The notes under the pieces: model-generated
Seen by the model: only the letters and a program-made list of their open reading frames with translations
What the model was told of the DNA's origin: nothing
Databases searched by the model: none
NCBI GenBank assembly: GCA_018673955.1
Contig: JABHBJ010000093.1
Span: forward strand, 10,931-74,930
Direction: 5' to 3'
Origin: Chloroflexota bacterium
Lineage (GTDB): Bacteria > Chloroflexota > Dehalococcoidia > Lucifugimonadales > Lucifugimonadaceae
Length of the DNA stretch: 64,000 bases
Shown: positions 1 to 64,000 of the stretch, one piece after another
How the letters are laid out: every line of letters begins with the position of its first letter
How positions within the stretch are numbered: the first letter of the stretch is position 1
Program-made: the position numbers and the translations under genes

Positions 1-152
1 GGTCTTGGCTTAGTCAAACGCCTTATTAGGCCACCTGTTATAGCTAAGACGCTAACCATTATCGATTTGTTCCATCGAATCTCACCACATTCCATTTTGT
101 GCTTTCGCATGCACTAATTCGACTACCGTCTCGATGCGAATCCTAACCAAAA

Positions 153-182
153 TTGACTCAACACCCTTATAGGGCTTAGTCT
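153..182 (+). promoter_or_regulatory. Putative sigma70-type promoter for the T-box leader / trp operon
   Basis: TTGACT (153-158), an 18-bp spacer, then TAGTCT (177-182), just upstream of the T-box stem I start. Confidence 0.45.
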
Positions 183-207
183 TGAAGACAGTTCGAATTT
201 CATATTG

Positions 208-513
208 GCGTTGATCGGGACTAGTAAGTTTCGCTACGGATCAAAGAGAGTCGGGGCAGGTGGAAGCCCGATATCATGACCGGAACCGAATGGACCCGTG
301 AGCTTCGAGGCAAAAGCTTAGGCAAGTAGCTTCCGACGGAGTGGGCACCGTTATCAGAGCCCAGGGCCTACGATCTTAGACAGCCTTGATCGTGTGTCCG
401 ACAGAGATACTGTTTCACCAAACATGATGCAGTAATTAGGGTGGCACCGCGGGATACACACCTCGCCCCTTTAGAAAGTACGCATTATTTCATTTGGGAG
501 TGAGGTTTTTTTT
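208..513 (+). ncRNA. T-box riboswitch, Trp specifier
   Basis: Stem I opening GCGTTGATCGGGACTAGTA (208), AGAGAG (245-250), GGTGGAAG, specifier GAA-TGG-A with UGG=Trp at 291-293, T-box AATTAGGGTGGCACCGCG (434-451), then a terminator. Lies directly upstream of trpS. Confidence 0.95.
460..513 (+). terminator. T-box intrinsic terminator (attenuator)
   Basis: ACCTCGCCCC pairs imperfectly with GGGAGTGAGGT and is followed by a T8 run. The 5' arm overlaps the antiterminator. Confidence 0.85.
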
Positions 514-614
514 ATGCCCGATTTTTTCGTGAATACGGAAAAAATGGGCGATAAAAACCTCGACGAAACACTAGCGAACACCGCTAGAAATTAAATCGGG
601 AGTCGACCGACATC

Positions 615-1631
615 ATGGCAGCGCCTACTAAAAAGCGAATTCTTACTGGTATCCGACCCACAGGAGCCCTTCATCTGGGTCACTACGTGGGCGCGCTCCA
701 CAACTGGATCGATCTACAGGACCAGTACGACTGCTACTTCCTGATCGCCGACTACCAGGCGCTCGGCGACCACTTCCACGACATCGATCTCATTCGTGAT
801 TCCGTACTGCAGGTCACGCTCGACTGGTTGTCAGTCGGACTCGATCCAAATAAATCATCATTTGTCGTTCAGAGCTATGTTCCTGAGTTCGCAGAACTCA
901 CGATGTTACTCAGCTTCATAACGCCTCTTGGCATGCTCGAACGCAACCCAACGCTAAAGGGTGAACTCGACGATCTCGCTGTCGAACGACGCACGGTCGG
1001 CTTCTACAACTACCCAATGAGCCAAGTAGCCGACATTCTGCTGCCTCAGGCGCATCTGGTTCCGGTTGGCGACGATCAGCTTCCACATATCGAAATGACT
1101 CGTGAAGTTGCTCGTAAGTTCAACCGAATGTTCAAGCCTGTCTTCCCTGAAGCCGATTCACTTGTCGGCAAGGTCCCTCGACTTTCTGGAACCGATGGAC
1201 AAGGCAAGATGAGCAAGTCCAAGGGCAATGTAATCATGCTTTCCGACGACGAAAAGACCATCACAAAGAAGGTAAAGAGCATGTTCACCGATCCGAATCG
1301 TGTTCGAGCCGATACTCCCGGCAAGGTCGAGGGCAATCCGGTATTCCAATACCACGACGCCTTCAATCCAAACACCGAACAGGTCGACGAATTCAAAGCT
1401 CGATACCGCAAGGGAACGATCGGTGACGTCGAAGTGAAAATGGCCCTAGCCGAAGCACTCAACGAATTCCTAGATCCCATTCGTGAAAAGCGTGCCTACT
1501 ACGAAGCAAACATGAACCTCGTTGAAGAGGCGATCATGGACGGTGTTGGCCGCATGCGAAAAGTCGCCGCTGAAACGATGGAACAAGTTCGAGACGCCAT
1601 GCGAATTTCGAGCTACACCAAGAACTGGTAA
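615..1631 (+). CDS. trpS: Tryptophan--tRNA ligase
   Basis: TGIRPTG, HLGH (HIGH-like), [10 protein letters not shown] and KMSKS motifs; downstream of a Trp T-box. Confidence 0.97.
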
Positions 1632-1801
1632 TGCCTCAGCAAAGGCATTCCCACCAGACTCAGTCAGTTCTTATCAGCACGAGATGTACCCACCAGATGA
1701 CAGCTCTAACTCAAATAAACAAAGCTAGCTTTTCTTGGCGAAGTTTCAACTAATCCACTTAGTACAACTTCAAGCCACCTGGCCACCAGGAAATATTCGT
1801 C

Positions 1802-3352
1802 ATGCCCAACTACACACCCGATCTCTCAACATTCAAAAACCTCGCTTCAGATCACAATGTGATTCCGGTCTATCGCGAAATAAGTGCCGATCTCGAAACG
1901 CCGGTCTCCGCCTACCTAAAAACGGCAACCGGCAAGCACTCGTTCCTCTTCGAATCGGTCGAAGGTGGCGAAAACGTAGCGCGCTACAGCATGCTTGGCA
2001 CAGAACCGTCCGAGGTTCTTACAACGGGTGCTGGAACCGAGCACGGTGAAATCGACCCCCTTGAACTTCTTCGTAACCGCATGGAGAAAGTAAGCTACGC
2101 AACCGTAGAAGGACTTCCAAAGTTCCACGGCGGAGCAGTCGGCTATCTCGCCTACGACACCATCCGATACTTCGAGCCGTCAGTCCCGCCGATTTCCGAA
2201 GAAAAATCTGGACTCGACGTTCCAGAAGCCGTATTTATGCTCACCGATACGATCATGATCTTCGACCATGTTCGCCATACGATATTCGTGGTCGCACACG
2301 CTGCGATTAATGGTGATGTGGAAGCAGCGTACGATCGTGCAACTGCCAAGATCGAAGAGATCATCGCACGACTCGACAAGCCAGTCCCAGCAAGTGGTGC
2401 ACGACGAAACTTCCTGCCGCCGTCTGGGTTCACGTCACGTGATCCCAACCTCGATTACAGCTCGGTCGGTCATCCCGATCAATCTCCAATCCAAGGCGGC
2501 GAAATCACTGGGCAGCCGTACATCCCGAACATGACCCGCGAGTACTACGGCGAAGCGATCGCCAAGTGCAAACAGGCGATTCAAGACGGTGAAGTGATTC
2601 AGGTTGTGTTCTCGCAACGATTGGCACGCCGAACACCCGTAAAGCCGTTCGATATGTACCGATCGCTCCGAGCAATCAATCCTTCGCCGTACATGTTCTT
2701 TCTCGAACTAGATGGCTTCCAAATCGTCGGTGCCTCACCCGAACTTCTAACGCAGGTGATCGACGGAAAGATGGCAGTTCACCCAATCGCTGGAACACGC
2801 CCTCGGGGAATCGATCAAGAACAAGACAATGAACTCGAAGCAGAACTTATCAGCGATGAGAAAGAAGTCGCCGAGCACGTAATGCTGCTCGACCTCGGAC
2901 GTAACGATGTTGGCAGAGTTTCCGATCCCGGGAGTGTCGCTGTAGAGCAAAGTTTCGAGATCGAAAAGTACTCGCACGTGATGCACATCGTGTCGCACGT
3001 AACCGGAGATCTCTCCAAAAAATACGACATGTTCGATGCTATGAAAGCCGCATTTCCAGCGGGAACCGTTTCGGGTGCAGCTAAAGTACGCGCAATGCAA
3101 CTGATCGCCGAGCTCGAACCCGACAAGCGCGGTCCTTACTCAGGAGCCGTCGGATACTTCAGCTTCACCGGCAACATGGACACCGCTATCTCGCTAAGAA
3201 CAATGATTATGAAAGACGGAGTGGCGTATCTTCAAGCCGGCGGCGGAATCGTTGCCGATAGCGATACGCAGACCGAGTACGAAGAAACCCTTCACAAGAT
3301 GGGCGCACTAATGCGAGCAATCGACCACGCCGAGGAGTCGGCTGGTGTCTAG
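1802..3352 (+). CDS. trpE: Anthranilate synthase component I
   Basis: [48 protein letters not shown] and QAGGGIVADS motifs. Confidence 0.93.
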   Translation: MPNYTPDLSTFKNLASDHNVIPVYREISADLETPVSAYLKTATGKHSFLFESVEGGENVARYSMLGTEPSEVLTTGAGTEHGEIDPLELLRNRMEKVSYATVEGLPKFHGGAVGYLAYDTIRYFEPSVPPISEEKSGLDVPEAVFMLTDTIMIFDHVRHTIFVVAHAAINGDVEAAYDRATAKIEEIIARLDKPVPASGARRNFLPPSGFTSRDPNLDYSSVGHPDQSPIQGGEITGQPYIPNMTREYYGEAIAKCKQAIQDGEVIQVVFSQRLARRTPVKPFDMYRSLRAINPSPYMFFLELDGFQIVGASPELLTQVIDGKMAVHPIAGTRPRGIDQEQDNELEAELISDEKEVAEHVMLLDLGRNDVGRVSDPGSVAVEQSFEIEKYSHVMHIVSHVTGDLSKKYDMFDAMKAAFPAGTVSGAAKVRAMQLIAELEPDKRGPYSGAVGYFSFTGNMDTAISLRTMIMKDGVAYLQAGGGIVADSDTQTEYEETLHKMGALMRAIDHAEESAGV

Positions 3353-4877
3353 CCCAATCTTTACCACAACAAGCGAAGGTTTCGCTCACGCATCGTCGGT
3401 CTACGATGTTGTGCCGGTTCATGCTGTGATCGATTCGCCTAGGATTGCTCCTGTGCACGCTCTTCGTAAGCTGCGAACGGAAGGGCAACCTTCGTTCATT
3501 TCCGAATCGGTTTCTCCTGAAGTTGGTGCGTCACGCTACTCGTATGTATGCCCTTTGATAGAGAATATCGTTCGCACCGGAAAATCAGAACTTCTTGGCG
3601 ATGTGAACCCGCTGTCGAACTTGCGATCACAATTTGTGGATCGCAACGTTATGCCCCTAGATAAACTCCCGGCGCTAGTCACAGGCGCCTTCGGATTTGT
3701 GTCATACGAAGCGGTTCAGCACTTCGAGGCGTCTGTTGGCGAGATACCCGCCGACCCAACAGAATCGCCAGTTTCTGCAATGGCAATCCCTCGTGAACTC
3801 CTAGTTTTCGACAATGCGCTAAATCAACTGCACATCGTCGTATTTGCGTCGAAGTCACAGTCGTTCGAAGCCGCACACGCTCGAATATCGCAAATCGCTG
3901 AATCTTTAGATGAATCAACGCCAAGCGAAATTTCAAACGAAGCGTCGACAGAATCTAACCCTGAAGAAGTGCCCAATCCGCCCTCCCAAAAGCGTACACA
4001 GTACCCGGAAATGGTTCGTAAGGCACGTGAAGCGATCATCGATGGCGAACTGATTCAAGTAGTTCTTGGTCAGCGTGTGGCGATTGAAACCAAAGCAGAT
4101 GCAATCGACATCTACGAACAGCTCTCGTCAGCGAATCCATCACCGTACATGTACATGCTTGATCTTGTAGATATGCAACTGATCGGCGCTTCTCCCGAAC
4201 TGCTTCTCCGCTCGACGAACGGAACAGCAGCCGTTAATCCAATCGCTGGTACCCGACCCCGTGGGGCGACTGCGGAAGAAGATCTTCAAAACGAAGCCGA
4301 TATGCTATCGAACGAAAAAGAATCTGCCGAGCACTCAATGCTGGTCGATCTCGTCCGCAACGATCTCGGCAGAGTATCCAAACCCGGAACCGTAAAGGTC
4401 ACATCCCTAAAACACGTCGAACGCTACTCGCACGTGATGCACCTTGTTTCACGAGTGGAAGGCGAGCTTGTCGACGATAAAGACGGCATCGATGCGTTCG
4501 AAACAGGATTTCCGATTGGAACACTCTCGGGTGCTCCCAAAATTCGAGCGATACAGCTAATCGCCGAACTCGAGCCTGAAGGACGTGGACCCTACTGCGG
4601 AGGCATCGGCTGGTTCGCACCGAACGGCGATGTCGATACCGGAACGATCATCAGATCGATCATTTTGCGCAACGGAACAGCCCACGTTCAGGGCGGAGCA
4701 GGGATCGTATTCGATTCCGATCCTGAAGCCGAAAATCTCGAATCAATCCAGAAGATGAAAGCGCCTTTGCTGGCGATAGCACGCGCCGAGGCAACTCAAG
4801 ATCATTATTGGCGAAGCGACGATCCGTCTTCACCCGAAATACCACAGCCTGCGACAATGCAGCTCATTAGCGACTAA
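3345..4877 (+). CDS. Second chorismate-binding (TrpE/PabB-like) enzyme, component I
   Basis: [36 protein letters not shown] and GTLSGAPK. The N-terminal domain is more diverged (FISES). GTG start overlaps the trpE stop. Confidence 0.88.
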
Positions 4878-4882
4878 TTCAA

Positions 4883-5467
4883 ATGCTTCTACTAATCGAT
4901 AACTACGACAGCTTTACATACAACCTTTTCCAGTACCTTTCCGAACTTGGAGCCGAGGTCGAGGTAGTGCGCAACGACAAAGCGACCATCGAGCAGCTTG
5001 CTGCCATGAACCCGGAACGAGTGGTCGTTTCGCCCGGACCTTCAACGCCCGACAATGCGGGTATTTCGGTCGATGTCATCAAGCACTTCGCTGGAAAAGT
5101 TCCAGTGCTGGGTGTTTGCCTAGGCCACCAGTGCATCGCTCAGGCGTTCGGCGGAGTCGTGACGGGCGCAGGTGAAATTCGACACGGTAAAACCTCTCCT
5201 ATCAACCACACTGGCAAGGGCGTTTTCGCCGGACTTCCTCAGCCATTCGATGCTGTTAGGTATCACTCGCTGGCGATCGAACAAGAAACCGTTCCTGACG
5301 TGTTCGAAGTGACTGCGAGCACCGAGAACGGCATCATCATGGGAATCAAGCACAAGGAACTCGATGTCGAAGGCGTGCAGTTCCATCCCGAGTCGATCAT
5401 GACCGAGGCCGGAAAAGAACTACTCCAGAATTTCCTCGACAAACCATCGCCCGTAAGCGCCAAATAG
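4883..5467 (+). CDS. trpG: Anthranilate/aminodeoxychorismate synthase component II (glutamine amidotransferase)
   Basis: [27 protein letters not shown] and QFHPES. Confidence 0.95.
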
Positions 5468-5561
5468 CGAATTCTCGCCAAGCCCACAACAGACTCCCCA
5501 CAACGGTAAATTCAGGCTTCAAACGAATCAAGCTGAAAAGAAAATACTGAGAAGAAAAGAA

Positions 5562-6608
5562 ATGAATATTCAACAGGCGATACAGACGGTGGTCGAAGGT
5601 ACTGATCTTGAGCAAGATCAGTCAGCCGACGCCATGCGCGAAATCATGAGCGGCGAAGCCACCCCCGCCCAGTTCGGTGCATTCCTCACCGCTATGCGCA
5701 TGAAGGGCGAAACTCCATCCGAAATCGCTGGCATGGCTGGTGTAATGCGAGAAGTCTCACTCCACATAGATACCGATGTTGACATGATCGACACGTGCGG
5801 CACCGGCGGCAGTGGGCTCAACTGGTTCAACATCTCAACAGCCTCTGCATTTGTAGTCGCTGGAGCTGGTGTGCCGGTCGCCAAACACGGCAACCGAGCG
5901 ATGTCCGGCTCGACGGGCAGTGCCGACGTTCTTGAAGCTCTAGGAGTGAACATCACTCTCGGCCCTGAAGGTGTAAAAACCTGCTTCAGCAAAGCTGAAG
6001 TCGGATTCATGTTTGCTCAGGCGTTCCACCCTGCGATGAAGTTCGCTGGGCCGCTTCGACCGCAACTTGGAATAAGAACGATATTCAACTTTCTAGGCCC
6101 ACTAACGAACCCTGCCAGAGTAAAGCGACAGGTGATCGGCGTGTCCGACGCTACGTTCGCCGAGAAAATAGCTAAAACACTTGAGATTCTCGGCACTGAG
6201 TATGCATTCGTGGTGAATGCAGAATCAGGGGCTGACGAAATAGATATCGAAGGGCAGACGCTGCTTTACCAGGTGAACAAAGACGGTCTAAAACGTCGCC
6301 GTACACGGCCTGCAGATTTCGGACTCCAAGAAGGTCTTAGAGAGCACTTGGTGGTCGAATCTACAGAAGAATCCGCTCAAATCATCAAAGACATCTTCGC
6401 CGGAGCAGGAAGCGGTCACAACCCGCCGATCGCACCCGAAACTTCACGTCGGAACGTCGTCGTTCTCAACTCAGCAGCCGCTCTTATGGCGGCTGGAAAA
6501 GCAGTTGCGTTCCAAGAAGCAGCAGCGATGGCTCAGGATTCGATCGACTCGGGTGCGGCTCAAGCGAAACTAAGTTCGTTGATCAAAATCAGTCAGGAAC
6601 AGTCTTGA
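5562..6608 (+). CDS. trpD: Anthranilate phosphoribosyltransferase
   Basis: DTCGTGG, FNISTA, KHGNRAMS, GSADVLE and RTIFNFLGPLTNP. Confidence 0.95.
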   Translation: MNIQQAIQTVVEGTDLEQDQSADAMREIMSGEATPAQFGAFLTAMRMKGETPSEIAGMAGVMREVSLHIDTDVDMIDTCGTGGSGLNWFNISTASAFVVAGAGVPVAKHGNRAMSGSTGSADVLEALGVNITLGPEGVKTCFSKAEVGFMFAQAFHPAMKFAGPLRPQLGIRTIFNFLGPLTNPARVKRQVIGVSDATFAEKIAKTLEILGTEYAFVVNAESGADEIDIEGQTLLYQVNKDGLKRRRTRPADFGLQEGLREHLVVESTEESAQIIKDIFAGAGSGHNPPIAPETSRRNVVVLNSAAALMAAGKAVAFQEAAAMAQDSIDSGAAQAKLSSLIKISQEQS

Positions 6609-7420
6609 TCGAAATACCAGGCATACTCGGTGAGATCGTCGAAAAACGACTCATCACCATCGGACAATCCAAGAAAAAGCGCCCCGAGCCAGAACTGCGA
6701 TTAATTGCCGAAAATGCGAGCGTCCCACTCTCGCTACAACGAAGCATCGCTTCGAAAAGCGGAATATCCCTAATCGCTGAAATGAAACGATCTTCGCCAT
6801 CGGCAGGATCGCTCGATCCCGATCTCGACCCAGCTCATCGAGCTGGACTTTACAGCGATGCTGGTGCCGCTGCGATCTCAGTTCTTACTGAACCCGACTA
6901 CTTCTCAGGTTCTATCGAGGATCTTGCAGCTGTCTCGGTAATCGCCCGCGCCTCTCGCGTGCCTGTGTTGAGAAAAGACTTCATCGTCGACGAATACCAA
7001 ATTCACGAAGCACGAGCCGCCGGAGCAGATTGCATCCTCCTAATAATCGCCTGCCTCGACCCAAAGCAGTACGCCGATCTATTTGCCATTTCGACAGCGA
7101 TGGGAATGGACGTACTAGTCGAAGTTTTCGACGAACCTGAACTCGAAATAGCGCTAACTGCAGTCGATCCTCACATCGTCGGAATAAACAATCGCAATCT
7201 CAAAACACTGCAAACCTCGCTCTCAGTGTTCGAAACTCTTGCCCGAAAGATACCAGATGACCGAATTCGAGTCGCAGAGAGCGGAATGAAGGATTCTGGC
7301 GACGTTGAGCGCATGGGTTACGCCGGGGCGAAAGCTGTACTGGTAGGCGAGTCTTTGATGAAGGCAGGAAACGACGTAAGCGAACTAGCCGAGGCGATGG
7401 CCGCCGTGGAAGTCAGGTAG
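6605..7420 (+). CDS. trpC: Indole-3-glycerol phosphate synthase
   Basis: IAEMKRSSPSAG, ISVLTEPDYF, LRKDFI, GINNRNL and AESG. Confidence 0.95.
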   Translation: MIEIPGILGEIVEKRLITIGQSKKKRPEPELRLIAENASVPLSLQRSIASKSGISLIAEMKRSSPSAGSLDPDLDPAHRAGLYSDAGAAAISVLTEPDYFSGSIEDLAAVSVIARASRVPVLRKDFIVDEYQIHEARAAGADCILLIIACLDPKQYADLFAISTAMGMDVLVEVFDEPELEIALTAVDPHIVGINNRNLKTLQTSLSVFETLARKIPDDRIRVAESGMKDSGDVERMGYAGAKAVLVGESLMKAGNDVSELAEAMAAVEVR

Positions 7421-7424
7421 CTCA

Positions 7425-8078
7425 GTGCTGAGCTCAACAAAAATCAAAATTTGTGGTCTACGCAGTACAGAAGCTTCGATTGTGGCGTCTGATGCTGGAG
7501 CGGATTTCCTAGGATTCAACTTTGTTGAGGGAGTACGTCGTCAGATTCAACTCACTGACGCTGAGCAAATTCTGACCGATTACCGAGAAGGCAGGCAAAC
7601 CTCGAAACAGCCCGGGTTAGTGGGTCTATTTAGAGATCAGGATATCGACCAGGTGAACAAAACAGCTCGTACTTTAGAGCTCGACTACCTCCAGCTATGC
7701 GGCAGTGAAGACGAAGAGTACGTTTCGAAAGTCGAACTACCTGTTTTCAAGCAATTATTTGTCAAAGAAGGAAGTACGCCTTTAAACGTCAATGAAATGG
7801 TCTCGCCTTTTCTTTCGTCTGGTCACGGCATCATCCTCGATAGTCTCACCAAAGGTGCGCTTGGTGGATCCGGAAAATCGTTCGATTGGGCAAGTGCCGT
7901 AGGCATTGCCAATCGAGATAAAGTCTTCCTCGCTGGCGGGCTCAACCCCGAAAACGTACAAAGCGCAATCAAACAGCTATCACCTTGGGGCGTAGACGTT
8001 GCGAGCGGTGTAGAAATTGATGGCGTTAAAGACCCCGAACGCATTCGAGCCTTCATCAAAGCGGTGCGTAACGCCTAG
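7425..8078 (+). CDS. trpF: Phosphoribosylanthranilate isomerase
   Basis: KIKICGL, GGSGKSFDW, LAGGLNPENV and GVDVASGVE. Confidence 0.95.
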   Translation: MLSSTKIKICGLRSTEASIVASDAGADFLGFNFVEGVRRQIQLTDAEQILTDYREGRQTSKQPGLVGLFRDQDIDQVNKTARTLELDYLQLCGSEDEEYVSKVELPVFKQLFVKEGSTPLNVNEMVSPFLSSGHGIILDSLTKGALGGSGKSFDWASAVGIANRDKVFLAGGLNPENVQSAIKQLSPWGVDVASGVEIDGVKDPERIRAFIKAVRNA

Positions 8079-8217
8079 CTCGCTGAAATGAATGAAACCG
8101 CTTCATTCGACTGGCTAATTTCCAATTGCCCCGCGTAGACTGCGGCGGCGTTCTAACTCTCACGCCCGGTCTCGCACTCATCGGGTAAAAAAACGACATT
8201 CTGGAGCACTGATCTCA

Positions 8218-9231
8218 ATGACCGAAAAACTGCGAATGGCTCAGTACGGAACCAAGCATGGGCACGCTGAAGGCGTTTTACAGGTAATGCTCGACCATCC
8301 AGAAGTCGAAGTAGTAAGCGTTTTCGAACCAGATGAAGCACGCCGAGCGCAGGTCGAGAATAGCGACAGCGCATTTGGCAAAGTCCAGTTCGTAGACGAT
8401 CCATATGAATTCCTCGATGACCCGACTGTAGATTGCGTAACTTCCGAAGGAACGAACAAAGAAAGCCTCGGATTCACCGAAGAAATCGTCGCAGCCGGAA
8501 AGCACGTGTTCTACGACAAACCCGCTGGCAACGACTACAACCGGTTCGAAAATATCGTTGAAATCGCCCGTGCTCAAGACACGATGATTCAAATGGGCTA
8601 CATGTTCCGCAAACACGACGGCTTCGAACGCATCACCAATTGGTCGCGCTCAGGCTTTCTTGGTCACATATTCCAAGTTAGAGCACACATGTCGACCTCG
8701 CTCCCAGAGAAAAACCCGGAAGGAATTCAAACCGGAAAAGAAGGGGTTTCTCACTTCAAAGCCGGCGTCATGTATGACCTTGGTGGGCACATGCTCGATC
8801 AGGTCGTCTGGATACTCGGTCGACCCAATAAAGTCTCACGATTCTTCCAGAATTCTGCTTCAGAAACGCGCGAAATGATGGACAACACGCTGGGAGTTTT
8901 CGAATACAGTAATGCGATTGCGACAGTCGATATTGCCGCTATCGAAGTAAAACCGATGGCGCGTCGATTCGAGGTTTACGGCACGAAGGGCACCGCAATC
9001 ATGGAGCCGTTCGAGCCTGCCGATACAATCAAGCTCACCCTGGAAGAAGATCAAGGCGAGTACAAAAAGGGGGTCAACATAATAAAGATCGAAGATCGTG
9101 CCCGCTACATCGATACATTCGCCGAGTTAGTTCGAAATATCAAAGGCGAATCGGAACAACTCCGCACTCTCGATCACGAACTCCTAGTCCAAGAGACCCT
9201 AATGCGCGCCACCGGTGGACTAGCAGGGTAG
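8218..9231 (+). CDS. Gfo/Idh/MocA family NAD(P)-dependent oxidoreductase
   Basis: N-terminal Rossmann-like segment, GKHVFYDKP (EKP-equivalent), GYMFR and DLGGHMLD. Confidence 0.85.
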   Translation: MTEKLRMAQYGTKHGHAEGVLQVMLDHPEVEVVSVFEPDEARRAQVENSDSAFGKVQFVDDPYEFLDDPTVDCVTSEGTNKESLGFTEEIVAAGKHVFYDKPAGNDYNRFENIVEIARAQDTMIQMGYMFRKHDGFERITNWSRSGFLGHIFQVRAHMSTSLPEKNPEGIQTGKEGVSHFKAGVMYDLGGHMLDQVVWILGRPNKVSRFFQNSASETREMMDNTLGVFEYSNAIATVDIAAIEVKPMARRFEVYGTKGTAIMEPFEPADTIKLTLEEDQGEYKKGVNIIKIEDRARYIDTFAELVRNIKGESEQLRTLDHELLVQETLMRATGGLAG

Positions 9232-9384
9232 TCGGCCCGAGCCGGTACGACAGTCCCCTTCGAGACGAAAGGGCTAGGGTCGTAGAATGCAGTTAGTGAC
9301 TGAGTCGTTCAACGATGATGGAACCTAACACAAGACGCGGAGCCGAGTCATCCGATGACGACCGTGATCAACGCAACCCGCTCA

Positions 9385-9807
9385 CTACCCATGGGCGCGA
9401 ACGTCGGCACCCTCGGGCCAAGCGACTTTGAAAATGGCAGCGGTCTTGAAGATAGCACCCTCGATCGTCGCTTCGCGAAGCACACATCTGTACATGTTTG
9501 CGCCCGATAGATCAGCATTCGATATATCGGCTCCAGTGCAGTTGGTACGGTAGAGCGTCACCTTCTTCATCGAGGCGCCAGAGAGATTAGCCCTTCTGAG
9601 GCTAGCTTCAGAAAACACTGCCTCATCGAGATTCGCTCCTGAAAAATCAGTTCGCTCTAGCAACGCACGAGAGAAATTTCGTCCTCTGAGATCGCGTCCC
9701 GATAAATCGGCTCCTCTCAGATCCAACTGATATGGCGAGTTCGCCCGATGCCAAGCGCTCAAATCCTCGGCAGTTCCTTTGAGCAGATCAAAATGTTCCT
9801 GATTCAT
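9385..9807 (-). CDS. Pentapeptide repeat protein
   Basis: Tandem A(D/N)Lxx repeats (ADLSG, ANLDE, ASLRR, ANLSG, ADISN). Confidence 0.9.
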   Translation of the reverse strand: MNQEHFDLLKGTAEDLSAWHRANSPYQLDLRGADLSGRDLRGRNFSRALLERTDFSGANLDEAVFSEASLRRANLSGASMKKVTLYRTNCTGADISNADLSGANMYRCVLREATIEGAIFKTAAIFKVAWPEGADVRAHG

Positions 9808-9875
9808 CCGATGATTATGTGGGCATACTAGCTCTGAGTCGAATCTGACCGTGAATATTTCGGCGTTTTTCTTAT

Positions 9876-9923
9876 GAAACGTTCAATGTGCCAAGTTTTT
9901 GAAACACCTTTGAAACACGTTTC
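9876..9923. promoter_or_regulatory. Direct-repeat regulator site upstream of glnII (GlnR/OmpR-type geometry)
   Basis: TTTGAAACAC occurs at 9898 and 9909 (11-bp period, GAAAC-n6-GAAAC). A further GAAAC lies at 9876 and a GAAAC-AC-GTTTC inverted arrangement at 9912-9923. Confidence 0.5.
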
Positions 9924-10087
9924 GGCTAATTTGTATTGAGGTCTTTTGGTTTGAGGCTATGCCTCCGCTATCCGACAGCGCAGTTCGCACGTAAAATGCT
10001 CCCTGCCTAAATGATCTACTGATCGTCAGAATCAACGAATCTCACTATCACGGTGCCAGCAAGAAAAAATGCACGAGGAAGTAATTA

Positions 10088-11113
10088 ATGCCTTACATAG
10101 CCGAATATATTTGGATTGATGGCACCGAGCCGACCGCTAAGTTGCGATCAAAGGCACAGGTGCTTGCAGACGACAAAGAGCCCGGAATTTGGGGATTCGA
10201 TGGATCATCGACTAACCAGGCAGCAGGCGATCAGTCTGACGTTGTTTTGAACCCAGTTCTCGTCGTCAACGACCCGATTCGCAAGGGCAAAAACAAGCTA
10301 GTCATGTGCGAAACACTTCTCACCGACATGACTCCGCACCCAACCAACACTCGTGCAAAAGCCGCTGCTTCAGCTGAACAGTTCAGCGAAATGGATATGT
10401 GGTTTGGTCTAGAGCAGGAATACACCTTCTTCGAAGGTAATTCACCTCTCGGTTGGCCAGACAACGGCTTCCCTGCTCCTCAGGGCGGTTACTACTGTGG
10501 TGTTGGTTCCGACGAAATCTTCGGTCGTGAAGTTGTAAACGCTCACCTAGATGCATGTATCGAAGCTGGTCTACACATTTCAGGTATCAACGCTGAAGTT
10601 ATGCCCGGACAGTGGGAATTCCAGATCGGCCCAGTAGCCGCACCACTAATCGGTGACGAAATGTGGCTCGCTCGATGGCTGCTCTACCGAATCGCAGAAG
10701 ATTACCTCGGTCCTAAGGGCATGCCTATTTCCGCAACGCTTGATCCTAAGCCCGTTGCAGGTGACTGGAACGGCGCAGGTTGCCACACCAACTTCTCGAC
10801 TATTGCCATGCGTGAGTCGTTCGACGCTTGTGTTGCTGCTGCTGAGGCACTCGGTGCACCCGGCAAGCCAGAACTTCACATCGCCAACTACGGTCCAGGT
10901 GTTGAACTTCGACTCACCGGTGCCCACGAGACACAACGTTTCGATGAATTCTCATTCGGTGTATCCGACCGTGGCGCTTCGATTAGAATTCCTTGGCAGG
11001 TTGAAAAGGCAGGAAAGGGTTACATCGAAGACCGACGACCAAATGCCAACGTAGATCCATACGTTGTGTCGCAGCTGATCATCGACACAGTTTGCACAGC
11101 TGCTTCTAAGTAG
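10088..11113 (+). CDS. glnII: Glutamine synthetase type II
   Basis: 341 aa with AEYIWIDG, WGFDGSST, EQEYT, PQGGYYCGVG, NAEVMPGQWEFQIGP, DWNGAGCHTNFST, RLTGAHET and YIEDRRP. Confidence 0.93.
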   Translation: MPYIAEYIWIDGTEPTAKLRSKAQVLADDKEPGIWGFDGSSTNQAAGDQSDVVLNPVLVVNDPIRKGKNKLVMCETLLTDMTPHPTNTRAKAAASAEQFSEMDMWFGLEQEYTFFEGNSPLGWPDNGFPAPQGGYYCGVGSDEIFGREVVNAHLDACIEAGLHISGINAEVMPGQWEFQIGPVAAPLIGDEMWLARWLLYRIAEDYLGPKGMPISATLDPKPVAGDWNGAGCHTNFSTIAMRESFDACVAAAEALGAPGKPELHIANYGPGVELRLTGAHETQRFDEFSFGVSDRGASIRIPWQVEKAGKGYIEDRRPNANVDPYVVSQLIIDTVCTAASK

Positions 11114-11137
11114 TTCCTGCTAACTTAATTGATACTA

Positions 11138-11176
11138 AAAAAGGGGATGGCTTTGGCCATCCCCTTTTTATTTTTT
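11138..11176. terminator. Bidirectional intrinsic terminator after glnII
   Basis: A-run, GGGGATGGC-tttg-GCCATCCCC, T-run, between convergent genes. Confidence 0.9.
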
Positions 11177-11229
11177 GCAACCCGTTAAAAATCCGAATAC
11201 GTGTCGTAGCGATCGGAGGCTGCGTCTTC

Positions 11230-11303
11230 TGTCATTACGAGAAGTGAACCATGAAAGACGTGGCGATCAGCAGGCGTAATCAACGCAACCGTTCAAATGT
11301 CGG
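11230..11303 (+). repeat. Degenerate half-copy of the TGTCATTGCGAG palindromic element
   Basis: tgtcattacgagaag...gacgtggcgatc...caacgcaaccgttca aligns with 13804-13870. Confidence 0.6.
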
Positions 11304-11337
11304 CATCAATCGGTAGGCAGGAACCATCACAACGATC

Positions 11338-12351
11338 TCAGCCGATCGACGATGGCATCTTTACGCCAAGCCGATCACTGATGACTTCCATCGCCTGCCA
11401 CGCGGTATCGCCCAACGGAACATTTCCTTCCTTCCGAAGCTTTGCCATTCTTCGTTGGCTTCGTTCACCCGGGTAGTAAATCTCGTCTACTCCCTGTTTT
11501 TTCTTTCCGCTCTTCACGCGATCCAACTCCGTATCCATCGCGTCCTTGAATTCGGCGATAGGTCGGTATTCATCTGGATTTATCAGCCACAAAAAATGTC
11601 CCCAATCCGATCCGGCCAGTACATTTCCAAAAATGTCTGACATCAGGGCGAGTCCATAGCCACGTGCACCTGCCATCGGCAAAATCATGCTTGAGCCGAG
11701 CTCGTAGTCAGTGGCATCTGTCAGCGGAGAACCATCAGATTTCTCAACAAAGCCAGCGGGTATCGTTTCACCATTCGTCGCAGCTTCCCACACCTTGGCA
11801 GCGGCAATCGAACTAGTCGCCATGTCGAGAATGTACGGATCATACTTTCCAGCTGGAGCAGAGTATGCAATCGGATTTGTTCCGAACTTGCCTGTCAAAC
11901 CGCCGGTTGGCGGAATTATCGGATGCCGAAAAGCACTACAGGCAAAAGCGATAAGCCCCTCTTCAGCGGCACGCTGAACGTAAGGCGCAAGTGCAATTAC
12001 ATTGCCGGAATTCCTTACGCTCCCACCCGCCATGCCAACGGTTTTTGCCTTGGCAATACTTTTTTCCACAGCGATATTCATACCGATCACACCGCAACCG
12101 CCATCACCCTCGACAACCGTGGTAATTGCTGAATCTTTGATCACTTCAGTAGCGGGATCAGGATTAATTGTTCCGTCCTGATGCCAATCGATTACAAGTT
12201 TGAAAAAATACAAACCGTGATCTGGGCTACCACGAAGCTCACTATCGATAATAACCTCAGCGATTTGAGAAGCGGTTTCGGCGGATGAGCCAACTTTTAC
12301 AAGCGCTTCCTCCATAAATTTCATAGTGTCGACGATGGTGATAATCGGCAA
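11338..12351 (-). CDS. Ldh_2 family (malate/L-sulfolactate/ureidoglycolate dehydrogenase-like) oxidoreductase
   Basis: DSELRGSPDHG, GTNPIAYSAP, LDMATS, GARGYGLALM and YYPGE. Confidence 0.88.
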   Translation of the reverse strand: MPIITIVDTMKFMEEALVKVGSSAETASQIAEVIIDSELRGSPDHGLYFFKLVIDWHQDGTINPDPATEVIKDSAITTVVEGDGGCGVIGMNIAVEKSIAKAKTVGMAGGSVRNSGNVIALAPYVQRAAEEGLIAFACSAFRHPIIPPTGGLTGKFGTNPIAYSAPAGKYDPYILDMATSSIAAAKVWEAATNGETIPAGFVEKSDGSPLTDATDYELGSSMILPMAGARGYGLALMSDIFGNVLAGSDWGHFLWLINPDEYRPIAEFKDAMDTELDRVKSGKKKQGVDEIYYPGERSQRRMAKLRKEGNVPLGDTAWQAMEVISDRLGVKMPSSIG

Positions 12352-12472
12352 TCATTTTCTCTTTTGTTAAAATTTCTTCGGAAGCAAATTAGTCTGGTAG
12401 TAAATATTTTCACAAAGTCGACAAAACATACCACCTGCGCACACGGGGATCAGCTAAGATCATACCGTTTTC

Positions 12473-13789
12473 GTGGCTACCATTCGCCACACACCCTTTT
12501 GTCCGGTAATCGGAATAATCTCCAAAATTCGCAATATTCACTACGGCTGGATAGTCGTACTTGGCACCGCGCTCATGCTGTTCGGTGGCGCCGGATCGCG
12601 ATTCTCGTTCGGCGTATTTCTCAAACCAGTCACTGAAGAATTCGACTGGAGCCGTGGCTCTCTCGCGGGGGCACTCGCTGTCGCAGGACTCGCCACCGGA
12701 ACGCTACGCCCCGTAGCTGGTCTACTAGCCGACAAATACGACCCCAAGATCATCGCCTCAATTGGCGTTCTTATCGGCGGATTAGCCCTCTTCGCAATGT
12801 CGCAAGTTGAGGAACTTTGGCAGGTCTACCTCACGTTTATCGTCATGGGAGTAGGGTTCACCATGGCATCGCCCGGAGCAGTGGCGAAAATCATCGGAGC
12901 ATGGTTCACCAAACGACGTGGACTCGCAATGTCGATCGCCGGAACCGGCTCGGCTGCCGGTGAAACAGCACTCGTACCCACCGCCGCAATAGCGGTCGCA
13001 TACATCGGCTGGCGAGAGGGTTACATGATCCTCGGTGCGATCCTGATCGTACTGATACTGCCGCTCGTATTTTTCCTAATAAAAAGTAGACCCCGTCGAG
13101 GGCAGCACGCCGATGGCTACGTTGAAGGCGAAGTCGCAACCGACGAGGCAGGTTTCAGCAAAGGATCTGCCGATCCCAACCTTGGGATGTCGCTCGGGCA
13201 GGCATGTCGAACTGGACTATTCTGGCGACTCACAATTGGCTTCTTCATATGAGGCTACACAATGGGCTTCGTGAATGCCCACTTCGTCGCTTACACGACT
13301 GACTTTGGCGCAACAGCTGTGCAAGGTGCGGGTGCGCTTGCGACCGTAGGAATTGCCGGACTCGCCGGTGGCCTGAGCTTCGGATATCTCGCCGATAGGT
13401 TCGGACGTCGACCGTTCTTGGCTCTCTCGTACGCAATGCGAGCGATCGGGTACGCAGTGCTTTTGATGGCGACAAGTCTTCCGTTGGCGATTCTTGGAGT
13501 AGTGATAATCGGCAGCTCGTGGACCTCAGTGATTTCTCTCACAGGCACAGTCACATCCGATGAATTCGGACTTCGCCGCCTCGGCACGATATACGGCACG
13601 ATGTTCATGGTCATGCCGTTCGGAGCGTCCAGCGCAGTGTGGCTAGCTGGCAAGATCTACGACACCAACGGCAATTACGATCAAGCAATGTGGATCAGCC
13701 TCAGTATGGCGCTTATCGCCGCAACCGCAATCGCCATGCCAAGCACCGGCATCTCGAAAAAGATCTGGCCGAAGACGGAAGCAAGCTAG
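12473..13789 (+). CDS. MFS transporter (OFA/MCT-like) with an in-frame TGA at 13250-13252; candidate selenoprotein, alternatively a nonsense-split gene or pseudogene
   Basis: ORFs 12473-13252 and 13262-13789 share one frame: TTC TTC ATA TGA GGC TAC ACA ATG. Joined they give about 438 aa with IHYGW, motif A (GLLADKY) and a second motif A (GYLADRFGRR). The break falls inside the first helix of the C-terminal half. Confidence 0.8.
13263..13281 (+). promoter_or_regulatory. SECIS-like hairpin downstream of the in-frame TGA
   Basis: UGGGC-UU-[CGUG]-AA-u-GCCCA. The stem starts 10 nt after UGA and the apical loop 17 nt after UGA, with G in loop position 2. Confidence 0.5.
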
Positions 13790-13803
13790 CTAATCTAGCT
13801 TTT

Positions 13804-13979
13804 TGTCATTGCGAGGAAGCCAAAGGCTGACGTGGCAATCAACCATGTCAAGCAACGCAAAGTTCAGATAGTGGGAGCAGTCGCCCACTCGGATTCGTGC
13901 AGCATCACGACTCGCCTAGACTATCTGTCGAAACGGCTCAACCGTGATTGCCACGTCGCAGGACCTCTTCGCAATGACA
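13804..13979. repeat. Intergenic palindromic (REP/MITE-like) element
   Basis: Terminal inverted repeats TGTCATTGCGA/TCGCAATGACA plus an inner pair GACGTGGCAATC (13829)/GATTGCCACGTC (13946), between convergent genes. Confidence 0.8.
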
Positions 13980-14020
13980 GTAGGCGCTCCTAGCCAACCC
14001 AGAAAACGTGCCTATGGCAC

Positions 14021-14533
14021 CTAAATCCAGCGGCCTGTGCGGTTTTCGTATTTGGTGTAGATCTCACCAAACTCACGTAGCAGATACGCCTCTTCACGAC
14101 GAATTACCAAAGCCGTTAGCAAAGCGACTCCGAAGAAAACCGAAACAAGTATCGCCATGCCGTTCAGCGCAATCGCCAGTCCCGCAGCGATCAGTAGAAA
14201 TCCTGAATAGATCGGATTTCTAGTGCGCTTGAACGGGCCCGAAGTAACTAACGTTTCCGTAGGCTCGCCCGGTTCAGGATGCTCACCGTGCCGTCGCATC
14301 GTTATCCACGACCAGTAAATCAATAGGACTCCGACCGCTATCAGTATCGAACCAATGACAAGACCGATCGTCCCGCCAATGACTTCGCCGCGCCAGATGA
14401 ACACATGAATCAGTGCACCAAGAAATACGGGCGTGAAGAAAATTACAGGAGGCAACGCCGGGAGTTTTAGCTCAGCCTTACCCCACTCTCGTTCCTGGCC
14501 GTCATCGTATTGTCTATTTCCGTTACCAGCCAA
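14021..14533 (-). CDS. Isoprenylcysteine carboxylmethyltransferase / PEMT family membrane protein
   Basis: LVTSGPFKRTRNPIY and REEAYLLREFGEIYTKY...RWI, with several TM helices. Confidence 0.88.
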   Translation of the reverse strand: MAGNGNRQYDDGQEREWGKAELKLPALPPVIFFTPVFLGALIHVFIWRGEVIGGTIGLVIGSILIAVGVLLIYWSWITMRRHGEHPEPGEPTETLVTSGPFKRTRNPIYSGFLLIAAGLAIALNGMAILVSVFFGVALLTALVIRREEAYLLREFGEIYTKYENRTGRWI

Positions 14534-14563
14534 CAGTTGCTCCTCTGCCAGAACTCAAGCACG

Positions 14564-15898
14564 CTACAACCCCTGCATAGCAGACGTAGGATCAAGTATG
14601 ACATCGGCCGCCACCAAACGGTCTTGTAGCTCCTGTATCGAAACGTTTCGATTATTCCCGCCATTCGACGACGCCATCGCCGCTGCGACGCCTGCAGCCT
14701 GTCCCATTCCCATCGAATTCGCAGTGACTCGACTCGATGCCAACGCTTCGGAAGTAGCTGAGTGGCAGCGACCCGCCACCCACAAATTATCAACGCCCTG
14801 TGGAAGCAATGTTCGATAGGAAATATCGTAAGGCGGAACGACGGGTTGCTCGTGATACCCGGCAGTATTTTCGGGGTGACGATCTATTCGCCACGCTCCC
14901 AAAACCACCACGTCGTCTTGACGTTTCGCAGTTCGAATGTCGTCGCCGGTCAGCGTGTAGTCGCCTACTATCCTGCGCGATTCCCGAGAACCCGCAGTGG
15001 GGCCGCTCGTGAAAAAGTAGGCGTCTTTGAACTCGGTCAACGCTTCTTTCCAAAGCTCGAACATGGTCCAAGCGTCTTTGCGGCCTTGAATTTCAGCGTT
15101 GGTCCAGTCGTTCGGCTTCGTCGCATCGCCGGGTGTTCGAATTACGTTGAAGTAGATATCTCGTCCTGAGAACGTTGCTGGCCACGGACCTCCATAGAGT
15201 CCGATCTTGCCTTCCGCACGTGCCTTTTCGAGAACGGCTGCGCACTTACGACGAAGTTCGAAAGTAAGTTCCACGAATCCGATTCGGAAGTGCAAGCTCA
15301 TCGGCTGCAATGACTCAGCAACTTCGTACGGTGCACCCGCCCAAGCGGCAACGTCGGCATCGCCAGTTGAATCGATAATGTTCTTTGGCCTGATCGCAAC
15401 GAGACCGTCTTTGTTGCTGACGACCACGGTGTCGATACGATCGCCGTCCATGATTACGTCGGAGACTTGAGTGTGAAACAGCGGAGTCACGCCTGACTCG
15501 ATCAGCACATCGTCGGATGCCTTTTTGAAAAGCTCTGGGTCAGTGCGAGGAATCACACGATCAGGGTGTTTTTCGACTTCAGTGAAATCGCCATTCACGT
15601 TGTAGATGAGATCCGGAGCCTGTCCCGGCTCGGCGACGCCCATTCGTTCGAGCATCTCGAAAACTAGACCGCCAACGACGGGTCGACCGGTTTCTTCATA
15701 GACGAATCCGTCGAACGCCGATCCGATGATGTTCGTAAAGAACCCACCAGCGAATCCCATGCGATCAACCGCCATAACCGATGCGCCGTTACGAGCCGCA
15801 CCAACTGCAGCCCCGATACCAGCCAGTCCAGTTCCGCAAACCAGAACATCAGGCTCAGAAACAACAGGCATCGATTTTGTGTATTGGATGTTGGACAT
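14564..15898 (-). CDS. FAD-dependent oxidoreductase (FAD_oxidored family)
   Basis: DVLVCGTGLAG, IDSTGDADVA, RESRRIVG, YDISYRTLLP, NLWVAGRCHS and GQAAGVAAA. Confidence 0.88.
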   Translation of the reverse strand: MSNIQYTKSMPVVSEPDVLVCGTGLAGIGAAVGAARNGASVMAVDRMGFAGGFFTNIIGSAFDGFVYEETGRPVVGGLVFEMLERMGVAEPGQAPDLIYNVNGDFTEVEKHPDRVIPRTDPELFKKASDDVLIESGVTPLFHTQVSDVIMDGDRIDTVVVSNKDGLVAIRPKNIIDSTGDADVAAWAGAPYEVAESLQPMSLHFRIGFVELTFELRRKCAAVLEKARAEGKIGLYGGPWPATFSGRDIYFNVIRTPGDATKPNDWTNAEIQGRKDAWTMFELWKEALTEFKDAYFFTSGPTAGSRESRRIVGDYTLTGDDIRTAKRQDDVVVLGAWRIDRHPENTAGYHEQPVVPPYDISYRTLLPQGVDNLWVAGRCHSATSEALASSRVTANSMGMGQAAGVAAAMASSNGGNNRNVSIQELQDRLVAADVILDPTSAMQGL

Positions 15899-15920
15899 GT
15901 GCGGATTCCTGTACTAGAAG

Positions 15921-16084
15921 CCCTCGCCCCGAAGGAGAGGCTTGGATGAGGGGGCACGACGGCGGTGGATGAAGGAGGAAAGTAGGACTCCCCGTCCAGA
16001 ACCACTGAACTGGCGAATCACAGCGGTACCTGAAGTACTCTCAGAATTCCATTCACGCGACTCAACTCTCTCCCTCAGGGAGAA
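15921..16084. repeat. Degenerate CCCTCTCCC...GGGAGAGGG-type intergenic palindromic repeat
   Basis: Left arm ccctcgccccgaaggagaggcttggatgagggg; right arm caactctctccctcagggaga. Confidence 0.45.
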
Positions 16085-16107
16085 TGAACCGGCAAGCCCC
16101 GCTACTC

Positions 16108-18681
16108 CTAGCACCCTGTCAAACTTTCGCTGAATCGTCCGCTCTCACGTTCACGCAGAGCAACGTTCACACGAAGCTTCTCGAGTGTCTGCTGAAGCGT
16201 TAGTTGACCCTGTGGGACCTTGTGATCATCAAAGAACGCAATCACATCGGCAGCCTGTTCAGGCTTGCTCAGCGCGGTCACACCCGACAGCATTCGAACG
16301 ATCGAGTTCGCCGGGAAGTCCTTATTGATCTGTTCCCAATTCGACTTCACAAACTCCCAAGCCCGGAAGCCCTGTTCCTTGTTTCGCATGCAAACGGCCA
16401 ACAGGTACGGCGCATCCTGAGTTCGAATTGTGCCATCTAGCGTCATCGCCATGGTTCGATCTATCTCAGCTTCGCACGGGAACGCCGAAAGTGCCGACTG
16501 GTATCGTCGTTCTTCCTGCGGCGTGCTCGGATTATGGTGCTTGTCCAAGAACACTTCGTACTGTGCCGAGTCTCCCTTAGAAGCAACAATGCCTGTCGCT
16601 GCGGCGGCAATGTTCGGCTCGACCGAACCAGCATCGACCAAGTAAGAATCGTGCAAATCGCCAGCATTCTTCAGCGCAAGGTCATCATCACCGACGTTAG
16701 CCAGTAATCGAATGAATAATCCGCGCAGTTCGAGATCACGCGACGAGTTGCTGTCGGAAGGCTCCCATCCAAGTCGATCCAAAGCTGGCTGAGCCAAATC
16801 ACGAACCGCAGCCTTGTACTGCAGCTTCGCTTCGCCTTCGACCAACTTGTCGAGACCGCTCAAGCAGCCGGAAAGAACCGTCCACACGTCGAGGTCGGTC
16901 TCAGGCTGAAAGCTTCGAGCGAAATCCAAGAAGTCGGTAGCCGAAGTCCGCCCTGCCATGACCGACGACCAAGTGTCGTCTACGAGTCCGTATCGTTCGA
17001 TCGGAGTGAGCTTTTCGAACATGCTGCCCGAAAGAGCCTTCAGCATTTCTGGCGAATAACGAGCCCGGAAGAATCCGCTTCCTCCTGCGTTCGCAGTAGC
17101 CCATTCTGCTGGCGATTCCAAAGCTATATCGGCCGTTTTCTCTTCGAGCAAATATCGGATTTCTTCGACACCTGAATCAGTTCCAACTTTCAACACAATC
17201 GGAACTGACCAGATCGTGGTGTCGGTTTCTTCTCCTTCGGTATACAAGAATCGATCCTGCGAAAGCGAAAGCGTGGAGCCATCTTCTGAAATCGAAGCAC
17301 TTACCAACGGGTAGCCCTTCTGGAAAATCCACGAATCCATGATTCGACGTGCCGGTTGGTGAGTTACGTGCTCAATCGCATCCCACAAGTCGTTAGTTTC
17401 GGTGTTTCCGTACTTGTGCTTGTTCAAGTAGTAGGAAATTCCGTCCTTGAACTCGTCTTTGCCCAAATACTGCTCGAGCATTCGCAGAACCGATCCGCCC
17501 TTTTCGTAAGTCAATAAATCGAACATGCCCTCAGCATCCTCTGGCGAGTTCACTTCGATCTCAATCGGACGTGTGTTCGCAAGCGAATCGACATCGAACG
17601 CCATCGAGCGTTCAAGGCTGAACTGGTTCCAGCGTCCCCATTCGGCGTTGAAATTGTCGGAACACATAGTTGCCATGAACGTTGCGAAAGCCTCGTTCAA
17701 CCAAATTCCGTTCCACCACTCCATCGTCACGAGGTCGCCAAACCACATATGAGCGATCTCGTGAGCAATAACGTCGGCAACTCGAAGCAGTTCAGGCTCG
17801 GTTGATCGCGACTTATCGACGAGAAGGAGCACTTCTCGGTACGTGATACAGCCGAGGTTTTCCATCGCACCAAAGGCAAAATCAGGCACAGCAACCATGT
17901 CGAGTTTCTGGCCCGGGTACGGAATTCCGTAGTAATTTGAGAAGAACTTGAGTGCGAACGCACCGGCTTCAAGCGAGTAGTCAGTGAGGTGACCTTTGCC
18001 GATCGGGTGAACGATTCGCAGCGGAACACCGTCGACGTCGATTGGTTCGGTAGCTTCGAACGGACCAACGATGAAAGCGACCAAATAAGTCGACATCACC
18101 ATCGTGTCTTCGAACAAAATCGACTTTCGTCCGTCGCCAAGATCGGTAGTAGAAATATCAGGACCGTTCGAAACAGCGAACTCATTTTCTGGCACGACAA
18201 GGGTCACACCAAAAGAAGCCTTGAATGCAGGTTCGTCGAAACATGGGAAGGCACGTCGAGCATGGGTGCTTTCGAACTGAGTCGTAGCAATCGTGTGCTT
18301 AACACCATCGTCGTCGGTAAATACTGATCGGTAGAAACCGTGAAGCAGGTCGTTCAAAATTCCAGTGAACCTGGCAACGATCGTGTACGGACCTGTCGAA
18401 AGTTCCGAGTCAAACTTCAGAGTTACACGTTCCATGTCTTCGTCGTGCTCGATGCCTGAAGCGACCGTCTCACCGCCGACACCATCGAGTACGGATGCTG
18501 AAGAAATGATGAGATCGGCAGAGTTGATCTGGATATTGTCGGTTCGCTGACCGACCTCTACCTCGATTTCGACAGTACCAGTAAAAGTGGCGTTTTCAAG
18601 ATTGGGTTCCAGGTTTATTCGGTAGTGCGAAGGAACAACAAACGAGGGTAGGCGATGCGGATTGGTCGAGGCGTCTGGCAA
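16108..18681 (-). CDS. pepN: M1 family zinc aminopeptidase
   Basis: TQFESTHARRAFPCFDEP, GAMEN, HEIAHMWFG...WLNEAFA, YEKGG and an ERAP1_C-like C-terminus. Confidence 0.92.
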   Translation of the reverse strand: MPDASTNPHRLPSFVVPSHYRINLEPNLENATFTGTVEIEVEVGQRTDNIQINSADLIISSASVLDGVGGETVASGIEHDEDMERVTLKFDSELSTGPYTIVARFTGILNDLLHGFYRSVFTDDDGVKHTIATTQFESTHARRAFPCFDEPAFKASFGVTLVVPENEFAVSNGPDISTTDLGDGRKSILFEDTMVMSTYLVAFIVGPFEATEPIDVDGVPLRIVHPIGKGHLTDYSLEAGAFALKFFSNYYGIPYPGQKLDMVAVPDFAFGAMENLGCITYREVLLLVDKSRSTEPELLRVADVIAHEIAHMWFGDLVTMEWWNGIWLNEAFATFMATMCSDNFNAEWGRWNQFSLERSMAFDVDSLANTRPIEIEVNSPEDAEGMFDLLTYEKGGSVLRMLEQYLGKDEFKDGISYYLNKHKYGNTETNDLWDAIEHVTHQPARRIMDSWIFQKGYPLVSASISEDGSTLSLSQDRFLYTEGEETDTTIWSVPIVLKVGTDSGVEEIRYLLEEKTADIALESPAEWATANAGGSGFFRARYSPEMLKALSGSMFEKLTPIERYGLVDDTWSSVMAGRTSATDFLDFARSFQPETDLDVWTVLSGCLSGLDKLVEGEAKLQYKAAVRDLAQPALDRLGWEPSDSNSSRDLELRGLFIRLLANVGDDDLALKNAGDLHDSYLVDAGSVEPNIAAAATGIVASKGDSAQYEVFLDKHHNPSTPQEERRYQSALSAFPCEAEIDRTMAMTLDGTIRTQDAPYLLAVCMRNKEQGFRAWEFVKSNWEQINKDFPANSIVRMLSGVTALSKPEQAADVIAFFDDHKVPQGQLTLQQTLEKLRVNVALRERESGRFSESLTGC

Positions 18682-18763
18682 ATTTCTCTCCGGTTCATAA
18701 AAACGTATCTTCGGAGACTACCGCGCCAACTAGCCCGGCGCTACTGTCCGCGACTGGTCAAAT

Positions 18764-19972
18764 TCAACCCATACGGAGTAACGAATTGGCCATATTGGCT
18801 CGCCAGGCTTCAACCGACTCTGATGTCCATTCGTAAAAGCCCTTGCCGGTCTTCACGCCAAGATCGCCCGATTCGATCTTGTCGAGCAATATATTTGGAA
18901 GCTCACAGTCGTTATTGAGTTCGGCGAATAGTTCGGACATATCGGAATGTGAAACCGACCCAAACACTCCGATTTCAGCGAACTTCGGGCCAAATCCGTT
19001 GCGGACAATATCGTCGATCTCGGCTGCAGTCGCCTCACCGCTCTCAACTGTCGACATCGCCTCACGTAACAATGCAACCTGCAAGCGATTGCTGATAAAG
19101 CCTTGAATTTCGATACGAACTACAGCAGGTTTCTTTCCAATCGCCTCGTATTCGTCTTTGACCAAGCTAACGACTTCGCTGGATGTGTCAGGACCCGTAA
19201 TAATCTCGATGCCCGGTAACAAATGAGGCGGATTGAAGTAGTGAATTCCAACAACTCGCGACGTTCGATTGGTGACCGAACCATAAGCGCTCGGAACAAA
19301 TGTCGAACTATTCGAAGCGAGTACAGAGTGAGTAGGTGCTGAAGAATCGATTTCAGCGAATATATTTTTCTTTAGATCGATATTTTCTGAAGCAGCTTCG
19401 ATTACGAGATCAGCATTTTTTACAGATTCGCCTAAATCGGTCGAAGTTGAAATATGTGTAAGAGCATGCTCGATCTGATCTTCAGAAATTCGACCCACAG
19501 AGGCGAGCGCCTTTAGTCCCACACGAGCTCTCGATATCGCATCGCTCAACAAGTAATCAGAAACGTCGTTTAGAAATACCTGCTTGCCGTGAACAGCCAA
19601 TTCAAGCGCGATTCCGTGCCCTAAAAGTCCTGCACCTATAACTGCAACATTCTGAAACTTCGACGCCGCAGACGAGCTACTGCCAGTAAAGCCCGTACTC
19701 TCACAAACGTCAGGTACAACAATCTCGGACGCCGATGTTGCTGCTGAAATTTCACTGACTAATTCGCCAGCGATAACCTGAACCAGATCCCATCCGATCT
19801 GCTCCCAAATCTCGAACGGTCCGCCCACAGACCACCGACGACCTATCGAGTTGGTGATAACTCGGTCGACATCACCCGCATCACAGACGCCAGCCTCAAC
19901 CAACGCAACCGACTCCCGGTAAATCGCCGCCTGCAACCTAAAAGAAATGCCTTCGCTAGCCTCAACGTTCAT
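18764..19972 (-). CDS. 3-hydroxyacyl-CoA dehydrogenase family protein with an extra N-terminal dimerisation domain
   Basis: VAVIGAGLLGHGIA, EAASENIDLKK, LASNSS, IHYFNPP, GFISNRLQ and GVKTGKGFY. Confidence 0.88.
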   Translation of the reverse strand: MNVEASEGISFRLQAAIYRESVALVEAGVCDAGDVDRVITNSIGRRWSVGGPFEIWEQIGWDLVQVIAGELVSEISAATSASEIVVPDVCESTGFTGSSSSAASKFQNVAVIGAGLLGHGIALELAVHGKQVFLNDVSDYLLSDAISRARVGLKALASVGRISEDQIEHALTHISTSTDLGESVKNADLVIEAASENIDLKKNIFAEIDSSAPTHSVLASNSSTFVPSAYGSVTNRTSRVVGIHYFNPPHLLPGIEIITGPDTSSEVVSLVKDEYEAIGKKPAVVRIEIQGFISNRLQVALLREAMSTVESGEATAAEIDDIVRNGFGPKFAEIGVFGSVSHSDMSELFAELNNDCELPNILLDKIESGDLGVKTGKGFYEWTSESVEAWRANMANSLLRMG

Positions 19973-20008
19973 ATGAATCGAATCCGTCCTAAAGAAAAAG
20001 TGACTCGG

Positions 20009-21163
20009 TCACACTGAGTAACCTACTGAGCCGTCTTCTCGCATTGGAATGACTTGCAAATTGCGTGGTTCGTAAGGCTGCGACTGGAAACCTTCTACTT
20101 CCAAATCTATTCCGATGCCGATGGCGTCGGGAACCGGAATATATCCGCCGTCACGCTGCCACGCCGAGTTGAACATAGCGTTGAAAGGCTGTTCGTCTTC
20201 TTTCGAGTACTCCTGAGTAAGGAAGTTCGGAATCGATGTATCGAGGCCGCAAGCCGCCGCAGTTAAAACTGGACCAAGGAAATTATGAGTAACGACCGCC
20301 GAGTGGTAGGACTCCGCTATTGCAGCGATCTTTTTCACAGCGGTAAACCCGCCGGCAAGACCAAGATCGGGACGTGCATATTGGCTTCCGCCCAGTTCGA
20401 ACATTTCTCTAAATTCCCAGATCGAATGCATACGCTCGCCGTTTGCGACCGGAAGCGTAGTTCTCTGAGCGACCTCGGCCTGCGATTTGATCGAATCGAT
20501 CTGCACCGGGTCCTCGTAAAACGCTGGTTGGAATTCAACCAATTGTTCAGCAAGCGCAATCGCAACCATCGGCGTTAGTTTGCGATGAATTTCCAAAATG
20601 ATGTCGCAATCCAACCCCGCACCATCTCGCATTGCAGCAACGTTCTCACGCGTGTCGTGAATCAATCGAGGAAGCGTCATCGACTGGAAACCGTCAGGCA
20701 GAGGATCTGTCTTGATCGCAGTGAAACCCTGCTCAACCGCTTGACGTGCATTCAACATCAATCCCTGCGATGTTGTTCCTTGATCCGAAGCATCAGGTCG
20801 AATTCCGCCCATCAACAAGTGAAGGCGAATCTTGTTGCGAACTTTGCCTCCCAGAAGCTGCCACACCGGAGCTTCGAGGTGCTTGCCCTTGATGTCCCAT
20901 AGCGCAATATCAACAGCACTCAACGCACCCGAAAGCACTGATCCACGGAAGGGGCCCATTCGGTACATGTACTGCCAGTGATGCTCGATATCTAGAGGGT
21001 CTTTTCCGACGAGATAATCGGCGAATTTCTTCACGACTTGGTCGGTCGCTTCGAGATAACCCCAACATGCTGACTGTCCGACACCAACAAGACCGTTATC
21101 TGTGAATATTCTGACGATCTGGCTGTTACCGGCGAGGATCGATTCAACGCGTTCGATTTTCAT
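20009..21163 (-). CDS. Mandelate racemase/enolase superfamily acid-sugar dehydratase (DgoD-like)
   Basis: ALSAVDIALWDIKGK, KxD, EIH/ED/GE metal ligands and KKIAAIAE. Confidence 0.87.
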   Translation of the reverse strand: MKIERVESILAGNSQIVRIFTDNGLVGVGQSACWGYLEATDQVVKKFADYLVGKDPLDIEHHWQYMYRMGPFRGSVLSGALSAVDIALWDIKGKHLEAPVWQLLGGKVRNKIRLHLLMGGIRPDASDQGTTSQGLMLNARQAVEQGFTAIKTDPLPDGFQSMTLPRLIHDTRENVAAMRDGAGLDCDIILEIHRKLTPMVAIALAEQLVEFQPAFYEDPVQIDSIKSQAEVAQRTTLPVANGERMHSIWEFREMFELGGSQYARPDLGLAGGFTAVKKIAAIAESYHSAVVTHNFLGPVLTAAACGLDTSIPNFLTQEYSKEDEQPFNAMFNSAWQRDGGYIPVPDAIGIGIDLEVEGFQSQPYEPRNLQVIPMREDGSVGYSV

Positions 21164-21241
21164 TTTTTACTCTCTAGCGTTTTTTCCACGCTTTAGACAA
21201 TTCGGCATGCCGAAGATTCTGTACGGCGACGATCATACTGA

Positions 21242-21961
21242 CTATTTCGATCGAATCTCGGCAATTAGAGCGATTGTTGACTCCATATCGGTGACCCGAG
21301 GATGAGATTTGTAGCCAGCGTGACCGTTGTATCGATCAATCAAGATGGGTCGAAGACCTGCCTGTTCGGCACCGTAAATGTCCGATTCAATCTGGTCGCC
21401 AACAAAAGCCGCCTCATCTGCTGAGACATCAGCTTCCACTAGGGCCGCTTCAAATATTCGCCGGTTGGGCTTTTCTACCCCGGTTTCACCCGAAGTAACC
21501 GCGAAATCGACGTGACCAGTCAAGCCCATGTCATCGCACAGTCGTTGGCTGGTCGAGTTCATGTTCGATACGACACCTACACCCAAACCGAATGCTCTTA
21601 TCCTGTCCAGGCCTTCTATAACGTCAGGAAACAAGGCAATTCGGTACTCCTGTTTCCTAACCTCAGACCAAATTTCTCCCGAAAGTGAGAGTTCTACTTC
21701 GTGACCCGAGCCCTGAAGCACCAATTGCTCAAACCGAGCGAAAAACGCCCACTGCTCTTTCGCGTTCATCGTTCGTACCGGTTTGGTCGCATTTTGGCGA
21801 GTCATAAACTCATCTGCCATGTGATACCCAGCGTCGATGCCAGAAGCGGTAACTTCTAATCCGAACCGCTCAAGCGCCTGAGCTTGTATTTGCTCTCTCG
21901 GAGGATCAAACCCCGCAAGAGTGCCGTACACATCGAACAAAACTGCCTTCAGTTCAGACAT
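21242..21961 (-). CDS. HAD-IA family hydrolase
   Basis: FDVYGTL, VVSN, GVEKP and VGDQIESDIYGA. Confidence 0.88.
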   Translation of the reverse strand: MSELKAVLFDVYGTLAGFDPPREQIQAQALERFGLEVTASGIDAGYHMADEFMTRQNATKPVRTMNAKEQWAFFARFEQLVLQGSGHEVELSLSGEIWSEVRKQEYRIALFPDVIEGLDRIRAFGLGVGVVSNMNSTSQRLCDDMGLTGHVDFAVTSGETGVEKPNRRIFEAALVEADVSADEAAFVGDQIESDIYGAEQAGLRPILIDRYNGHAGYKSHPRVTDMESTIALIAEIRSK

Positions 21962-22008
21962 TCATCGCTCACTTTGTATCTTTGGTCTTTGGCGCAAATG
22001 CTTTTCAC

Positions 22009-22722
22009 CTAGTTAAACTCGCCAATCGGCTGAAGAGTCCGTGCGGCACCGCCAACCCAACTTGCCTGAGTAGATTTCAACGTGGCAGATACCGCGTTCA
22101 AGCTACTGCCTGTAGTAAACACGTCGTCTACAACCAGAATTCGGCGACCTACTATCGCACCAACCGATTTCAATTCCTCCGCGAACACGCCTGAAAGAGC
22201 ACCACGCCTCACAACTGCAGTCGGCTGCTCTGGCTGCGAAACAGTGTTTATCGACCGGAACGACAGATCGCCACGATATTCAACACCCAGAGGGTAGGAA
22301 AGTTTTTGCGCCAATATCGCGGACTGGTTGTACCCGCGTTCTCGAACCCGCGACTTGTGCATCGGCACCGTCACTGCGATGTCAGGTTCAGCGCTGATCA
22401 TCGGTTCGGTGTTGAACATTCCGCACAATACCGAACCGAGTGCTCTCACATCGTCGAGTTTGAAGGCTAGTACAGCCGGTCTCGTAGGAGATTCGTAAAG
22501 ATATGAGCCACACATCCGATCGAGCGATGATCGTTCGATCACGCATCGTGTGCAAATTCCGGGTTTCTCCAGTGGTTCGGCACATTTGCTGCAAACGTCA
22601 TTTGGTACAGCAGGAGAGTCAACCAGACAGCCGCTCCACAGCAGTGAACCGCCACTACCGCAAGTGGACGGGAATGCCAGATCCAACGCGCCTGACGTTA
22701 ATTCTCTTAGTGTTGTTATCAA
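22009..22722 (-). CDS. comF: ComF family phosphoribosyltransferase-like protein (eroded first zinc ribbon)
   Basis: CSKC and CTRC, VPMH...RERGYNQS, and ILVVDDVFTTGSSL. Confidence 0.75.
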   Translation of the reverse strand: MITTLRELTSGALDLAFPSTCGSGGSLLWSGCLVDSPAVPNDVCSKCAEPLEKPGICTRCVIERSSLDRMCGSYLYESPTRPAVLAFKLDDVRALGSVLCGMFNTEPMISAEPDIAVTVPMHKSRVRERGYNQSAILAQKLSYPLGVEYRGDLSFRSINTVSQPEQPTAVVRRGALSGVFAEELKSVGAIVGRRILVVDDVFTTGSSLNAVSATLKSTQASWVGGAARTLQPIGEFN

Positions 22723-22846
22723 TTGGGCGTTATCAGATAAAAATCTTGTTCACAACGTGCCATCAGACCATGAATTCACTAGAATAGCGGAGTAACGGGC
22801 TGGGGCCTGGTTAATGAACATATTTCCGGTTCGAATTGGGGGATAC

Positions 22847-23440
22847 TTGAAACTTACGATCACCGCCAACAACACGACTATAACCGACGCCATTAGGGCA
22901 TATGCCGAGAAGCGACTCAGCATCCTTGATCGCAGATTTCGTGATCCGGTGCCTGTGTTCCTGCAAATACGTAAAGAACAAACCAAAAAGGAAGAAGACC
23001 GATTCATTGCTGAAGTAACCATCAGACTAAAGCGTGGTGTTATTCGAGGGGAAATGCGAGGCGACTCGCCTTACACCGCCGTCGACCACGTTTCCGACAC
23101 TGTTACCCGGCAAATAAGCCGGTATAAGAATCGCTATTCCGACAAGACACGACGCACCGCTGAAGGCGGACTTGGTTTAGCAATCGCCGAGCAATTGGCG
23201 CAAGAGTCAGTATCAGAAGTTGATGACAGTGGCATTACGACTCTCGAACACGGCCAGCTCGTACGAACGAAACGCCACAAAATGTCCTCGGAAACGGTCG
23301 AGGACGCAGCCGGTCAAATGGAGCTTCTTGGTCACAACTTCTACGTATTTCTAAATAAGGAAACCGACGAAATCAACGTGGTATATCGACGACACGATGA
23401 AGACTACGGCCTGATCGTTCCCGAAGAAGCGGAAGCCTAG
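22847..23440 (+). CDS. hpf: Ribosome hibernation promoting factor, long form
   Basis: ITDAIRAYAEKRL N-domain and QMELLGHNFYVFLN...NVVYRRHDEDYGLI C-domain. TTG at 22847 after GGGGGA is preferred over ATG 22814. Confidence 0.92.
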   Translation: MKLTITANNTTITDAIRAYAEKRLSILDRRFRDPVPVFLQIRKEQTKKEEDRFIAEVTIRLKRGVIRGEMRGDSPYTAVDHVSDTVTRQISRYKNRYSDKTRRTAEGGLGLAIAEQLAQESVSEVDDSGITTLEHGQLVRTKRHKMSSETVEDAAGQMELLGHNFYVFLNKETDEINVVYRRHDEDYGLIVPEEAEA

Positions 23441-23463
23441 ATCAACCCAAGTTTTGGAAATGG

Positions 23464-23492
23464 AATAAGCCGACTCTAGTAGTCGGCTTATT
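23464..23492. terminator. Bidirectional terminator between hpf and the YYY gene
   Basis: AATAAGCCGACT-ctagt-AGTCGGCTTATT, a perfect 12-bp stem. Confidence 0.8.
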
Positions 23493-26400
23493 TGTTGAAG
23501 ACGGTGCTTTTACCTGTCGGTGTATATTCGTAGATCACAACCGGTGTATCGATTCCGTCTGAGATCATCTCAGAAGTCGGATACACCTGTTCAAGTCCAT
23601 TGATATCCATCGTTTCGAACTTGTTCAACCCGTTTTCAGGATACTTTGCCCGCTCCATCTCGCCGATGTAAACGTACTTCACACCGTATTTATCGAGAGT
23701 AAAAATTGCAGTCTGGCGTAGGGTCGTGTCGAAGAATCTATCTACCTCAACACGACGGGCAGAAACCGTCGAAGCGTAGCCAACTCGCTGTTGTCTCTGA
23801 TGCCAGTCCCAGCCAATAACTGACGGCAGGCCGGTGTAGATCGAAACTCGGTTGCCCCATCGATACTGATCGCTCAAACCCTCGATAATCACTGGCGAGC
23901 CTTCGATATTCTCCTGCATCCACGTTATTGCATCGAAATCGTACTGCAACGTTAGAGGACCTTCATGGTCGTTGTAAGTAACCGATTCCATGTACGTCAT
24001 ACCGTCGAGAGCCAGACCGCTGAATTCAAATCTCTCAGAATTTCTATCCCGGGTTCCAAGCACCGGATAAATCATCACGCCAATCACGAATACGGCAAGT
24101 CCAGCCATCCAAACACCTCGTGGCGCCCGAACATCCCTAAGTGAAAGTTTTCCGGCGACGGCTAGGAACCATAGGAAATAAGCCGAAGCCATCGCAAGCA
24201 ATATCCAAGCCTGTAGATAGAACTTGAACACGGTGTTCATCCGACCTATGTCGTCTTTTACCGTGAAAATATCGACACCGGCTGCGAGCGCCATGGCCAT
24301 CACAACCATCCCAACCGCCACAAGCGAATATCGAGAGCCGGGCACGCCAGAACCCTGAGCGACCACCCCTGCGCCAAACACGGAAGCACCAACAATAACT
24401 ACGAATGCGATCGTGGCGAAGCCAGTAAGCGCAAGCGTTAAGACCGATACGGCAACCAGTACGAGCACGATGTGCCATATCCAAGAGCTCGCACCCGAGC
24501 CCGGAAGTGGAGCACTCGTCAGCTTTGCCAAAGCATCAGCGAGTTTCTCTCGCCACATGAACACCAACCAGCTCAGAATCACCAGTAGGAATAACGAGTG
24601 GATAACGATGTATCGCCAGAGATCGGTGGTGAACTGGCTTTTAATGACGCCATTGTTGAACAGTTCAAAATTGGAATGGAATGGCAGGAACACCACGTGC
24701 CCGACAACCGCAACAAATACCGCACTCACGCCGCCAACTACAAGTTTTCCAAAAAGAGATCTTTTGCTCGTCAACAACTGCCCGCCGACTAGGAAGCCAC
24801 CTGCCAACAAAAGTTGCGTCGGAAAATCCCAAGCATTGATAGCTCTCAGCGAGCCGATCAAGACGCCAATCACGAATAGACCTGCCAGAGATTCTGCCCA
24901 GTGACGCTTTCGACCAATTCTCAGATATGCAGCGACCGTCGCCGCAAACGCCGTTATCGCAACCGGAATCGCAATCAAATGTGCGTGCAAATCGGCAAAA
25001 AGGAATGTGAAAAATGGGAACTCGGTGATCTCATTTCCGGGCGATCCCGGAGCCATCATCCTCGAGCTACGCCAGAAATCGAAGAATCCGAACTGCTGAT
25101 CTTGAAAGAACGTTCGAGAAGCGCCCTCAAGCACTTGTAATAGACCATCTATATTCCCGGCAACAGCCACAAATATCACGGCGGTCAACCCTGCGAATAT
25201 CGGAGATTTTCGTGACCAAGCGGGGATTCGTCGTGCCCTTAGAGTGAGCTCGGCAAGTCCGCTAACTATGGCGTAAACACCACCAATCGTGAACATGAAC
25301 AGCAGCGGAACAGCGAGGTTGTAGGCGACCGATGGAACGATGCCAGTGAACCGAATCAACGTGGCGATCATGAACTGGCCAAAGTAGTAGTAGTTCAAAT
25401 ATCCACCGGCGTACCAAGGATCGTACGGCGGAATCGTCGAAGATTTCACCACGGCATTCAGATAGGCGAAGTCCATCGGCTTCTCGCCACCCTTCCATGG
25501 GTGCCAAAGATCGGGATTCGCCGCTCGAATTAGCAAGAATGCAACATACCCAACCAAAAGCAGCAATTCCATCCTGATGAATCGCCGCTTATTAGAACGC
25601 AAATGGTTTATGAGATCACTGCCTGTCGATCGCGTAGATAAATACGAAACCACACCCAACAGAACCACCGCGAGCAAAACGGCAAAGAAGCTGAAATGCA
25701 ATACGTTCACGCTCACCAGAAGCCATGCCGTGGTCGCAACTAACACCAATCCCAACGGCTTTGCGAACACGTAACCGCCGTCTGGCCACGGCCTGAACAC
25801 AACGAACGCTATCGGCAGAACGACAAATGCAAATAGCTGTGCTGCCAAATACCAAACGACCGGAGTCAACGAGTCAGGCATCCAGCGCAGGAACATGATC
25901 GAACTCCAAGTACCACCCGATTGCTGAATCTCAGCGGCCTCTTCCGAAAGTAGCAAGCCAACTTCTGGTAGCGACACCTCTCTCACAGCAGGTCCGGTAG
26001 CTCCCATTTCGAATTTCAAACGCTGCGCCGAGTAGCCTTCGGTATTTTCGAACACGAACGTTTGCGGATGCTCGTAAACCGAGAAGCTTTCGTCGGCCCA
26101 GCCGAATCCCGCGGTGAAAAGCCCGCTAGAGGGGGGACCGAATCCCTCTGGGGGGCCGAAATCGAGCCGTGCGAAAGGATCTTCGTAGTAGTCGACACCT
26201 AGTCCGCCAATATAGCGACTTCCTGAGTACGCCAGTTCATAACCTAGTTCGCCGGAGAACATTTTCTGGTAGAACACTGAGGTGATTGGATATCTTTCCG
26301 GCAAACGAGGAATTGTTGCGTAAAGACGGTTGCTCAAAAGAACAAAATAATCTGACTTCGCCAGCAAAACACTGAGCTGGTCGAACTTGTTACTGCTTTC

Positions 26401-27939
26401 GTCGTTGTACAACTCAGCCCGTTCGTGCATATCAAGACCGATGACACCAGGAATACCCTCTTCCCAATGCTCTTGAACTACCTTTGAACCGGGCGTCGCG
26501 TTTTCACGAAGATAGGTCGAAACATCGTTTAGCGGATGCTGACCCGAGTAGACGTTCATGAACGAAAGCGAGTAGTGGACAGTGAATATCAATACCAAAG
26601 CAATCGGTAACGCCTGCAGCCAACGCCTGTTCGGCTGAAGAGATCTAATTACCTCGAATGCCCACCACAAAACTCGGGCCCCATACAGAATCAGGAACGG
26701 CGTGATCGGCATCATGTAACGCATGAACTTCACTTCGAACCAACCAGTAATCAACAAGTACGGAATAACCCAAGCCAATATCACCAGATCGGCTTTGCGT
26801 TGCGCAAGTACTCCAGCAATCAACGCGCCCAACAGCCCCAACCAAACGGTAATACCAAGTATCGGACCGAGACCCCACGTACCTAGCTGGACCATCTGGT
26901 ACACGTATTTGGAGGTATCTGCGTACTGTCTCGTGAAAGGAAAATCGACATCGCGCCGAACCATCTTCCCTTGTGTCGAAATATTCTCTAAGTAAGTCGC
27001 AAAATCGATGAACATATATGGCTGTGTTACAACCAAAACCACCAAAATCGCGATTCCCGCAATTACTACGTTCTTGAACGCAAGCCACTGTCTTATTACA
27101 GCCTCACCTGAGCCAGCACCGTTCGTATCTAGTCGATCACCACTTCTCGACGTCGCATAGATCAAATGGGCAAGAACTAAAGCCAAACCAAGCGGCAGCA
27201 CCGAGAATTTGGTCGCAACGGCAAGCCCGAACATGCCCCCCGCTAAAACGGAATCACGCCTTCGCCCATGTTCCGCAACTCGAATCGAGTAGTAAATCGT
27301 GGCGACAATGAATGTCGTCATGAACGTGTCTACCGCGAAGAAATGGCTCAACTGAATCTGTTGAACAGCGAGCGCTGATAACAACGCCGCCAAAACGCCA
27401 ACACGATTAGCGAATACAGCACGACCAATAAGGAATATGAAGAACACGGTCGCCGTATCTGATATCGCCGAAAGTGCCCGTCCGGCGTAGCGCAGATCGA
27501 AAATACTCATCCACTGGTACGGAGCGACTGCATACTGGACGGCCTTAAGCGCATAGTGCGGCAAACTACCCCAGTTAAACGACCCCGGGTTCAGCGTGCT
27601 CAACTGCGGATCAGTAACATCCGCCCACTCATCACCTTCGGGAAACTGCAGGTTGTAGACCTGAGAAAGGAACGCCCGTTCGTCAGGATGAAAAAGCCCG
27701 CCTTGGTCCCAGTTGATTCCGTACAAGCGCAATGCCAGCGCCAGCAACAAGATCAGCGCCAGCGCATAGCGCGTCGAAATCCTCGGCATACGGCCGCTCT
27801 TCGCGATCGCGTCTGTTTGAGAGTGTTCAGCAGGTAAATTGTTGATGACAAAGCCTGATTCGGGATTTGAACTAGCTACGAGATCTCTCGTTGCAGCATT
27901 GTTCAGATATTTCGAATCGACATTCTTATCTTCACGCAT
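23488..27939 (-). CDS. DUF2298 / Chlor_Arch_YYY membrane protein fused to an N-terminal PMT-like (GT-C) glycosyltransferase
   Basis: N-half FHPDER, HFFAVD and VKFMRY; C-half GGEKPMDFAYLNA, PPYDPWYAGGYLNYYYFG, EFPFFTFLFADLHAH, RMNTVFKFY and GWDWHQRQQR. True start may be downstream. Confidence 0.88.
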   Translation of the reverse strand: MREDKNVDSKYLNNAATRDLVASSNPESGFVINNLPAEHSQTDAIAKSGRMPRISTRYALALILLLALALRLYGINWDQGGLFHPDERAFLSQVYNLQFPEGDEWADVTDPQLSTLNPGSFNWGSLPHYALKAVQYAVAPYQWMSIFDLRYAGRALSAISDTATVFFIFLIGRAVFANRVGVLAALLSALAVQQIQLSHFFAVDTFMTTFIVATIYYSIRVAEHGRRRDSVLAGGMFGLAVATKFSVLPLGLALVLAHLIYATSRSGDRLDTNGAGSGEAVIRQWLAFKNVVIAGIAILVVLVVTQPYMFIDFATYLENISTQGKMVRRDVDFPFTRQYADTSKYVYQMVQLGTWGLGPILGITVWLGLLGALIAGVLAQRKADLVILAWVIPYLLITGWFEVKFMRYMMPITPFLILYGARVLWWAFEVIRSLQPNRRWLQALPIALVLIFTVHYSLSFMNVYSGQHPLNDVSTYLRENATPGSKVVQEHWEEGIPGVIGLDMHERAELYNDESSNKFDQLSVLLAKSDYFVLLSNRLYATIPRLPERYPITSVFYQKMFSGELGYELAYSGSRYIGGLGVDYYEDPFARLDFGPPEGFGPPSSGLFTAGFGWADESFSVYEHPQTFVFENTEGYSAQRLKFEMGATGPAVREVSLPEVGLLLSEEAAEIQQSGGTWSSIMFLRWMPDSLTPVVWYLAAQLFAFVVLPIAFVVFRPWPDGGYVFAKPLGLVLVATTAWLLVSVNVLHFSFFAVLLAVVLLGVVSYLSTRSTGSDLINHLRSNKRRFIRMELLLLVGYVAFLLIRAANPDLWHPWKGGEKPMDFAYLNAVVKSSTIPPYDPWYAGGYLNYYYFGQFMIATLIRFTGIVPSVAYNLAVPLLFMFTIGGVYAIVSGLAELTLRARRIPAWSRKSPIFAGLTAVIFVAVAGNIDGLLQVLEGASRTFFQDQQFGFFDFWRSSRMMAPGSPGNEITEFPFFTFLFADLHAHLIAIPVAITAFAATVAAYLRIGRKRHWAESLAGLFVIGVLIGSLRAINAWDFPTQLLLAGGFLVGGQLLTSKRSLFGKLVVGGVSAVFVAVVGHVVFLPFHSNFELFNNGVIKSQFTTDLWRYIVIHSLFLLVILSWLVFMWREKLADALAKLTSAPLPGSGASSWIWHIVLVLVAVSVLTLALTGFATIAFVVIVGASVFGAGVVAQGSGVPGSRYSLVAVGMVVMAMALAAGVDIFTVKDDIGRMNTVFKFYLQAWILLAMASAYFLWFLAVAGKLSLRDVRAPRGVWMAGLAVFVIGVMIYPVLGTRDRNSERFEFSGLALDGMTYMESVTYNDHEGPLTLQYDFDAITWMQENIEGSPVIIEGLSDQYRWGNRVSIYTGLPSVIGWDWHQRQQRVGYASTVSARRVEVDRFFDTTLRQTAIFTLDKYGVKYVYIGEMERAKYPENGLNKFETMDINGLEQVYPTSEMISDGIDTPVVIYEYTPTGKSTVFNK

Positions 27940-28083
27940 GAAGAGGAATTCTATCGGTGTGCATTAGATCAGCGCAGCATATTTCGTACCTGTCGATACG
28001 CAACCAGCGACATTATCGACTCATTCCTTCGGGAAAATCCCAACGATTCTGCGGTTTGACCACCGACGCACCCGCATCTACGC

Positions 28084-29442
28084 TTGATTCGGTCGGTTAC
28101 ACAACCGCGAAAACTAATAACGGAAAGTCAGCAATCCCACTTGGCCAAATTTGAAACTCAGCCGCTCGTATCTAGTGCGTTCGATCGAACCCAACTTCCC
28201 AACGGTCTTAGAATTCTCACCAGCACTTTTCGCCACACAAACGCCGTAAGTATCATTTTCCTATTCGGCGCTGGCTCCCGCTACGAAACTCCCGAGCTCG
28301 CCGGAGCTTCACACCTTTTCGAGCACATGCTCTTTAAAGGAACGCCAACCCGACCAACCCCAAAAGAGATTTCAGAAGTAGTAGAAGGCGTAGGCGGAAC
28401 TCTCAACGCATTCACCGATAGAGAAGTTACCGGCTACTGGTGCCGAGTCGCACAGCCCAACTACCGAGACAGCATAGACCTTCTCTCAGATATGACTCTA
28501 AATTCGTTCTTCAAAGACGAAGACATCGCCAAAGAGAAACAGGTTGTTTACGAAGAAATCCGTGCATCGAACGACTCACCAGGAGCTCGTGTTTCGATGC
28601 TCCTCGATGAACTAATGTGGCCAAATCAGCCTCTGGGACGTGACATCGCTGGCTCGGTCGAGTCAGTTGGTGCAATCAGCCGAGAGCAAATGCTCGAATA
28701 TCTCAAAACCCAGTACGTAGGTTCCAACACAGTCGTGGCTGTAGCAGGAAACATCGAACACGCCGACGTCGTCGAGCAGATCACCTCCTCACTCGGCGGA
28801 CTTCACGATGGCAAAATACTCCCGATGTTCCCGCACGAGTCTAAGCCTCTAACGAAGAGGGTTGCGCTCGAACACCGCCCAACAGAACAGGCCCACATCG
28901 CGTTCGGACTCGCAGGATTATCGAGTAGCGATCCAGATCGTCACGCACTTTCAATCATGTCGGTTATTCTTGGCGAAACCATGAGCAGTCGCCTGTTCGA
29001 AGAAGTACGCGAACAGCGAGGGCTCGCCTACGACATTCATAGCGGCGCACCCTTTTTGAGCGATTGCGGCGCATTGGTTGTCGAATCTGGAATCGATCCC
29101 GCACGTATCGACGAAGCGATTCCAGTGATACTCAACGAAATAGGAAAAATGCGTGACGGCGTTACTGAAGCTGAGTGGAAACAAGCCCTCGAACTCACGA
29201 AGGGTCGAATGATGCTTCGCATGGAAGAAAGTCGAGCCGTTTCGAGTTTCTTGGGTATCCAAGAGCTTCTTCGGAACAAAGTCGACAGCGTCGACGAAAT
29301 CATTGCCAAGATTACTGCCGTAACTCGCGAAGACATCAAACGAGCGGCAAACCGCGTGATCAAATCCGAAAACCTAGTTTTGTCGATCGTCGGGCCGTTC
29401 GACGACGCAAGCCACTTCGAAGATATGCTCACCTTCGACTAA
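28084..29442 (+). CDS. M16 (pitrilysin) family zinc peptidase
   Basis: GSRYE, HLFEH (HxxEH), NAFT and SSRLFEEVREQRGLAY. Start may be TTG at 28141. Confidence 0.92.
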   Translation: MIRSVTQPRKLITESQQSHLAKFETQPLVSSAFDRTQLPNGLRILTSTFRHTNAVSIIFLFGAGSRYETPELAGASHLFEHMLFKGTPTRPTPKEISEVVEGVGGTLNAFTDREVTGYWCRVAQPNYRDSIDLLSDMTLNSFFKDEDIAKEKQVVYEEIRASNDSPGARVSMLLDELMWPNQPLGRDIAGSVESVGAISREQMLEYLKTQYVGSNTVVAVAGNIEHADVVEQITSSLGGLHDGKILPMFPHESKPLTKRVALEHRPTEQAHIAFGLAGLSSSDPDRHALSIMSVILGETMSSRLFEEVREQRGLAYDIHSGAPFLSDCGALVVESGIDPARIDEAIPVILNEIGKMRDGVTEAEWKQALELTKGRMMLRMEESRAVSSFLGIQELLRNKVDSVDEIIAKITAVTREDIKRAANRVIKSENLVLSIVGPFDDASHFEDMLTFD

Positions 29443-29585
29443 TCTCTCGTTCAGGTTCTGCCAACGCACTGATCTGAACGTAACCGAGTGGTGCTCGATA
29501 TGGGATCAATCGAATTATGATTAATTCAAAAATCGATTAAGCGCGTAAAAAAAACGCTAGGGGTCGAAAAATAAACCGGCGTAGC

Positions 29586-30074
29586 TTGCTAGTTATGTTG
29601 ACAAGACAAGCACCTCCAAACGACTTCAAGTGGCAAGCAGACAACATCCGTGCGCTGCGTACTCACCTAGGTCTTTCACAAACTGCGCTCTCCCGAGAGA
29701 TTGGTATTCGGCAGCAGACGATCAGTGAGTGGGAGACCGCTATGTACGCACCTCGGGGAGCCTCTGTCACGATTCTCACTTTGCTAGCAGTCAGTTCGAA
29801 TTTCCAGTTCGAATCTGAATCTCAGGACGAAGACAAAATTCGACCACTGCTTGTCGAGAAACCGGCATCACACGTCTCACAAGGTCTCGCACCTCGCCGA
29901 CTGGCGGATTCCGGACCTGTGTCTGCGCGATCTCTACAATCAATGCCAGCCCAGCGATTAACGTTTGAAGCCGCTAAGGCCGCCCAAACTGATCGACGAA
30001 CCGGTACTTACAACTCGACATACTTTGAGACACCACCGTCAGCTACGGTTCGCCACCTCGAAGTACCTATGTAA
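29586..30074 (+). CDS. XRE/HTH_3 DNA-binding protein with a low-complexity C-terminal tail
   Basis: IRALRTHLGLSQTALSREIGIRQQTISEWE helix-turn-helix. Confidence 0.8.
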   Translation: MLVMLTRQAPPNDFKWQADNIRALRTHLGLSQTALSREIGIRQQTISEWETAMYAPRGASVTILTLLAVSSNFQFESESQDEDKIRPLLVEKPASHVSQGLAPRRLADSGPVSARSLQSMPAQRLTFEAAKAAQTDRRTGTYNSTYFETPPSATVRHLEVPM

Positions 30075-30145
30075 CAAGCAATAGCAATCAAAGCCCGCCA
30101 GATTCCAAAAATTTCTGAGGGCTAAATATCTCACCGATTTCGGCT

Positions 30146-30175
30146 TTGACTCTCTGATTACGGTGGGAATAGGAT
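30146..30175 (+). promoter_or_regulatory. Putative sigma70-type promoter
   Basis: TTGACT-N18-TAGGAT, 27 bp upstream of the Lrp-domain gene. Confidence 0.4.
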
Positions 30176-30202
30176 TGCGCCACTGATCAACGGAGAGATT
30201 AC

Positions 30203-30439
30203 TTGGCAACGCGTGCGTACATTCTGATCGAAACAGCTGCGGGAGAAACCAGTACCGTTTCAGACGCGCTGAAAGAAATGCCGATGATGAAAGCTGTCGA
30301 TACCGTAACTGGTCCGTTCGACATCATCGGAGTCGCAGAAGCCGACAATCTCCCCAGTATTGGCGATCTGATTAGCGACGGAATGCATAGCATTCCGGGC
30401 ATCATAAAAACCGTTACGTGTCTGTCGGTTAGAAGCTGA
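30203..30439 (+). CDS. Stand-alone Lrp/AsnC ligand-binding (RAM) domain protein
   Basis: AYILIET, VTGPFDII and IPGIIKTVT; GGAGAG RBS before TTG. Confidence 0.88.
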   Translation: MATRAYILIETAAGETSTVSDALKEMPMMKAVDTVTGPFDIIGVAEADNLPSIGDLISDGMHSIPGIIKTVTCLSVRS

Positions 30440-30484
30440 CGCACCGAGAGTCCTATCACAATATAGCGTGCGGACATTCACATA

Positions 30485-31660
30485 TTGCGCTTCGACTTCA
30501 CCCCTGAAGAAAAAAAATTCAAACGACAGCTAAGTTCATTTCTCGATGATGTGCTGCCTACCGATTGGCATGGCCCAGCCGACGAATCGCGCGACGATCA
30601 CTGGACGCTGAATCAGGACATCAAAAAAGGCCTAGCTGAGCGCGGTTGGCTCGTTATGAGCTGGCCAAAAGAGTACGGCGGCTCTGATTCATCACCGATG
30701 ATGAACACCATATTCGCCGAAGAGATGGCGTACAGGCGGGCTCCCGGTCACGATCGTTTTGGCACTCGCATGTTCGGACCAACCCTGATGCGGTTTGGCA
30801 CTGAAGAACAGCGTAAAAAACATCTCGGTTCGATAGCACGAGGTGAAATACAGTGGTGCCAGGGCTACTCAGAACCGAACTCAGGTTCCGATCTCGCTTC
30901 GCTCCAAACCCGTGCCATCGAAGACGGCGACGATTATTTAGTTACCGGCGCCAAAATTTGGACATCACTCGCGCACCGTGCCAACATGATGTTCATGCTC
31001 GTTCGAACCGATCTCGAAGCCACTCCACATAAAGGAATTAGCCTAGTGATGGTCGATATGAAATCTACCGGTATCGAGGTACTTCCAATCGTAAATATGG
31101 CAGGCGTACACAGCTTCAACCAAGTCGTATTCGACAACGTCCGCGTACCTAAATCTAATCTAGTCGGCGATCCAAACGACGGTTGGCGAGCTGGAATGAC
31201 CGTTCTCAACTTCGAACGCTCAGGAATCGACTATGCAGCGTGGGCACGAGCAGCCCTCGAAGAGATAGTCGACTACGTAAATAGTGATGAAGCGGCCGTG
31301 ACATCGGCAAAGACCGACCCTACCGTTAGGATCAAACTTGCCGAGCTTCACATGGAAGTCGAAGCAGCACGACTCATGTGCTACGACGTTTCTTATCGCC
31401 AAGGCAAGGGTCAAATACCCGCTTCAGAAGCCTCAATGAGCAAAGTCGCCGCATCTGAGGTTTATCTAAAGGTTCTCGACTACGGAGTTGAAATTCTTGG
31501 CATGTACGGCGTTCTCGAACCGGGTTCGAGTCAGGCTAAACTTCAGGGCAGATTTTTCAAAATGCGCCTGTTTTATACGTCTGGGCCAATTCTTGCTGGA
31601 ACAAACGAAATCCAGAAGAACATCATCGCTCAACGTGGACTCGGTCTTCCTCGTAAGTAG
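30485..31660 (+). CDS. Acyl-CoA dehydrogenase, FadE29/ChsE2-like subunit
   Basis: WPKEYGG, WCQGYSEPNSGSDLASL, KIWTS, FNQVVFDNVRVP, FER and AGTNEIQKNIIA. Confidence 0.92.
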   Translation: MRFDFTPEEKKFKRQLSSFLDDVLPTDWHGPADESRDDHWTLNQDIKKGLAERGWLVMSWPKEYGGSDSSPMMNTIFAEEMAYRRAPGHDRFGTRMFGPTLMRFGTEEQRKKHLGSIARGEIQWCQGYSEPNSGSDLASLQTRAIEDGDDYLVTGAKIWTSLAHRANMMFMLVRTDLEATPHKGISLVMVDMKSTGIEVLPIVNMAGVHSFNQVVFDNVRVPKSNLVGDPNDGWRAGMTVLNFERSGIDYAAWARAALEEIVDYVNSDEAAVTSAKTDPTVRIKLAELHMEVEAARLMCYDVSYRQGKGQIPASEASMSKVAASEVYLKVLDYGVEILGMYGVLEPGSSQAKLQGRFFKMRLFYTSGPILAGTNEIQKNIIAQRGLGLPRK

Positions 31661-31677
31661 GAAAAGAGGATCGCCAA

Positions 31678-32796
31678 TTGGACTTCGGACTCACAGAAAC
31701 TCAAGAACTAATTCGAGCCTCGGCTCGAGAATTCCTCGAAGACCGTTCGAAGTCCGACATCGTTCGCTCTGTTGCTGAAGGCGATAACGAAGCTATCACA
31801 TCGCTCTGGAAAGACATCGTCGATCTCGGATGGCCATCACTTACCATCTCCGAAGATCATGCCGGAGCAGGAATGTCGTTTAGCGATTTAGCGGTGCTAC
31901 TGGAAGAACTTGGTGCGAGCCTTGCACCCACGCCGTTAGTCGAATCGTCGATCTGCTCATGGGTAATCGAACGATTCGCTCCAGACTCGCTCAAATCCGA
32001 CCTACTGCCTCAAATCGCAAATGGCGACATTCTCATCACCCCGGCAATAGTCGAACAAGATGCGTCATGGGATCCTGAATCGACCAAAGTTGCCGCCACT
32101 CGATCTGGATCAACTCTCGTAATAACCGGCGAAAAACGATTCGTCGCCTTCGCTGAACAGGCAACCCATGCGCTTACTCTCGTTCGGATAGACAACGAAG
32201 AACCAGCCCTCGTTGCGATACCAATTTGGAAAGCTGACGGCGTTGAACAAACTCCTCTCGCTCATGCATCAGGCGTTCCCGTTTCATCACTAACGTTCAA
32301 CGAGCTAGAAATACCAGTTGGCAACATAATCGCCGCGGAGAACGAAGCGATCAAAGCAGTTGAAGAACTTACGGCTGCCGGAGGAGTAGCGCGTGCAGCT
32401 CAACTCGCCGGGCTAGGTAGAGCCGTTGTCGATGCCACTGTCGACTACACAGCCAATCGAGAACAGTTTGGGCGCCCTGTAGGAACGTTCCAAGCGGTTC
32501 AACATCACCTCGCCGAAATGGCAATAGCTGCAAAGCAAGTCAATCATCTCGCATATTCAGCGGCTTGGACTTTCTCACAAGAAGGATATTCCGTAGTCGC
32601 CGCAGCACAGGCGAAAATTGCAGCAAGCGATAAAATTGCTGAACTATGTTGGACGGCTCATCAGTGCCATGGTGCTATCGGATTCACTTGGGAACATAAC
32701 CTGCACCTGTACACTCGCAGAGCACTAGCTTGGAAAACCGATTACGGTGATTCAGCGTTTCATAAATCGAAATTAGCAAACGCTATGGGTCTATAA
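31678..32796 (+). CDS. Acyl-CoA dehydrogenase, FadE28/ChsE1-like partner subunit
   Basis: REQFGRPVGTFQAVQHHLA and HGAIGFTWEHNLHLY; lacks the EP-x-GSD motif. Confidence 0.88.
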   Translation: MDFGLTETQELIRASAREFLEDRSKSDIVRSVAEGDNEAITSLWKDIVDLGWPSLTISEDHAGAGMSFSDLAVLLEELGASLAPTPLVESSICSWVIERFAPDSLKSDLLPQIANGDILITPAIVEQDASWDPESTKVAATRSGSTLVITGEKRFVAFAEQATHALTLVRIDNEEPALVAIPIWKADGVEQTPLAHASGVPVSSLTFNELEIPVGNIIAAENEAIKAVEELTAAGGVARAAQLAGLGRAVVDATVDYTANREQFGRPVGTFQAVQHHLAEMAIAAKQVNHLAYSAAWTFSQEGYSVVAAAQAKIAASDKIAELCWTAHQCHGAIGFTWEHNLHLYTRRALAWKTDYGDSAFHKSKLANAMGL

Positions 32797-32810
32797 GGAA
32801 TTTACTAGTA

Positions 32811-33209
32811 ATGTGGTGGACCGCAGAAGAAGAAAAAAACCAGCTACGACACGACGACTGCCTGTTTTGCAAGATCGTCCGTGGCGAAGAACAATCGACC
32901 GAAATCTACTCCGACGATCAGTGCATGGCGTTCAACGACATCAACCCTGTCGCTAATGTTCATGTCCTAATCGTCCCTCGTGACCACTTCACCTATCTAA
33001 CCGCATCCACAGAGCAGCACGAACAGCTCCTCGGGCACCTGATGCGAATTGGCGCACAAGTAGCACGATTAACTGGCATTTCCGAAGGCGGCTATCGGTT
33101 GGCGGTGAATCAAGGAGTCGACGCCGGCCAAATAGTAGACCATCTTCACCTTCACGTACTAGGTGGCGGAATTCTCGACAAGCTTGGCACACCGCTTGGT
33201 CCGTCGTAG
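32811..33209 (+). CDS. HIT family (histidine triad nucleotide-binding) protein
   Basis: DCLFCKI, DINP, HVLIVP and AGQIVDHLHLHVLGG. Confidence 0.92.
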   Translation: MWWTAEEEKNQLRHDDCLFCKIVRGEEQSTEIYSDDQCMAFNDINPVANVHVLIVPRDHFTYLTASTEQHEQLLGHLMRIGAQVARLTGISEGGYRLAVNQGVDAGQIVDHLHLHVLGGGILDKLGTPLGPS

Positions 33210-33272
33210 CAACCGCGGGAAACGCACAAACTTCTAGCTCGAAACAAGTTCATTTGAAGGGCTAAAGAATTA

Positions 33273-34538
33273 GTGAGAGTCGGATTTCCGTCCATTCTGT
33301 CGGGTACTAGTTACTCGGCATTTAGATTCCGTGAATATCGACTGTTCTGGATAGCCGCAGCATTTTCCAACATCGGCATGTGGTCGCTGGTCTACGGTCG
33401 TCTGTTTCTAATGCGATCGCTAACCGGTTCTGAGCTAATGCTCGGACTCGTTGCCACAGCAAACTTATTGCCGGTGTTGATCTTTTCCATGTGGGGCGGC
33501 GTCCTCGCCGATCGCTTCAATCGCCTGAAAATCGTTCGATTTACTCGGCTCATGTTCGCCGTGGTCACGCTTGGAACAGGCGTACTTATCCAAAGCGGCT
33601 CGATCGAACCTTGGCACATCCTGACGATATCGGCAGTCACCGGCACGCTCCTGGCGTTCGACATACCGTCACGATCTGCAATGGTCGCAACCATAGTTCC
33701 AAAAGAACATCTTGCCGGAGCGATAGCGCTCTACTCGATCGTATTCGGAGCGGCTGCAATCGTCGGGCCTATCTTGATCGAACCTCTCGTATCAAGCTGG
33801 GGTTACGAAGGGTTGTTCTACATCATCGGAACTTCCTACGTGCTCACCGTCGGCACGCTGATGATGATGAAAACTGAAGGCCATAAGGTAGCCTCAACGA
33901 GCCGAACGGCAATACAAGGATTGCTTCAAGGATTCAGTTATCTAAAAAATCAACGCTCGATTTCAGCTGTCATATTACTCGGTGTCACGATGGGCTTGTT
34001 CGGAAGTTCGTTCGACACGCTTCTGCCTGTTTTCGCAGACGAGATTTACGAAACAGGTCTTGATGTTGGCGGTCGCCTACTTCTCGGTGCTGGTATCGGT
34101 GGATTAATAGCCACTACCGCGATCACCTTGATCGGCAAACGAGTCAGGCCGGCGCTGTATCTCCTTATCGCTGGCTTAGGACTTGGATCAGCGCAATTAA
34201 TATTTTCTCGTATCGACGTAATAGCGGTCGCCGTAATAGTCGCCGGGTTCATCGGTGGCTTCAAGGTAGTGTTAGGAACGATGAACACCACAGTGGTTCA
34301 AACCCTCGTCGACGAAGAGTTCCGCGGTCGGGTGATGAGCATCAACCAGCTCACGTGGGGAGCCTCTGCACTAGGTGGTCTGTTGATGGGCTACATGGCA
34401 GAACGTTTTGACGCTCCAACCGCCATGACCCTCGGCGGAGCGATCGCCATCCTCGCCACGATACTGGTCGGTCAACGTCTTGTCCGCAGTTTCGGAATCG
34501 GATCAAAACCAAGGCAGGAATACGACTCGACAGACTAA
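33273..34538 (+). CDS. MFS transporter (MFS_3/EntS-like)
   Basis: GGVLADRFNR, FDIPSRSA, EFRGRVMS and about 12 hydrophobic segments. Confidence 0.88.
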   Translation: MRVGFPSILSGTSYSAFRFREYRLFWIAAAFSNIGMWSLVYGRLFLMRSLTGSELMLGLVATANLLPVLIFSMWGGVLADRFNRLKIVRFTRLMFAVVTLGTGVLIQSGSIEPWHILTISAVTGTLLAFDIPSRSAMVATIVPKEHLAGAIALYSIVFGAAAIVGPILIEPLVSSWGYEGLFYIIGTSYVLTVGTLMMMKTEGHKVASTSRTAIQGLLQGFSYLKNQRSISAVILLGVTMGLFGSSFDTLLPVFADEIYETGLDVGGRLLLGAGIGGLIATTAITLIGKRVRPALYLLIAGLGLGSAQLIFSRIDVIAVAVIVAGFIGGFKVVLGTMNTTVVQTLVDEEFRGRVMSINQLTWGASALGGLLMGYMAERFDAPTAMTLGGAIAILATILVGQRLVRSFGIGSKPRQEYDSTD

Positions 34539-34800
34539 ATGCCAGCCTGACTCAACCCTAATTAATACTAAAGAATCACTTTCTATACTTTATCGCATGT
34601 ATCTCTCTGCCCATATTTCGCAAATTGTTAGTTGCGGCTAACACCTCTCTGTGGGCATAATGAGCGCGCTTACCTAGGCACAAAGTTGTACTGTGTCCGA
34701 ATGGTGGGCCCGGATATGAAAATAAGCCCGGGGTTTTTTGCTGATATTTCTGTGTTGCCAGCTTGAACTATTTGAATAAACACACGAAAGGAGAGGGCGC

Positions 34801-35670
34801 TTGCACCCGTTTGCATACGTTGCCCCAAGCACGGTAGCTGAAGCAGTTGCCGAGCTAAACAAACATGGCGATCGAGCCCGACCACTTGCAGGTGGAACTG
34901 ACCTGCTGGTTAAGGCACGAGCCAACGTCTGGGAGCTAGATGCCGTTGTCGACATCAAGAACATTCCAGAACTTATGACACTAACCGTAAATGGCAGTGG
35001 TCTCAGCATTGGCGCTGGCGTGCCTTGCTACCAGGTATACGACAACAGCGAAGTAGCTGCTCAGTACCCTGGAATCGTCGATGGCGCATCGATCATCGGT
35101 GGAATCCAAGTTCAGTCTCGTGCTGGCCTCGGTGGAAACCTTTGCAACGCTGCACCTTCTGGCGATGGAATCCCGTCTCTAATCGCACATAGTGCGGTTG
35201 CAGTAATCGCAAATGCCAGTGGCACTCGCGAAGTTGCAGTCGAAGATTTCTGCACCGGACCAAGCCGAACGGTTCTCGAATCTGGCGATCTTCTCGTCAG
35301 TATCGAAGTTCCTAAGCCTGCCGCAAATACAGGCGCAGCTTACACACGCTTCATCCCTCGAAATGAGATGGACATCGCTGTCGCTGGTGTAGCCGCATTT
35401 GTTCAGCTCGATGCTTCGGGTAAGAACTTTGAATCTGCACGAATCGCTCTCGCATCTGTCGGCCCTACGCCTATTTTGGCGTCAGCCGCTGGCGACAGCC
35501 TTGCTGGTAAGCCGGTAAACGACGAGACAATCGCCGCTGCCGCTGCTCTTGCTAAGGATGCTGCAACACCGATTACCGACATGCGCGGTACGGTCGAACA
35601 GCGAAAACAACTCGTAGAAGTCCTCACTGGCCGAATGATCAACAAGGCCGTTGAACGGGCAAGGGGCTAA
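34801..35670 (+). CDS. Xanthine dehydrogenase / CoxM family FAD-binding medium subunit
   Basis: LAGGTDL, IGGIQVQSRAGLGGNLCNAAPSGD and PITDMRGT; strong RBS GAAAGGAG before TTG. Confidence 0.92.
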   Translation: MHPFAYVAPSTVAEAVAELNKHGDRARPLAGGTDLLVKARANVWELDAVVDIKNIPELMTLTVNGSGLSIGAGVPCYQVYDNSEVAAQYPGIVDGASIIGGIQVQSRAGLGGNLCNAAPSGDGIPSLIAHSAVAVIANASGTREVAVEDFCTGPSRTVLESGDLLVSIEVPKPAANTGAAYTRFIPRNEMDIAVAGVAAFVQLDASGKNFESARIALASVGPTPILASAAGDSLAGKPVNDETIAAAAALAKDAATPITDMRGTVEQRKQLVEVLTGRMINKAVERARG

Positions 35671-35679
35671 AGCACCAAC

Positions 35680-36156
35680 ATGACTACTAACTCCCCAAGC
35701 AAGGTTCACGTAACAACGACCATTAATGGTCAGCAGCACGAATTACTCGTGCCCGGTTACATGAGCTTGCTCGACACACTTCGTGAACTAATTGGCCTCA
35801 CTGGCACCAAAGAAGGTTGTCTTGACGGCAACTGTGGTGCTTGCACGGTCAACATTGACGGCCGAATCGTCGACTCCTGCCTCGTTTTAGGTGCAGAAGT
35901 AAACGGCAAGGAAGTCAACACAGTCGAAGGAATGGCAACGCCAGAGGGACTTCACCCTCTTCAGCAGGCATTCCTCGAAGAGGCAGCATTGCAGTGCGGT
36001 ATTTGCACTCCTGGCTTCCTCGTAGCTGCAAAGGGCCTACTGGACAACGAACCTTCACCTACTGAAGGTCGAATCCGACACTGGCTCGCAGGAAACCTCT
36101 GCCGATGTACCGGCTACGACAAGATTGTCCGAGCTGTACAAAAAGTAAGTGACTAA
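35680..36156 (+). CDS. Xanthine dehydrogenase / CoxS family 2Fe-2S small subunit
   Basis: GTKEGCLDGNCGACTV, QCGICTPG and GNLCRCTGY. Confidence 0.95.
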   Translation: MTTNSPSKVHVTTTINGQQHELLVPGYMSLLDTLRELIGLTGTKEGCLDGNCGACTVNIDGRIVDSCLVLGAEVNGKEVNTVEGMATPEGLHPLQQAFLEEAALQCGICTPGFLVAAKGLLDNEPSPTEGRIRHWLAGNLCRCTGYDKIVRAVQKVSD

Positions 36157-36172
36157 GACGCAATTCCAGATG

Positions 36173-36209
36173 ACCACCGCCTGATCTAATTCAAGCATCA
36201 GGCGGTGGT
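36173..36209. other. Intra-operon hairpin
   Basis: ACCACCGCCTGAT/ATCAGGCGGTGGT, a perfect 13-bp stem with a poor U-tail. Confidence 0.65.
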
Positions 36210-36257
36210 TCTCTAAAAACATCTGGCCCAGTCGAACTCAGGCCCGGAGAGAACATT

Positions 36258-38528
36258 ATGGTCGCAACATTTGAGCCAAAAACCGATTACAAAGTAGTTG
36301 GAACACGCCCAATCCGTCACGATGGATACGACAAAGTAACTGGTCGAGCGATATACGGCGCAGACGTAAAACTACCCGGATTAATCTGGGCAGTCTGCGT
36401 TCGAAGTCCTCACGCTCACGCCAACATCAAGTCAATCGACACCTCGGCTGCTGAAGCCCATGAAGGCGTATTTGCAGTCATCACTGGCGCAGACATGCCG
36501 AAGGCCGAAAGCAAGCTAGTCGACCTCGGTGAAGGCAACATCAACTTCAAGTGGGCATCAAACAAATTGATGGCCGATGACAAGGTTCTTTACCGTGGTC
36601 ACCCAGTAGCAGCCATCGCTGCTATCGACCGATACACAGCCGAAGAAGCTGCTCGTAAAGTTGTTGTTGAATACGAAGTTCTGCCATCAGTAACTAACGT
36701 AATCGATGCGCTGAAAGACGATGCACCGGTAATTCTTCCCGACATGGTTGGAGACGACCTCGGTGAAGATGTAACCAACACCAACATGGCGGCACACGTT
36801 CGACACGAGTTCGGCGATGTTGCAGGCGCAATGGCATCTGCAGCTCACACCGTTGAGCGCGAGTACAACATGCAGATGGTCCATCAAGGATACATCGAAC
36901 CCCAAAACGCAACTGCAACGTGGGATGAAGAAGACCGAATCAAGATCTGGACAAGCACGCAGGGTGCATTCCCGGCACGAACTCAGATCGCCGGAATTCT
37001 TCAAGTTGATGTTTCTCGGGTAAAAGTCACACCAACTGAAATTGGTGGCGGCTTCGGTGGAAAGATTCCGGTCTACTTCGAGCCTCTCGCAGCAATTCTC
37101 TCTAAGAAGTCACAACGCCCAGTAAAAATGGTCATGGAACGAACAGCCGTGTTTGAGACAACTGGTCCAACACCGGGTGCTCGAATGATCATCAAGCTCG
37201 GTGCAGACGCCAACGGCAAGTTGACTGCTGCTACCGCCGACATCTGGTTCGAAGCAGGCGCCAACCCCGGTGCCTTCATCGGTCCAGCCGCTATGTGCAT
37301 CTATGCTCCCTACGAGATTCCAAACACCCGTATCGACGGTTGGGACGTTCTCGTAAACAAGCCAAAGGTCGCTCCTTACCGAGCACCGGGTTCTCCTCAA
37401 GTCGCATTCGCAATGGAATCGGCCGTGAACGAACTATGTGAAAACGCTGGATGGGACCCTCTAAATTTCCGAATCGATAACGCTTCTAAAGAAGGAACAC
37501 GTCGTGGAGACGGAGTTCTGTTCTCGAAAATCGGAATGCAGGAAGTTCTCGAAGCAACCAAAGAATCTGCTCACTGGAACGCCCCTATTGGCGACGCTCC
37601 AGAAGGCAAGGTCCGCGGTCGTGGAATCGCAAACGGGTACTGGTTCAACATCGGACTCAAGTCGTCAGCAAACCTCGCCGTAAACAGCGATGGAACTGTG
37701 CAATTAACAGAAGGTTCGACCGACATCGGTGGTTCCCGAACGTCGATGGCAATGCACGTTGCTGAAGTTCTCGGCATTGGCGCACATGACGTTCGACCTA
37801 CAGTTGGCGACACAGAATCAGTCGGCTATACCGATGTAACTGGCGGTTCTCGAACTACCTACGCAACCGGTTACGCCTGCTGGATCGCTGCCAACAACCT
37901 TGTGGACGTACTAAAGGAACGGGTAGCCGTTCTTTGGGACATCGACAAGGACGATGTTGAATTCAACGATGGTTCATTCAGCTCTAAGGCTGAAGCTCAG
38001 AAGACGATTGGATTCAAGGAACTCGCCGGCAAGCTCGACGACCTCGGCGGTCCTGCGAACTCAACCGGCAGTGTCGACCTCGAATCGGCTGGTGACGGCT
38101 TCGGCTTGCACATTGCTGACATCGAAATCGATCTGGCTACTGGCAAGAGCGATATCATCCGATACACGGCTGTACAAGACGTTGGAACTGCAATTCACCC
38201 CGCATATGTCGAAGGACAGTTGCAGGGCGGATCAGTTCAGGGAATCGGTTGGGCACTCAACGAGGAGTACTACATGCAGGACGATGGCAAGATGGCCAAC
38301 TCCAGCTTCCTCGACTACCGCATGCCGACAACGCTTGATCTACCAATGATCGAAACAGTGTTGGTCGAAGTACCTAACCCGCTTCACCCTTACGGTGTTC
38401 GTGGTGTTGGAGAAACTCCGATCTGCCCTCCAATTCCAGCGATCGCTAATGCGATCAACGATGCGTTGGGCAAACGGCTCTACAACACACCTATGAATGC
38501 AGGCAGCATTCTCAAAGCCCTGAAATAG
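36258..38528 (+). CDS. Xanthine dehydrogenase family molybdopterin-binding subunit (L1)
   Basis: RSPHAHA, HQGYIEP, STQG, GGGFGGK, APYRAPG, TGGSR, VEGQLQGG and RGVGE. Confidence 0.93.
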   Translation: MVATFEPKTDYKVVGTRPIRHDGYDKVTGRAIYGADVKLPGLIWAVCVRSPHAHANIKSIDTSAAEAHEGVFAVITGADMPKAESKLVDLGEGNINFKWASNKLMADDKVLYRGHPVAAIAAIDRYTAEEAARKVVVEYEVLPSVTNVIDALKDDAPVILPDMVGDDLGEDVTNTNMAAHVRHEFGDVAGAMASAAHTVEREYNMQMVHQGYIEPQNATATWDEEDRIKIWTSTQGAFPARTQIAGILQVDVSRVKVTPTEIGGGFGGKIPVYFEPLAAILSKKSQRPVKMVMERTAVFETTGPTPGARMIIKLGADANGKLTAATADIWFEAGANPGAFIGPAAMCIYAPYEIPNTRIDGWDVLVNKPKVAPYRAPGSPQVAFAMESAVNELCENAGWDPLNFRIDNASKEGTRRGDGVLFSKIGMQEVLEATKESAHWNAPIGDAPEGKVRGRGIANGYWFNIGLKSSANLAVNSDGTVQLTEGSTDIGGSRTSMAMHVAEVLGIGAHDVRPTVGDTESVGYTDVTGGSRTTYATGYACWIAANNLVDVLKERVAVLWDIDKDDVEFNDGSFSSKAEAQKTIGFKELAGKLDDLGGPANSTGSVDLESAGDGFGLHIADIEIDLATGKSDIIRYTAVQDVGTAIHPAYVEGQLQGGSVQGIGWALNEEYYMQDDGKMANSSFLDYRMPTTLDLPMIETVLVEVPNPLHPYGVRGVGETPICPPIPAIANAINDALGKRLYNTPMNAGSILKALK

Positions 38529-38575
38529 GACTACTAAAGAACTTGTTCGGGCTGATTGATAAGTAATGAATCGAG

Positions 38576-38609
38576 TGGCCGGGAGTTGGTATTACCAACT
38601 TCCCGGCCA
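38576..38609. other. Intra-operon hairpin between L1 and L2
   Basis: TGGCCGGGAGTTGGT-att-ACCAACTTCCCGGCCA (15 bp with one bulge). Confidence 0.65.
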
Positions 38610-38694
38610 ACTTGTTTCCAATAGAATTTTGAACTGGCTCAATTATCGGATCTAATCCTTCTATTTATGCGGGAAGATCCAACGAGGAAATCGA

Positions 38695-40965
38695 ATGGTC
38701 GCAACCTACGAGACGAAAACTGATTACAAGGTAATCGGCAATTCACCAATCAGGCACGACGGTCTGGACAAGGTGACTGGTCGAGCTATCTATGGTGGAG
38801 ACGTAAAAGTCCCAGGCCTAATTTGGGGCGACGTAATTCGCAGTCCACACGCGCATGCTCGAATCAAGAGCATCGACACCTCGGCTGCTGAGGCAATGGA
38901 AGGCGTATTCGCCGTTCTAACCCACGATGACTTCCCGCAGGCCGATGACAAGACCATCGACGCCGGTGAAGGCACAGTAAACCTCCGACGTGGTCAGTCG
39001 AACGTTATGGCCGACCAGAAAGTTCACTACAAGGGTCACGTTGTTGCCGCTGTAGCAGCCGTCGACCGAAATACAGCCGAAATTGCCGCTCAGGCGATCA
39101 AGGTTGAATATGAAGTTCTTCCAGCTATCACCGATGTCGACGCCGCAATGGCTGACGGCGCAGGTGTCATCCTCGAAGGTCTTGTTGGCGACCATTTGGG
39201 CGAAAACGTCGAGAACACGAACGTTGCTCGAGTGTTCCGGCACGAATTCGGGAACGTCGATGATGCATTTGCAAACTCCGACCTCGTTATCGAACGAACA
39301 GTCGCAATGTCGATGGTTCACCAGGGCTACATCGAACCACACAACGCAACCGCAATCTGGGCACAGGACGACAACCTAACCGTTTGGTCCAGCACACAGG
39401 GTTCGTTCGGTGTTCGATCACAGGTTGCTGGTCTACTCCACGTACCTGAATCTAAGGTCAAGGTGAACTACGTCGAAATCGGTGGCGGTTTCGGTGGAAA
39501 GACAGTCGTTTACCTAGCACCTATCGCTGCACTGCTCTCCCGCAAAGCGGGCGGACGTCCAGTGAAGCTGGTCATGGATCGATCATCTGTATTTGAAGCC
39601 ACAGGTCCAGCACCTGGGGGCAAGATTCGAATGAAAATCGGTGTAAACAAGGACGGTAAAATTCAAGCCGCCGACACCGATCTCATCCTCGAAGCCGGTG
39701 GATTCCCCGGATCAGCCGTTGGCGCAGCAGCAATCTGTGTATTCGCTTGCTACGACCTCCCTGTATCTCGAATCACCGGTTACGACGTTCTCGTAAACAA
39801 GCCAAAGTCAGCTGCATACCGAGCACCTGGCTCGCCACAGGCATCTTTCGCTATCGAGACTGTCATCGACGAAATTTGTGACGAACTCGGCTTCGACAAG
39901 ATTCAGTTCCGACTCGACAACGCTGCTCACGAAGGCACACGACGTGGTGACGGAGTGCAGTTCATTCGTGTTGGTCTTGAAGAATGTCTCGTAGCCGCTA
40001 AAGAGTCCGACCACTGGAACGCACCGCTTGGCGACGCTCCTGCAGGCAAGGCTCGCGGTCGCGGTATCGCTTCTGCCTACTGGATGAACGGTGGCGGTAA
40101 GTCGACTTGTGACCTGATGCTTCAGGACGATGGCACGGTCATGTTGAACGAAGGTTCTGCCGACATTGGCGGAACACGAACTTCTATCGCCATGCAGGCT
40201 GCTGAAGTTCTCGGCATCCCCGTTGAGGACTTCCACCCATCTATCCCCGACACCGACTCGATCGGTTTCACGGGTGTGACTGGCGGATCACGAACGACTT
40301 ACACGACTGGCCTAGCCGCTTACAACGCTGCTCAGAAGCTAGTTATTGAGTTGAAGAGCCGACTTGCCGACCTCTGGGAGACCAGTGCCGACAAAATAGA
40401 CTTCAACGAAGGTACATTCACTGCGAACGGCGATTCGATTGGTATTCAGGAACTCGCTGGCAAGCTCGACCCAACTGGTGGTCCCGCAACCTCGACTTCT
40501 TCCGTAAACCTTGCCGAAGCCGGTAACGCCTACGGTGTTCAGATCTGCGACCTCGAGATCGATCTCGCCACTGGCAAGACCGATGTTATTCGATACACAG
40601 CTGTTCAGGACGTCGGAAAAGCAGTTCACCCGCAGTACGCTGAAGGTCAGATTCAGGGTGGCGTTGTTCAGGGTCTTGGTTGGGCGCTAAATGAGGAATA
40701 CTTCATCACTGATGAAGGAGCTATGGCCAACCGGTCGTTCCTCGACTACCGCATGCCTACCTCGCTCGACATGCCTATGATCGACACGATCATGGTCGAA
40801 GTTCCGAACCCACTGCACCCTTACGGTGTTCGTGGAATCGGTGAAGTTCCAATTTGCCCACCGCTTTCTGCCGCCACACAGGCAGTGAAGGAAGCAGTCG
40901 GCAAGCCTTTCTACGAACTGCCGGTCAAACCTGGTCGAATCCTAGAAGCACTTAACGGCGACTAA
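38695..40965 (+). CDS. Xanthine dehydrogenase family molybdopterin-binding subunit (L2, paralog of L1)
   Basis: Same length (756 aa) and same motifs as L1: GGGFGGK, AAYRAPG, TGGSR and RGIGE. Confidence 0.93.
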   Translation: MVATYETKTDYKVIGNSPIRHDGLDKVTGRAIYGGDVKVPGLIWGDVIRSPHAHARIKSIDTSAAEAMEGVFAVLTHDDFPQADDKTIDAGEGTVNLRRGQSNVMADQKVHYKGHVVAAVAAVDRNTAEIAAQAIKVEYEVLPAITDVDAAMADGAGVILEGLVGDHLGENVENTNVARVFRHEFGNVDDAFANSDLVIERTVAMSMVHQGYIEPHNATAIWAQDDNLTVWSSTQGSFGVRSQVAGLLHVPESKVKVNYVEIGGGFGGKTVVYLAPIAALLSRKAGGRPVKLVMDRSSVFEATGPAPGGKIRMKIGVNKDGKIQAADTDLILEAGGFPGSAVGAAAICVFACYDLPVSRITGYDVLVNKPKSAAYRAPGSPQASFAIETVIDEICDELGFDKIQFRLDNAAHEGTRRGDGVQFIRVGLEECLVAAKESDHWNAPLGDAPAGKARGRGIASAYWMNGGGKSTCDLMLQDDGTVMLNEGSADIGGTRTSIAMQAAEVLGIPVEDFHPSIPDTDSIGFTGVTGGSRTTYTTGLAAYNAAQKLVIELKSRLADLWETSADKIDFNEGTFTANGDSIGIQELAGKLDPTGGPATSTSSVNLAEAGNAYGVQICDLEIDLATGKTDVIRYTAVQDVGKAVHPQYAEGQIQGGVVQGLGWALNEEYFITDEGAMANRSFLDYRMPTSLDMPMIDTIMVEVPNPLHPYGVRGIGEVPICPPLSAATQAVKEAVGKPFYELPVKPGRILEALNGD

Positions 40966-41032
40966 TTAGTTCTACCAATTCAGGTGCAGTCAGGTCGTAA
41001 TTGATCTCGAACAACCTGAAAGGGAGGTAAAA

Positions 41033-41314
41033 ATGGCAACGGTCTTCCTCCCTTACGCTCTGCGCAAGTACGCTGACGGCGCAGAGCGGGTAGAAATAGC
41101 CGCCAAGACTCTTGGCGAGCTGATCGACAATCTTGAAGCTGCCTACCCCGGCACAGGCCACCATCTCGTTGAAGAAGGTCGGCTCAAGCCGGGGCTGGCG
41201 GCAATTGTCGGGCACATGGCGACCCGAAGAGGTCTGCTACAGAAGTTAGAACCCGATACCGAGGTTCATTTCATCACAGCTATATCTGGCGGTTCCGGGA
41301 TTTTTGTCAAGTAA
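41033..41314 (+). CDS. MoaD/ThiS family ubiquitin-like sulfur carrier with an extension after GG
   Basis: MATVFLPYALR...TLGELIDNLEAAYPG...EVHFITAISGG-SGIFVK; RBS GGGAGG. Confidence 0.85.
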   Translation: MATVFLPYALRKYADGAERVEIAAKTLGELIDNLEAAYPGTGHHLVEEGRLKPGLAAIVGHMATRRGLLQKLEPDTEVHFITAISGGSGIFVK

Positions 41315-41427
41315 TCGATATTCATCTCAGTCCACACCTCGCTGATAGGATTGGTGAGAATTCTCTGCACAGGTGAGCGCATCAAATGCCCACACTGAAC
41401 CGAAAGCAGCAGCTGGAAACCTAGAAT

Positions 41428-42060
41428 ATGTCCATCAAAGAAATTTCGACCGATCTATCAACCGCCAAGTTCGATTTCGAAGATGGCGCGCTGCTCGGAG
41501 CCGCTTGCAAGCAGGTTATTGCCGATGGCGTCACATCGATGCTGAAGGCCGTTGGCGACGGTGTCGACGCTCAAGGAACTGCCGACACTCCGAAACGCGT
41601 CGCCAACATGTACGACGAACTACTCTCGGGCTACTCGACCGACCCAGTTGAGCTTCTTAACGGGGCAATGTTCGATGTTGAATACGACGAGATGGTCGTG
41701 GTGAAAGATATCGACTTCTACTCCCTCTGTGAGCACCATCTGCTGCCGTTCTACGGGAAAGCTCACGTTGGATACCTGCCAAACCAGAAAGTTATCGGAC
41801 TTTCAAAAATTCCGCGCATGGTCGAAATGTTCGCTCGCAGGCTTCAAGTGCAAGAGCGAATGACCCAGCAGATCGCCCTAACCCTCGATGAACTGATCCA
41901 GCCAGCTGGCATTGGCGTAGTTGTTGAAGCGAAGCACCTTTGTGCCGCCATGCGAGGCGTGCGCAAACCCAACACAACAATGACCACTAGCGCCGTGCGC
42001 GGTCAGTTCAAGAACAATCCGTCGACTCGAGAAGAATTCTTCAGTCACGTCAGACAATAG
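41428..42060 (+). CDS. folE: GTP cyclohydrolase I
   Basis: TPKRVA, SLCEHHLLPF, GLSKIPR, RRLQVQERMT and HLCAAMRGV. Confidence 0.95.
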   Translation: MSIKEISTDLSTAKFDFEDGALLGAACKQVIADGVTSMLKAVGDGVDAQGTADTPKRVANMYDELLSGYSTDPVELLNGAMFDVEYDEMVVVKDIDFYSLCEHHLLPFYGKAHVGYLPNQKVIGLSKIPRMVEMFARRLQVQERMTQQIALTLDELIQPAGIGVVVEAKHLCAAMRGVRKPNTTMTTSAVRGQFKNNPSTREEFFSHVRQ

Positions 42061-42095
42061 TCACCACTCAGCCGTAATCAGAGAACTTCTGTCGC

Positions 42096-42827
42096 ATGGA
42101 TCCAAACGGAAAAGTTGCCCTCGTCACAGGCGCAGGAAGAAGAGTCGGGCGATCGCTCGCACTGGCGCTCGGCGATGCCGGCTGTCGAGTAGCAGTTCAC
42201 TACGGACAATCTGAGCAAGATGCGAACGAAACTGTCGCCCTCATCCAATCGATGGGCAGGGAAGCCGTAGCTATTCAAGCCAATCTCGAAGACCCAGCAC
42301 AGGTAGCGTCGCTTGCCGACTCAGTCGCGGAACTATTGGGGCCAATCGAAATCTTGGTCAACAACGCTTCGATATTCGAAAAAATTGAACTCGAAGACGT
42401 TTCGACTGACGAATGGGATCGACATTTTGCTATCAATGTTCGAGCACCGTTCATTCTGGCTCAGGCTATGCAGGCCCAGTTAACGTCCGATTCTCACGGC
42501 AAAGTCATCAACCTCAACGATTGGCGCACAGCCCGTCCGACTCGATTTGCCTACGGTATTACTAAATCCGCTCTTTCAGGGCTCACTCGCACGCTGGCGC
42601 TTTCAATGGCGCCACATGTGCAAGCCAACGAGATATCTCTTGGCGCAATACTCCCGCCATCCGACATTCCTATCGATCGACCTCGTAGAGAAATTGAAAT
42701 CGACCTTGGCCCTGCGGATCGAATGGGATCGCTCAACGAAGTAGCCGATACCATGTTGATGCTAATAAAAATCGACTTCATTACCGGTGAAACGATCAAC
42801 GTCGATGGCGGCAGGCACATTCAATAG
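42096..42827 (+). CDS. Pteridine reductase-like SDR (FolM/PTR1-like)
   Basis: TGAGRRVG (TGxxxRxG signature), NNASIF and YGITK (YxxxK); located between folE and folB. Confidence 0.8.
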   Translation: MDPNGKVALVTGAGRRVGRSLALALGDAGCRVAVHYGQSEQDANETVALIQSMGREAVAIQANLEDPAQVASLADSVAELLGPIEILVNNASIFEKIELEDVSTDEWDRHFAINVRAPFILAQAMQAQLTSDSHGKVINLNDWRTARPTRFAYGITKSALSGLTRTLALSMAPHVQANEISLGAILPPSDIPIDRPRREIEIDLGPADRMGSLNEVADTMLMLIKIDFITGETINVDGGRHIQ

Positions 42828-42901
42828 CCAACACAATTAACGACTGCTCTGAATACACATCCAAGCAACCAATTCGATTCGCTCTCAGCACGAAATAATC
42901 A

Positions 42902-43300
42902 ATGCCCCCGCTCACAACATCATCTTCTTCATCAGATAATTCTGGCCCGCTCGACACCGTTCGCATCGAGCGACTCGTTCTCGACTGCATAATCGGAATA
43001 AATCCTTGGGAGCGCCTTACAAAGCAGCGCATCACTATCGATATCGAGATGAACGCCGATCTTTCTGTAGCCGGCGCGTCAGATTCGATCGAAGACACGA
43101 TCAACTATCGAACAGTGTCTAAAGCTGTGACAGCGGAGATTGAAGCTTCAAGCTACGGATTGGTAGAAGCGCTAGCATCCCGAGTAGCCGAAATCTGTCT
43201 CGAAGATGAACGCGTTCAGTCGGTAGAAGTGACTGTGAGAAAACCGGGAGCTGTAAGAAAAGCTACCGCAGTTGGCGTAATTATCAGGCGCAGCAGGTAG
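42902..43300 (+). CDS. folB: Dihydroneopterin aldolase / FolX-like T-fold enzyme
   Basis: IIGINPWER, SDSIEDTINY, LVEALA and VRKPGA. Confidence 0.88.
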   Translation: MPPLTTSSSSSDNSGPLDTVRIERLVLDCIIGINPWERLTKQRITIDIEMNADLSVAGASDSIEDTINYRTVSKAVTAEIEASSYGLVEALASRVAEICLEDERVQSVEVTVRKPGAVRKATAVGVIIRRSR

Positions 43301-43302
43301 CT

Positions 43303-43473
43303 CTAAGCTACGGCGCTCTGACCGAACTGAACCCTGAACTCGCTCTCGGCATCCCGAACACGCGCCGCAAGTTCCGACAACTTGTCGTCGTCAGCTCCAA
43401 GCTCTTGAGCTTGGCCGAGAACGCCTAAGGCAGCGATAAGTTCGGTTGCTATTTGATTCTGATCAGTATGCAT
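43303..43473 (-). CDS. Small hypothetical protein (56 aa, below the ORF-track cutoff)
   Basis: Manual translation MHTDQNQIATELIAALGVLGQAQELGADDDKLSELAARVRDAESEFRVQFGQSAVA. It looks amphipathic-helical and fills the gap up to the folB stop. RBS is weak. Confidence 0.55.
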   Translation of the reverse strand: MHTDQNQIATELIAALGVLGQAQELGADDDKLSELAARVRDAESEFRVQFGQSAVA

Positions 43474-43581
43474 CGTGATGTTGTCCGGGCCGGTGAACAG
43501 TTCACACAGTGTCGAATGTGCGAGAGACGGTTAATCCTAGAGGTAATTCGAGATGACCAGTTGGACGCCAAAACTCACAAT

Positions 43582-43628
43582 ACACAATTTGTAGTGTTTT
43601 TACGTTGGTAAACCACTACAAATTGCGA
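43582..43628. promoter_or_regulatory. Tandem NrdR-box-like operator
   Basis: ACACAATTTGTAGTGT (43582-43597) and CCACTACAAATTGCGA (43613-43628) with a 15-bp linker; consensus acaCwAtATaTwGtgt. Confidence 0.6.
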
Positions 43629-43851
43629 CACTAGCTCAATTATGACTCGCCTGTGACGGCGCGCCATGCAGGGAAACACCCAGTCACCAATCGGCGCGCC
43701 ACTGGGGAATCAAGTGATTGTCGTCATCACAGCAGACTAACCAATAGCTAGATTGAACTCAAAATCTATTTGTCGGCCGAATTCTCCCAACCGCGCACGT
43801 AAAAAACGCATGATTGGGGAATGCTGTGAACAGTCGACAGCGCGCCGCAAG

Positions 43852-45507
43852 CTATTTACCAGGCGAAGCGTCACTGCTCGGCGGTGCTTGCGGAGGTCCG
43901 CCGCGTTTTCGCAACGGAACTTCTCGAATAAAGATCGTTGCCAGCACTGCGATGACAACGAAAATGAAAGCCAAGAAGAACACATCTCCGATTGCACCCG
44001 CCAGTGACTCTCGAATTGCTTCGAATACCTGGTCCCCGAGAGCAACTCCTGATTCACCAGAAGCCGCAAATGCATTTCTCAAACTCTCTGAGCCTTCAGC
44101 ATTCAACAAAGCATTCGGGTTACTGGTTATCTGTTCCAACAACTGCGGAGGAACGGCCTCGATAGCCTCAGAAGGCAAATTATCCTGCATGCCATCTTTG
44201 AACTGGCGCACCATGTACGACCCGAACAGCGCGAGACCAATAGACCCTCCGACCGATCGGAAAAACTGAGTCGATGAGGTCGCAATACCCAAGTACTGCT
44301 GCGGAACACCGTTCTGTACCGCAATGGTGAACAAAGGGAACGACGTGCCGAGCCCGAAGCCCATTATGACTGCCGAGATAAGCGCGTAAGCGTGCGTCGT
44401 ATCACCTGAAACGCGACTAAGCAGGAACATTCCAGTCGCCATGATCGAAACACCGACAATACCTTGAAGTCGATAGTGACCTCCGGTTCGAGCGAGGATT
44501 TGACCACTCGTCGCAGCTCCGAACACGATTCCTAACATCATTGGTGTCAGGAAACTTCCGCTGGCTGTTGGCGATGCTCCGAGCACGCCTTGGAACAGAA
44601 GTGGAATAAAGAATATTGCGCCGAACATCGCAAACCCAGTCAAGAATGTGACCAGCAGCGCGATTCCGACGATTCTGTTCTTGAACACTCCAAGGGGAAG
44701 AAGTGGTTCAGCAACGCGCGTCTCGTAAATAACGAATACGACCAGAGCAACCCCACTGAATATTAGTGAGCCAGTCACAAGCGGATCAGACCACTCGTAT
44801 TGGTTTCCACCCCACGAAAGCCCGAGTAGCCCCGGCACGATCGCGAACACGACCAATACAGCGCCACCAATGTCGATCTTCCGCTTTGGGCCGTCTTTCT
44901 TACCGTTCGGGAACAGCTTGATGAACAGTGCGATCACAGGAATACCAAGCGGAATGTTCACTAGGAAAATCCACTCCCATGAGAGCTGATCGGTAATGAA
45001 CCCGCCCAGAGTTGGTCCTAAAACCGAAGAAACACCGAACATCGCTGAGATGATTCCCATGTACTTGGCTCGTTCGTTTGGTGGAAACAAATCGGCAATC
45101 GTCACGAACGACAACGCCATAATCATTCCGCCACCTACACCTTGAACTCCTCTGAAAATAATCAGAGCATTCATGCTCGGCGAGAACGCGGCTAACGCAG
45201 AGCCAACAAGGAAAATCGCTATCGCACCAACGAACAACCACTTCCGCCCGTAAACGTCAGACACAGCCCCGGTGATTAGTACAACCGAGGTCGAGGCCAC
45301 GATGTAAGCCGTTGATATCCACGTAAAACGGTCAAAGCCATCGAGATCGGCCATGATCCTAGGAATCGCAGTCGCAACGATCGTCTGATCGAGCGATGCC
45401 AGGAACATCGCGAACATCACGCCGATCAATGTCAGCTTGATTTGACCCGGGGTTAGACCCGGATCTTTCCAATCGCCCATAAACGGAGCGGCCTTAGCTT
45501 CAGCCAA
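43852..45507 (-). CDS. DHA2 (EmrB/QacA, 14-TM) MFS efflux transporter
   Basis: LASLDQTIVATA, SDVYGRK, RGVQGVGGG, GPTLGGFI and WIFLVNIPLG. Confidence 0.92.
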   Translation of the reverse strand: MAEAKAAPFMGDWKDPGLTPGQIKLTLIGVMFAMFLASLDQTIVATAIPRIMADLDGFDRFTWISTAYIVASTSVVLITGAVSDVYGRKWLFVGAIAIFLVGSALAAFSPSMNALIIFRGVQGVGGGMIMALSFVTIADLFPPNERAKYMGIISAMFGVSSVLGPTLGGFITDQLSWEWIFLVNIPLGIPVIALFIKLFPNGKKDGPKRKIDIGGAVLVVFAIVPGLLGLSWGGNQYEWSDPLVTGSLIFSGVALVVFVIYETRVAEPLLPLGVFKNRIVGIALLVTFLTGFAMFGAIFFIPLLFQGVLGASPTASGSFLTPMMLGIVFGAATSGQILARTGGHYRLQGIVGVSIMATGMFLLSRVSGDTTHAYALISAVIMGFGLGTSFPLFTIAVQNGVPQQYLGIATSSTQFFRSVGGSIGLALFGSYMVRQFKDGMQDNLPSEAIEAVPPQLLEQITSNPNALLNAEGSESLRNAFAASGESGVALGDQVFEAIRESLAGAIGDVFFLAFIFVVIAVLATIFIREVPLRKRGGPPQAPPSSDASPGK

Positions 45508-45577
45508 TGCGTAACTACCTCTGAATCTCTAGTTTGAAGAGATCAATTCCGAGTCTACATAGGGTTAGATAAAGAAC

Positions 45578-47887
45578 CTACGACGACGAATCTTTCATCG
45601 CTTCGAACACACGTTCCGGGCTCATCGGAAGCCGGGTCATTCGAATATCGATAGCGTCGCTAATAGCGTTTCCAATAGCAGCAGGTGGAGGAATGATCGG
45701 CGGTTCGCCGACTCCTCGAATCCCGAACGCACCGTCATCGGCTGGAGTTTCAAGAATTACAGTGTTGATCATCGGCAAGTCCAGAGCCGTTGGCATCCGG
45801 TAGTCGAGGAACGAAGCGTTTTTCATCAAGCCCTGATCGTCATAAACATACTCTTCAGAAAGAGCCCAACCGATTCCCTGCACAGCGCCACCCTGCATCT
45901 GGCTCTCGACCTGCGTCGGGTTGATGCACTTACCGACATCTTGGAACAGCGTGAAGTCGGTCAACTGAACCTTGCCTGTGTCGGGGTCGACTTCAACATC
46001 CGCAACCGCCATTGCGTAGCCGTTTGCGGGTCGCATGCCGGGATCATTCGAAGCCGTCGCAACAACGTTCGAGCCGTTCTTCGTTACAGCCGCTCCAGCA
46101 TCCTTGAACGAAACCTTGGAATCTTGATTATCACGAGCGTAGAAATTTCCGTCTTCGTACTCGACAAATTCAGCCTCGACGCCAAAACGAACTGCCATCT
46201 TTTCTTTCATCTGCTGAATCACTGAAGTTCCAGCTTTGAATACTGCCTGACTCAGCGTTCGGGTGATTCGTGACCCTGCGGCGTTTCCTGTGTAAGGAAT
46301 GCCTTCGGTGTCGGCAGTATGTACATTCACCTCTTCAGGCTCGATACCGAGCGTCTCCGCAGCAACCTGGGCAGTTCCCGTACGAACGCCGTGAAGGTCG
46401 ACCGCCCCGATCGTCACATCGACTCCACCATCATGGTTCACCATGACGCGTGCGCTTGAAATTTCGATTCCGCACGGCCACCAGCCGATTCCTACTCCAC
46501 GACCTACCGGCCAACCGTTTTCACTCTTCTTCACGGGTCGGTTGTACTCGTCGGAAGCTTTCACCGCTTCGAGCATGTCGACGATGCCGATACGGGTGTA
46601 CTGCTCGTCATCGACGTTGGTGTCGCCGGTCTTAGCGGCATTCTTAATGCGGAAGTCGATCGGATCCATTCCTATGCCACGAGCCAAATCGTCCAGAGTC
46701 GATTCGCCACAGAAAGTAGCGACAGTCGCACCCGGTGCTCGGTACGCAGCGACACGTGGAGCGTTAGTCACAACGTCATACGCGTCGACCTTGGAATTTT
46801 CCGGTTGATAGCAAGCGAAAATCGTCTGCATACCTCGAAGAACTGGCGATCCTGGGAATCCACCAGCTCCAAATACCAGTCGAGACTGTGCAGCCTTAAG
46901 AACGCCGTCTTTGGTCGCCCCCATCTTCACGGTTACAACCGCTCCCGATGCCGGACCTGTCGCCTTCAAAACCTCTTCACGTGTGAGAACGATTTTGACC
47001 GGCTTGCCGGACTTCTTCGAAAGAATCGCAGCTACTGGGGTGACACGAGGAGTGTTCTTTGCGCCAAACGCTCCCCCAACTTCTAGTGGTATTACTCTGA
47101 TTTTGCTTACATCAACGCCCAGCAAATTAGACATATTTTGGCGAAGTGGGAACGTACCTTGCGAATTGGCCCAAACATCTAATCGGCCGTCATTGTGCCA
47201 GTGAACAGTTTCGGCTTCTGGCTCAAGATAGCCCTGATGAACGAGCGCAGTTCGGTACGTTCGTTCGACCACGACGTCTGATTCAGCAAATCCTTTTTCG
47301 ACATCGCCTTTTCCACCTTCCATATGCCCGGCAATGTTGCTCGGTGCATCGGCAGAACCGGAAAGCGATGTTGCGATTAGGCCTTCGTGGAGAAGCGGCG
47401 CATCCTGCGACATCGCCTCAATAGGGTCGGTTACAGAAGGAAGAACTTCGTACTCAACTTTTACGAGTCGAGCCGCTTCTTCTGCGATGTGAATATCGGT
47501 CGCCGCAACGGCAGCTACCGGATGCCCTTCAAATAGTGCTTTCCTACGCCCCATGATGAGGTTGGCGAGGAACTGAATGCCGATCTCGACTTCACCTGTG
47601 TCGACATCGCCCGAAACGTCAGAAGGGAAGTCGGCTGCTGTGCAAACGGCTTCTACTCCCGGCAACGCTTCGGCAGCCGAAGTGTCGATAGATACGATAC
47701 GGGCGTGTGCGTGCGGACTTCGAACGAACTTGGCAAACAACGAACCCTGTGCCGTGAAATCGGCACCGAATATTGCCTGTCCGGTTACTTTCTCGTCACC
47801 ATCGATTTTTCGGTATCGTTTTCCGAATTGTTTGAAATCTAAACCGTCGGCGTTTGCTCTTGTTTCAATAGTCACAAAAAGTCTCAC
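45578..47887 (-). CDS. Xanthine dehydrogenase family molybdopterin-binding subunit (L3, orphan)
   Basis: RSPHAHA, HQGYLEP, GGAFGAK, AAYRAPG, AGSR, QMQGG and RGVGEPP. Start may be GTG at 47875. Confidence 0.92.
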   Translation of the reverse strand: MRLFVTIETRANADGLDFKQFGKRYRKIDGDEKVTGQAIFGADFTAQGSLFAKFVRSPHAHARIVSIDTSAAEALPGVEAVCTAADFPSDVSGDVDTGEVEIGIQFLANLIMGRRKALFEGHPVAAVAATDIHIAEEAARLVKVEYEVLPSVTDPIEAMSQDAPLLHEGLIATSLSGSADAPSNIAGHMEGGKGDVEKGFAESDVVVERTYRTALVHQGYLEPEAETVHWHNDGRLDVWANSQGTFPLRQNMSNLLGVDVSKIRVIPLEVGGAFGAKNTPRVTPVAAILSKKSGKPVKIVLTREEVLKATGPASGAVVTVKMGATKDGVLKAAQSRLVFGAGGFPGSPVLRGMQTIFACYQPENSKVDAYDVVTNAPRVAAYRAPGATVATFCGESTLDDLARGIGMDPIDFRIKNAAKTGDTNVDDEQYTRIGIVDMLEAVKASDEYNRPVKKSENGWPVGRGVGIGWWPCGIEISSARVMVNHDGGVDVTIGAVDLHGVRTGTAQVAAETLGIEPEEVNVHTADTEGIPYTGNAAGSRITRTLSQAVFKAGTSVIQQMKEKMAVRFGVEAEFVEYEDGNFYARDNQDSKVSFKDAGAAVTKNGSNVVATASNDPGMRPANGYAMAVADVEVDPDTGKVQLTDFTLFQDVGKCINPTQVESQMQGGAVQGIGWALSEEYVYDDQGLMKNASFLDYRMPTALDLPMINTVILETPADDGAFGIRGVGEPPIIPPPAAIGNAISDAIDIRMTRLPMSPERVFEAMKDSSS

Positions 47888-48229
47888 TAATGGGCAAAAA
47901 GGTGTTCATCGCGCGCATGAAAGAAACCCGAGACATTCCGATCACGCGCTAAGTCCGCCACTGTACCACGCAGACGGCTCACGAATTGTCGTTTAACCTC
48001 GATCAATTTCCAAGGAATACCGCTCTGGAACACGACCTTAGTCTGCACTTCGAGACAAGCGCCTAAATTTTTAGCACGATCTACGGCGGCGCTTCCCTGC
48101 TGGCATCACCAACCTCTTTTAGTCCGATCACCCGTCACGACGTGCCAATTGCAACACCGTTGTGACTAGACGAAGATTATCCTGTTTCGTCTACAACACC
48201 TACCTAGGTACGTCGCGATCACACTCAAC

Positions 48230-50404
48230 ATGACACAGCACACCGCCCCTACGGATGTATCTACTCCAAACGCGATTGCCAGCGAGTTCAATCGACAAAT
48301 CGTAGACGGCCTACATTCAACAGCCACTCTCGCTGTATTCAAAGACGGCAAGCAGGTAGTCGATCTAACACGCGGCGCTGCACACGCCTCACCGCTGTTT
48401 CGTGTGTTCTCAATGGGAAAGCCACTCGCAGCCGCAGTTCTGTGGCGATACAAAGCACGTGGGCACTTCGACTGGGACACCCCGGTCGCCGAGATTTGGC
48501 CTGAGTTTGGAACCCGAGGCAAATCGTCAGTAACTATCAGCCATGTCTTATCTCACTCCGCAGGGCTTGCTTCTCACGAGACAGTTCCAACCAGCGATTA
48601 CAACGATTGGGGTCGAGTGATATCTCACATCGAAGATATGACCCCCGTGACCGTACCCGGCGAAACAGTTCACTACCACTCGCGTACGTTTGGCTGGATT
48701 GTCGGTGAAATTGCAGCTCGTATTTCGGGACTAACGTTCGATGAAGCGTTCGCCCGCGAAGTCACTCTGCCTCTTGGACTAAAGAACACAACGTTCATCG
48801 TCGACCAGTCTGAATTCGGACGACTGGTACCGGTCGACGCAAGTGACGAATGTGCTGACCCAATGAACGTCGCTCTGGTGAATGCATTAGCTAGGGCGCA
48901 AATAACGATGCCCGCCGGATCGATGATCACAACTGCGAGCGATGTCGCAAAGTTCTACTCAGCGATATCTGGTAAAGGCAAGCTGAACGGTGTTCCGTGG
49001 CTACCTCAAGGTGTCATCGCAGACGTAACTTCCCTTCACGCAGAAGGCGCAGATGAAGCATCAGGCAACTACTCACGAGTTGGTCTCGGAGTGCGATTAC
49101 CGTCCACACCACCGAATCAGTACGCAATCGACGATGATTCAACTACGGTCGGTCATGGCGGCATGGGTACTTGCACTGGATGGGCGAGTTTGGTCGAGGA
49201 CGTATCAGTCGCCTACATAACGAATCGCCTCCAGCTCGAACTGCCAAACAAATTACGCCTCCACGATATGTCGATGGCAGTTCGCAAGTCGTTGGATGCT
49301 GGTGAGTTGGATCAAGTGGACAACGTCAGCCAATTACAAATACATCAGACCGACACCAAACGTGTATGGCCCGGAAAAAACTGGGAAGAGGCCGAACCCG
49401 AAGAACTAGGATTCGACCGTGCGAAATTAGCTGAAGCAGGGCGTTATCAAGCTGAAATAGCAGTAGATCAGCCGTATCGAATCTTGATTGCACGACACGG
49501 GAAGATCGCCGCCGAATGGATATTCCGTTCCGATCCAATCACTGAAGCCCACCAAGCATCCGCATCGAAATCGACTTTCTCGTCGGTTCTCGGAATCGCC
49601 ATTCAAGAAGGCGTAATCAAGTCAGAAAACGACCGAGTCGCCGACTACTACCCCGAGATGCTCGATGTCGCTCCGGGAGAAGGCCCCAAAGAAGGTCGCT
49701 ACGCGTTCCCTGAAAACGAAGGAATCACGTTCAAACAGCTGATCGGCAATACATCCGGATATATGAAACCGGGCGAAGCCCCCGGAAAGGTTTTCAACTA
49801 CCAAACGTTTGGTATGAACATCCTCACTCACGCCATAGCGTCGGCGTACAGCCTTTACAAGTCTTCGAAGCCTGAGCAGGGAGCCGGGTTCGGAACTCTT
49901 ACTGAGTGGAAGATTCGAAACGTCATCGACGGTAACTGGTCGTGGAAGTACGGTAATTTCGATATGCACGCCGAAGCAAAGCTCGGCGTATTCGGCTACA
50001 TGACTTCGTACCAGATGACCCTACGAGACATGGCTCGGATGGGTTGGCTTTGGTTGAACAAAGGTAACTGGAACGGAACTCAGGTGATCCCCGAAACATG
50101 GATCGAGAAAGCCACAAGAGTTTCTGAGGAAATACTTGAAAACGAACCCATCGACCGACACGTGTACGGTCTCGGGTTCTGGTGTAACGATCAAGGGCAA
50201 GTCTGGCCTGAACTCCCCAAAGACTCGTTCGCCGCTAGTGGGGCTGGAAATCAGCACATATGGGTCTGCCCGAGCCTCGATCTAGTCGTTGCGCAATCGC
50301 CGGGTATCTATCCGTCTCACGGAGCATTCGATTCCGAAGAACAGATCGAAGATCGCCGATCGATCCAGGGCCTACTCGGACGAATCGTCGACTCGATCGA
50401 GTAA
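48230..50404 (+). CDS. Tandem double beta-lactamase-family serine hydrolase
   Basis: Domain 1: FSMGK, LSHSAG, YHS and GHGG. Domain 2: WPGKNW, ASASK, FNYQT, RDMARMG and YGLGFW. Confidence 0.82.
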   Translation: MTQHTAPTDVSTPNAIASEFNRQIVDGLHSTATLAVFKDGKQVVDLTRGAAHASPLFRVFSMGKPLAAAVLWRYKARGHFDWDTPVAEIWPEFGTRGKSSVTISHVLSHSAGLASHETVPTSDYNDWGRVISHIEDMTPVTVPGETVHYHSRTFGWIVGEIAARISGLTFDEAFAREVTLPLGLKNTTFIVDQSEFGRLVPVDASDECADPMNVALVNALARAQITMPAGSMITTASDVAKFYSAISGKGKLNGVPWLPQGVIADVTSLHAEGADEASGNYSRVGLGVRLPSTPPNQYAIDDDSTTVGHGGMGTCTGWASLVEDVSVAYITNRLQLELPNKLRLHDMSMAVRKSLDAGELDQVDNVSQLQIHQTDTKRVWPGKNWEEAEPEELGFDRAKLAEAGRYQAEIAVDQPYRILIARHGKIAAEWIFRSDPITEAHQASASKSTFSSVLGIAIQEGVIKSENDRVADYYPEMLDVAPGEGPKEGRYAFPENEGITFKQLIGNTSGYMKPGEAPGKVFNYQTFGMNILTHAIASAYSLYKSSKPEQGAGFGTLTEWKIRNVIDGNWSWKYGNFDMHAEAKLGVFGYMTSYQMTLRDMARMGWLWLNKGNWNGTQVIPETWIEKATRVSEEILENEPIDRHVYGLGFWCNDQGQVWPELPKDSFAASGAGNQHIWVCPSLDLVVAQSPGIYPSHGAFDSEEQIEDRRSIQGLLGRIVDSIE

Positions 50405-50515
50405 CCAGCTATGCAACATCTGCAAATAGAGTCTTAGTTCGCATCTCGAACTAACTTGGGGCTACTGGTAACCTTCGCCAACACGTTGGATTGAAACTCG
50501 ACCTAAAGGAACCAA

Positions 50516-51235
50516 ATGGCTGATCGTTTCTTTGCGCTAAGCATTGCCGGAGGGCGAGGCGAACGACTTCGCCCACTTACCGATAACCGACCAAAACCAA
50601 TGGTCGAAATCAACGGAAAGCCAATCATTGGCTACCAAGTCGATTGGATGCGAGCCCAAGGAATCACCGACGTCGTGTTCCTTACCGGATACATGGGCGG
50701 AATGATTCAAGACTACTTCGGCGACGGATCTGAACACGGAATCACTGCACACTACTCGATGGAAAAAACTCCGCTCGGACGTGGTGGAGCCATCAAGCAA
50801 GGGCTGTCGTTCGTCCCGCAGGACGTCAAGAACGTGCTCGTAGCCAACGGCGACATCATCACGAACCAACCTCTAAACCCAATAGCAAAACTTCACGAAG
50901 AATCGGGTGCAGTAGGAACAATGATGTTGGTTCCATACCCAAGCCAGTACGGTGTGGTTGAATCGAACGATCAGAACGTAGTGATCAATTTCATCGAAAA
51001 GGGCAGCCTACCGTTTTGGATCAACGCGGGAGTTTATCTGTTCAATCGCAATATCGAATCGATGCTGCCCGATATAGGCGATCACGAAACTTCAACATTC
51101 CAAGATCTCGCAAAAGAAGGCAGACTCTCTGCATATCACTCAGATATGGCGTGGATGAGCATCGAAAGCCCGAAGGATGTGACAGAAATAACGGCGCTAA
51201 TCAACGAAGGTCACGTGGTCTTAGCCGGGAATTAG
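50516..51235 (+). CDS. Sugar-phosphate nucleotidyltransferase family protein
   Basis: AGGRGERLRPLTDNRPKPM, PLGRGGA, NGDI and INAGVY. Confidence 0.9.
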   Translation: MADRFFALSIAGGRGERLRPLTDNRPKPMVEINGKPIIGYQVDWMRAQGITDVVFLTGYMGGMIQDYFGDGSEHGITAHYSMEKTPLGRGGAIKQGLSFVPQDVKNVLVANGDIITNQPLNPIAKLHEESGAVGTMMLVPYPSQYGVVESNDQNVVINFIEKGSLPFWINAGVYLFNRNIESMLPDIGDHETSTFQDLAKEGRLSAYHSDMAWMSIESPKDVTEITALINEGHVVLAGN

Positions 51236-51250
51236 TATTCGACTATTTCT

Positions 51251-51712
51251 CTAGCTAGACGAAGCGAAAAGCGTAAGCAGATCGTGCCTAGAGATTATGC
51301 CAACCGGTTTGCCGTCTTCGAGGACCGGCAGATGGTGTGATTCAGAATCGACTAACAATCGCGCAATTTCACTCAGATGCGTATCAGGTGAAACGGTTGG
51401 AGCATCCTTCCGCATCGCATCGCCCACCAGCGTATTCCTAGTGTTCGCGATAACTTCTTCGATGTTCTCTCGGTCGCCTAGCTCGCTTCCAAGCAATCGC
51501 AACACAGATCGACGAACAAAAGGAATAAGACTTTCTTCTGGCAAGTACTTCGATTCCGACATCAGACCTACGAACTGCCCGTTCTCATCGACAACGGCAA
51601 GTGATCCAACGTGCTTATCGAGCATTACCCGCGCTGCCGCAGAAACAGGCTTGTCGACCGTAATAGTTATTACTGGAGTCGACATTATTTCAGACGCTAG
51701 TGTAGTGAGCAT
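51251..51712 (-). CDS. CBS domain pair protein
   Basis: IMSTPVIT, SLAVVD, VGDAM and HLPVLEDGKPVGIISRHDL. Confidence 0.9.
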   Translation of the reverse strand: MLTTLASEIMSTPVITITVDKPVSAAARVMLDKHVGSLAVVDENGQFVGLMSESKYLPEESLIPFVRRSVLRLLGSELGDRENIEEVIANTRNTLVGDAMRKDAPTVSPDTHLSEIARLLVDSESHHLPVLEDGKPVGIISRHDLLTLFASSS

Positions 51713-51858
51713 AAAATCGCTTTTACTTCGTAACTAATATTCGGAACACGAATCGGAAACATCAACTGGAAGCTTAAATCTGAATCCGTCGACTTCACTA
51801 TAACTCTATGCACGTTAATTCAGCGTGAATATAAAACGGAGAGTTCGGCTGAAAAATA

Positions 51859-52518
51859 TCAGGCAGTTTGAAGTGCGAGAGTCTGACGAGCGAGCCGGGC
51901 AACTTTTATCGAAGCAACCGGAATAATTTCTGAACTTGTATCGACGATAATGTCGTACAGGCTAGGGTCTTCAGGCTGTGCGCCATAAACGTCGCCGAAA
52001 TACTCTCGCTGGAGCTTCTCGCGACGTTCGATGGTGTTCTCGGCATCTGCTGCCGACTTCAAGCCTTCACGCTTCATTATCCGCTCGACTCTGTCTTCCC
52101 AAGAAGCGAATAATCCGACTTTCAATGCAGATCGGTCGCCAGCCTCAACGCAACCCGCTCGATGCACAAGCACCGCGTTGCCAAGATCGAACAAATTGTC
52201 GACATTGCTTGATGCAGTCGTTTGCGAATGCTTCTCAGCAGGACCATCACTATCCCATGTCAGCGGAAGCAGTAGTGCCTCCGGAACATTGAAGTACGGG
52301 TCGCCAGCTGCATTACCGAGTGCAAATCCTGAGACCGCACGTTCGACAATCGCCCAGAACCTATCAGTAACACCAACAGGCGCCTTCGGCCTAGTATCTG
52401 AAACTGAACGAGGCAGAGCAATCCGATCGACGTAGTCGAAATCAAACATTCGTGCCACTCGCTTGCCCAATTCAGGGCCGCCAGCACCAATCTGTCCATC
52501 AATCGTAATTACTGACAT
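51859..52518 (-). CDS. Cytidylate kinase-like (Cytidylate_kin2) family protein
   Basis: VITIDGQIGAGGPELG, ASWEDRVERI and DPSLYDIIVDT. Confidence 0.82.
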   Translation of the reverse strand: MSVITIDGQIGAGGPELGKRVARMFDFDYVDRIALPRSVSDTRPKAPVGVTDRFWAIVERAVSGFALGNAAGDPYFNVPEALLLPLTWDSDGPAEKHSQTTASSNVDNLFDLGNAVLVHRAGCVEAGDRSALKVGLFASWEDRVERIMKREGLKSAADAENTIERREKLQREYFGDVYGAQPEDPSLYDIIVDTSSEIIPVASIKVARLARQTLALQTA

Positions 52519-53163
52519 TCAGCTCCTAACGTTCCCATTAGAATGCAAATCTGCATCCTCATCAGAGAACTCGAGGGAAGTTCTAAACAACTTCCACATC
52601 GAAACTGCCTTCTCGCCAAGTGGGTGTGTCGAAGGATCGAACAACCACCTTGTCACTGCTGACTGGATCATACCGAAAAATATCATCGCTGCCGCATCTG
52701 ACTCAACCGATTTATCGATCTCATCTCTCTCAATACCCTGAGAAATAATCTCAGATACGAGAGACAAGTATTTTTCCACTAAACGTCGGCCAGCGGAACG
52801 TACTCTTGGCTCTTCAAATTGAGCCGCTTGGGCAATAACTACAAACGAAATACCCTGTCTAAGCTCAACGTACGAAACGTGAAGCTGAAGCATGTGCTCC
52901 AAACGTTCAAGCGCATGTCTATCTGATCGAGTCGCTCTCGAAATGGCCTGAAAGAGAGATTCTTCTACTTCTTGAATTAGAAGCAGAATCACTTCTTCCT
53001 TCGACTCTACATGCCGATAAATAGCCGCTTCTGTAACGCCAACTTTGGAAGCAATGCCCCTAATAGTCAGCGCATCTACGCCACCGCTTGCGATTAAATC
53101 GCGAGCGGCTTCGACAATCTGATGTTGTCGTGTTTGATGATCTAGACGCGTACGTGTTGCCAT
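52519..53163 (-). CDS. TetR/AcrR family transcriptional regulator
   Basis: RQHQIVEAA...LTIRGIASKVGVTEAAIYRHVESKEE. Confidence 0.92.
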   Translation of the reverse strand: MATRTRLDHQTRQHQIVEAARDLIASGGVDALTIRGIASKVGVTEAAIYRHVESKEEVILLLIQEVEESLFQAISRATRSDRHALERLEHMLQLHVSYVELRQGISFVVIAQAAQFEEPRVRSAGRRLVEKYLSLVSEIISQGIERDEIDKSVESDAAAMIFFGMIQSAVTRWLFDPSTHPLGEKAVSMWKLFRTSLEFSDEDADLHSNGNVRS

Positions 53164-53199
53164 GAGTGAAAAATACTCAACTTCTCGTTGATAAATACA

Positions 53200-53219
53200 A
53201 TGTTAGTGATCGCTCACAT
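53200..53219. promoter_or_regulatory. Putative TetR autoregulatory operator
   Basis: Imperfect 20-bp palindrome ATGTTAGTGA|TCGCTCACAT, about 37 bp upstream of the tetR start in a divergent promoter region. Confidence 0.55.
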
Positions 53220-53354
53220 ACTTAGCAACCATCAAGTGTCATATAACTGCTACAAACAAGTATTTCATTCGAATTACAGTGAAGTGATGTGTACAGCATG
53301 AAGTTTGCGGTGGTAGGTTCTGATTTGAACAATTCACGCCTAAATTGGTAACTG

Positions 53355-53924
53355 ATGTCACTACATCCCAACCGGTCAACAAACACGCGAAAACGCTCTA
53401 AACTCCGCAGGCTTCGCCATCACCCGATGCTCAGGTGGGTCGACGCGAAGTTCGTTCATAGGCCCAGAATCTACCTAGTTCAGTCGATTCTCGCTGGCGT
53501 TGTGCTCGTGGGTATTCTCATTGCGGAAGACGCAATCACCAACGGAGCGGTCGTCGCAGCAGTAGCAAGTTCGGTCGCAATCGTATTTTTCGTCCCGCAC
53601 TCAGTTGCCTCGAAGCCGTTCAGACTCATCGGCGGCCACGTATCTGCCATTGCCGCAGCCCTCTGCACCGTTGGCGTGATGATGCTATTGCCCGACGCTG
53701 TTGCCACTAATCAGATCGTGATCCACACGCTGCAAGGCATGTCGCTGGCACTAGTGATCTTGTTCATGACAGTGACCAACACTGAGCATGCACCTGCCGC
53801 CGGAACTGCTCTCGGACTCGCAATTTCAGTTCCGATTAACTCAGTGATATTCATACTTTCGGCGGCAGTAATCATCTCGATCGTTCGCATTGCGCTATTT
53901 CGGCACCTTCACAACCTGATCTAA
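53355..53924 (+). CDS. HPP family membrane protein
   Basis: ASSVAIVFFVPHS, LIGGH and TEHAPAAGTAL (HAP variant of HPP). Confidence 0.85.
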   Translation: MSLHPNRSTNTRKRSKLRRLRHHPMLRWVDAKFVHRPRIYLVQSILAGVVLVGILIAEDAITNGAVVAAVASSVAIVFFVPHSVASKPFRLIGGHVSAIAAALCTVGVMMLLPDAVATNQIVIHTLQGMSLALVILFMTVTNTEHAPAAGTALGLAISVPINSVIFILSAAVIISIVRIALFRHLHNLI

Positions 53925-53928
53925 CGCG

Positions 53929-53971
53929 AAAACGGCTCCGAGAAATTCAAGAACTTCTTCGGAGCCGTTTT
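53929..53971. terminator. Bidirectional terminator
   Basis: AAAACGGCTCCGA...TCGGAGCCGTTTT between the convergent HPP and hflC genes. Confidence 0.8.
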
Positions 53972-53991
53972 GTATTTACTTTCAGTCGTTC

Positions 53992-55050
53992 TTACGAACC
54001 GCCGGAAGGATCAGAAAGGAACCTCAGAAGATCGCTTTCAGGGTCGAGAATGACCGTGGTCTGCGAGTCCATGAATACCTTGTAAGCCTCTAGCGAACGT
54101 CGGAACGTGTAGAAGTCGGGATTCTTCTCAAGCGAATTAGCAAGAATCGTAATCGCCTGCTGTTCCGCCTCACCTCTCAGCAATGCAGAAGTACCTTCGG
54201 CAGTTTCAAGAACAATGTTGACCTGTCGATCGACATTAGCCCGAATTTCCGAATCGGCCTGAGTACCCTCAGCACGCAGACCACTTGCGATCTTTTCACG
54301 TTCTGCCTCCATACGAGAGAACACACTTGTCTCTACGTCTGGCGGGAAGTCAGCTCGCTTGATTCTCACGTCAACAATCTCAATACCTAGTGCCTCTATA
54401 ACGCTGGCGAAATAGGATATCGAGAACCCTTCAAGCTCCGGAGGATTAGCGTTGGCTTCAAGTAACGCTAGCTCTTCTGCGGTAGCCGGAAGCGAACGGT
54501 TAGTATCGGACGTGTCTTCGTCGATAAACACAGTCACGGCCGCATGATGCAGAGAACCGTAGTCTCTGAACAGATCAGCGCGGGAAACCTCTATTCGGTT
54601 ACTAGCGATAGTGATCCTATTCATGATGTCTTCTCGAGTATCAGAAATTACTTCTTCCTGATCGTCGAGAGCAACTTCCTGTCGAAGCTGCGCATTCACA
54701 ATGTCACCCACACGAGAGCCAGCCTGACTTTCATTTCTCAGGTTCTTGAAGAACACGAGAGGGTCGACAATTTTGTACCGAGCATAAGAGTCGATTACTA
54801 AGTTTCGCTTGTCAGCAGTCAGCAGTGAAGCTGGAGCGACGTCAACGCGAAGCAATCGCTTGTCGAACCGAGTCACCTGTTCTGCGAACGGTGTTTTTAC
54901 CTGTAATCCGGGATCACGGTGAGATCGCTTGAACTCACCGAATCGAGTAACAATCGCTACTTCCGTCTCGTCTACCACAAACAACGTCTGCGGGACGACA
55001 ATCACAACCGCCAGAATAATTACGATCAGCGGGATCATGAGCTTACCCAT
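53992..55050 (-). CDS. hflC: FtsH protease modulator HflC
   Basis: FDKRLL, LTADKRNLVID, GIEIVDVRIKRAD, RMEAER and FYTFRRSLEAY. Confidence 0.9.
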   Translation of the reverse strand: MGKLMIPLIVIILAVVIVVPQTLFVVDETEVAIVTRFGEFKRSHRDPGLQVKTPFAEQVTRFDKRLLRVDVAPASLLTADKRNLVIDSYARYKIVDPLVFFKNLRNESQAGSRVGDIVNAQLRQEVALDDQEEVISDTREDIMNRITIASNRIEVSRADLFRDYGSLHHAAVTVFIDEDTSDTNRSLPATAEELALLEANANPPELEGFSISYFASVIEALGIEIVDVRIKRADFPPDVETSVFSRMEAEREKIASGLRAEGTQADSEIRANVDRQVNIVLETAEGTSALLRGEAEQQAITILANSLEKNPDFYTFRRSLEAYKVFMDSQTTVILDPESDLLRFLSDPSGGS

Positions 55051-56177
55051 TACTGTCCCCCTCCCACTCCGGAAATAACCCCAGAGCCTGAATTTGAACC
55101 AGCAAGCGGCAAGAACGGCAATACTCCGGAATCAGAAAGAATGAACTTCGTAACACCGGGCAAAATCTCTTCTATAGCCTCTAAATACAGTCGTTGACGA
55201 GTGATGTCAGGCGACAACAGGTAACCCTCCAAGATTGCCTCGAAACCATCGGCTTCACCCTGAGCTCTTGCGATTCGACCCTGTTTGAAACCTTCAGCGG
55301 CTTCGGTGATCTTTGCAGCCTCACCAGTCGCCTTCGGAATTTCAGAAGCTTCGTACGCCTGTGCAAGGTTGATCAAACGTTCCCTATCCTCACGAGCACG
55401 AACAACGTCTTCGAACGCCGACTGTACTTCTAGCGGTGGGTTTACATTCTGCAACAGCACCTGCAATACGTCGATTCCACTTTTGTAATCGGCAGATAAT
55501 TCTCGCATTTTGAGAAGAACTTCAGTTTGAACCTGTTCCTTTTCAGTAGTCAGAACGTCATCGATATTTCGTGAACCAACAACCTGCCGGAGGGCGGTTT
55601 CAGCAATATCTCGAAGAGTTCGACCATCTGGTCGACCAGCCGGAATCCCTCTATCTGGATCTCCCGGGTCATCTACTTCAAATAGGAAAGACTGTAGATC
55701 AGCAATACGATACTGAACAACCGCCTGGACGTCGACGATGTTCTCATCACCAGTAATCATCAGCGATTCGTTAGTAACCGACTGTGAGACTGTAAAGCCA
55801 TCAGCTCCAGATCGGAAACCAAGCTCCATACGACGTGTTGTCGTAACTGCTACAACATTTCTCTTGCCAATCGGAGCCGGGTAGTGCCAGTGGAGACCAC
55901 CAGTAGTGGTTCCAGTGAACTTACCGAATGTCCGCAACACTGCTTCCTGGTCGGGTCCCACAGTGTAGAAACCAGTTCCAGCCCAGACCACAGCTAAGAC
56001 TATCAATACGACAAATATAAGTCCTAACGACCCTGCTCCGCCAATTCCTGGAATCTTCGGCATCGACGCCTTTAAGCGCTCGATAACCTCGTCGAGAGTC
56101 ATCTCTGTTCGTTCTTCTTGCGGTGGTCGATACATTTTGTTATCGACGACCTGGGTGTCTTCGTTTGACGCCGCCAT
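55050..56177 (-). CDS. hflK: FtsH protease modulator HflK
   Basis: GFYTV, MITGDENIVDV, PPLEVQSAFEDV and TRQRLYLE. ATG at 56177 follows GAGGAG; the ORF track extends to GTG 56249. Confidence 0.9.
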   Translation of the reverse strand: MAASNEDTQVVDNKMYRPPQEERTEMTLDEVIERLKASMPKIPGIGGAGSLGLIFVVLIVLAVVWAGTGFYTVGPDQEAVLRTFGKFTGTTTGGLHWHYPAPIGKRNVVAVTTTRRMELGFRSGADGFTVSQSVTNESLMITGDENIVDVQAVVQYRIADLQSFLFEVDDPGDPDRGIPAGRPDGRTLRDIAETALRQVVGSRNIDDVLTTEKEQVQTEVLLKMRELSADYKSGIDVLQVLLQNVNPPLEVQSAFEDVVRAREDRERLINLAQAYEASEIPKATGEAAKITEAAEGFKQGRIARAQGEADGFEAILEGYLLSPDITRQRLYLEAIEEILPGVTKFILSDSGVLPFLPLAGSNSGSGVISGVGGGQ

Positions 56178-56405
56178 CGCTTCTCCTCGTGTCGACCGTT
56201 GATTCGACCGATACGCTGGGTAGTGTTCATTTGCTCGTTGTGTATTCACATTCGTAATTCACGCTAAGCCAGTCTAATATTTCCGACCAAATTTCTGGGC
56301 AGATTTACATACGTGACACAAGTATACCGACGTATGGCGAGTTCTTACTGAAACTCACAAGATCTACACCGATATGTCGAACAATCTTTGATAATAATCG
56401 CTGAT

Positions 56406-57800
56406 CTACTCCGCATGCTCCAGTTCGATTCCTCGATCAGCAACAAGTTGCTCAAATTCTGCAAACGTGCGAATCGGTCTAAGCAGTTTCACCAAATCGC
56501 CAACTGTAGCGACTTGTTCACGTAGATCCCATAGGTATCTCGCTATTGGGCTCGTAGACGACGGACTTTCTGCGTACGTTCCGTGAAACGCAAAGTACGC
56601 CTGATTGACCTTGCGAATTTGATATCCGTGATCTAGTAACTCCACCCGACGCGATTCCATGTAAGCCTCGGCCTGGTCTACTAGGTTCTCAGCAAGCAGT
56701 TCGTCGGTTTTTCTTCGAGTCTCACCCATAAATCGATTGAAATTGAACGATTCAGGAATTTCGATTACGTCCGCGTCTTTATTTTCTGTCAATTTTTTTG
56801 ACGCAGTCTCAGGTCGAACCGGTGCAACAAACGGCTCACCGGTAACTTCTGAATAAACCCTCAGGCCAACCTCTCGACCGAAAATATCGGCCAACGTCTC
56901 GTTCATGGATCGGATATCACCGCCTGAGAAATACGCCTGACCCAAAGGATAAAAAACCAAATGGGCATGGAGCCATTCGTGGGCAGCCGTGTCGACCAAT
57001 CTCTTCAAGTGAGTCGTCGGAATCACGTTTGGATAACTCGCAAGCCCGCCGGTTTGAAGAATCACCGCTGAAATGTCGTGATCGTCAATCAACTCGTTTT
57101 CGATCCTCGACATATCTTCAATGGATATATCAGGATCGATTAACACGTCTTCGGTTCTAGAGATTTCATTTCGTGGCGAAGTGACCAACAACTTTGGAGG
57201 ATCGCCTATTAGAAAATCGACGGGCGGCCATACGAACGAAGAAACAAGAGCAATCTCATCTGAACGAACAGATTCAGCGATGATCTGTTCTAAATATTCC
57301 TCCACTGAAGGTCGAATCTCATCACGTTCACCGATCAAGCGATCGACCTCATTCTGAGAGGCGACGACGGCGTTAAAATCAGGCGTCGAAACCGTAGTTA
57401 CTAGGTTTAGTTCGGCTTTCGCAGCACGGATTTCATCGACAAGCACTATGTACCGATCTAGCGCCTCCCGCCGATCACTCTCGTTGGTTGGCGTCCAGGG
57501 AAAAACAGTCCAAACGCGATGAGTCCACTTATCGAAGAAATTCTCGAACTCCCACGAAACAAGTCCGTAACCGTGATCCAGCGAAGCAGCGGATGCGGGG
57601 GTGTCGAATCGTTTGTCTCCAGTTGGCACAACCAAAGCGATAAAAAGCGCGACCATGAGCAACGTCCTGAACACCCATTTAGATCGACGCCGCAGAGGGA
57701 AAGTAACCAGCCACTCAGAAACAACAAACGCGACCAACAGCAGCGACCCAATGGTCCGCATTATTAATCTATTCAGAAGTGCTAATCGGGAAGTAGGCAA
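56406..57800 (-). CDS. Membrane-anchored hypothetical protein with a gluzincin-like motif
   Basis: Two N-terminal hydrophobic helices; HEWLH followed by NETLA; NQAYFAFHGTY. Confidence 0.75.
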   Translation of the reverse strand: MPTSRLALLNRLIMRTIGSLLLVAFVVSEWLVTFPLRRRSKWVFRTLLMVALFIALVVPTGDKRFDTPASAASLDHGYGLVSWEFENFFDKWTHRVWTVFPWTPTNESDRREALDRYIVLVDEIRAAKAELNLVTTVSTPDFNAVVASQNEVDRLIGERDEIRPSVEEYLEQIIAESVRSDEIALVSSFVWPPVDFLIGDPPKLLVTSPRNEISRTEDVLIDPDISIEDMSRIENELIDDHDISAVILQTGGLASYPNVIPTTHLKRLVDTAAHEWLHAHLVFYPLGQAYFSGGDIRSMNETLADIFGREVGLRVYSEVTGEPFVAPVRPETASKKLTENKDADVIEIPESFNFNRFMGETRRKTDELLAENLVDQAEAYMESRRVELLDHGYQIRKVNQAYFAFHGTYAESPSSTSPIARYLWDLREQVATVGDLVKLLRPIRTFAEFEQLVADRGIELEHAE

Positions 57801-57951
57801 ACGACGGATCTTGAGCTAGTGAAACGCTGAAAACACACCGGTGGTGTTCGAATCACGATGAGAGCGTATCCAAGATATACGTATAGCGGGGGAGGTTCGG
57901 GCTTCAGAATGCTCGCAAAGTGCGATACAGCCGTCGATCTGCTGTGCTGAA

Positions 57952-58392
57952 CTAGCTAGTCCGACGAGCCCAGAGGGTTTCATACTGCTCGCCCATTATG
58001 AGTTGAGCGAGTTCACGACGTTCCAATCGAATTAGCTCTTCGAACGCGGTTTCCGCAGCCGTTACTGCGTCAGGGAATCCACTTTCCTCAATTCGAGCAA
58101 CAACCTTGTCCCACAGTCCAGACATCTTCATTGCTTCGACGTACCCGACCCAAGGAATTGCAATGATGTCTTGCGGGCGAGGGAGATCGGGTCGCATACG
58201 CTTAATCGTGCGGAGTCGGTCGGCGATGGAACGAGCCATAGGAACAACTCTCACGAGGGGAGTAACACCGTCTTTGGGACGAATATCAATTACGACAGAC
58301 TGGCCAAATTTAGGAAAAAAGACAGCCAGTACTTCAGCGTTCGAGATGAACTTGAACACACCGTCTACACCATTTCCGTAACCGAAATCCAA
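57952..58392 (-). CDS. Hypothetical protein
   Basis: 146-aa ORF with GAGAGGT RBS before TTG and natural composition. Confidence 0.75.
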   Translation of the reverse strand: MDFGYGNGVDGVFKFISNAEVLAVFFPKFGQSVVIDIRPKDGVTPLVRVVPMARSIADRLRTIKRMRPDLPRPQDIIAIPWVGYVEAMKMSGLWDKVVARIEESGFPDAVTAAETAFEELIRLERRELAQLIMGEQYETLWARRTS

Positions 58393-58475
58393 CGTATTAC
58401 CTCTCGTTGCGCAGGCTTCTACATGACCCCGTATTTCACCTGAGTGATATCCAGCTTACCTCGGAAATATGAAAA

Positions 58476-59432
58476 TTACGCCTTAAGCTCGCGAACAGTA
58501 GCAAGAAATGAGGGGAGCGCTTTCTCCCAATCGCCAACAATACCGAATCTCGCTTCTTTGAAAATGTTCGAATCGCCATCCTTATTTATAGCCACTATCG
58601 CCCTTGAACTCGAGCAACCCGCCATATGCTGGCTGGCTCCTGAAATTCCGATCGCAATGTAAACATCAGGGCTCACCGACTTGCCGGTGAGCCCAACCTG
58701 GTGCGAATGATCTATCCACCCAGCATCACAAGCGGCACGAGAAGCACCGACTGCACCACCTAAAGCATTTGCTAGATCGGCGAGAACACTAAACGGCTCA
58801 GGACCGCCCAATCCACGCCCACCGCTAACTACGAAGTTCGCATCTTCCAACCGAACGCCCTCACGAGCTTCAGCTACGGTTCCAGTTACCGATACCACCC
58901 GCTCGACGTTGACGTCAGATTCGAACGCTTCTATCAAAGGCAAGCCAGTTTCTGTACCCGCCTCGTACACACCGGCTCTCAGCGTGATTATCGCTGGACG
59001 CGTTGGGATTTCGAACTCAGCAAGAGCGCTTCCGCCGTACACGGGACGCGTAACGCTAACGCCATCACCGGCGTTCGATATTTCGATACAATCAGAAGCA
59101 AACGCCGAGTCGGATCTAAACGCCATCCGAGCGCCAACTACAGATCCAAAATCCGATTTACTGAAAATTACGATTTCAGGAGAAGTGGATTCAACAAGTG
59201 AGGAAATAACGGCTGTTGCCTGATCGTAAATTCCTGCATCTGCATCGTCTACCGAAGAGAGTGTCACGATTTTTCCGACTGCCAACGTGCTCGCCGAAGC
59301 AGGTGCTTCACCAGCAATCACAACCGTCACAACAGGATCAACAAGCCCCTTGGCAGCAACGATCGCTTGAAGAGTCGACTGGCTAATTTCGCCTTGTTCG
59401 TCGCATTCAGCGACCACCAATATCGATGTCAT
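58476..59432 (-). CDS. etfA: Electron transfer flavoprotein alpha subunit
   Basis: VVSGGRGLG, GASRAACDAGW, QVGLTGK, GISGASQHMAG and AINKD. Confidence 0.95.
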   Translation of the reverse strand: MTSILVVAECDEQGEISQSTLQAIVAAKGLVDPVVTVVIAGEAPASASTLAVGKIVTLSSVDDADAGIYDQATAVISSLVESTSPEIVIFSKSDFGSVVGARMAFRSDSAFASDCIEISNAGDGVSVTRPVYGGSALAEFEIPTRPAIITLRAGVYEAGTETGLPLIEAFESDVNVERVVSVTGTVAEAREGVRLEDANFVVSGGRGLGGPEPFSVLADLANALGGAVGASRAACDAGWIDHSHQVGLTGKSVSPDVYIAIGISGASQHMAGCSSSRAIVAINKDGDSNIFKEARFGIVGDWEKALPSFLATVRELKA

Positions 59433-60232
59433 TAAATCAACTTCTCCTCGCGCAGTCGTAGTGCAAGTTTCTTTCCTGAATCGGCTTCATCTTCACCCTG
59501 GATAAGTTCAACATGCTTGTTCGACTCGGGAATATAGAGATTCTTCAACTCCAGCTTCGGAGCGAGATCATCGGATGAAAGTCCTATATCAGCCAAAGAG
59601 AATGTTTCCGCCTTCTTCCTGCTCGCCTGCATGATTCCACGCAAGTTTGGATACCGAGGTTCACCAAGTTCATTCGTGATTGTTAAAACCGATGGGACAG
59701 GAGCGGTTATCGTCTGGTAACCGTCCGGAATCACGCGTTGAAGCGATACCGAATCGCCGTTCAGTTCTAGTTTCTGAACAAGTGATACAAGCGGCAATCC
59801 CAAGACTTCTGCGAGACCGAGAGTGACGTGCGCCTGATCCCAGTCGGAAGCTTGTCGCCCGCCAAGGATCAAATCGTAGTGTCCATCTTTTTCGATAGCT
59901 GCTGCAAGTACCTTTACGGTGGCTGCCGAATCGATGTTATCCAGCCTTGAATCGTCGACTAGTACCAAACGGTCAGCGCCCATAGCAAGCGGCTTCTTCA
60001 TAGCATCCATCACGAAATCGCTACCGACCGATAACACCGTGATCTCAACTTCGGCACCAGCATCACGTAGTAAAAGCGCAGCTTCTACGGCGTTCAGGTC
60101 GAATCCGTTTACGACCGGTGGCACTCCGTTTGGTGGAATGACACTGTTCGTCGATTCGTCGATCTTGAACTGCGATGGAGGAGTTTCAGGGTCTGGAACC
60201 TGCTTAGCAAGAACCACAATTCGGACAGTCAA
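59432..60232 (-). CDS. etfB: Electron transfer flavoprotein beta subunit
   Basis: KQVPD, LAMGADR, GRQASD and EPRYPNLRGIM. TTG 60232 is the likely start; the ORF track starts at 60265. Confidence 0.93.
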   Translation of the reverse strand: MTVRIVVLAKQVPDPETPPSQFKIDESTNSVIPPNGVPPVVNGFDLNAVEAALLLRDAGAEVEITVLSVGSDFVMDAMKKPLAMGADRLVLVDDSRLDNIDSAATVKVLAAAIEKDGHYDLILGGRQASDWDQAHVTLGLAEVLGLPLVSLVQKLELNGDSVSLQRVIPDGYQTITAPVPSVLTITNELGEPRYPNLRGIMQASRKKAETFSLADIGLSSDDLAPKLELKNLYIPESNKHVELIQGEDEADSGKKLALRLREEKLI

Positions 60233-60471
60233 TTCAGTAATTCCAATTCCTAACAACCGGGGCACAACATTTGCGTATGCACCGCGAGAAAGTCAAAACA
60301 CGATAATAGCGATACTCTAGTCTGGTCGAAATCCGCAGAGCGGTCTATAACATTATCGTTCAGCTGCAATAGCGGGTCATTTTCTTAGCCTGATATTTTG
60401 CGCTCATTTCTTCGGTTCGGTAATTCACCAGCCAGAACGACCCACAAGTCCCACAAGGCAATTCACTAGTT

Positions 60472-61221
60472 TTGGAATCCGTAGTCTCAGCAGCCCAACT
60501 ACTTGGAGTCGATCTCGATGACCGACAGCAGGCACAATTCCAGCGATACCGTGAGTTAATCGAACTACGTAGTCAACAGTTCAACCTCACCGGTCACAAA
60601 ACGTGGGACAAAATCCGAGAAGAATTGTTCATCAGGTCACTGCGAGTACTGACTCCCGCCGGTGGAAACGTACCAACACCCGAGTGGTTCGCCGGTAAAC
60701 GTGTGATCGATGTTGGCACCGGTGCTGGCATACCCGGAATGATCCTGAAAATCGCACTTCCTGATCTAAAAGTAACGTTGCTCGACTCCATGGGTAAGCG
60801 AACAAATTTTCTCGCCGAAGTCGCAAACGAACTCGAACTAAAGGGATTAGAAGTTATCACCGGCCGAGCAGAAGATCTTGGTCAAGAAATCGGGCACCGT
60901 GAGGCTTATGATGTCGTTTTCGCCCGAGGAGTCGCTCGCCTGGCAGAACTTTCTGAACTGACTATCCCGTTCGCAAAAATTGGCGGAACGGTCATACTTC
61001 CAAAAAGCCAAGGTGTTCAAGATGAGGTCGACGAAGCTAGTTCCGCATTCGAAGTCCTCGGCTCAGCACCAGCATTGGTGATACCCGTCGACAAACCCGG
61101 CAGCTCCTCACCCGACGATGTGGTTTACTTGATGAAAATCTCTTCGACACCTGATCAATTTCCACGCAGAGTCGGAATTCCTCATCAGTCACCGCTGATC
61201 GAACCAGACGAAGACGACTAA
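60472..61221 (+). CDS. rsmG: 16S rRNA m7G527 methyltransferase
   Basis: FNLT, DVGTGAGIPG, LLDS..KR, RAE, ARGVA and FPRRVGIP. Confidence 0.9.
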   Translation: MESVVSAAQLLGVDLDDRQQAQFQRYRELIELRSQQFNLTGHKTWDKIREELFIRSLRVLTPAGGNVPTPEWFAGKRVIDVGTGAGIPGMILKIALPDLKVTLLDSMGKRTNFLAEVANELELKGLEVITGRAEDLGQEIGHREAYDVVFARGVARLAELSELTIPFAKIGGTVILPKSQGVQDEVDEASSAFEVLGSAPALVIPVDKPGSSSPDDVVYLMKISSTPDQFPRRVGIPHQSPLIEPDEDD

Positions 61222-61262
61222 CGGTGATTGAATCTCGAATATCCGACTCCGCTCTCGAATAA

Positions 61263-62333
61263 ATGTCCGAAACGCACAACGACAAATCAAAAAAACCTCA
61301 ATCGGGAATGCCAAGCGCAGCAACTCTACGTGGACGAATGCTGTCGCTGCCAACACTTTTTGCAATCGTTATCGGAGCAGTTTTGCTCGGATTCGCGATG
61401 TGGCGCATCTTCGACTTTGATTGGGACGAAGTGTGGAGCAACATTAAAGGCGTTCATCTAGGTAAATACCTCCTCGCAGTCGCTCTCTACTACCTAAGTT
61501 TCTGGTTCCGTGGACTCCGCTGGAAACTTATAGCTAGAACCGCAAGCATCGGTGGCGACAATGGAAAACACGTTCCGCGCACCATAACTCTTTCTGGAAT
61601 CATCCTCATGGGCTGGTTCGCCAACTCAGTTGCATTCTTACGGCTTGGCGATGCCTACCGTGGCTGGGCGTTAGCTAAAGAATCTAAAAGCGATTTTCCT
61701 TCGAGCCTCGGCACAGTTCTGGCAGAACGTGTTCAGGATATGGCTGCAGTTCTTATCCTCGTTCTTGGAGCTGCCACTTTGATCACGCTTGAAGGACACT
61801 CAAAAGTCCCTGGATGGGTAGTATTTGTAGCATTTGCCCTTGTAGCCGCACTGATAATCGGCTTATTGATCATGCGAGTGGCCGGTGAACGGCTATCACA
61901 CCGATTACCGGGTCGATTCGAGGCAGCTTTTGTGAACTTCCAACGAGGAACTTTGAGCAGCTTCTCAGGCAGGGAGATACCACCACAGCTTGTCCTCGGC
62001 ATCATCGGTTGGATACTCGAAATCGCCCGTTTCTACTTCGTAGCGGACGCAATGAATATCGAAGCTTCGTTCGGTATCGTCATGTTCGCTGCATTGGCAA
62101 ACGCCATGCTCACGACAATCCCAACCCCCGGTGGGTTCGGATTCGTTGAAGGGGGGTTAACAGGGTTATTGATCTTGTTCGGTCTCAGCGACAACGAATC
62201 TATCAGCCTTGTTGCTGTCGATAGAACTATCAGCTGGCTCAGCGTGGTGCTATTCGGTGGGATCCTGTTCGTTGTATGGCACGTTATAAAAGCCAAAAAA
62301 ACCTCGACCATCTCATCTTCATCCGGCGAATAG
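61263..62333 (+). CDS. Lysylphosphatidylglycerol synthase TM-domain (flippase-like) protein
   Basis: RGLRW, LRLGDAYR, ERVQD, PTPGGFGFVEG and DR. Confidence 0.87.
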   Translation: MSETHNDKSKKPQSGMPSAATLRGRMLSLPTLFAIVIGAVLLGFAMWRIFDFDWDEVWSNIKGVHLGKYLLAVALYYLSFWFRGLRWKLIARTASIGGDNGKHVPRTITLSGIILMGWFANSVAFLRLGDAYRGWALAKESKSDFPSSLGTVLAERVQDMAAVLILVLGAATLITLEGHSKVPGWVVFVAFALVAALIIGLLIMRVAGERLSHRLPGRFEAAFVNFQRGTLSSFSGREIPPQLVLGIIGWILEIARFYFVADAMNIEASFGIVMFAALANAMLTTIPTPGGFGFVEGGLTGLLILFGLSDNESISLVAVDRTISWLSVVLFGGILFVVWHVIKAKKTSTISSSSGE

Positions 62334-62452
62334 CCCACCCTACGAATCAAAGTCGGCTAATATCATCGCCTCATTGATTGTTATTGGGATCGTTATTTAG
62401 ATCATCCCCAGATTCAATGGCTCCACATTGCCGTAAGCAGAGGTTCATTTGT

Positions 62453-63301
62453 ATGGCTGACAAGAAAAAAGTGCTCGTGACTGGCCTAAGTGGTCTTGTT
62501 GGAAGCGCGCTAAGAAGTGATTTCGAAGAGAAATACGAACTCTCGTCACTCTCTCGTTACGGAACTGAAGGACTCGACGACGCCCATAATTTCAAAGGCA
62601 ATATCGCCGAAATCGACACGATGATTCCTGCTTTTGAAGGGCAACACACCGTCGTTCACCTCGCCGCCGACCGCAGCGCCAACGCCAACTGGGAATCAGC
62701 ACTTCGAAATAACTTTGTCGGCGTCTATAACGTCTACGAAGCTGCAAAACGCACAGGCGTAAAACGAGTCGTGTTCGGCAGTTCTCAACACGCCATCGGC
62801 GGCTTCTACCGCGACGAACCGTACAAATCGATTCTTCAAGGAAACTACGAAGGAATCGAGCACGGAAAGTTCAAGAAGATCGACGAAACCGTTCCGTTCC
62901 GACCCGATGGCTACTACGGTGCCTCAAAGGGTTACGCAGAAGGACTCGGCAGCTTCTACTCTGAGTGGCATGGTATTTCTTCGATAAACATTCGAATCGG
63001 TTGGACCATCTCAGATGACGACCCAACAGTGGCCGCAGGTGGGCTTGCAATGTGGTTGTCGCACCGTGACACAGCTCAGATCCACGTCAAAGCTGTCGAC
63101 GCTCCTGATGACCTGATGTACACGGTTGTATTCGCCATGAGCGACAACCACTGGAACATCTTCTCTCTCGACAAAGCACGCGAAGTACTTGGATACGAAC
63201 CTCAGGACGACGCCGGACAAGTGCTGAATCCCACCAAGGGATTATCAGATCGAGACGACACGGACTTCAAGCAACACGAAGAAGATCCCGAAACTTATTA
63301 G
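62453..63301 (+). CDS. NAD-dependent epimerase/dehydratase family (uronate dehydrogenase-like)
   Basis: VLVTGLSGLVG, VVHLAA, RPDGYYGASK, IRIG and WLSHRD; ATG 62453 follows AGAGGT. Confidence 0.85.
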   Translation: MADKKKVLVTGLSGLVGSALRSDFEEKYELSSLSRYGTEGLDDAHNFKGNIAEIDTMIPAFEGQHTVVHLAADRSANANWESALRNNFVGVYNVYEAAKRTGVKRVVFGSSQHAIGGFYRDEPYKSILQGNYEGIEHGKFKKIDETVPFRPDGYYGASKGYAEGLGSFYSEWHGISSINIRIGWTISDDDPTVAAGGLAMWLSHRDTAQIHVKAVDAPDDLMYTVVFAMSDNHWNIFSLDKAREVLGYEPQDDAGQVLNPTKGLSDRDDTDFKQHEEDPETY

Positions 63302-63516
63302 ATCACGTCCATAGAGCAAAACGTTCTCCCTCAACCTAGCAAAGTACTCGGAATCAAGTTCAGCATGACATTGGACGTTTGAGCAACTAGGATCGTCGTT
63401 CATCAAATCGTCAAAACACAAGCGAAATCACAGCACCCCTTGTGCTACGATTTTTTAATCGGGCATTTCTGACCACCGTGCATCGCACACGTTGAACCGC
63501 CCGGCCTCCATAAAAC

Positions 63517-63592
63517 GGGGCTGTAGCTCAATTGGTAGAGCGCTTCAATGGCATTGAAGAGGTAGAGGGTTCGAATCCCTCCAGCTCCACCA
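63517..63592 (+). tRNA. tRNA-Ala (GGC)
   Basis: GGGGCTG/CAGCTCC acceptor stem with G3:U70, anticodon arm CTTCA-ATGGCAT-TGAAG, GGTTCGAATCC and an encoded CCA; 76 nt. Confidence 0.97.
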
Positions 63593-63602
63593 GAATTCAT
63601 AC

Positions 63603-63637
63603 GATAGGCCACTGAGAAATCGGTGGCCTATCTGTTT
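63603..63637 (+). terminator. Terminator after tRNA-Ala
   Basis: GATAGGCCACTGA-gaaa-TCGGTGGCCTATC-TGTTT. Confidence 0.8.
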
Positions 63638-63734
63638 AATACCGTTATGTTCTACTACGTCATCATCATCCCAGCACATCGAATACAGTGTCTATAATTC
63701 TCGAAATTAAACCTAACGACTTCGGCAAAAATAT

Positions 63735-64000
63735 TTGAAACTCTCCATTCTCGATCAATCTCCAATAAGCGTCGGCAAAACAGCGCACGAAGCTGTGCAG
63801 GCAACCCTCGACCTCGCAGAGAAGGCCGACAAATGGGGCTACACACGCTACTGGCTTGCCGAGCACCACAGCTCCGACACACTTGCCGACGCCAGCCCTG
63901 AAATACTACTGGCAGCCATTAGTGCACGAACAGACAACATCCGTATCGGCTCCGGCGGCGTGATGCTCTCTCACTACAGCGCCCTCAAAGTCGCCGAAAT
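63735..64000 (+). CDS. LLM-class flavin-dependent oxidoreductase (5' part, runs off the window)
   Basis: Manual translation from TTG: MKLSILDQSP...GYTRYWLAEHHS...SPEILL...IRIGSGGVMLSHYSALKVAE. Confidence 0.9.
   Translation, partial: MKLSILDQSPISVGKTAHEAVQATLDLAEKADKWGYTRYWLAEHHSSDTLADASPEILLAAISARTDNIRIGSGGVMLSHYSALKVAE

Follow-up and report, generated by a model that had tools for sequence, protein, structure and literature searches.

A 2026 review of prokaryotic selenoproteins lists in its Table 1, which includes the families of Haft and Tolstoy (2025), 119 families, none of them belonging to the MFS (PMC13188914). The same review gives, in the legend of its Fig. 2, a bSECIS model with a stem of 4-16 bp, a loop of 3-9 nt and an MFE of at most -7.5, and requires a G at loop position 1 or 2, at a distance of 16-37 nt from the UGA. 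In E. coli, recoding of UGA as selenocysteine (Sec) is reported to have a success of 30-40%, dependent on selenium (PMC4513850). Among transporters of solved structure, the proton site of the L-lactate/H+ symporter SfMCT is described as consisting of H250, D257, D378 and Y383 (PMC6573034), and its R280 as a substrate-binding residue, as are R272 and K355 in the oxalate:formate antiporter OxlT (PMC10070484); for LacY, a Glu325-Arg302 bridge has been described (PMC8154325).

The gene studied here lies in a stretch of 64,000 nucleotides from a Chloroflexota bacterium (the window, to whose positions the coordinates refer). It had been singled out from the DNA letters as a candidate Sec-containing MFS transporter, with the remark that no characterised MFS selenoprotein was known (hereafter, the original prediction). 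Our searches agree with this remark. No MFS selenoprotein was found in the literature or in the 119-family list (PMC13188914); the words 'MFS' and 'facilitator' are absent from the accessible main text and supplements of deep-Sep and BSepDB (the BSepDB supplement being possibly partial) and from the accessible main text of SelCysML and of the Actinomarina preprint; and the best 25 of 27 NCBIfam matches include no selenoprotein model. Considering the evidence presented below, the gene represents a real and well-supported new selenoprotein family within the MFS.

Gene structure and conservation of the in-frame TGA

12518..13789, + strand: MFS transporter gene with the TGA read through, 423 codons from the likely AUC start
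13250..13252, + strand: in-frame TGA, likely Sec260 in the middle of TM7, from column conservation and Cys in the outgroups
13262..13264, + strand: AUG of Met264, a false second-ORF start in gene callers; Met is found here in Cys-form homologs too

Residues are numbered throughout from the GTG at 12473 used in the original prediction, which gives 438 codons. The ORFs at 12473-13252 and 13262-13789 share one frame and are parted by the TGA only, as had been claimed. This TGA is the sole stop within 12473-13789, and translation with TGA as U returns a single protein with one recoded codon (residue 260). The protein matches PF07690 (Pfam MFS_1) with 167.7 bits against a cut-off of 33.4 over residues 33-386, that is, across the TGA, and its structure model, computed with Cys in place of Sec, has 12 helices (pLDDT 88, pTM 0.86); both this family match and the 6+6 helix fold make it a member of the MFS. 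Residue 260 falls within the predicted helix 248-276 (TM7), in line with the claim that the break lies in the first helix of the C-terminal half and not at the 6+6 boundary.

Neither half of the gene shows decay, again as originally stated: pN/pS, uncorrected and calculated against 26 orthologs of the genus, amounts to 0.169 upstream and 0.162 downstream of the TGA, which corresponds to purifying selection of equal strength on the two halves. The TGA is bridged unchanged, with no TGC or TGT, by contigs (assembled contigs, not raw reads) of four public runs, namely the DNA run X9 and the RNA-library runs X15, X16 and X17. The RNA-library contigs cover the gene; strand and level are not readable from them, and DNA carry-over is possible. 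Nor is the TGA private to this genome, since it is common to 53 others. That the gene is a pseudogene or the TGA an assembly error has a negligible probability, considering the presence of the codon in contigs of independent runs, its conservation over 37-100% identity and the equal constraint on its two sides.

The TGA occupies the same column in all 54 orthologous genome loci (37-100% identity), whose carriers belong to six families (f1, f5, f14, f25, f49 and f51). All 30 best loci among 61 relatives, our own included, have TGA at column 260, and so do 24/24 further loci, at 37-41% identity, from 301 genomes of the order. In G003, a 28th relative of the same genus, the contig end cuts the locus before the TGA site; genome G556 (L162, unpublished) was excluded from all analyses. 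In metagenomes, TGA is present in 79 of the 80 best loci, the single exception (43% identity) having TGC; these loci overlap the genomes and are not independent. Named relatives are Dehalococcoidia/SAR202 assemblies. They include Ca. Lucifugimonas marina JH545 (L070, 86% identity), a named strain with a complete genome that has the same TGA, hairpin and ATC, which makes the claim directly testable.

The original prediction expected a Cys at the TGA column, with FFICG or FFVCG at this point of related MFS proteins. A Cys is indeed present there: column 260 is Cys in 22/22 of the closest non-TGA loci (L162 left out), in 7/7 full-length database homologs, in 85 of 140 full-length representatives, and in 11 of 29 more distant class-level loci. 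The homology search thus revealed a TGA/Cys alternation at column 260, and the in-frame UGA aligned with a conserved Cys of homologs is what is expected of a bacterial selenoprotein. As many as 26 of the 33 database matches end exactly at column 259. In a 59-row tree (quick search, midpoint root), the TGA forms and the truncated forms constitute one clade (SH-aLRT 100), which is nested among Cys forms and contains no Cys form. The tree and the 80 metagenome loci point to one Cys-to-Sec origin, with no reversion seen. Because the TGA is kept at one column in the relatives and Cys stands there in the distant ones, the UGA is, judging from the alignments, very likely decoded as Sec.

Further TGA forms were found neither among the 29 loci examined from 400 class genomes searched with the truncated homolog P0157 nor in 400 phylum genomes, both sets of genomes being samples. 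P0157 belongs to a cluster of 10 proteins, most of them of 241 aa, which end exactly at column 259; within the TGA clade they constitute a long branch. The search of the 400 class genomes did not recover their DNA, and the cluster may be a further Sec lineage. The genome studied here also contains a Cys-form paralog of the subfamily (L056, G000:C74:50030-51241; 29% identity), which has TGT at the column and whose branch is remote from the Sec clade.

The 5' end of the gene, unlike the original prediction had it, does not appear to be the GTG at 12473, which is not conserved; the orthologs point to the ATC at 12518. The features concerned, and the one at the 3' end, are:

12518..12520, + strand: likely non-canonical AUC start; ATH in the genus, aligned with the ATG of other clades
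12455..12460, + strand: possible -10 promoter hexamer TAAGAT (TATCCT-like in relatives), from an upstream alignment by eye
13783..13809, + strand: intrinsic-terminator-like hairpin and T run at the stop codon

Nine codons before an invariant Gly-Trp, all 28 genus genomes have ATC (26), ATT or ATA. Upstream of this ATH codon, an in-frame stop occurs within five codons in nine of the genus genomes, and in 18 the open frame contains no ATG, GTG or TTG. The first canonical start downstream would cost half of TM1; from codon 16 onward the variation is mostly at third positions, and the DNA upstream has indels. The genus-level metagenome loci have ATH in 48/49 cases and CTC in one; the start is ATG or GTG in 19/20 loci of the sister clade, and ATG in 19/19 for the adjoining glnA. 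In two genomes a TTG one codon before the ATH provides an alternative start. Initiation in this genus probably takes place at AUC 12518, as these alignments suggest, and such a start would hold the synthesis of the transporter low.

In most genus loci (L027-L053), a block consisting of GATCAG, then a TANNNT hexamer, then GCCATC is located about 45-65 nt before the ATC (12455-12517 in the window). From its sequence the block is possibly a promoter; the hexamer at 12455..12460 is not among the predictions of a sigma-70 scan. Since the transporter gene has its own terminator-like hairpin and no neighbour is conserved across clades (39 loci), it likely stands alone; the neighbours give no hint of a substrate. 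An Ldh_2-family dehydrogenase gene (11338-12351, - strand) separates it from glnA here. This gene is present here and in 2/22 genus loci, and it looks like an insertion because elsewhere glnA is directly upstream of the transporter. The terminator is followed by a palindromic element of 176 bp (13804-13979) in which two pairs of arms are nested; an 11-base piece of its arm occurs 12 times in the genome, and the element may be akin to REP-type repeats.

Selenocysteine machinery and the downstream hairpin

The genome contains the machinery for Sec that the original prediction would lead one to expect, i.e. selA, selB and selD above cut-offs (selD with a TGA of its own) and one tRNA-Sec. TGA terminates 140 of 1015 long ORFs, and therefore the code is table 11, with TGA otherwise a stop. 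These data bear on the possibility that UGA is read as Cys or Trp, either by another tRNA with a UCA anticodon or under an alternative code, or that it is subject to leaky read-through. The outgroups do have Cys, and the DNA does not name the inserted residue; however, the sole UCA-anticodon tRNA among the 37 found in this genome, which is 87% complete and may thus have a further tRNA in its missing part, is the tRNA-Sec, with 66 bits against RF01852, and table 11 applies, so that a reading other than Sec is very unlikely.

Outside this genome, selA was found in 53/53 other TGA carriers (in one of them split over two contigs), and selB in 5/5 carriers checked. Among the genomes of the order, selA is present in 68 of the 72 searched, the four without it having no TGA form, and it is also present in 5/5 Cys-form genomes; because selA is so common in the order, also in Cys-form genomes, its co-occurrence with the TGA is a weak test.

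By coding score, this TGA comes second among the 7088 read-through candidates of the genome; the scan by coding score was used instead of a motif-based SECIS scan, which was too noisy (302 of the 7088 candidates). Among the 18 other candidates that were scanned, 12 fall into, or look like members of, selenoprotein families already in the catalogues (OsmC, rhodanese, three Prx-type, CC/Se, two UGSC, TlpA, DUF3179, PrdB-like and Grx), and in most of the other candidates a hairpin whose apex contains a G is formed at a similar distance. This is a selenoprotein-rich genome, with at least 12 candidates of catalogued families plus SelD (L134-L151, on other contigs of G000). L135 (85 aa, no family match), in which an in-frame TGA has coding signal on either side, may represent a selenoprotein not yet catalogued, and L138 and L139 are possibly broken genes.

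The hairpin by which SelB and tRNA-Sec would be guided in decoding the TGA is located just downstream of it:

13263..13281, + strand: SECIS-like hairpin with the 5-bp stem UGGGC/GCCCA, from folds, synonymous freeze and pair 16:30

The pair probabilities of the stem are 0.93-0.99, and the CGUG apex is at 13270-13273, its GU being at +22/+23 counted from the U of UGA. The energy is -7.9 for the hairpin alone and -12.5 over 45 nt. The original prediction had described a hairpin of bacterial SECIS geometry, and its 5-bp stem, loop size and energy do fit the bSECIS model; the position and spacing of the G fit only if the loop is parsed as CGUG (G at position 2, spacing 17 nt), which is 1.9 kcal/mol above the minimum. 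In the minimum-energy structure, the loop has 9 nt, with G at position 4 and a spacing of 15 nt. Two inner U-A pairs, which had been drawn between stem and loop, have a probability of about 0.05. The proposed pairing of UGAGG with CUUCG (13282-13286) lacks support, occurring only in a 40-nt fold and having a probability of 0.005 with 45 nt. An alternative lower helix (4-8/38-43) was rejected, being only 80% paired across orthologs. Rfam gave no match near the hairpin; its three weak matches are all sub-gathering and elsewhere.

Of the synonymous redraws of the same peptide, only 2.6% give an equally stable fold, and both the stem and the CGUG apex are preserved in 5%. No stretch of the gene is more strongly frozen at synonymous sites than the 30 bases 3' of the TGA, with which the best 11-codon windows all overlap. 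For the five four-fold codons that directly follow the TGA, top-codon frequencies in 28 genus sequences are 0.89-1.0, compared with a mean of 0.50 for the other 119 four-fold codons, only one of which reaches 0.89. The stem is intact in 52/54 TGA loci versus 1/33 Cys loci, and the CGUG apex is found in 54/54 versus 0/33; in L096 and L101 (f51) two other stem pairs are broken in this register, yet the RNA still folds. Pair 16:30 is G-C in 18, A-U in 21, U-A in one and U-G in one of 41 distinct rows. The hairpin is thus conserved as foreseen, and to a degree that the protein sequence does not demand; the covariation of its stem is limited to this one column and is mostly a single clade-level change. 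Alongside the hairpin, TM7 changes from Phe-Ala-Ser-Thr-His in the closest Cys forms to Phe-Val-Asn-Ala-His. In L159 (G496), a Cys-form homolog, the stem folds in the SECIS register without the GU apex, a possible pre-SECIS state.

The same stretch could be read in another way, with the TGA as a true stop and a second protein re-initiating at AUG 13262 with GAGG as its Shine-Dalgarno sequence, so that the transporter would be made in two pieces. The arrangement of GAGG (overlapping the stop), 7 nt and AUG is invariant in 54/54 loci, the overlap would itself favour TGA over other stops, and LacY is described as functional with its two bundles expressed separately (PMC8154325). However, the cut would be in the middle of TM7 and not in the linker, and the stop falls exactly on the conserved Cys; in addition, the 9-nt spacer varies only as Gly-Tyr-Thr/Ser codons and without indels, Gly261 and Met264 are ancestral, as they are found in Cys forms, and the hairpin sequesters the UG of the AUG. 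Synthesis in two pieces therefore appears highly improbable, and decoding of the UGA as Sec is the reading adopted in what follows.

Fold and candidate roles of residue 260

The SfMCT residues H250, D257, D378 and Y383 map to H270, D277, D397 and Y402, which are kept in the Sec forms (45/45, 43/45, 44/45 and 45/45 respectively). SfMCT R280 and OxlT R272 both map to Gly300, and OxlT K355 maps to Met381; because the carboxylate-binding Arg and Lys are missing, the protein is not a lactate or oxalate carrier. The ESM Atlas returned unnamed MFS clusters only.

No Asp or Glu is found in TM7-TM11 over the helix ranges used, and Arg323 is the sole mid-membrane charge of these helices. Arg323 occurs with Cys260 in 83 of 85 Cys representatives as against 1 of 55 others; independent Cys-Arg coevolution was rejected, with three changes on the tree, in favour of a clade signature. 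Residue 381 is His in 73/85 Cys-clade members, and Met in the Sec clade and in its nearest Cys relatives. As His381 is lost in the Sec clade, Sec may compensate for the missing base.

The OxlT counterpart of residue 260 is Val232, which lies two turns below Val240 of the periplasmic gate. On this mapping, the Sec would be located about one turn cytoplasmic of the substrate plane, where a second-shell position is more likely than a direct lining of the path. The original prediction had placed it in a helix likely lining the substrate path, and is right as to the helix, TM7; path-lining by the Sec itself is less likely.

The pKa of Sec is near 5, compared with about 8 for Cys, and Arg302 of LacY is located on TM9. 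In the mechanism that we propose, Sec in the middle of TM7 may act as a buried selenolate paired with Arg323 of TM9; the selenolate (or the thiolate in Cys forms) would neutralise Arg323 and would titrate during transport, similarly to Glu325-Arg302 in LacY. Taken as a whole, the reading of the gene as one 12-helix MFS protein, with the TGA as Sec in the middle of TM7, perhaps acting there as a buried selenolate with Arg323 in proton-coupled uptake of a small organic solute, seems highly probable. The part of it that concerns the selenolate-Arg323 pair and H+ coupling of uptake, which is drawn by analogy, is tentative and in itself somewhat short of an even chance. More doubtful is an extension of the same analogy, in which Sec would be the titratable group of a secondary transporter in the role of LacY Glu325, with neither a redox nor a metal-binding function, and AUC and UGA together would tie the supply of transporter to selenium. 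It can also be speculated that the weak AUC start would limit half-transporters arising from failed recoding.

A different role would be the binding of, or reaction with, the substrate, which might be a thiol, a persulfide, a selenium species or a soft metal or metalloid, as proposed for YeeE, MerT-like and SaoP-type proteins. The predicted Sec transport proteins are mostly tied to metal or metalloid handling (PMC13188914), TM7 is described as a cavity helix (PMC8154325), and the wider Cys clade has a TM11 His where OxlT has the substrate-binding Lys355. On the other hand, none of the conserved neighbours in 39 loci is a metal, thiol, sulfur, selenium or resistance gene, which weakens the thiol, metal or selenium binding suggested in the original prediction; the score for ArsK (NF033733) is 26.4 versus a cut-off of 400, no CxxU or CU motif is present, and the mapping on OxlT would place the Sec one turn off the substrate plane. 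We regard a Sec that binds or reacts with the substrate as unlikely.

Redox gating had also been suggested, and finds no partner for the Sec: the Sec clade has no other Cys that is conserved throughout, C245 being genus-only and 15 residues away. It is conceivable that the Sec is either such a gate or simply a substitute for the ancestral Cys that resists oxidation, in a lineage where many proteins have exchanged Cys for Sec, as the selenoprotein-rich genome, with several Prx-, Grx- and TlpA-type candidates, and the single Cys-to-Sec origin without observed reversion would suggest. However, zero reversions are not readily explained where Cys is easily usable, and with the partner Cys missing we consider this explanation rather improbable.

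Relation to known systems

If the assignment is true, the largest secondary-transporter superfamily joins the selenoprotein list, and its Sec, placed within a membrane helix and lacking a redox motif, runs counter to the view of Sec as nearly always part of an oxidoreductase or a metal ligand. The assignment also draws attention to a Cys-Arg site, invariant and as yet unstudied, of a widespread MFS subfamily, and corrects annotation in SAR202-type ocean bacteria, in which the 26 truncated database matches are cut at the TGA and the start codon is miscalled as well.

Among proteins of solved structure, SfMCT (6g9x/6hcl; NF049980; PMC6573034) is the best sequence match (E 1.5e-42) and the best Foldseek match. 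The Sec forms share its periplasmic proton-site His/Asp/Asp/Tyr, but the NF049980 score is 151.5 versus a cut-off of 320, the essential TM8 Arg280 is replaced by Gly, Ala, Thr or Ser, and SfMCT has, by alignment, Gly and Gln where this protein has Sec260 and the TM9 Arg323. OxlT (8hpk; TIGR04259; PMC10070484) is the top VIA-align match (Z 46, rmsd 2.7 A, 379 residues). Its Trp324 maps to Trp350, whereas Arg272 and Lys355 are not kept and the TIGR04259 score is 102 versus 335.

The predicted Sec transport proteins (YeeE/YedE, SaoP, MerT-like, SO_0444 efflux and E1-E2 ATPase; PMC13188914, Table 1) are likewise membrane proteins that combine a UGA in a Cys column with a bSECIS 3' of it. None of them is an MFS protein, and most have a named motif (CxxU, UxC or GUxSG), whereas the Sec described here has no conserved partner Cys. 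The Cys-clade MFS proteins, for which no functional study was found in the literature, are marked by Cys-Gly in TM7, Tyr-x-x-Arg in TM9 and His-Gln in TM11, are exemplified by MCC7372327.1 (Chloroflexota) and WP_310764513.1 (Brevibacillus), and belong to the same subfamily. The TGA forms are nested among them, and the Cys-clade proteins differ in having Cys in place of Sec, no CGUG apex in any of the 33 Cys loci, and, in most cases, a retained His381.
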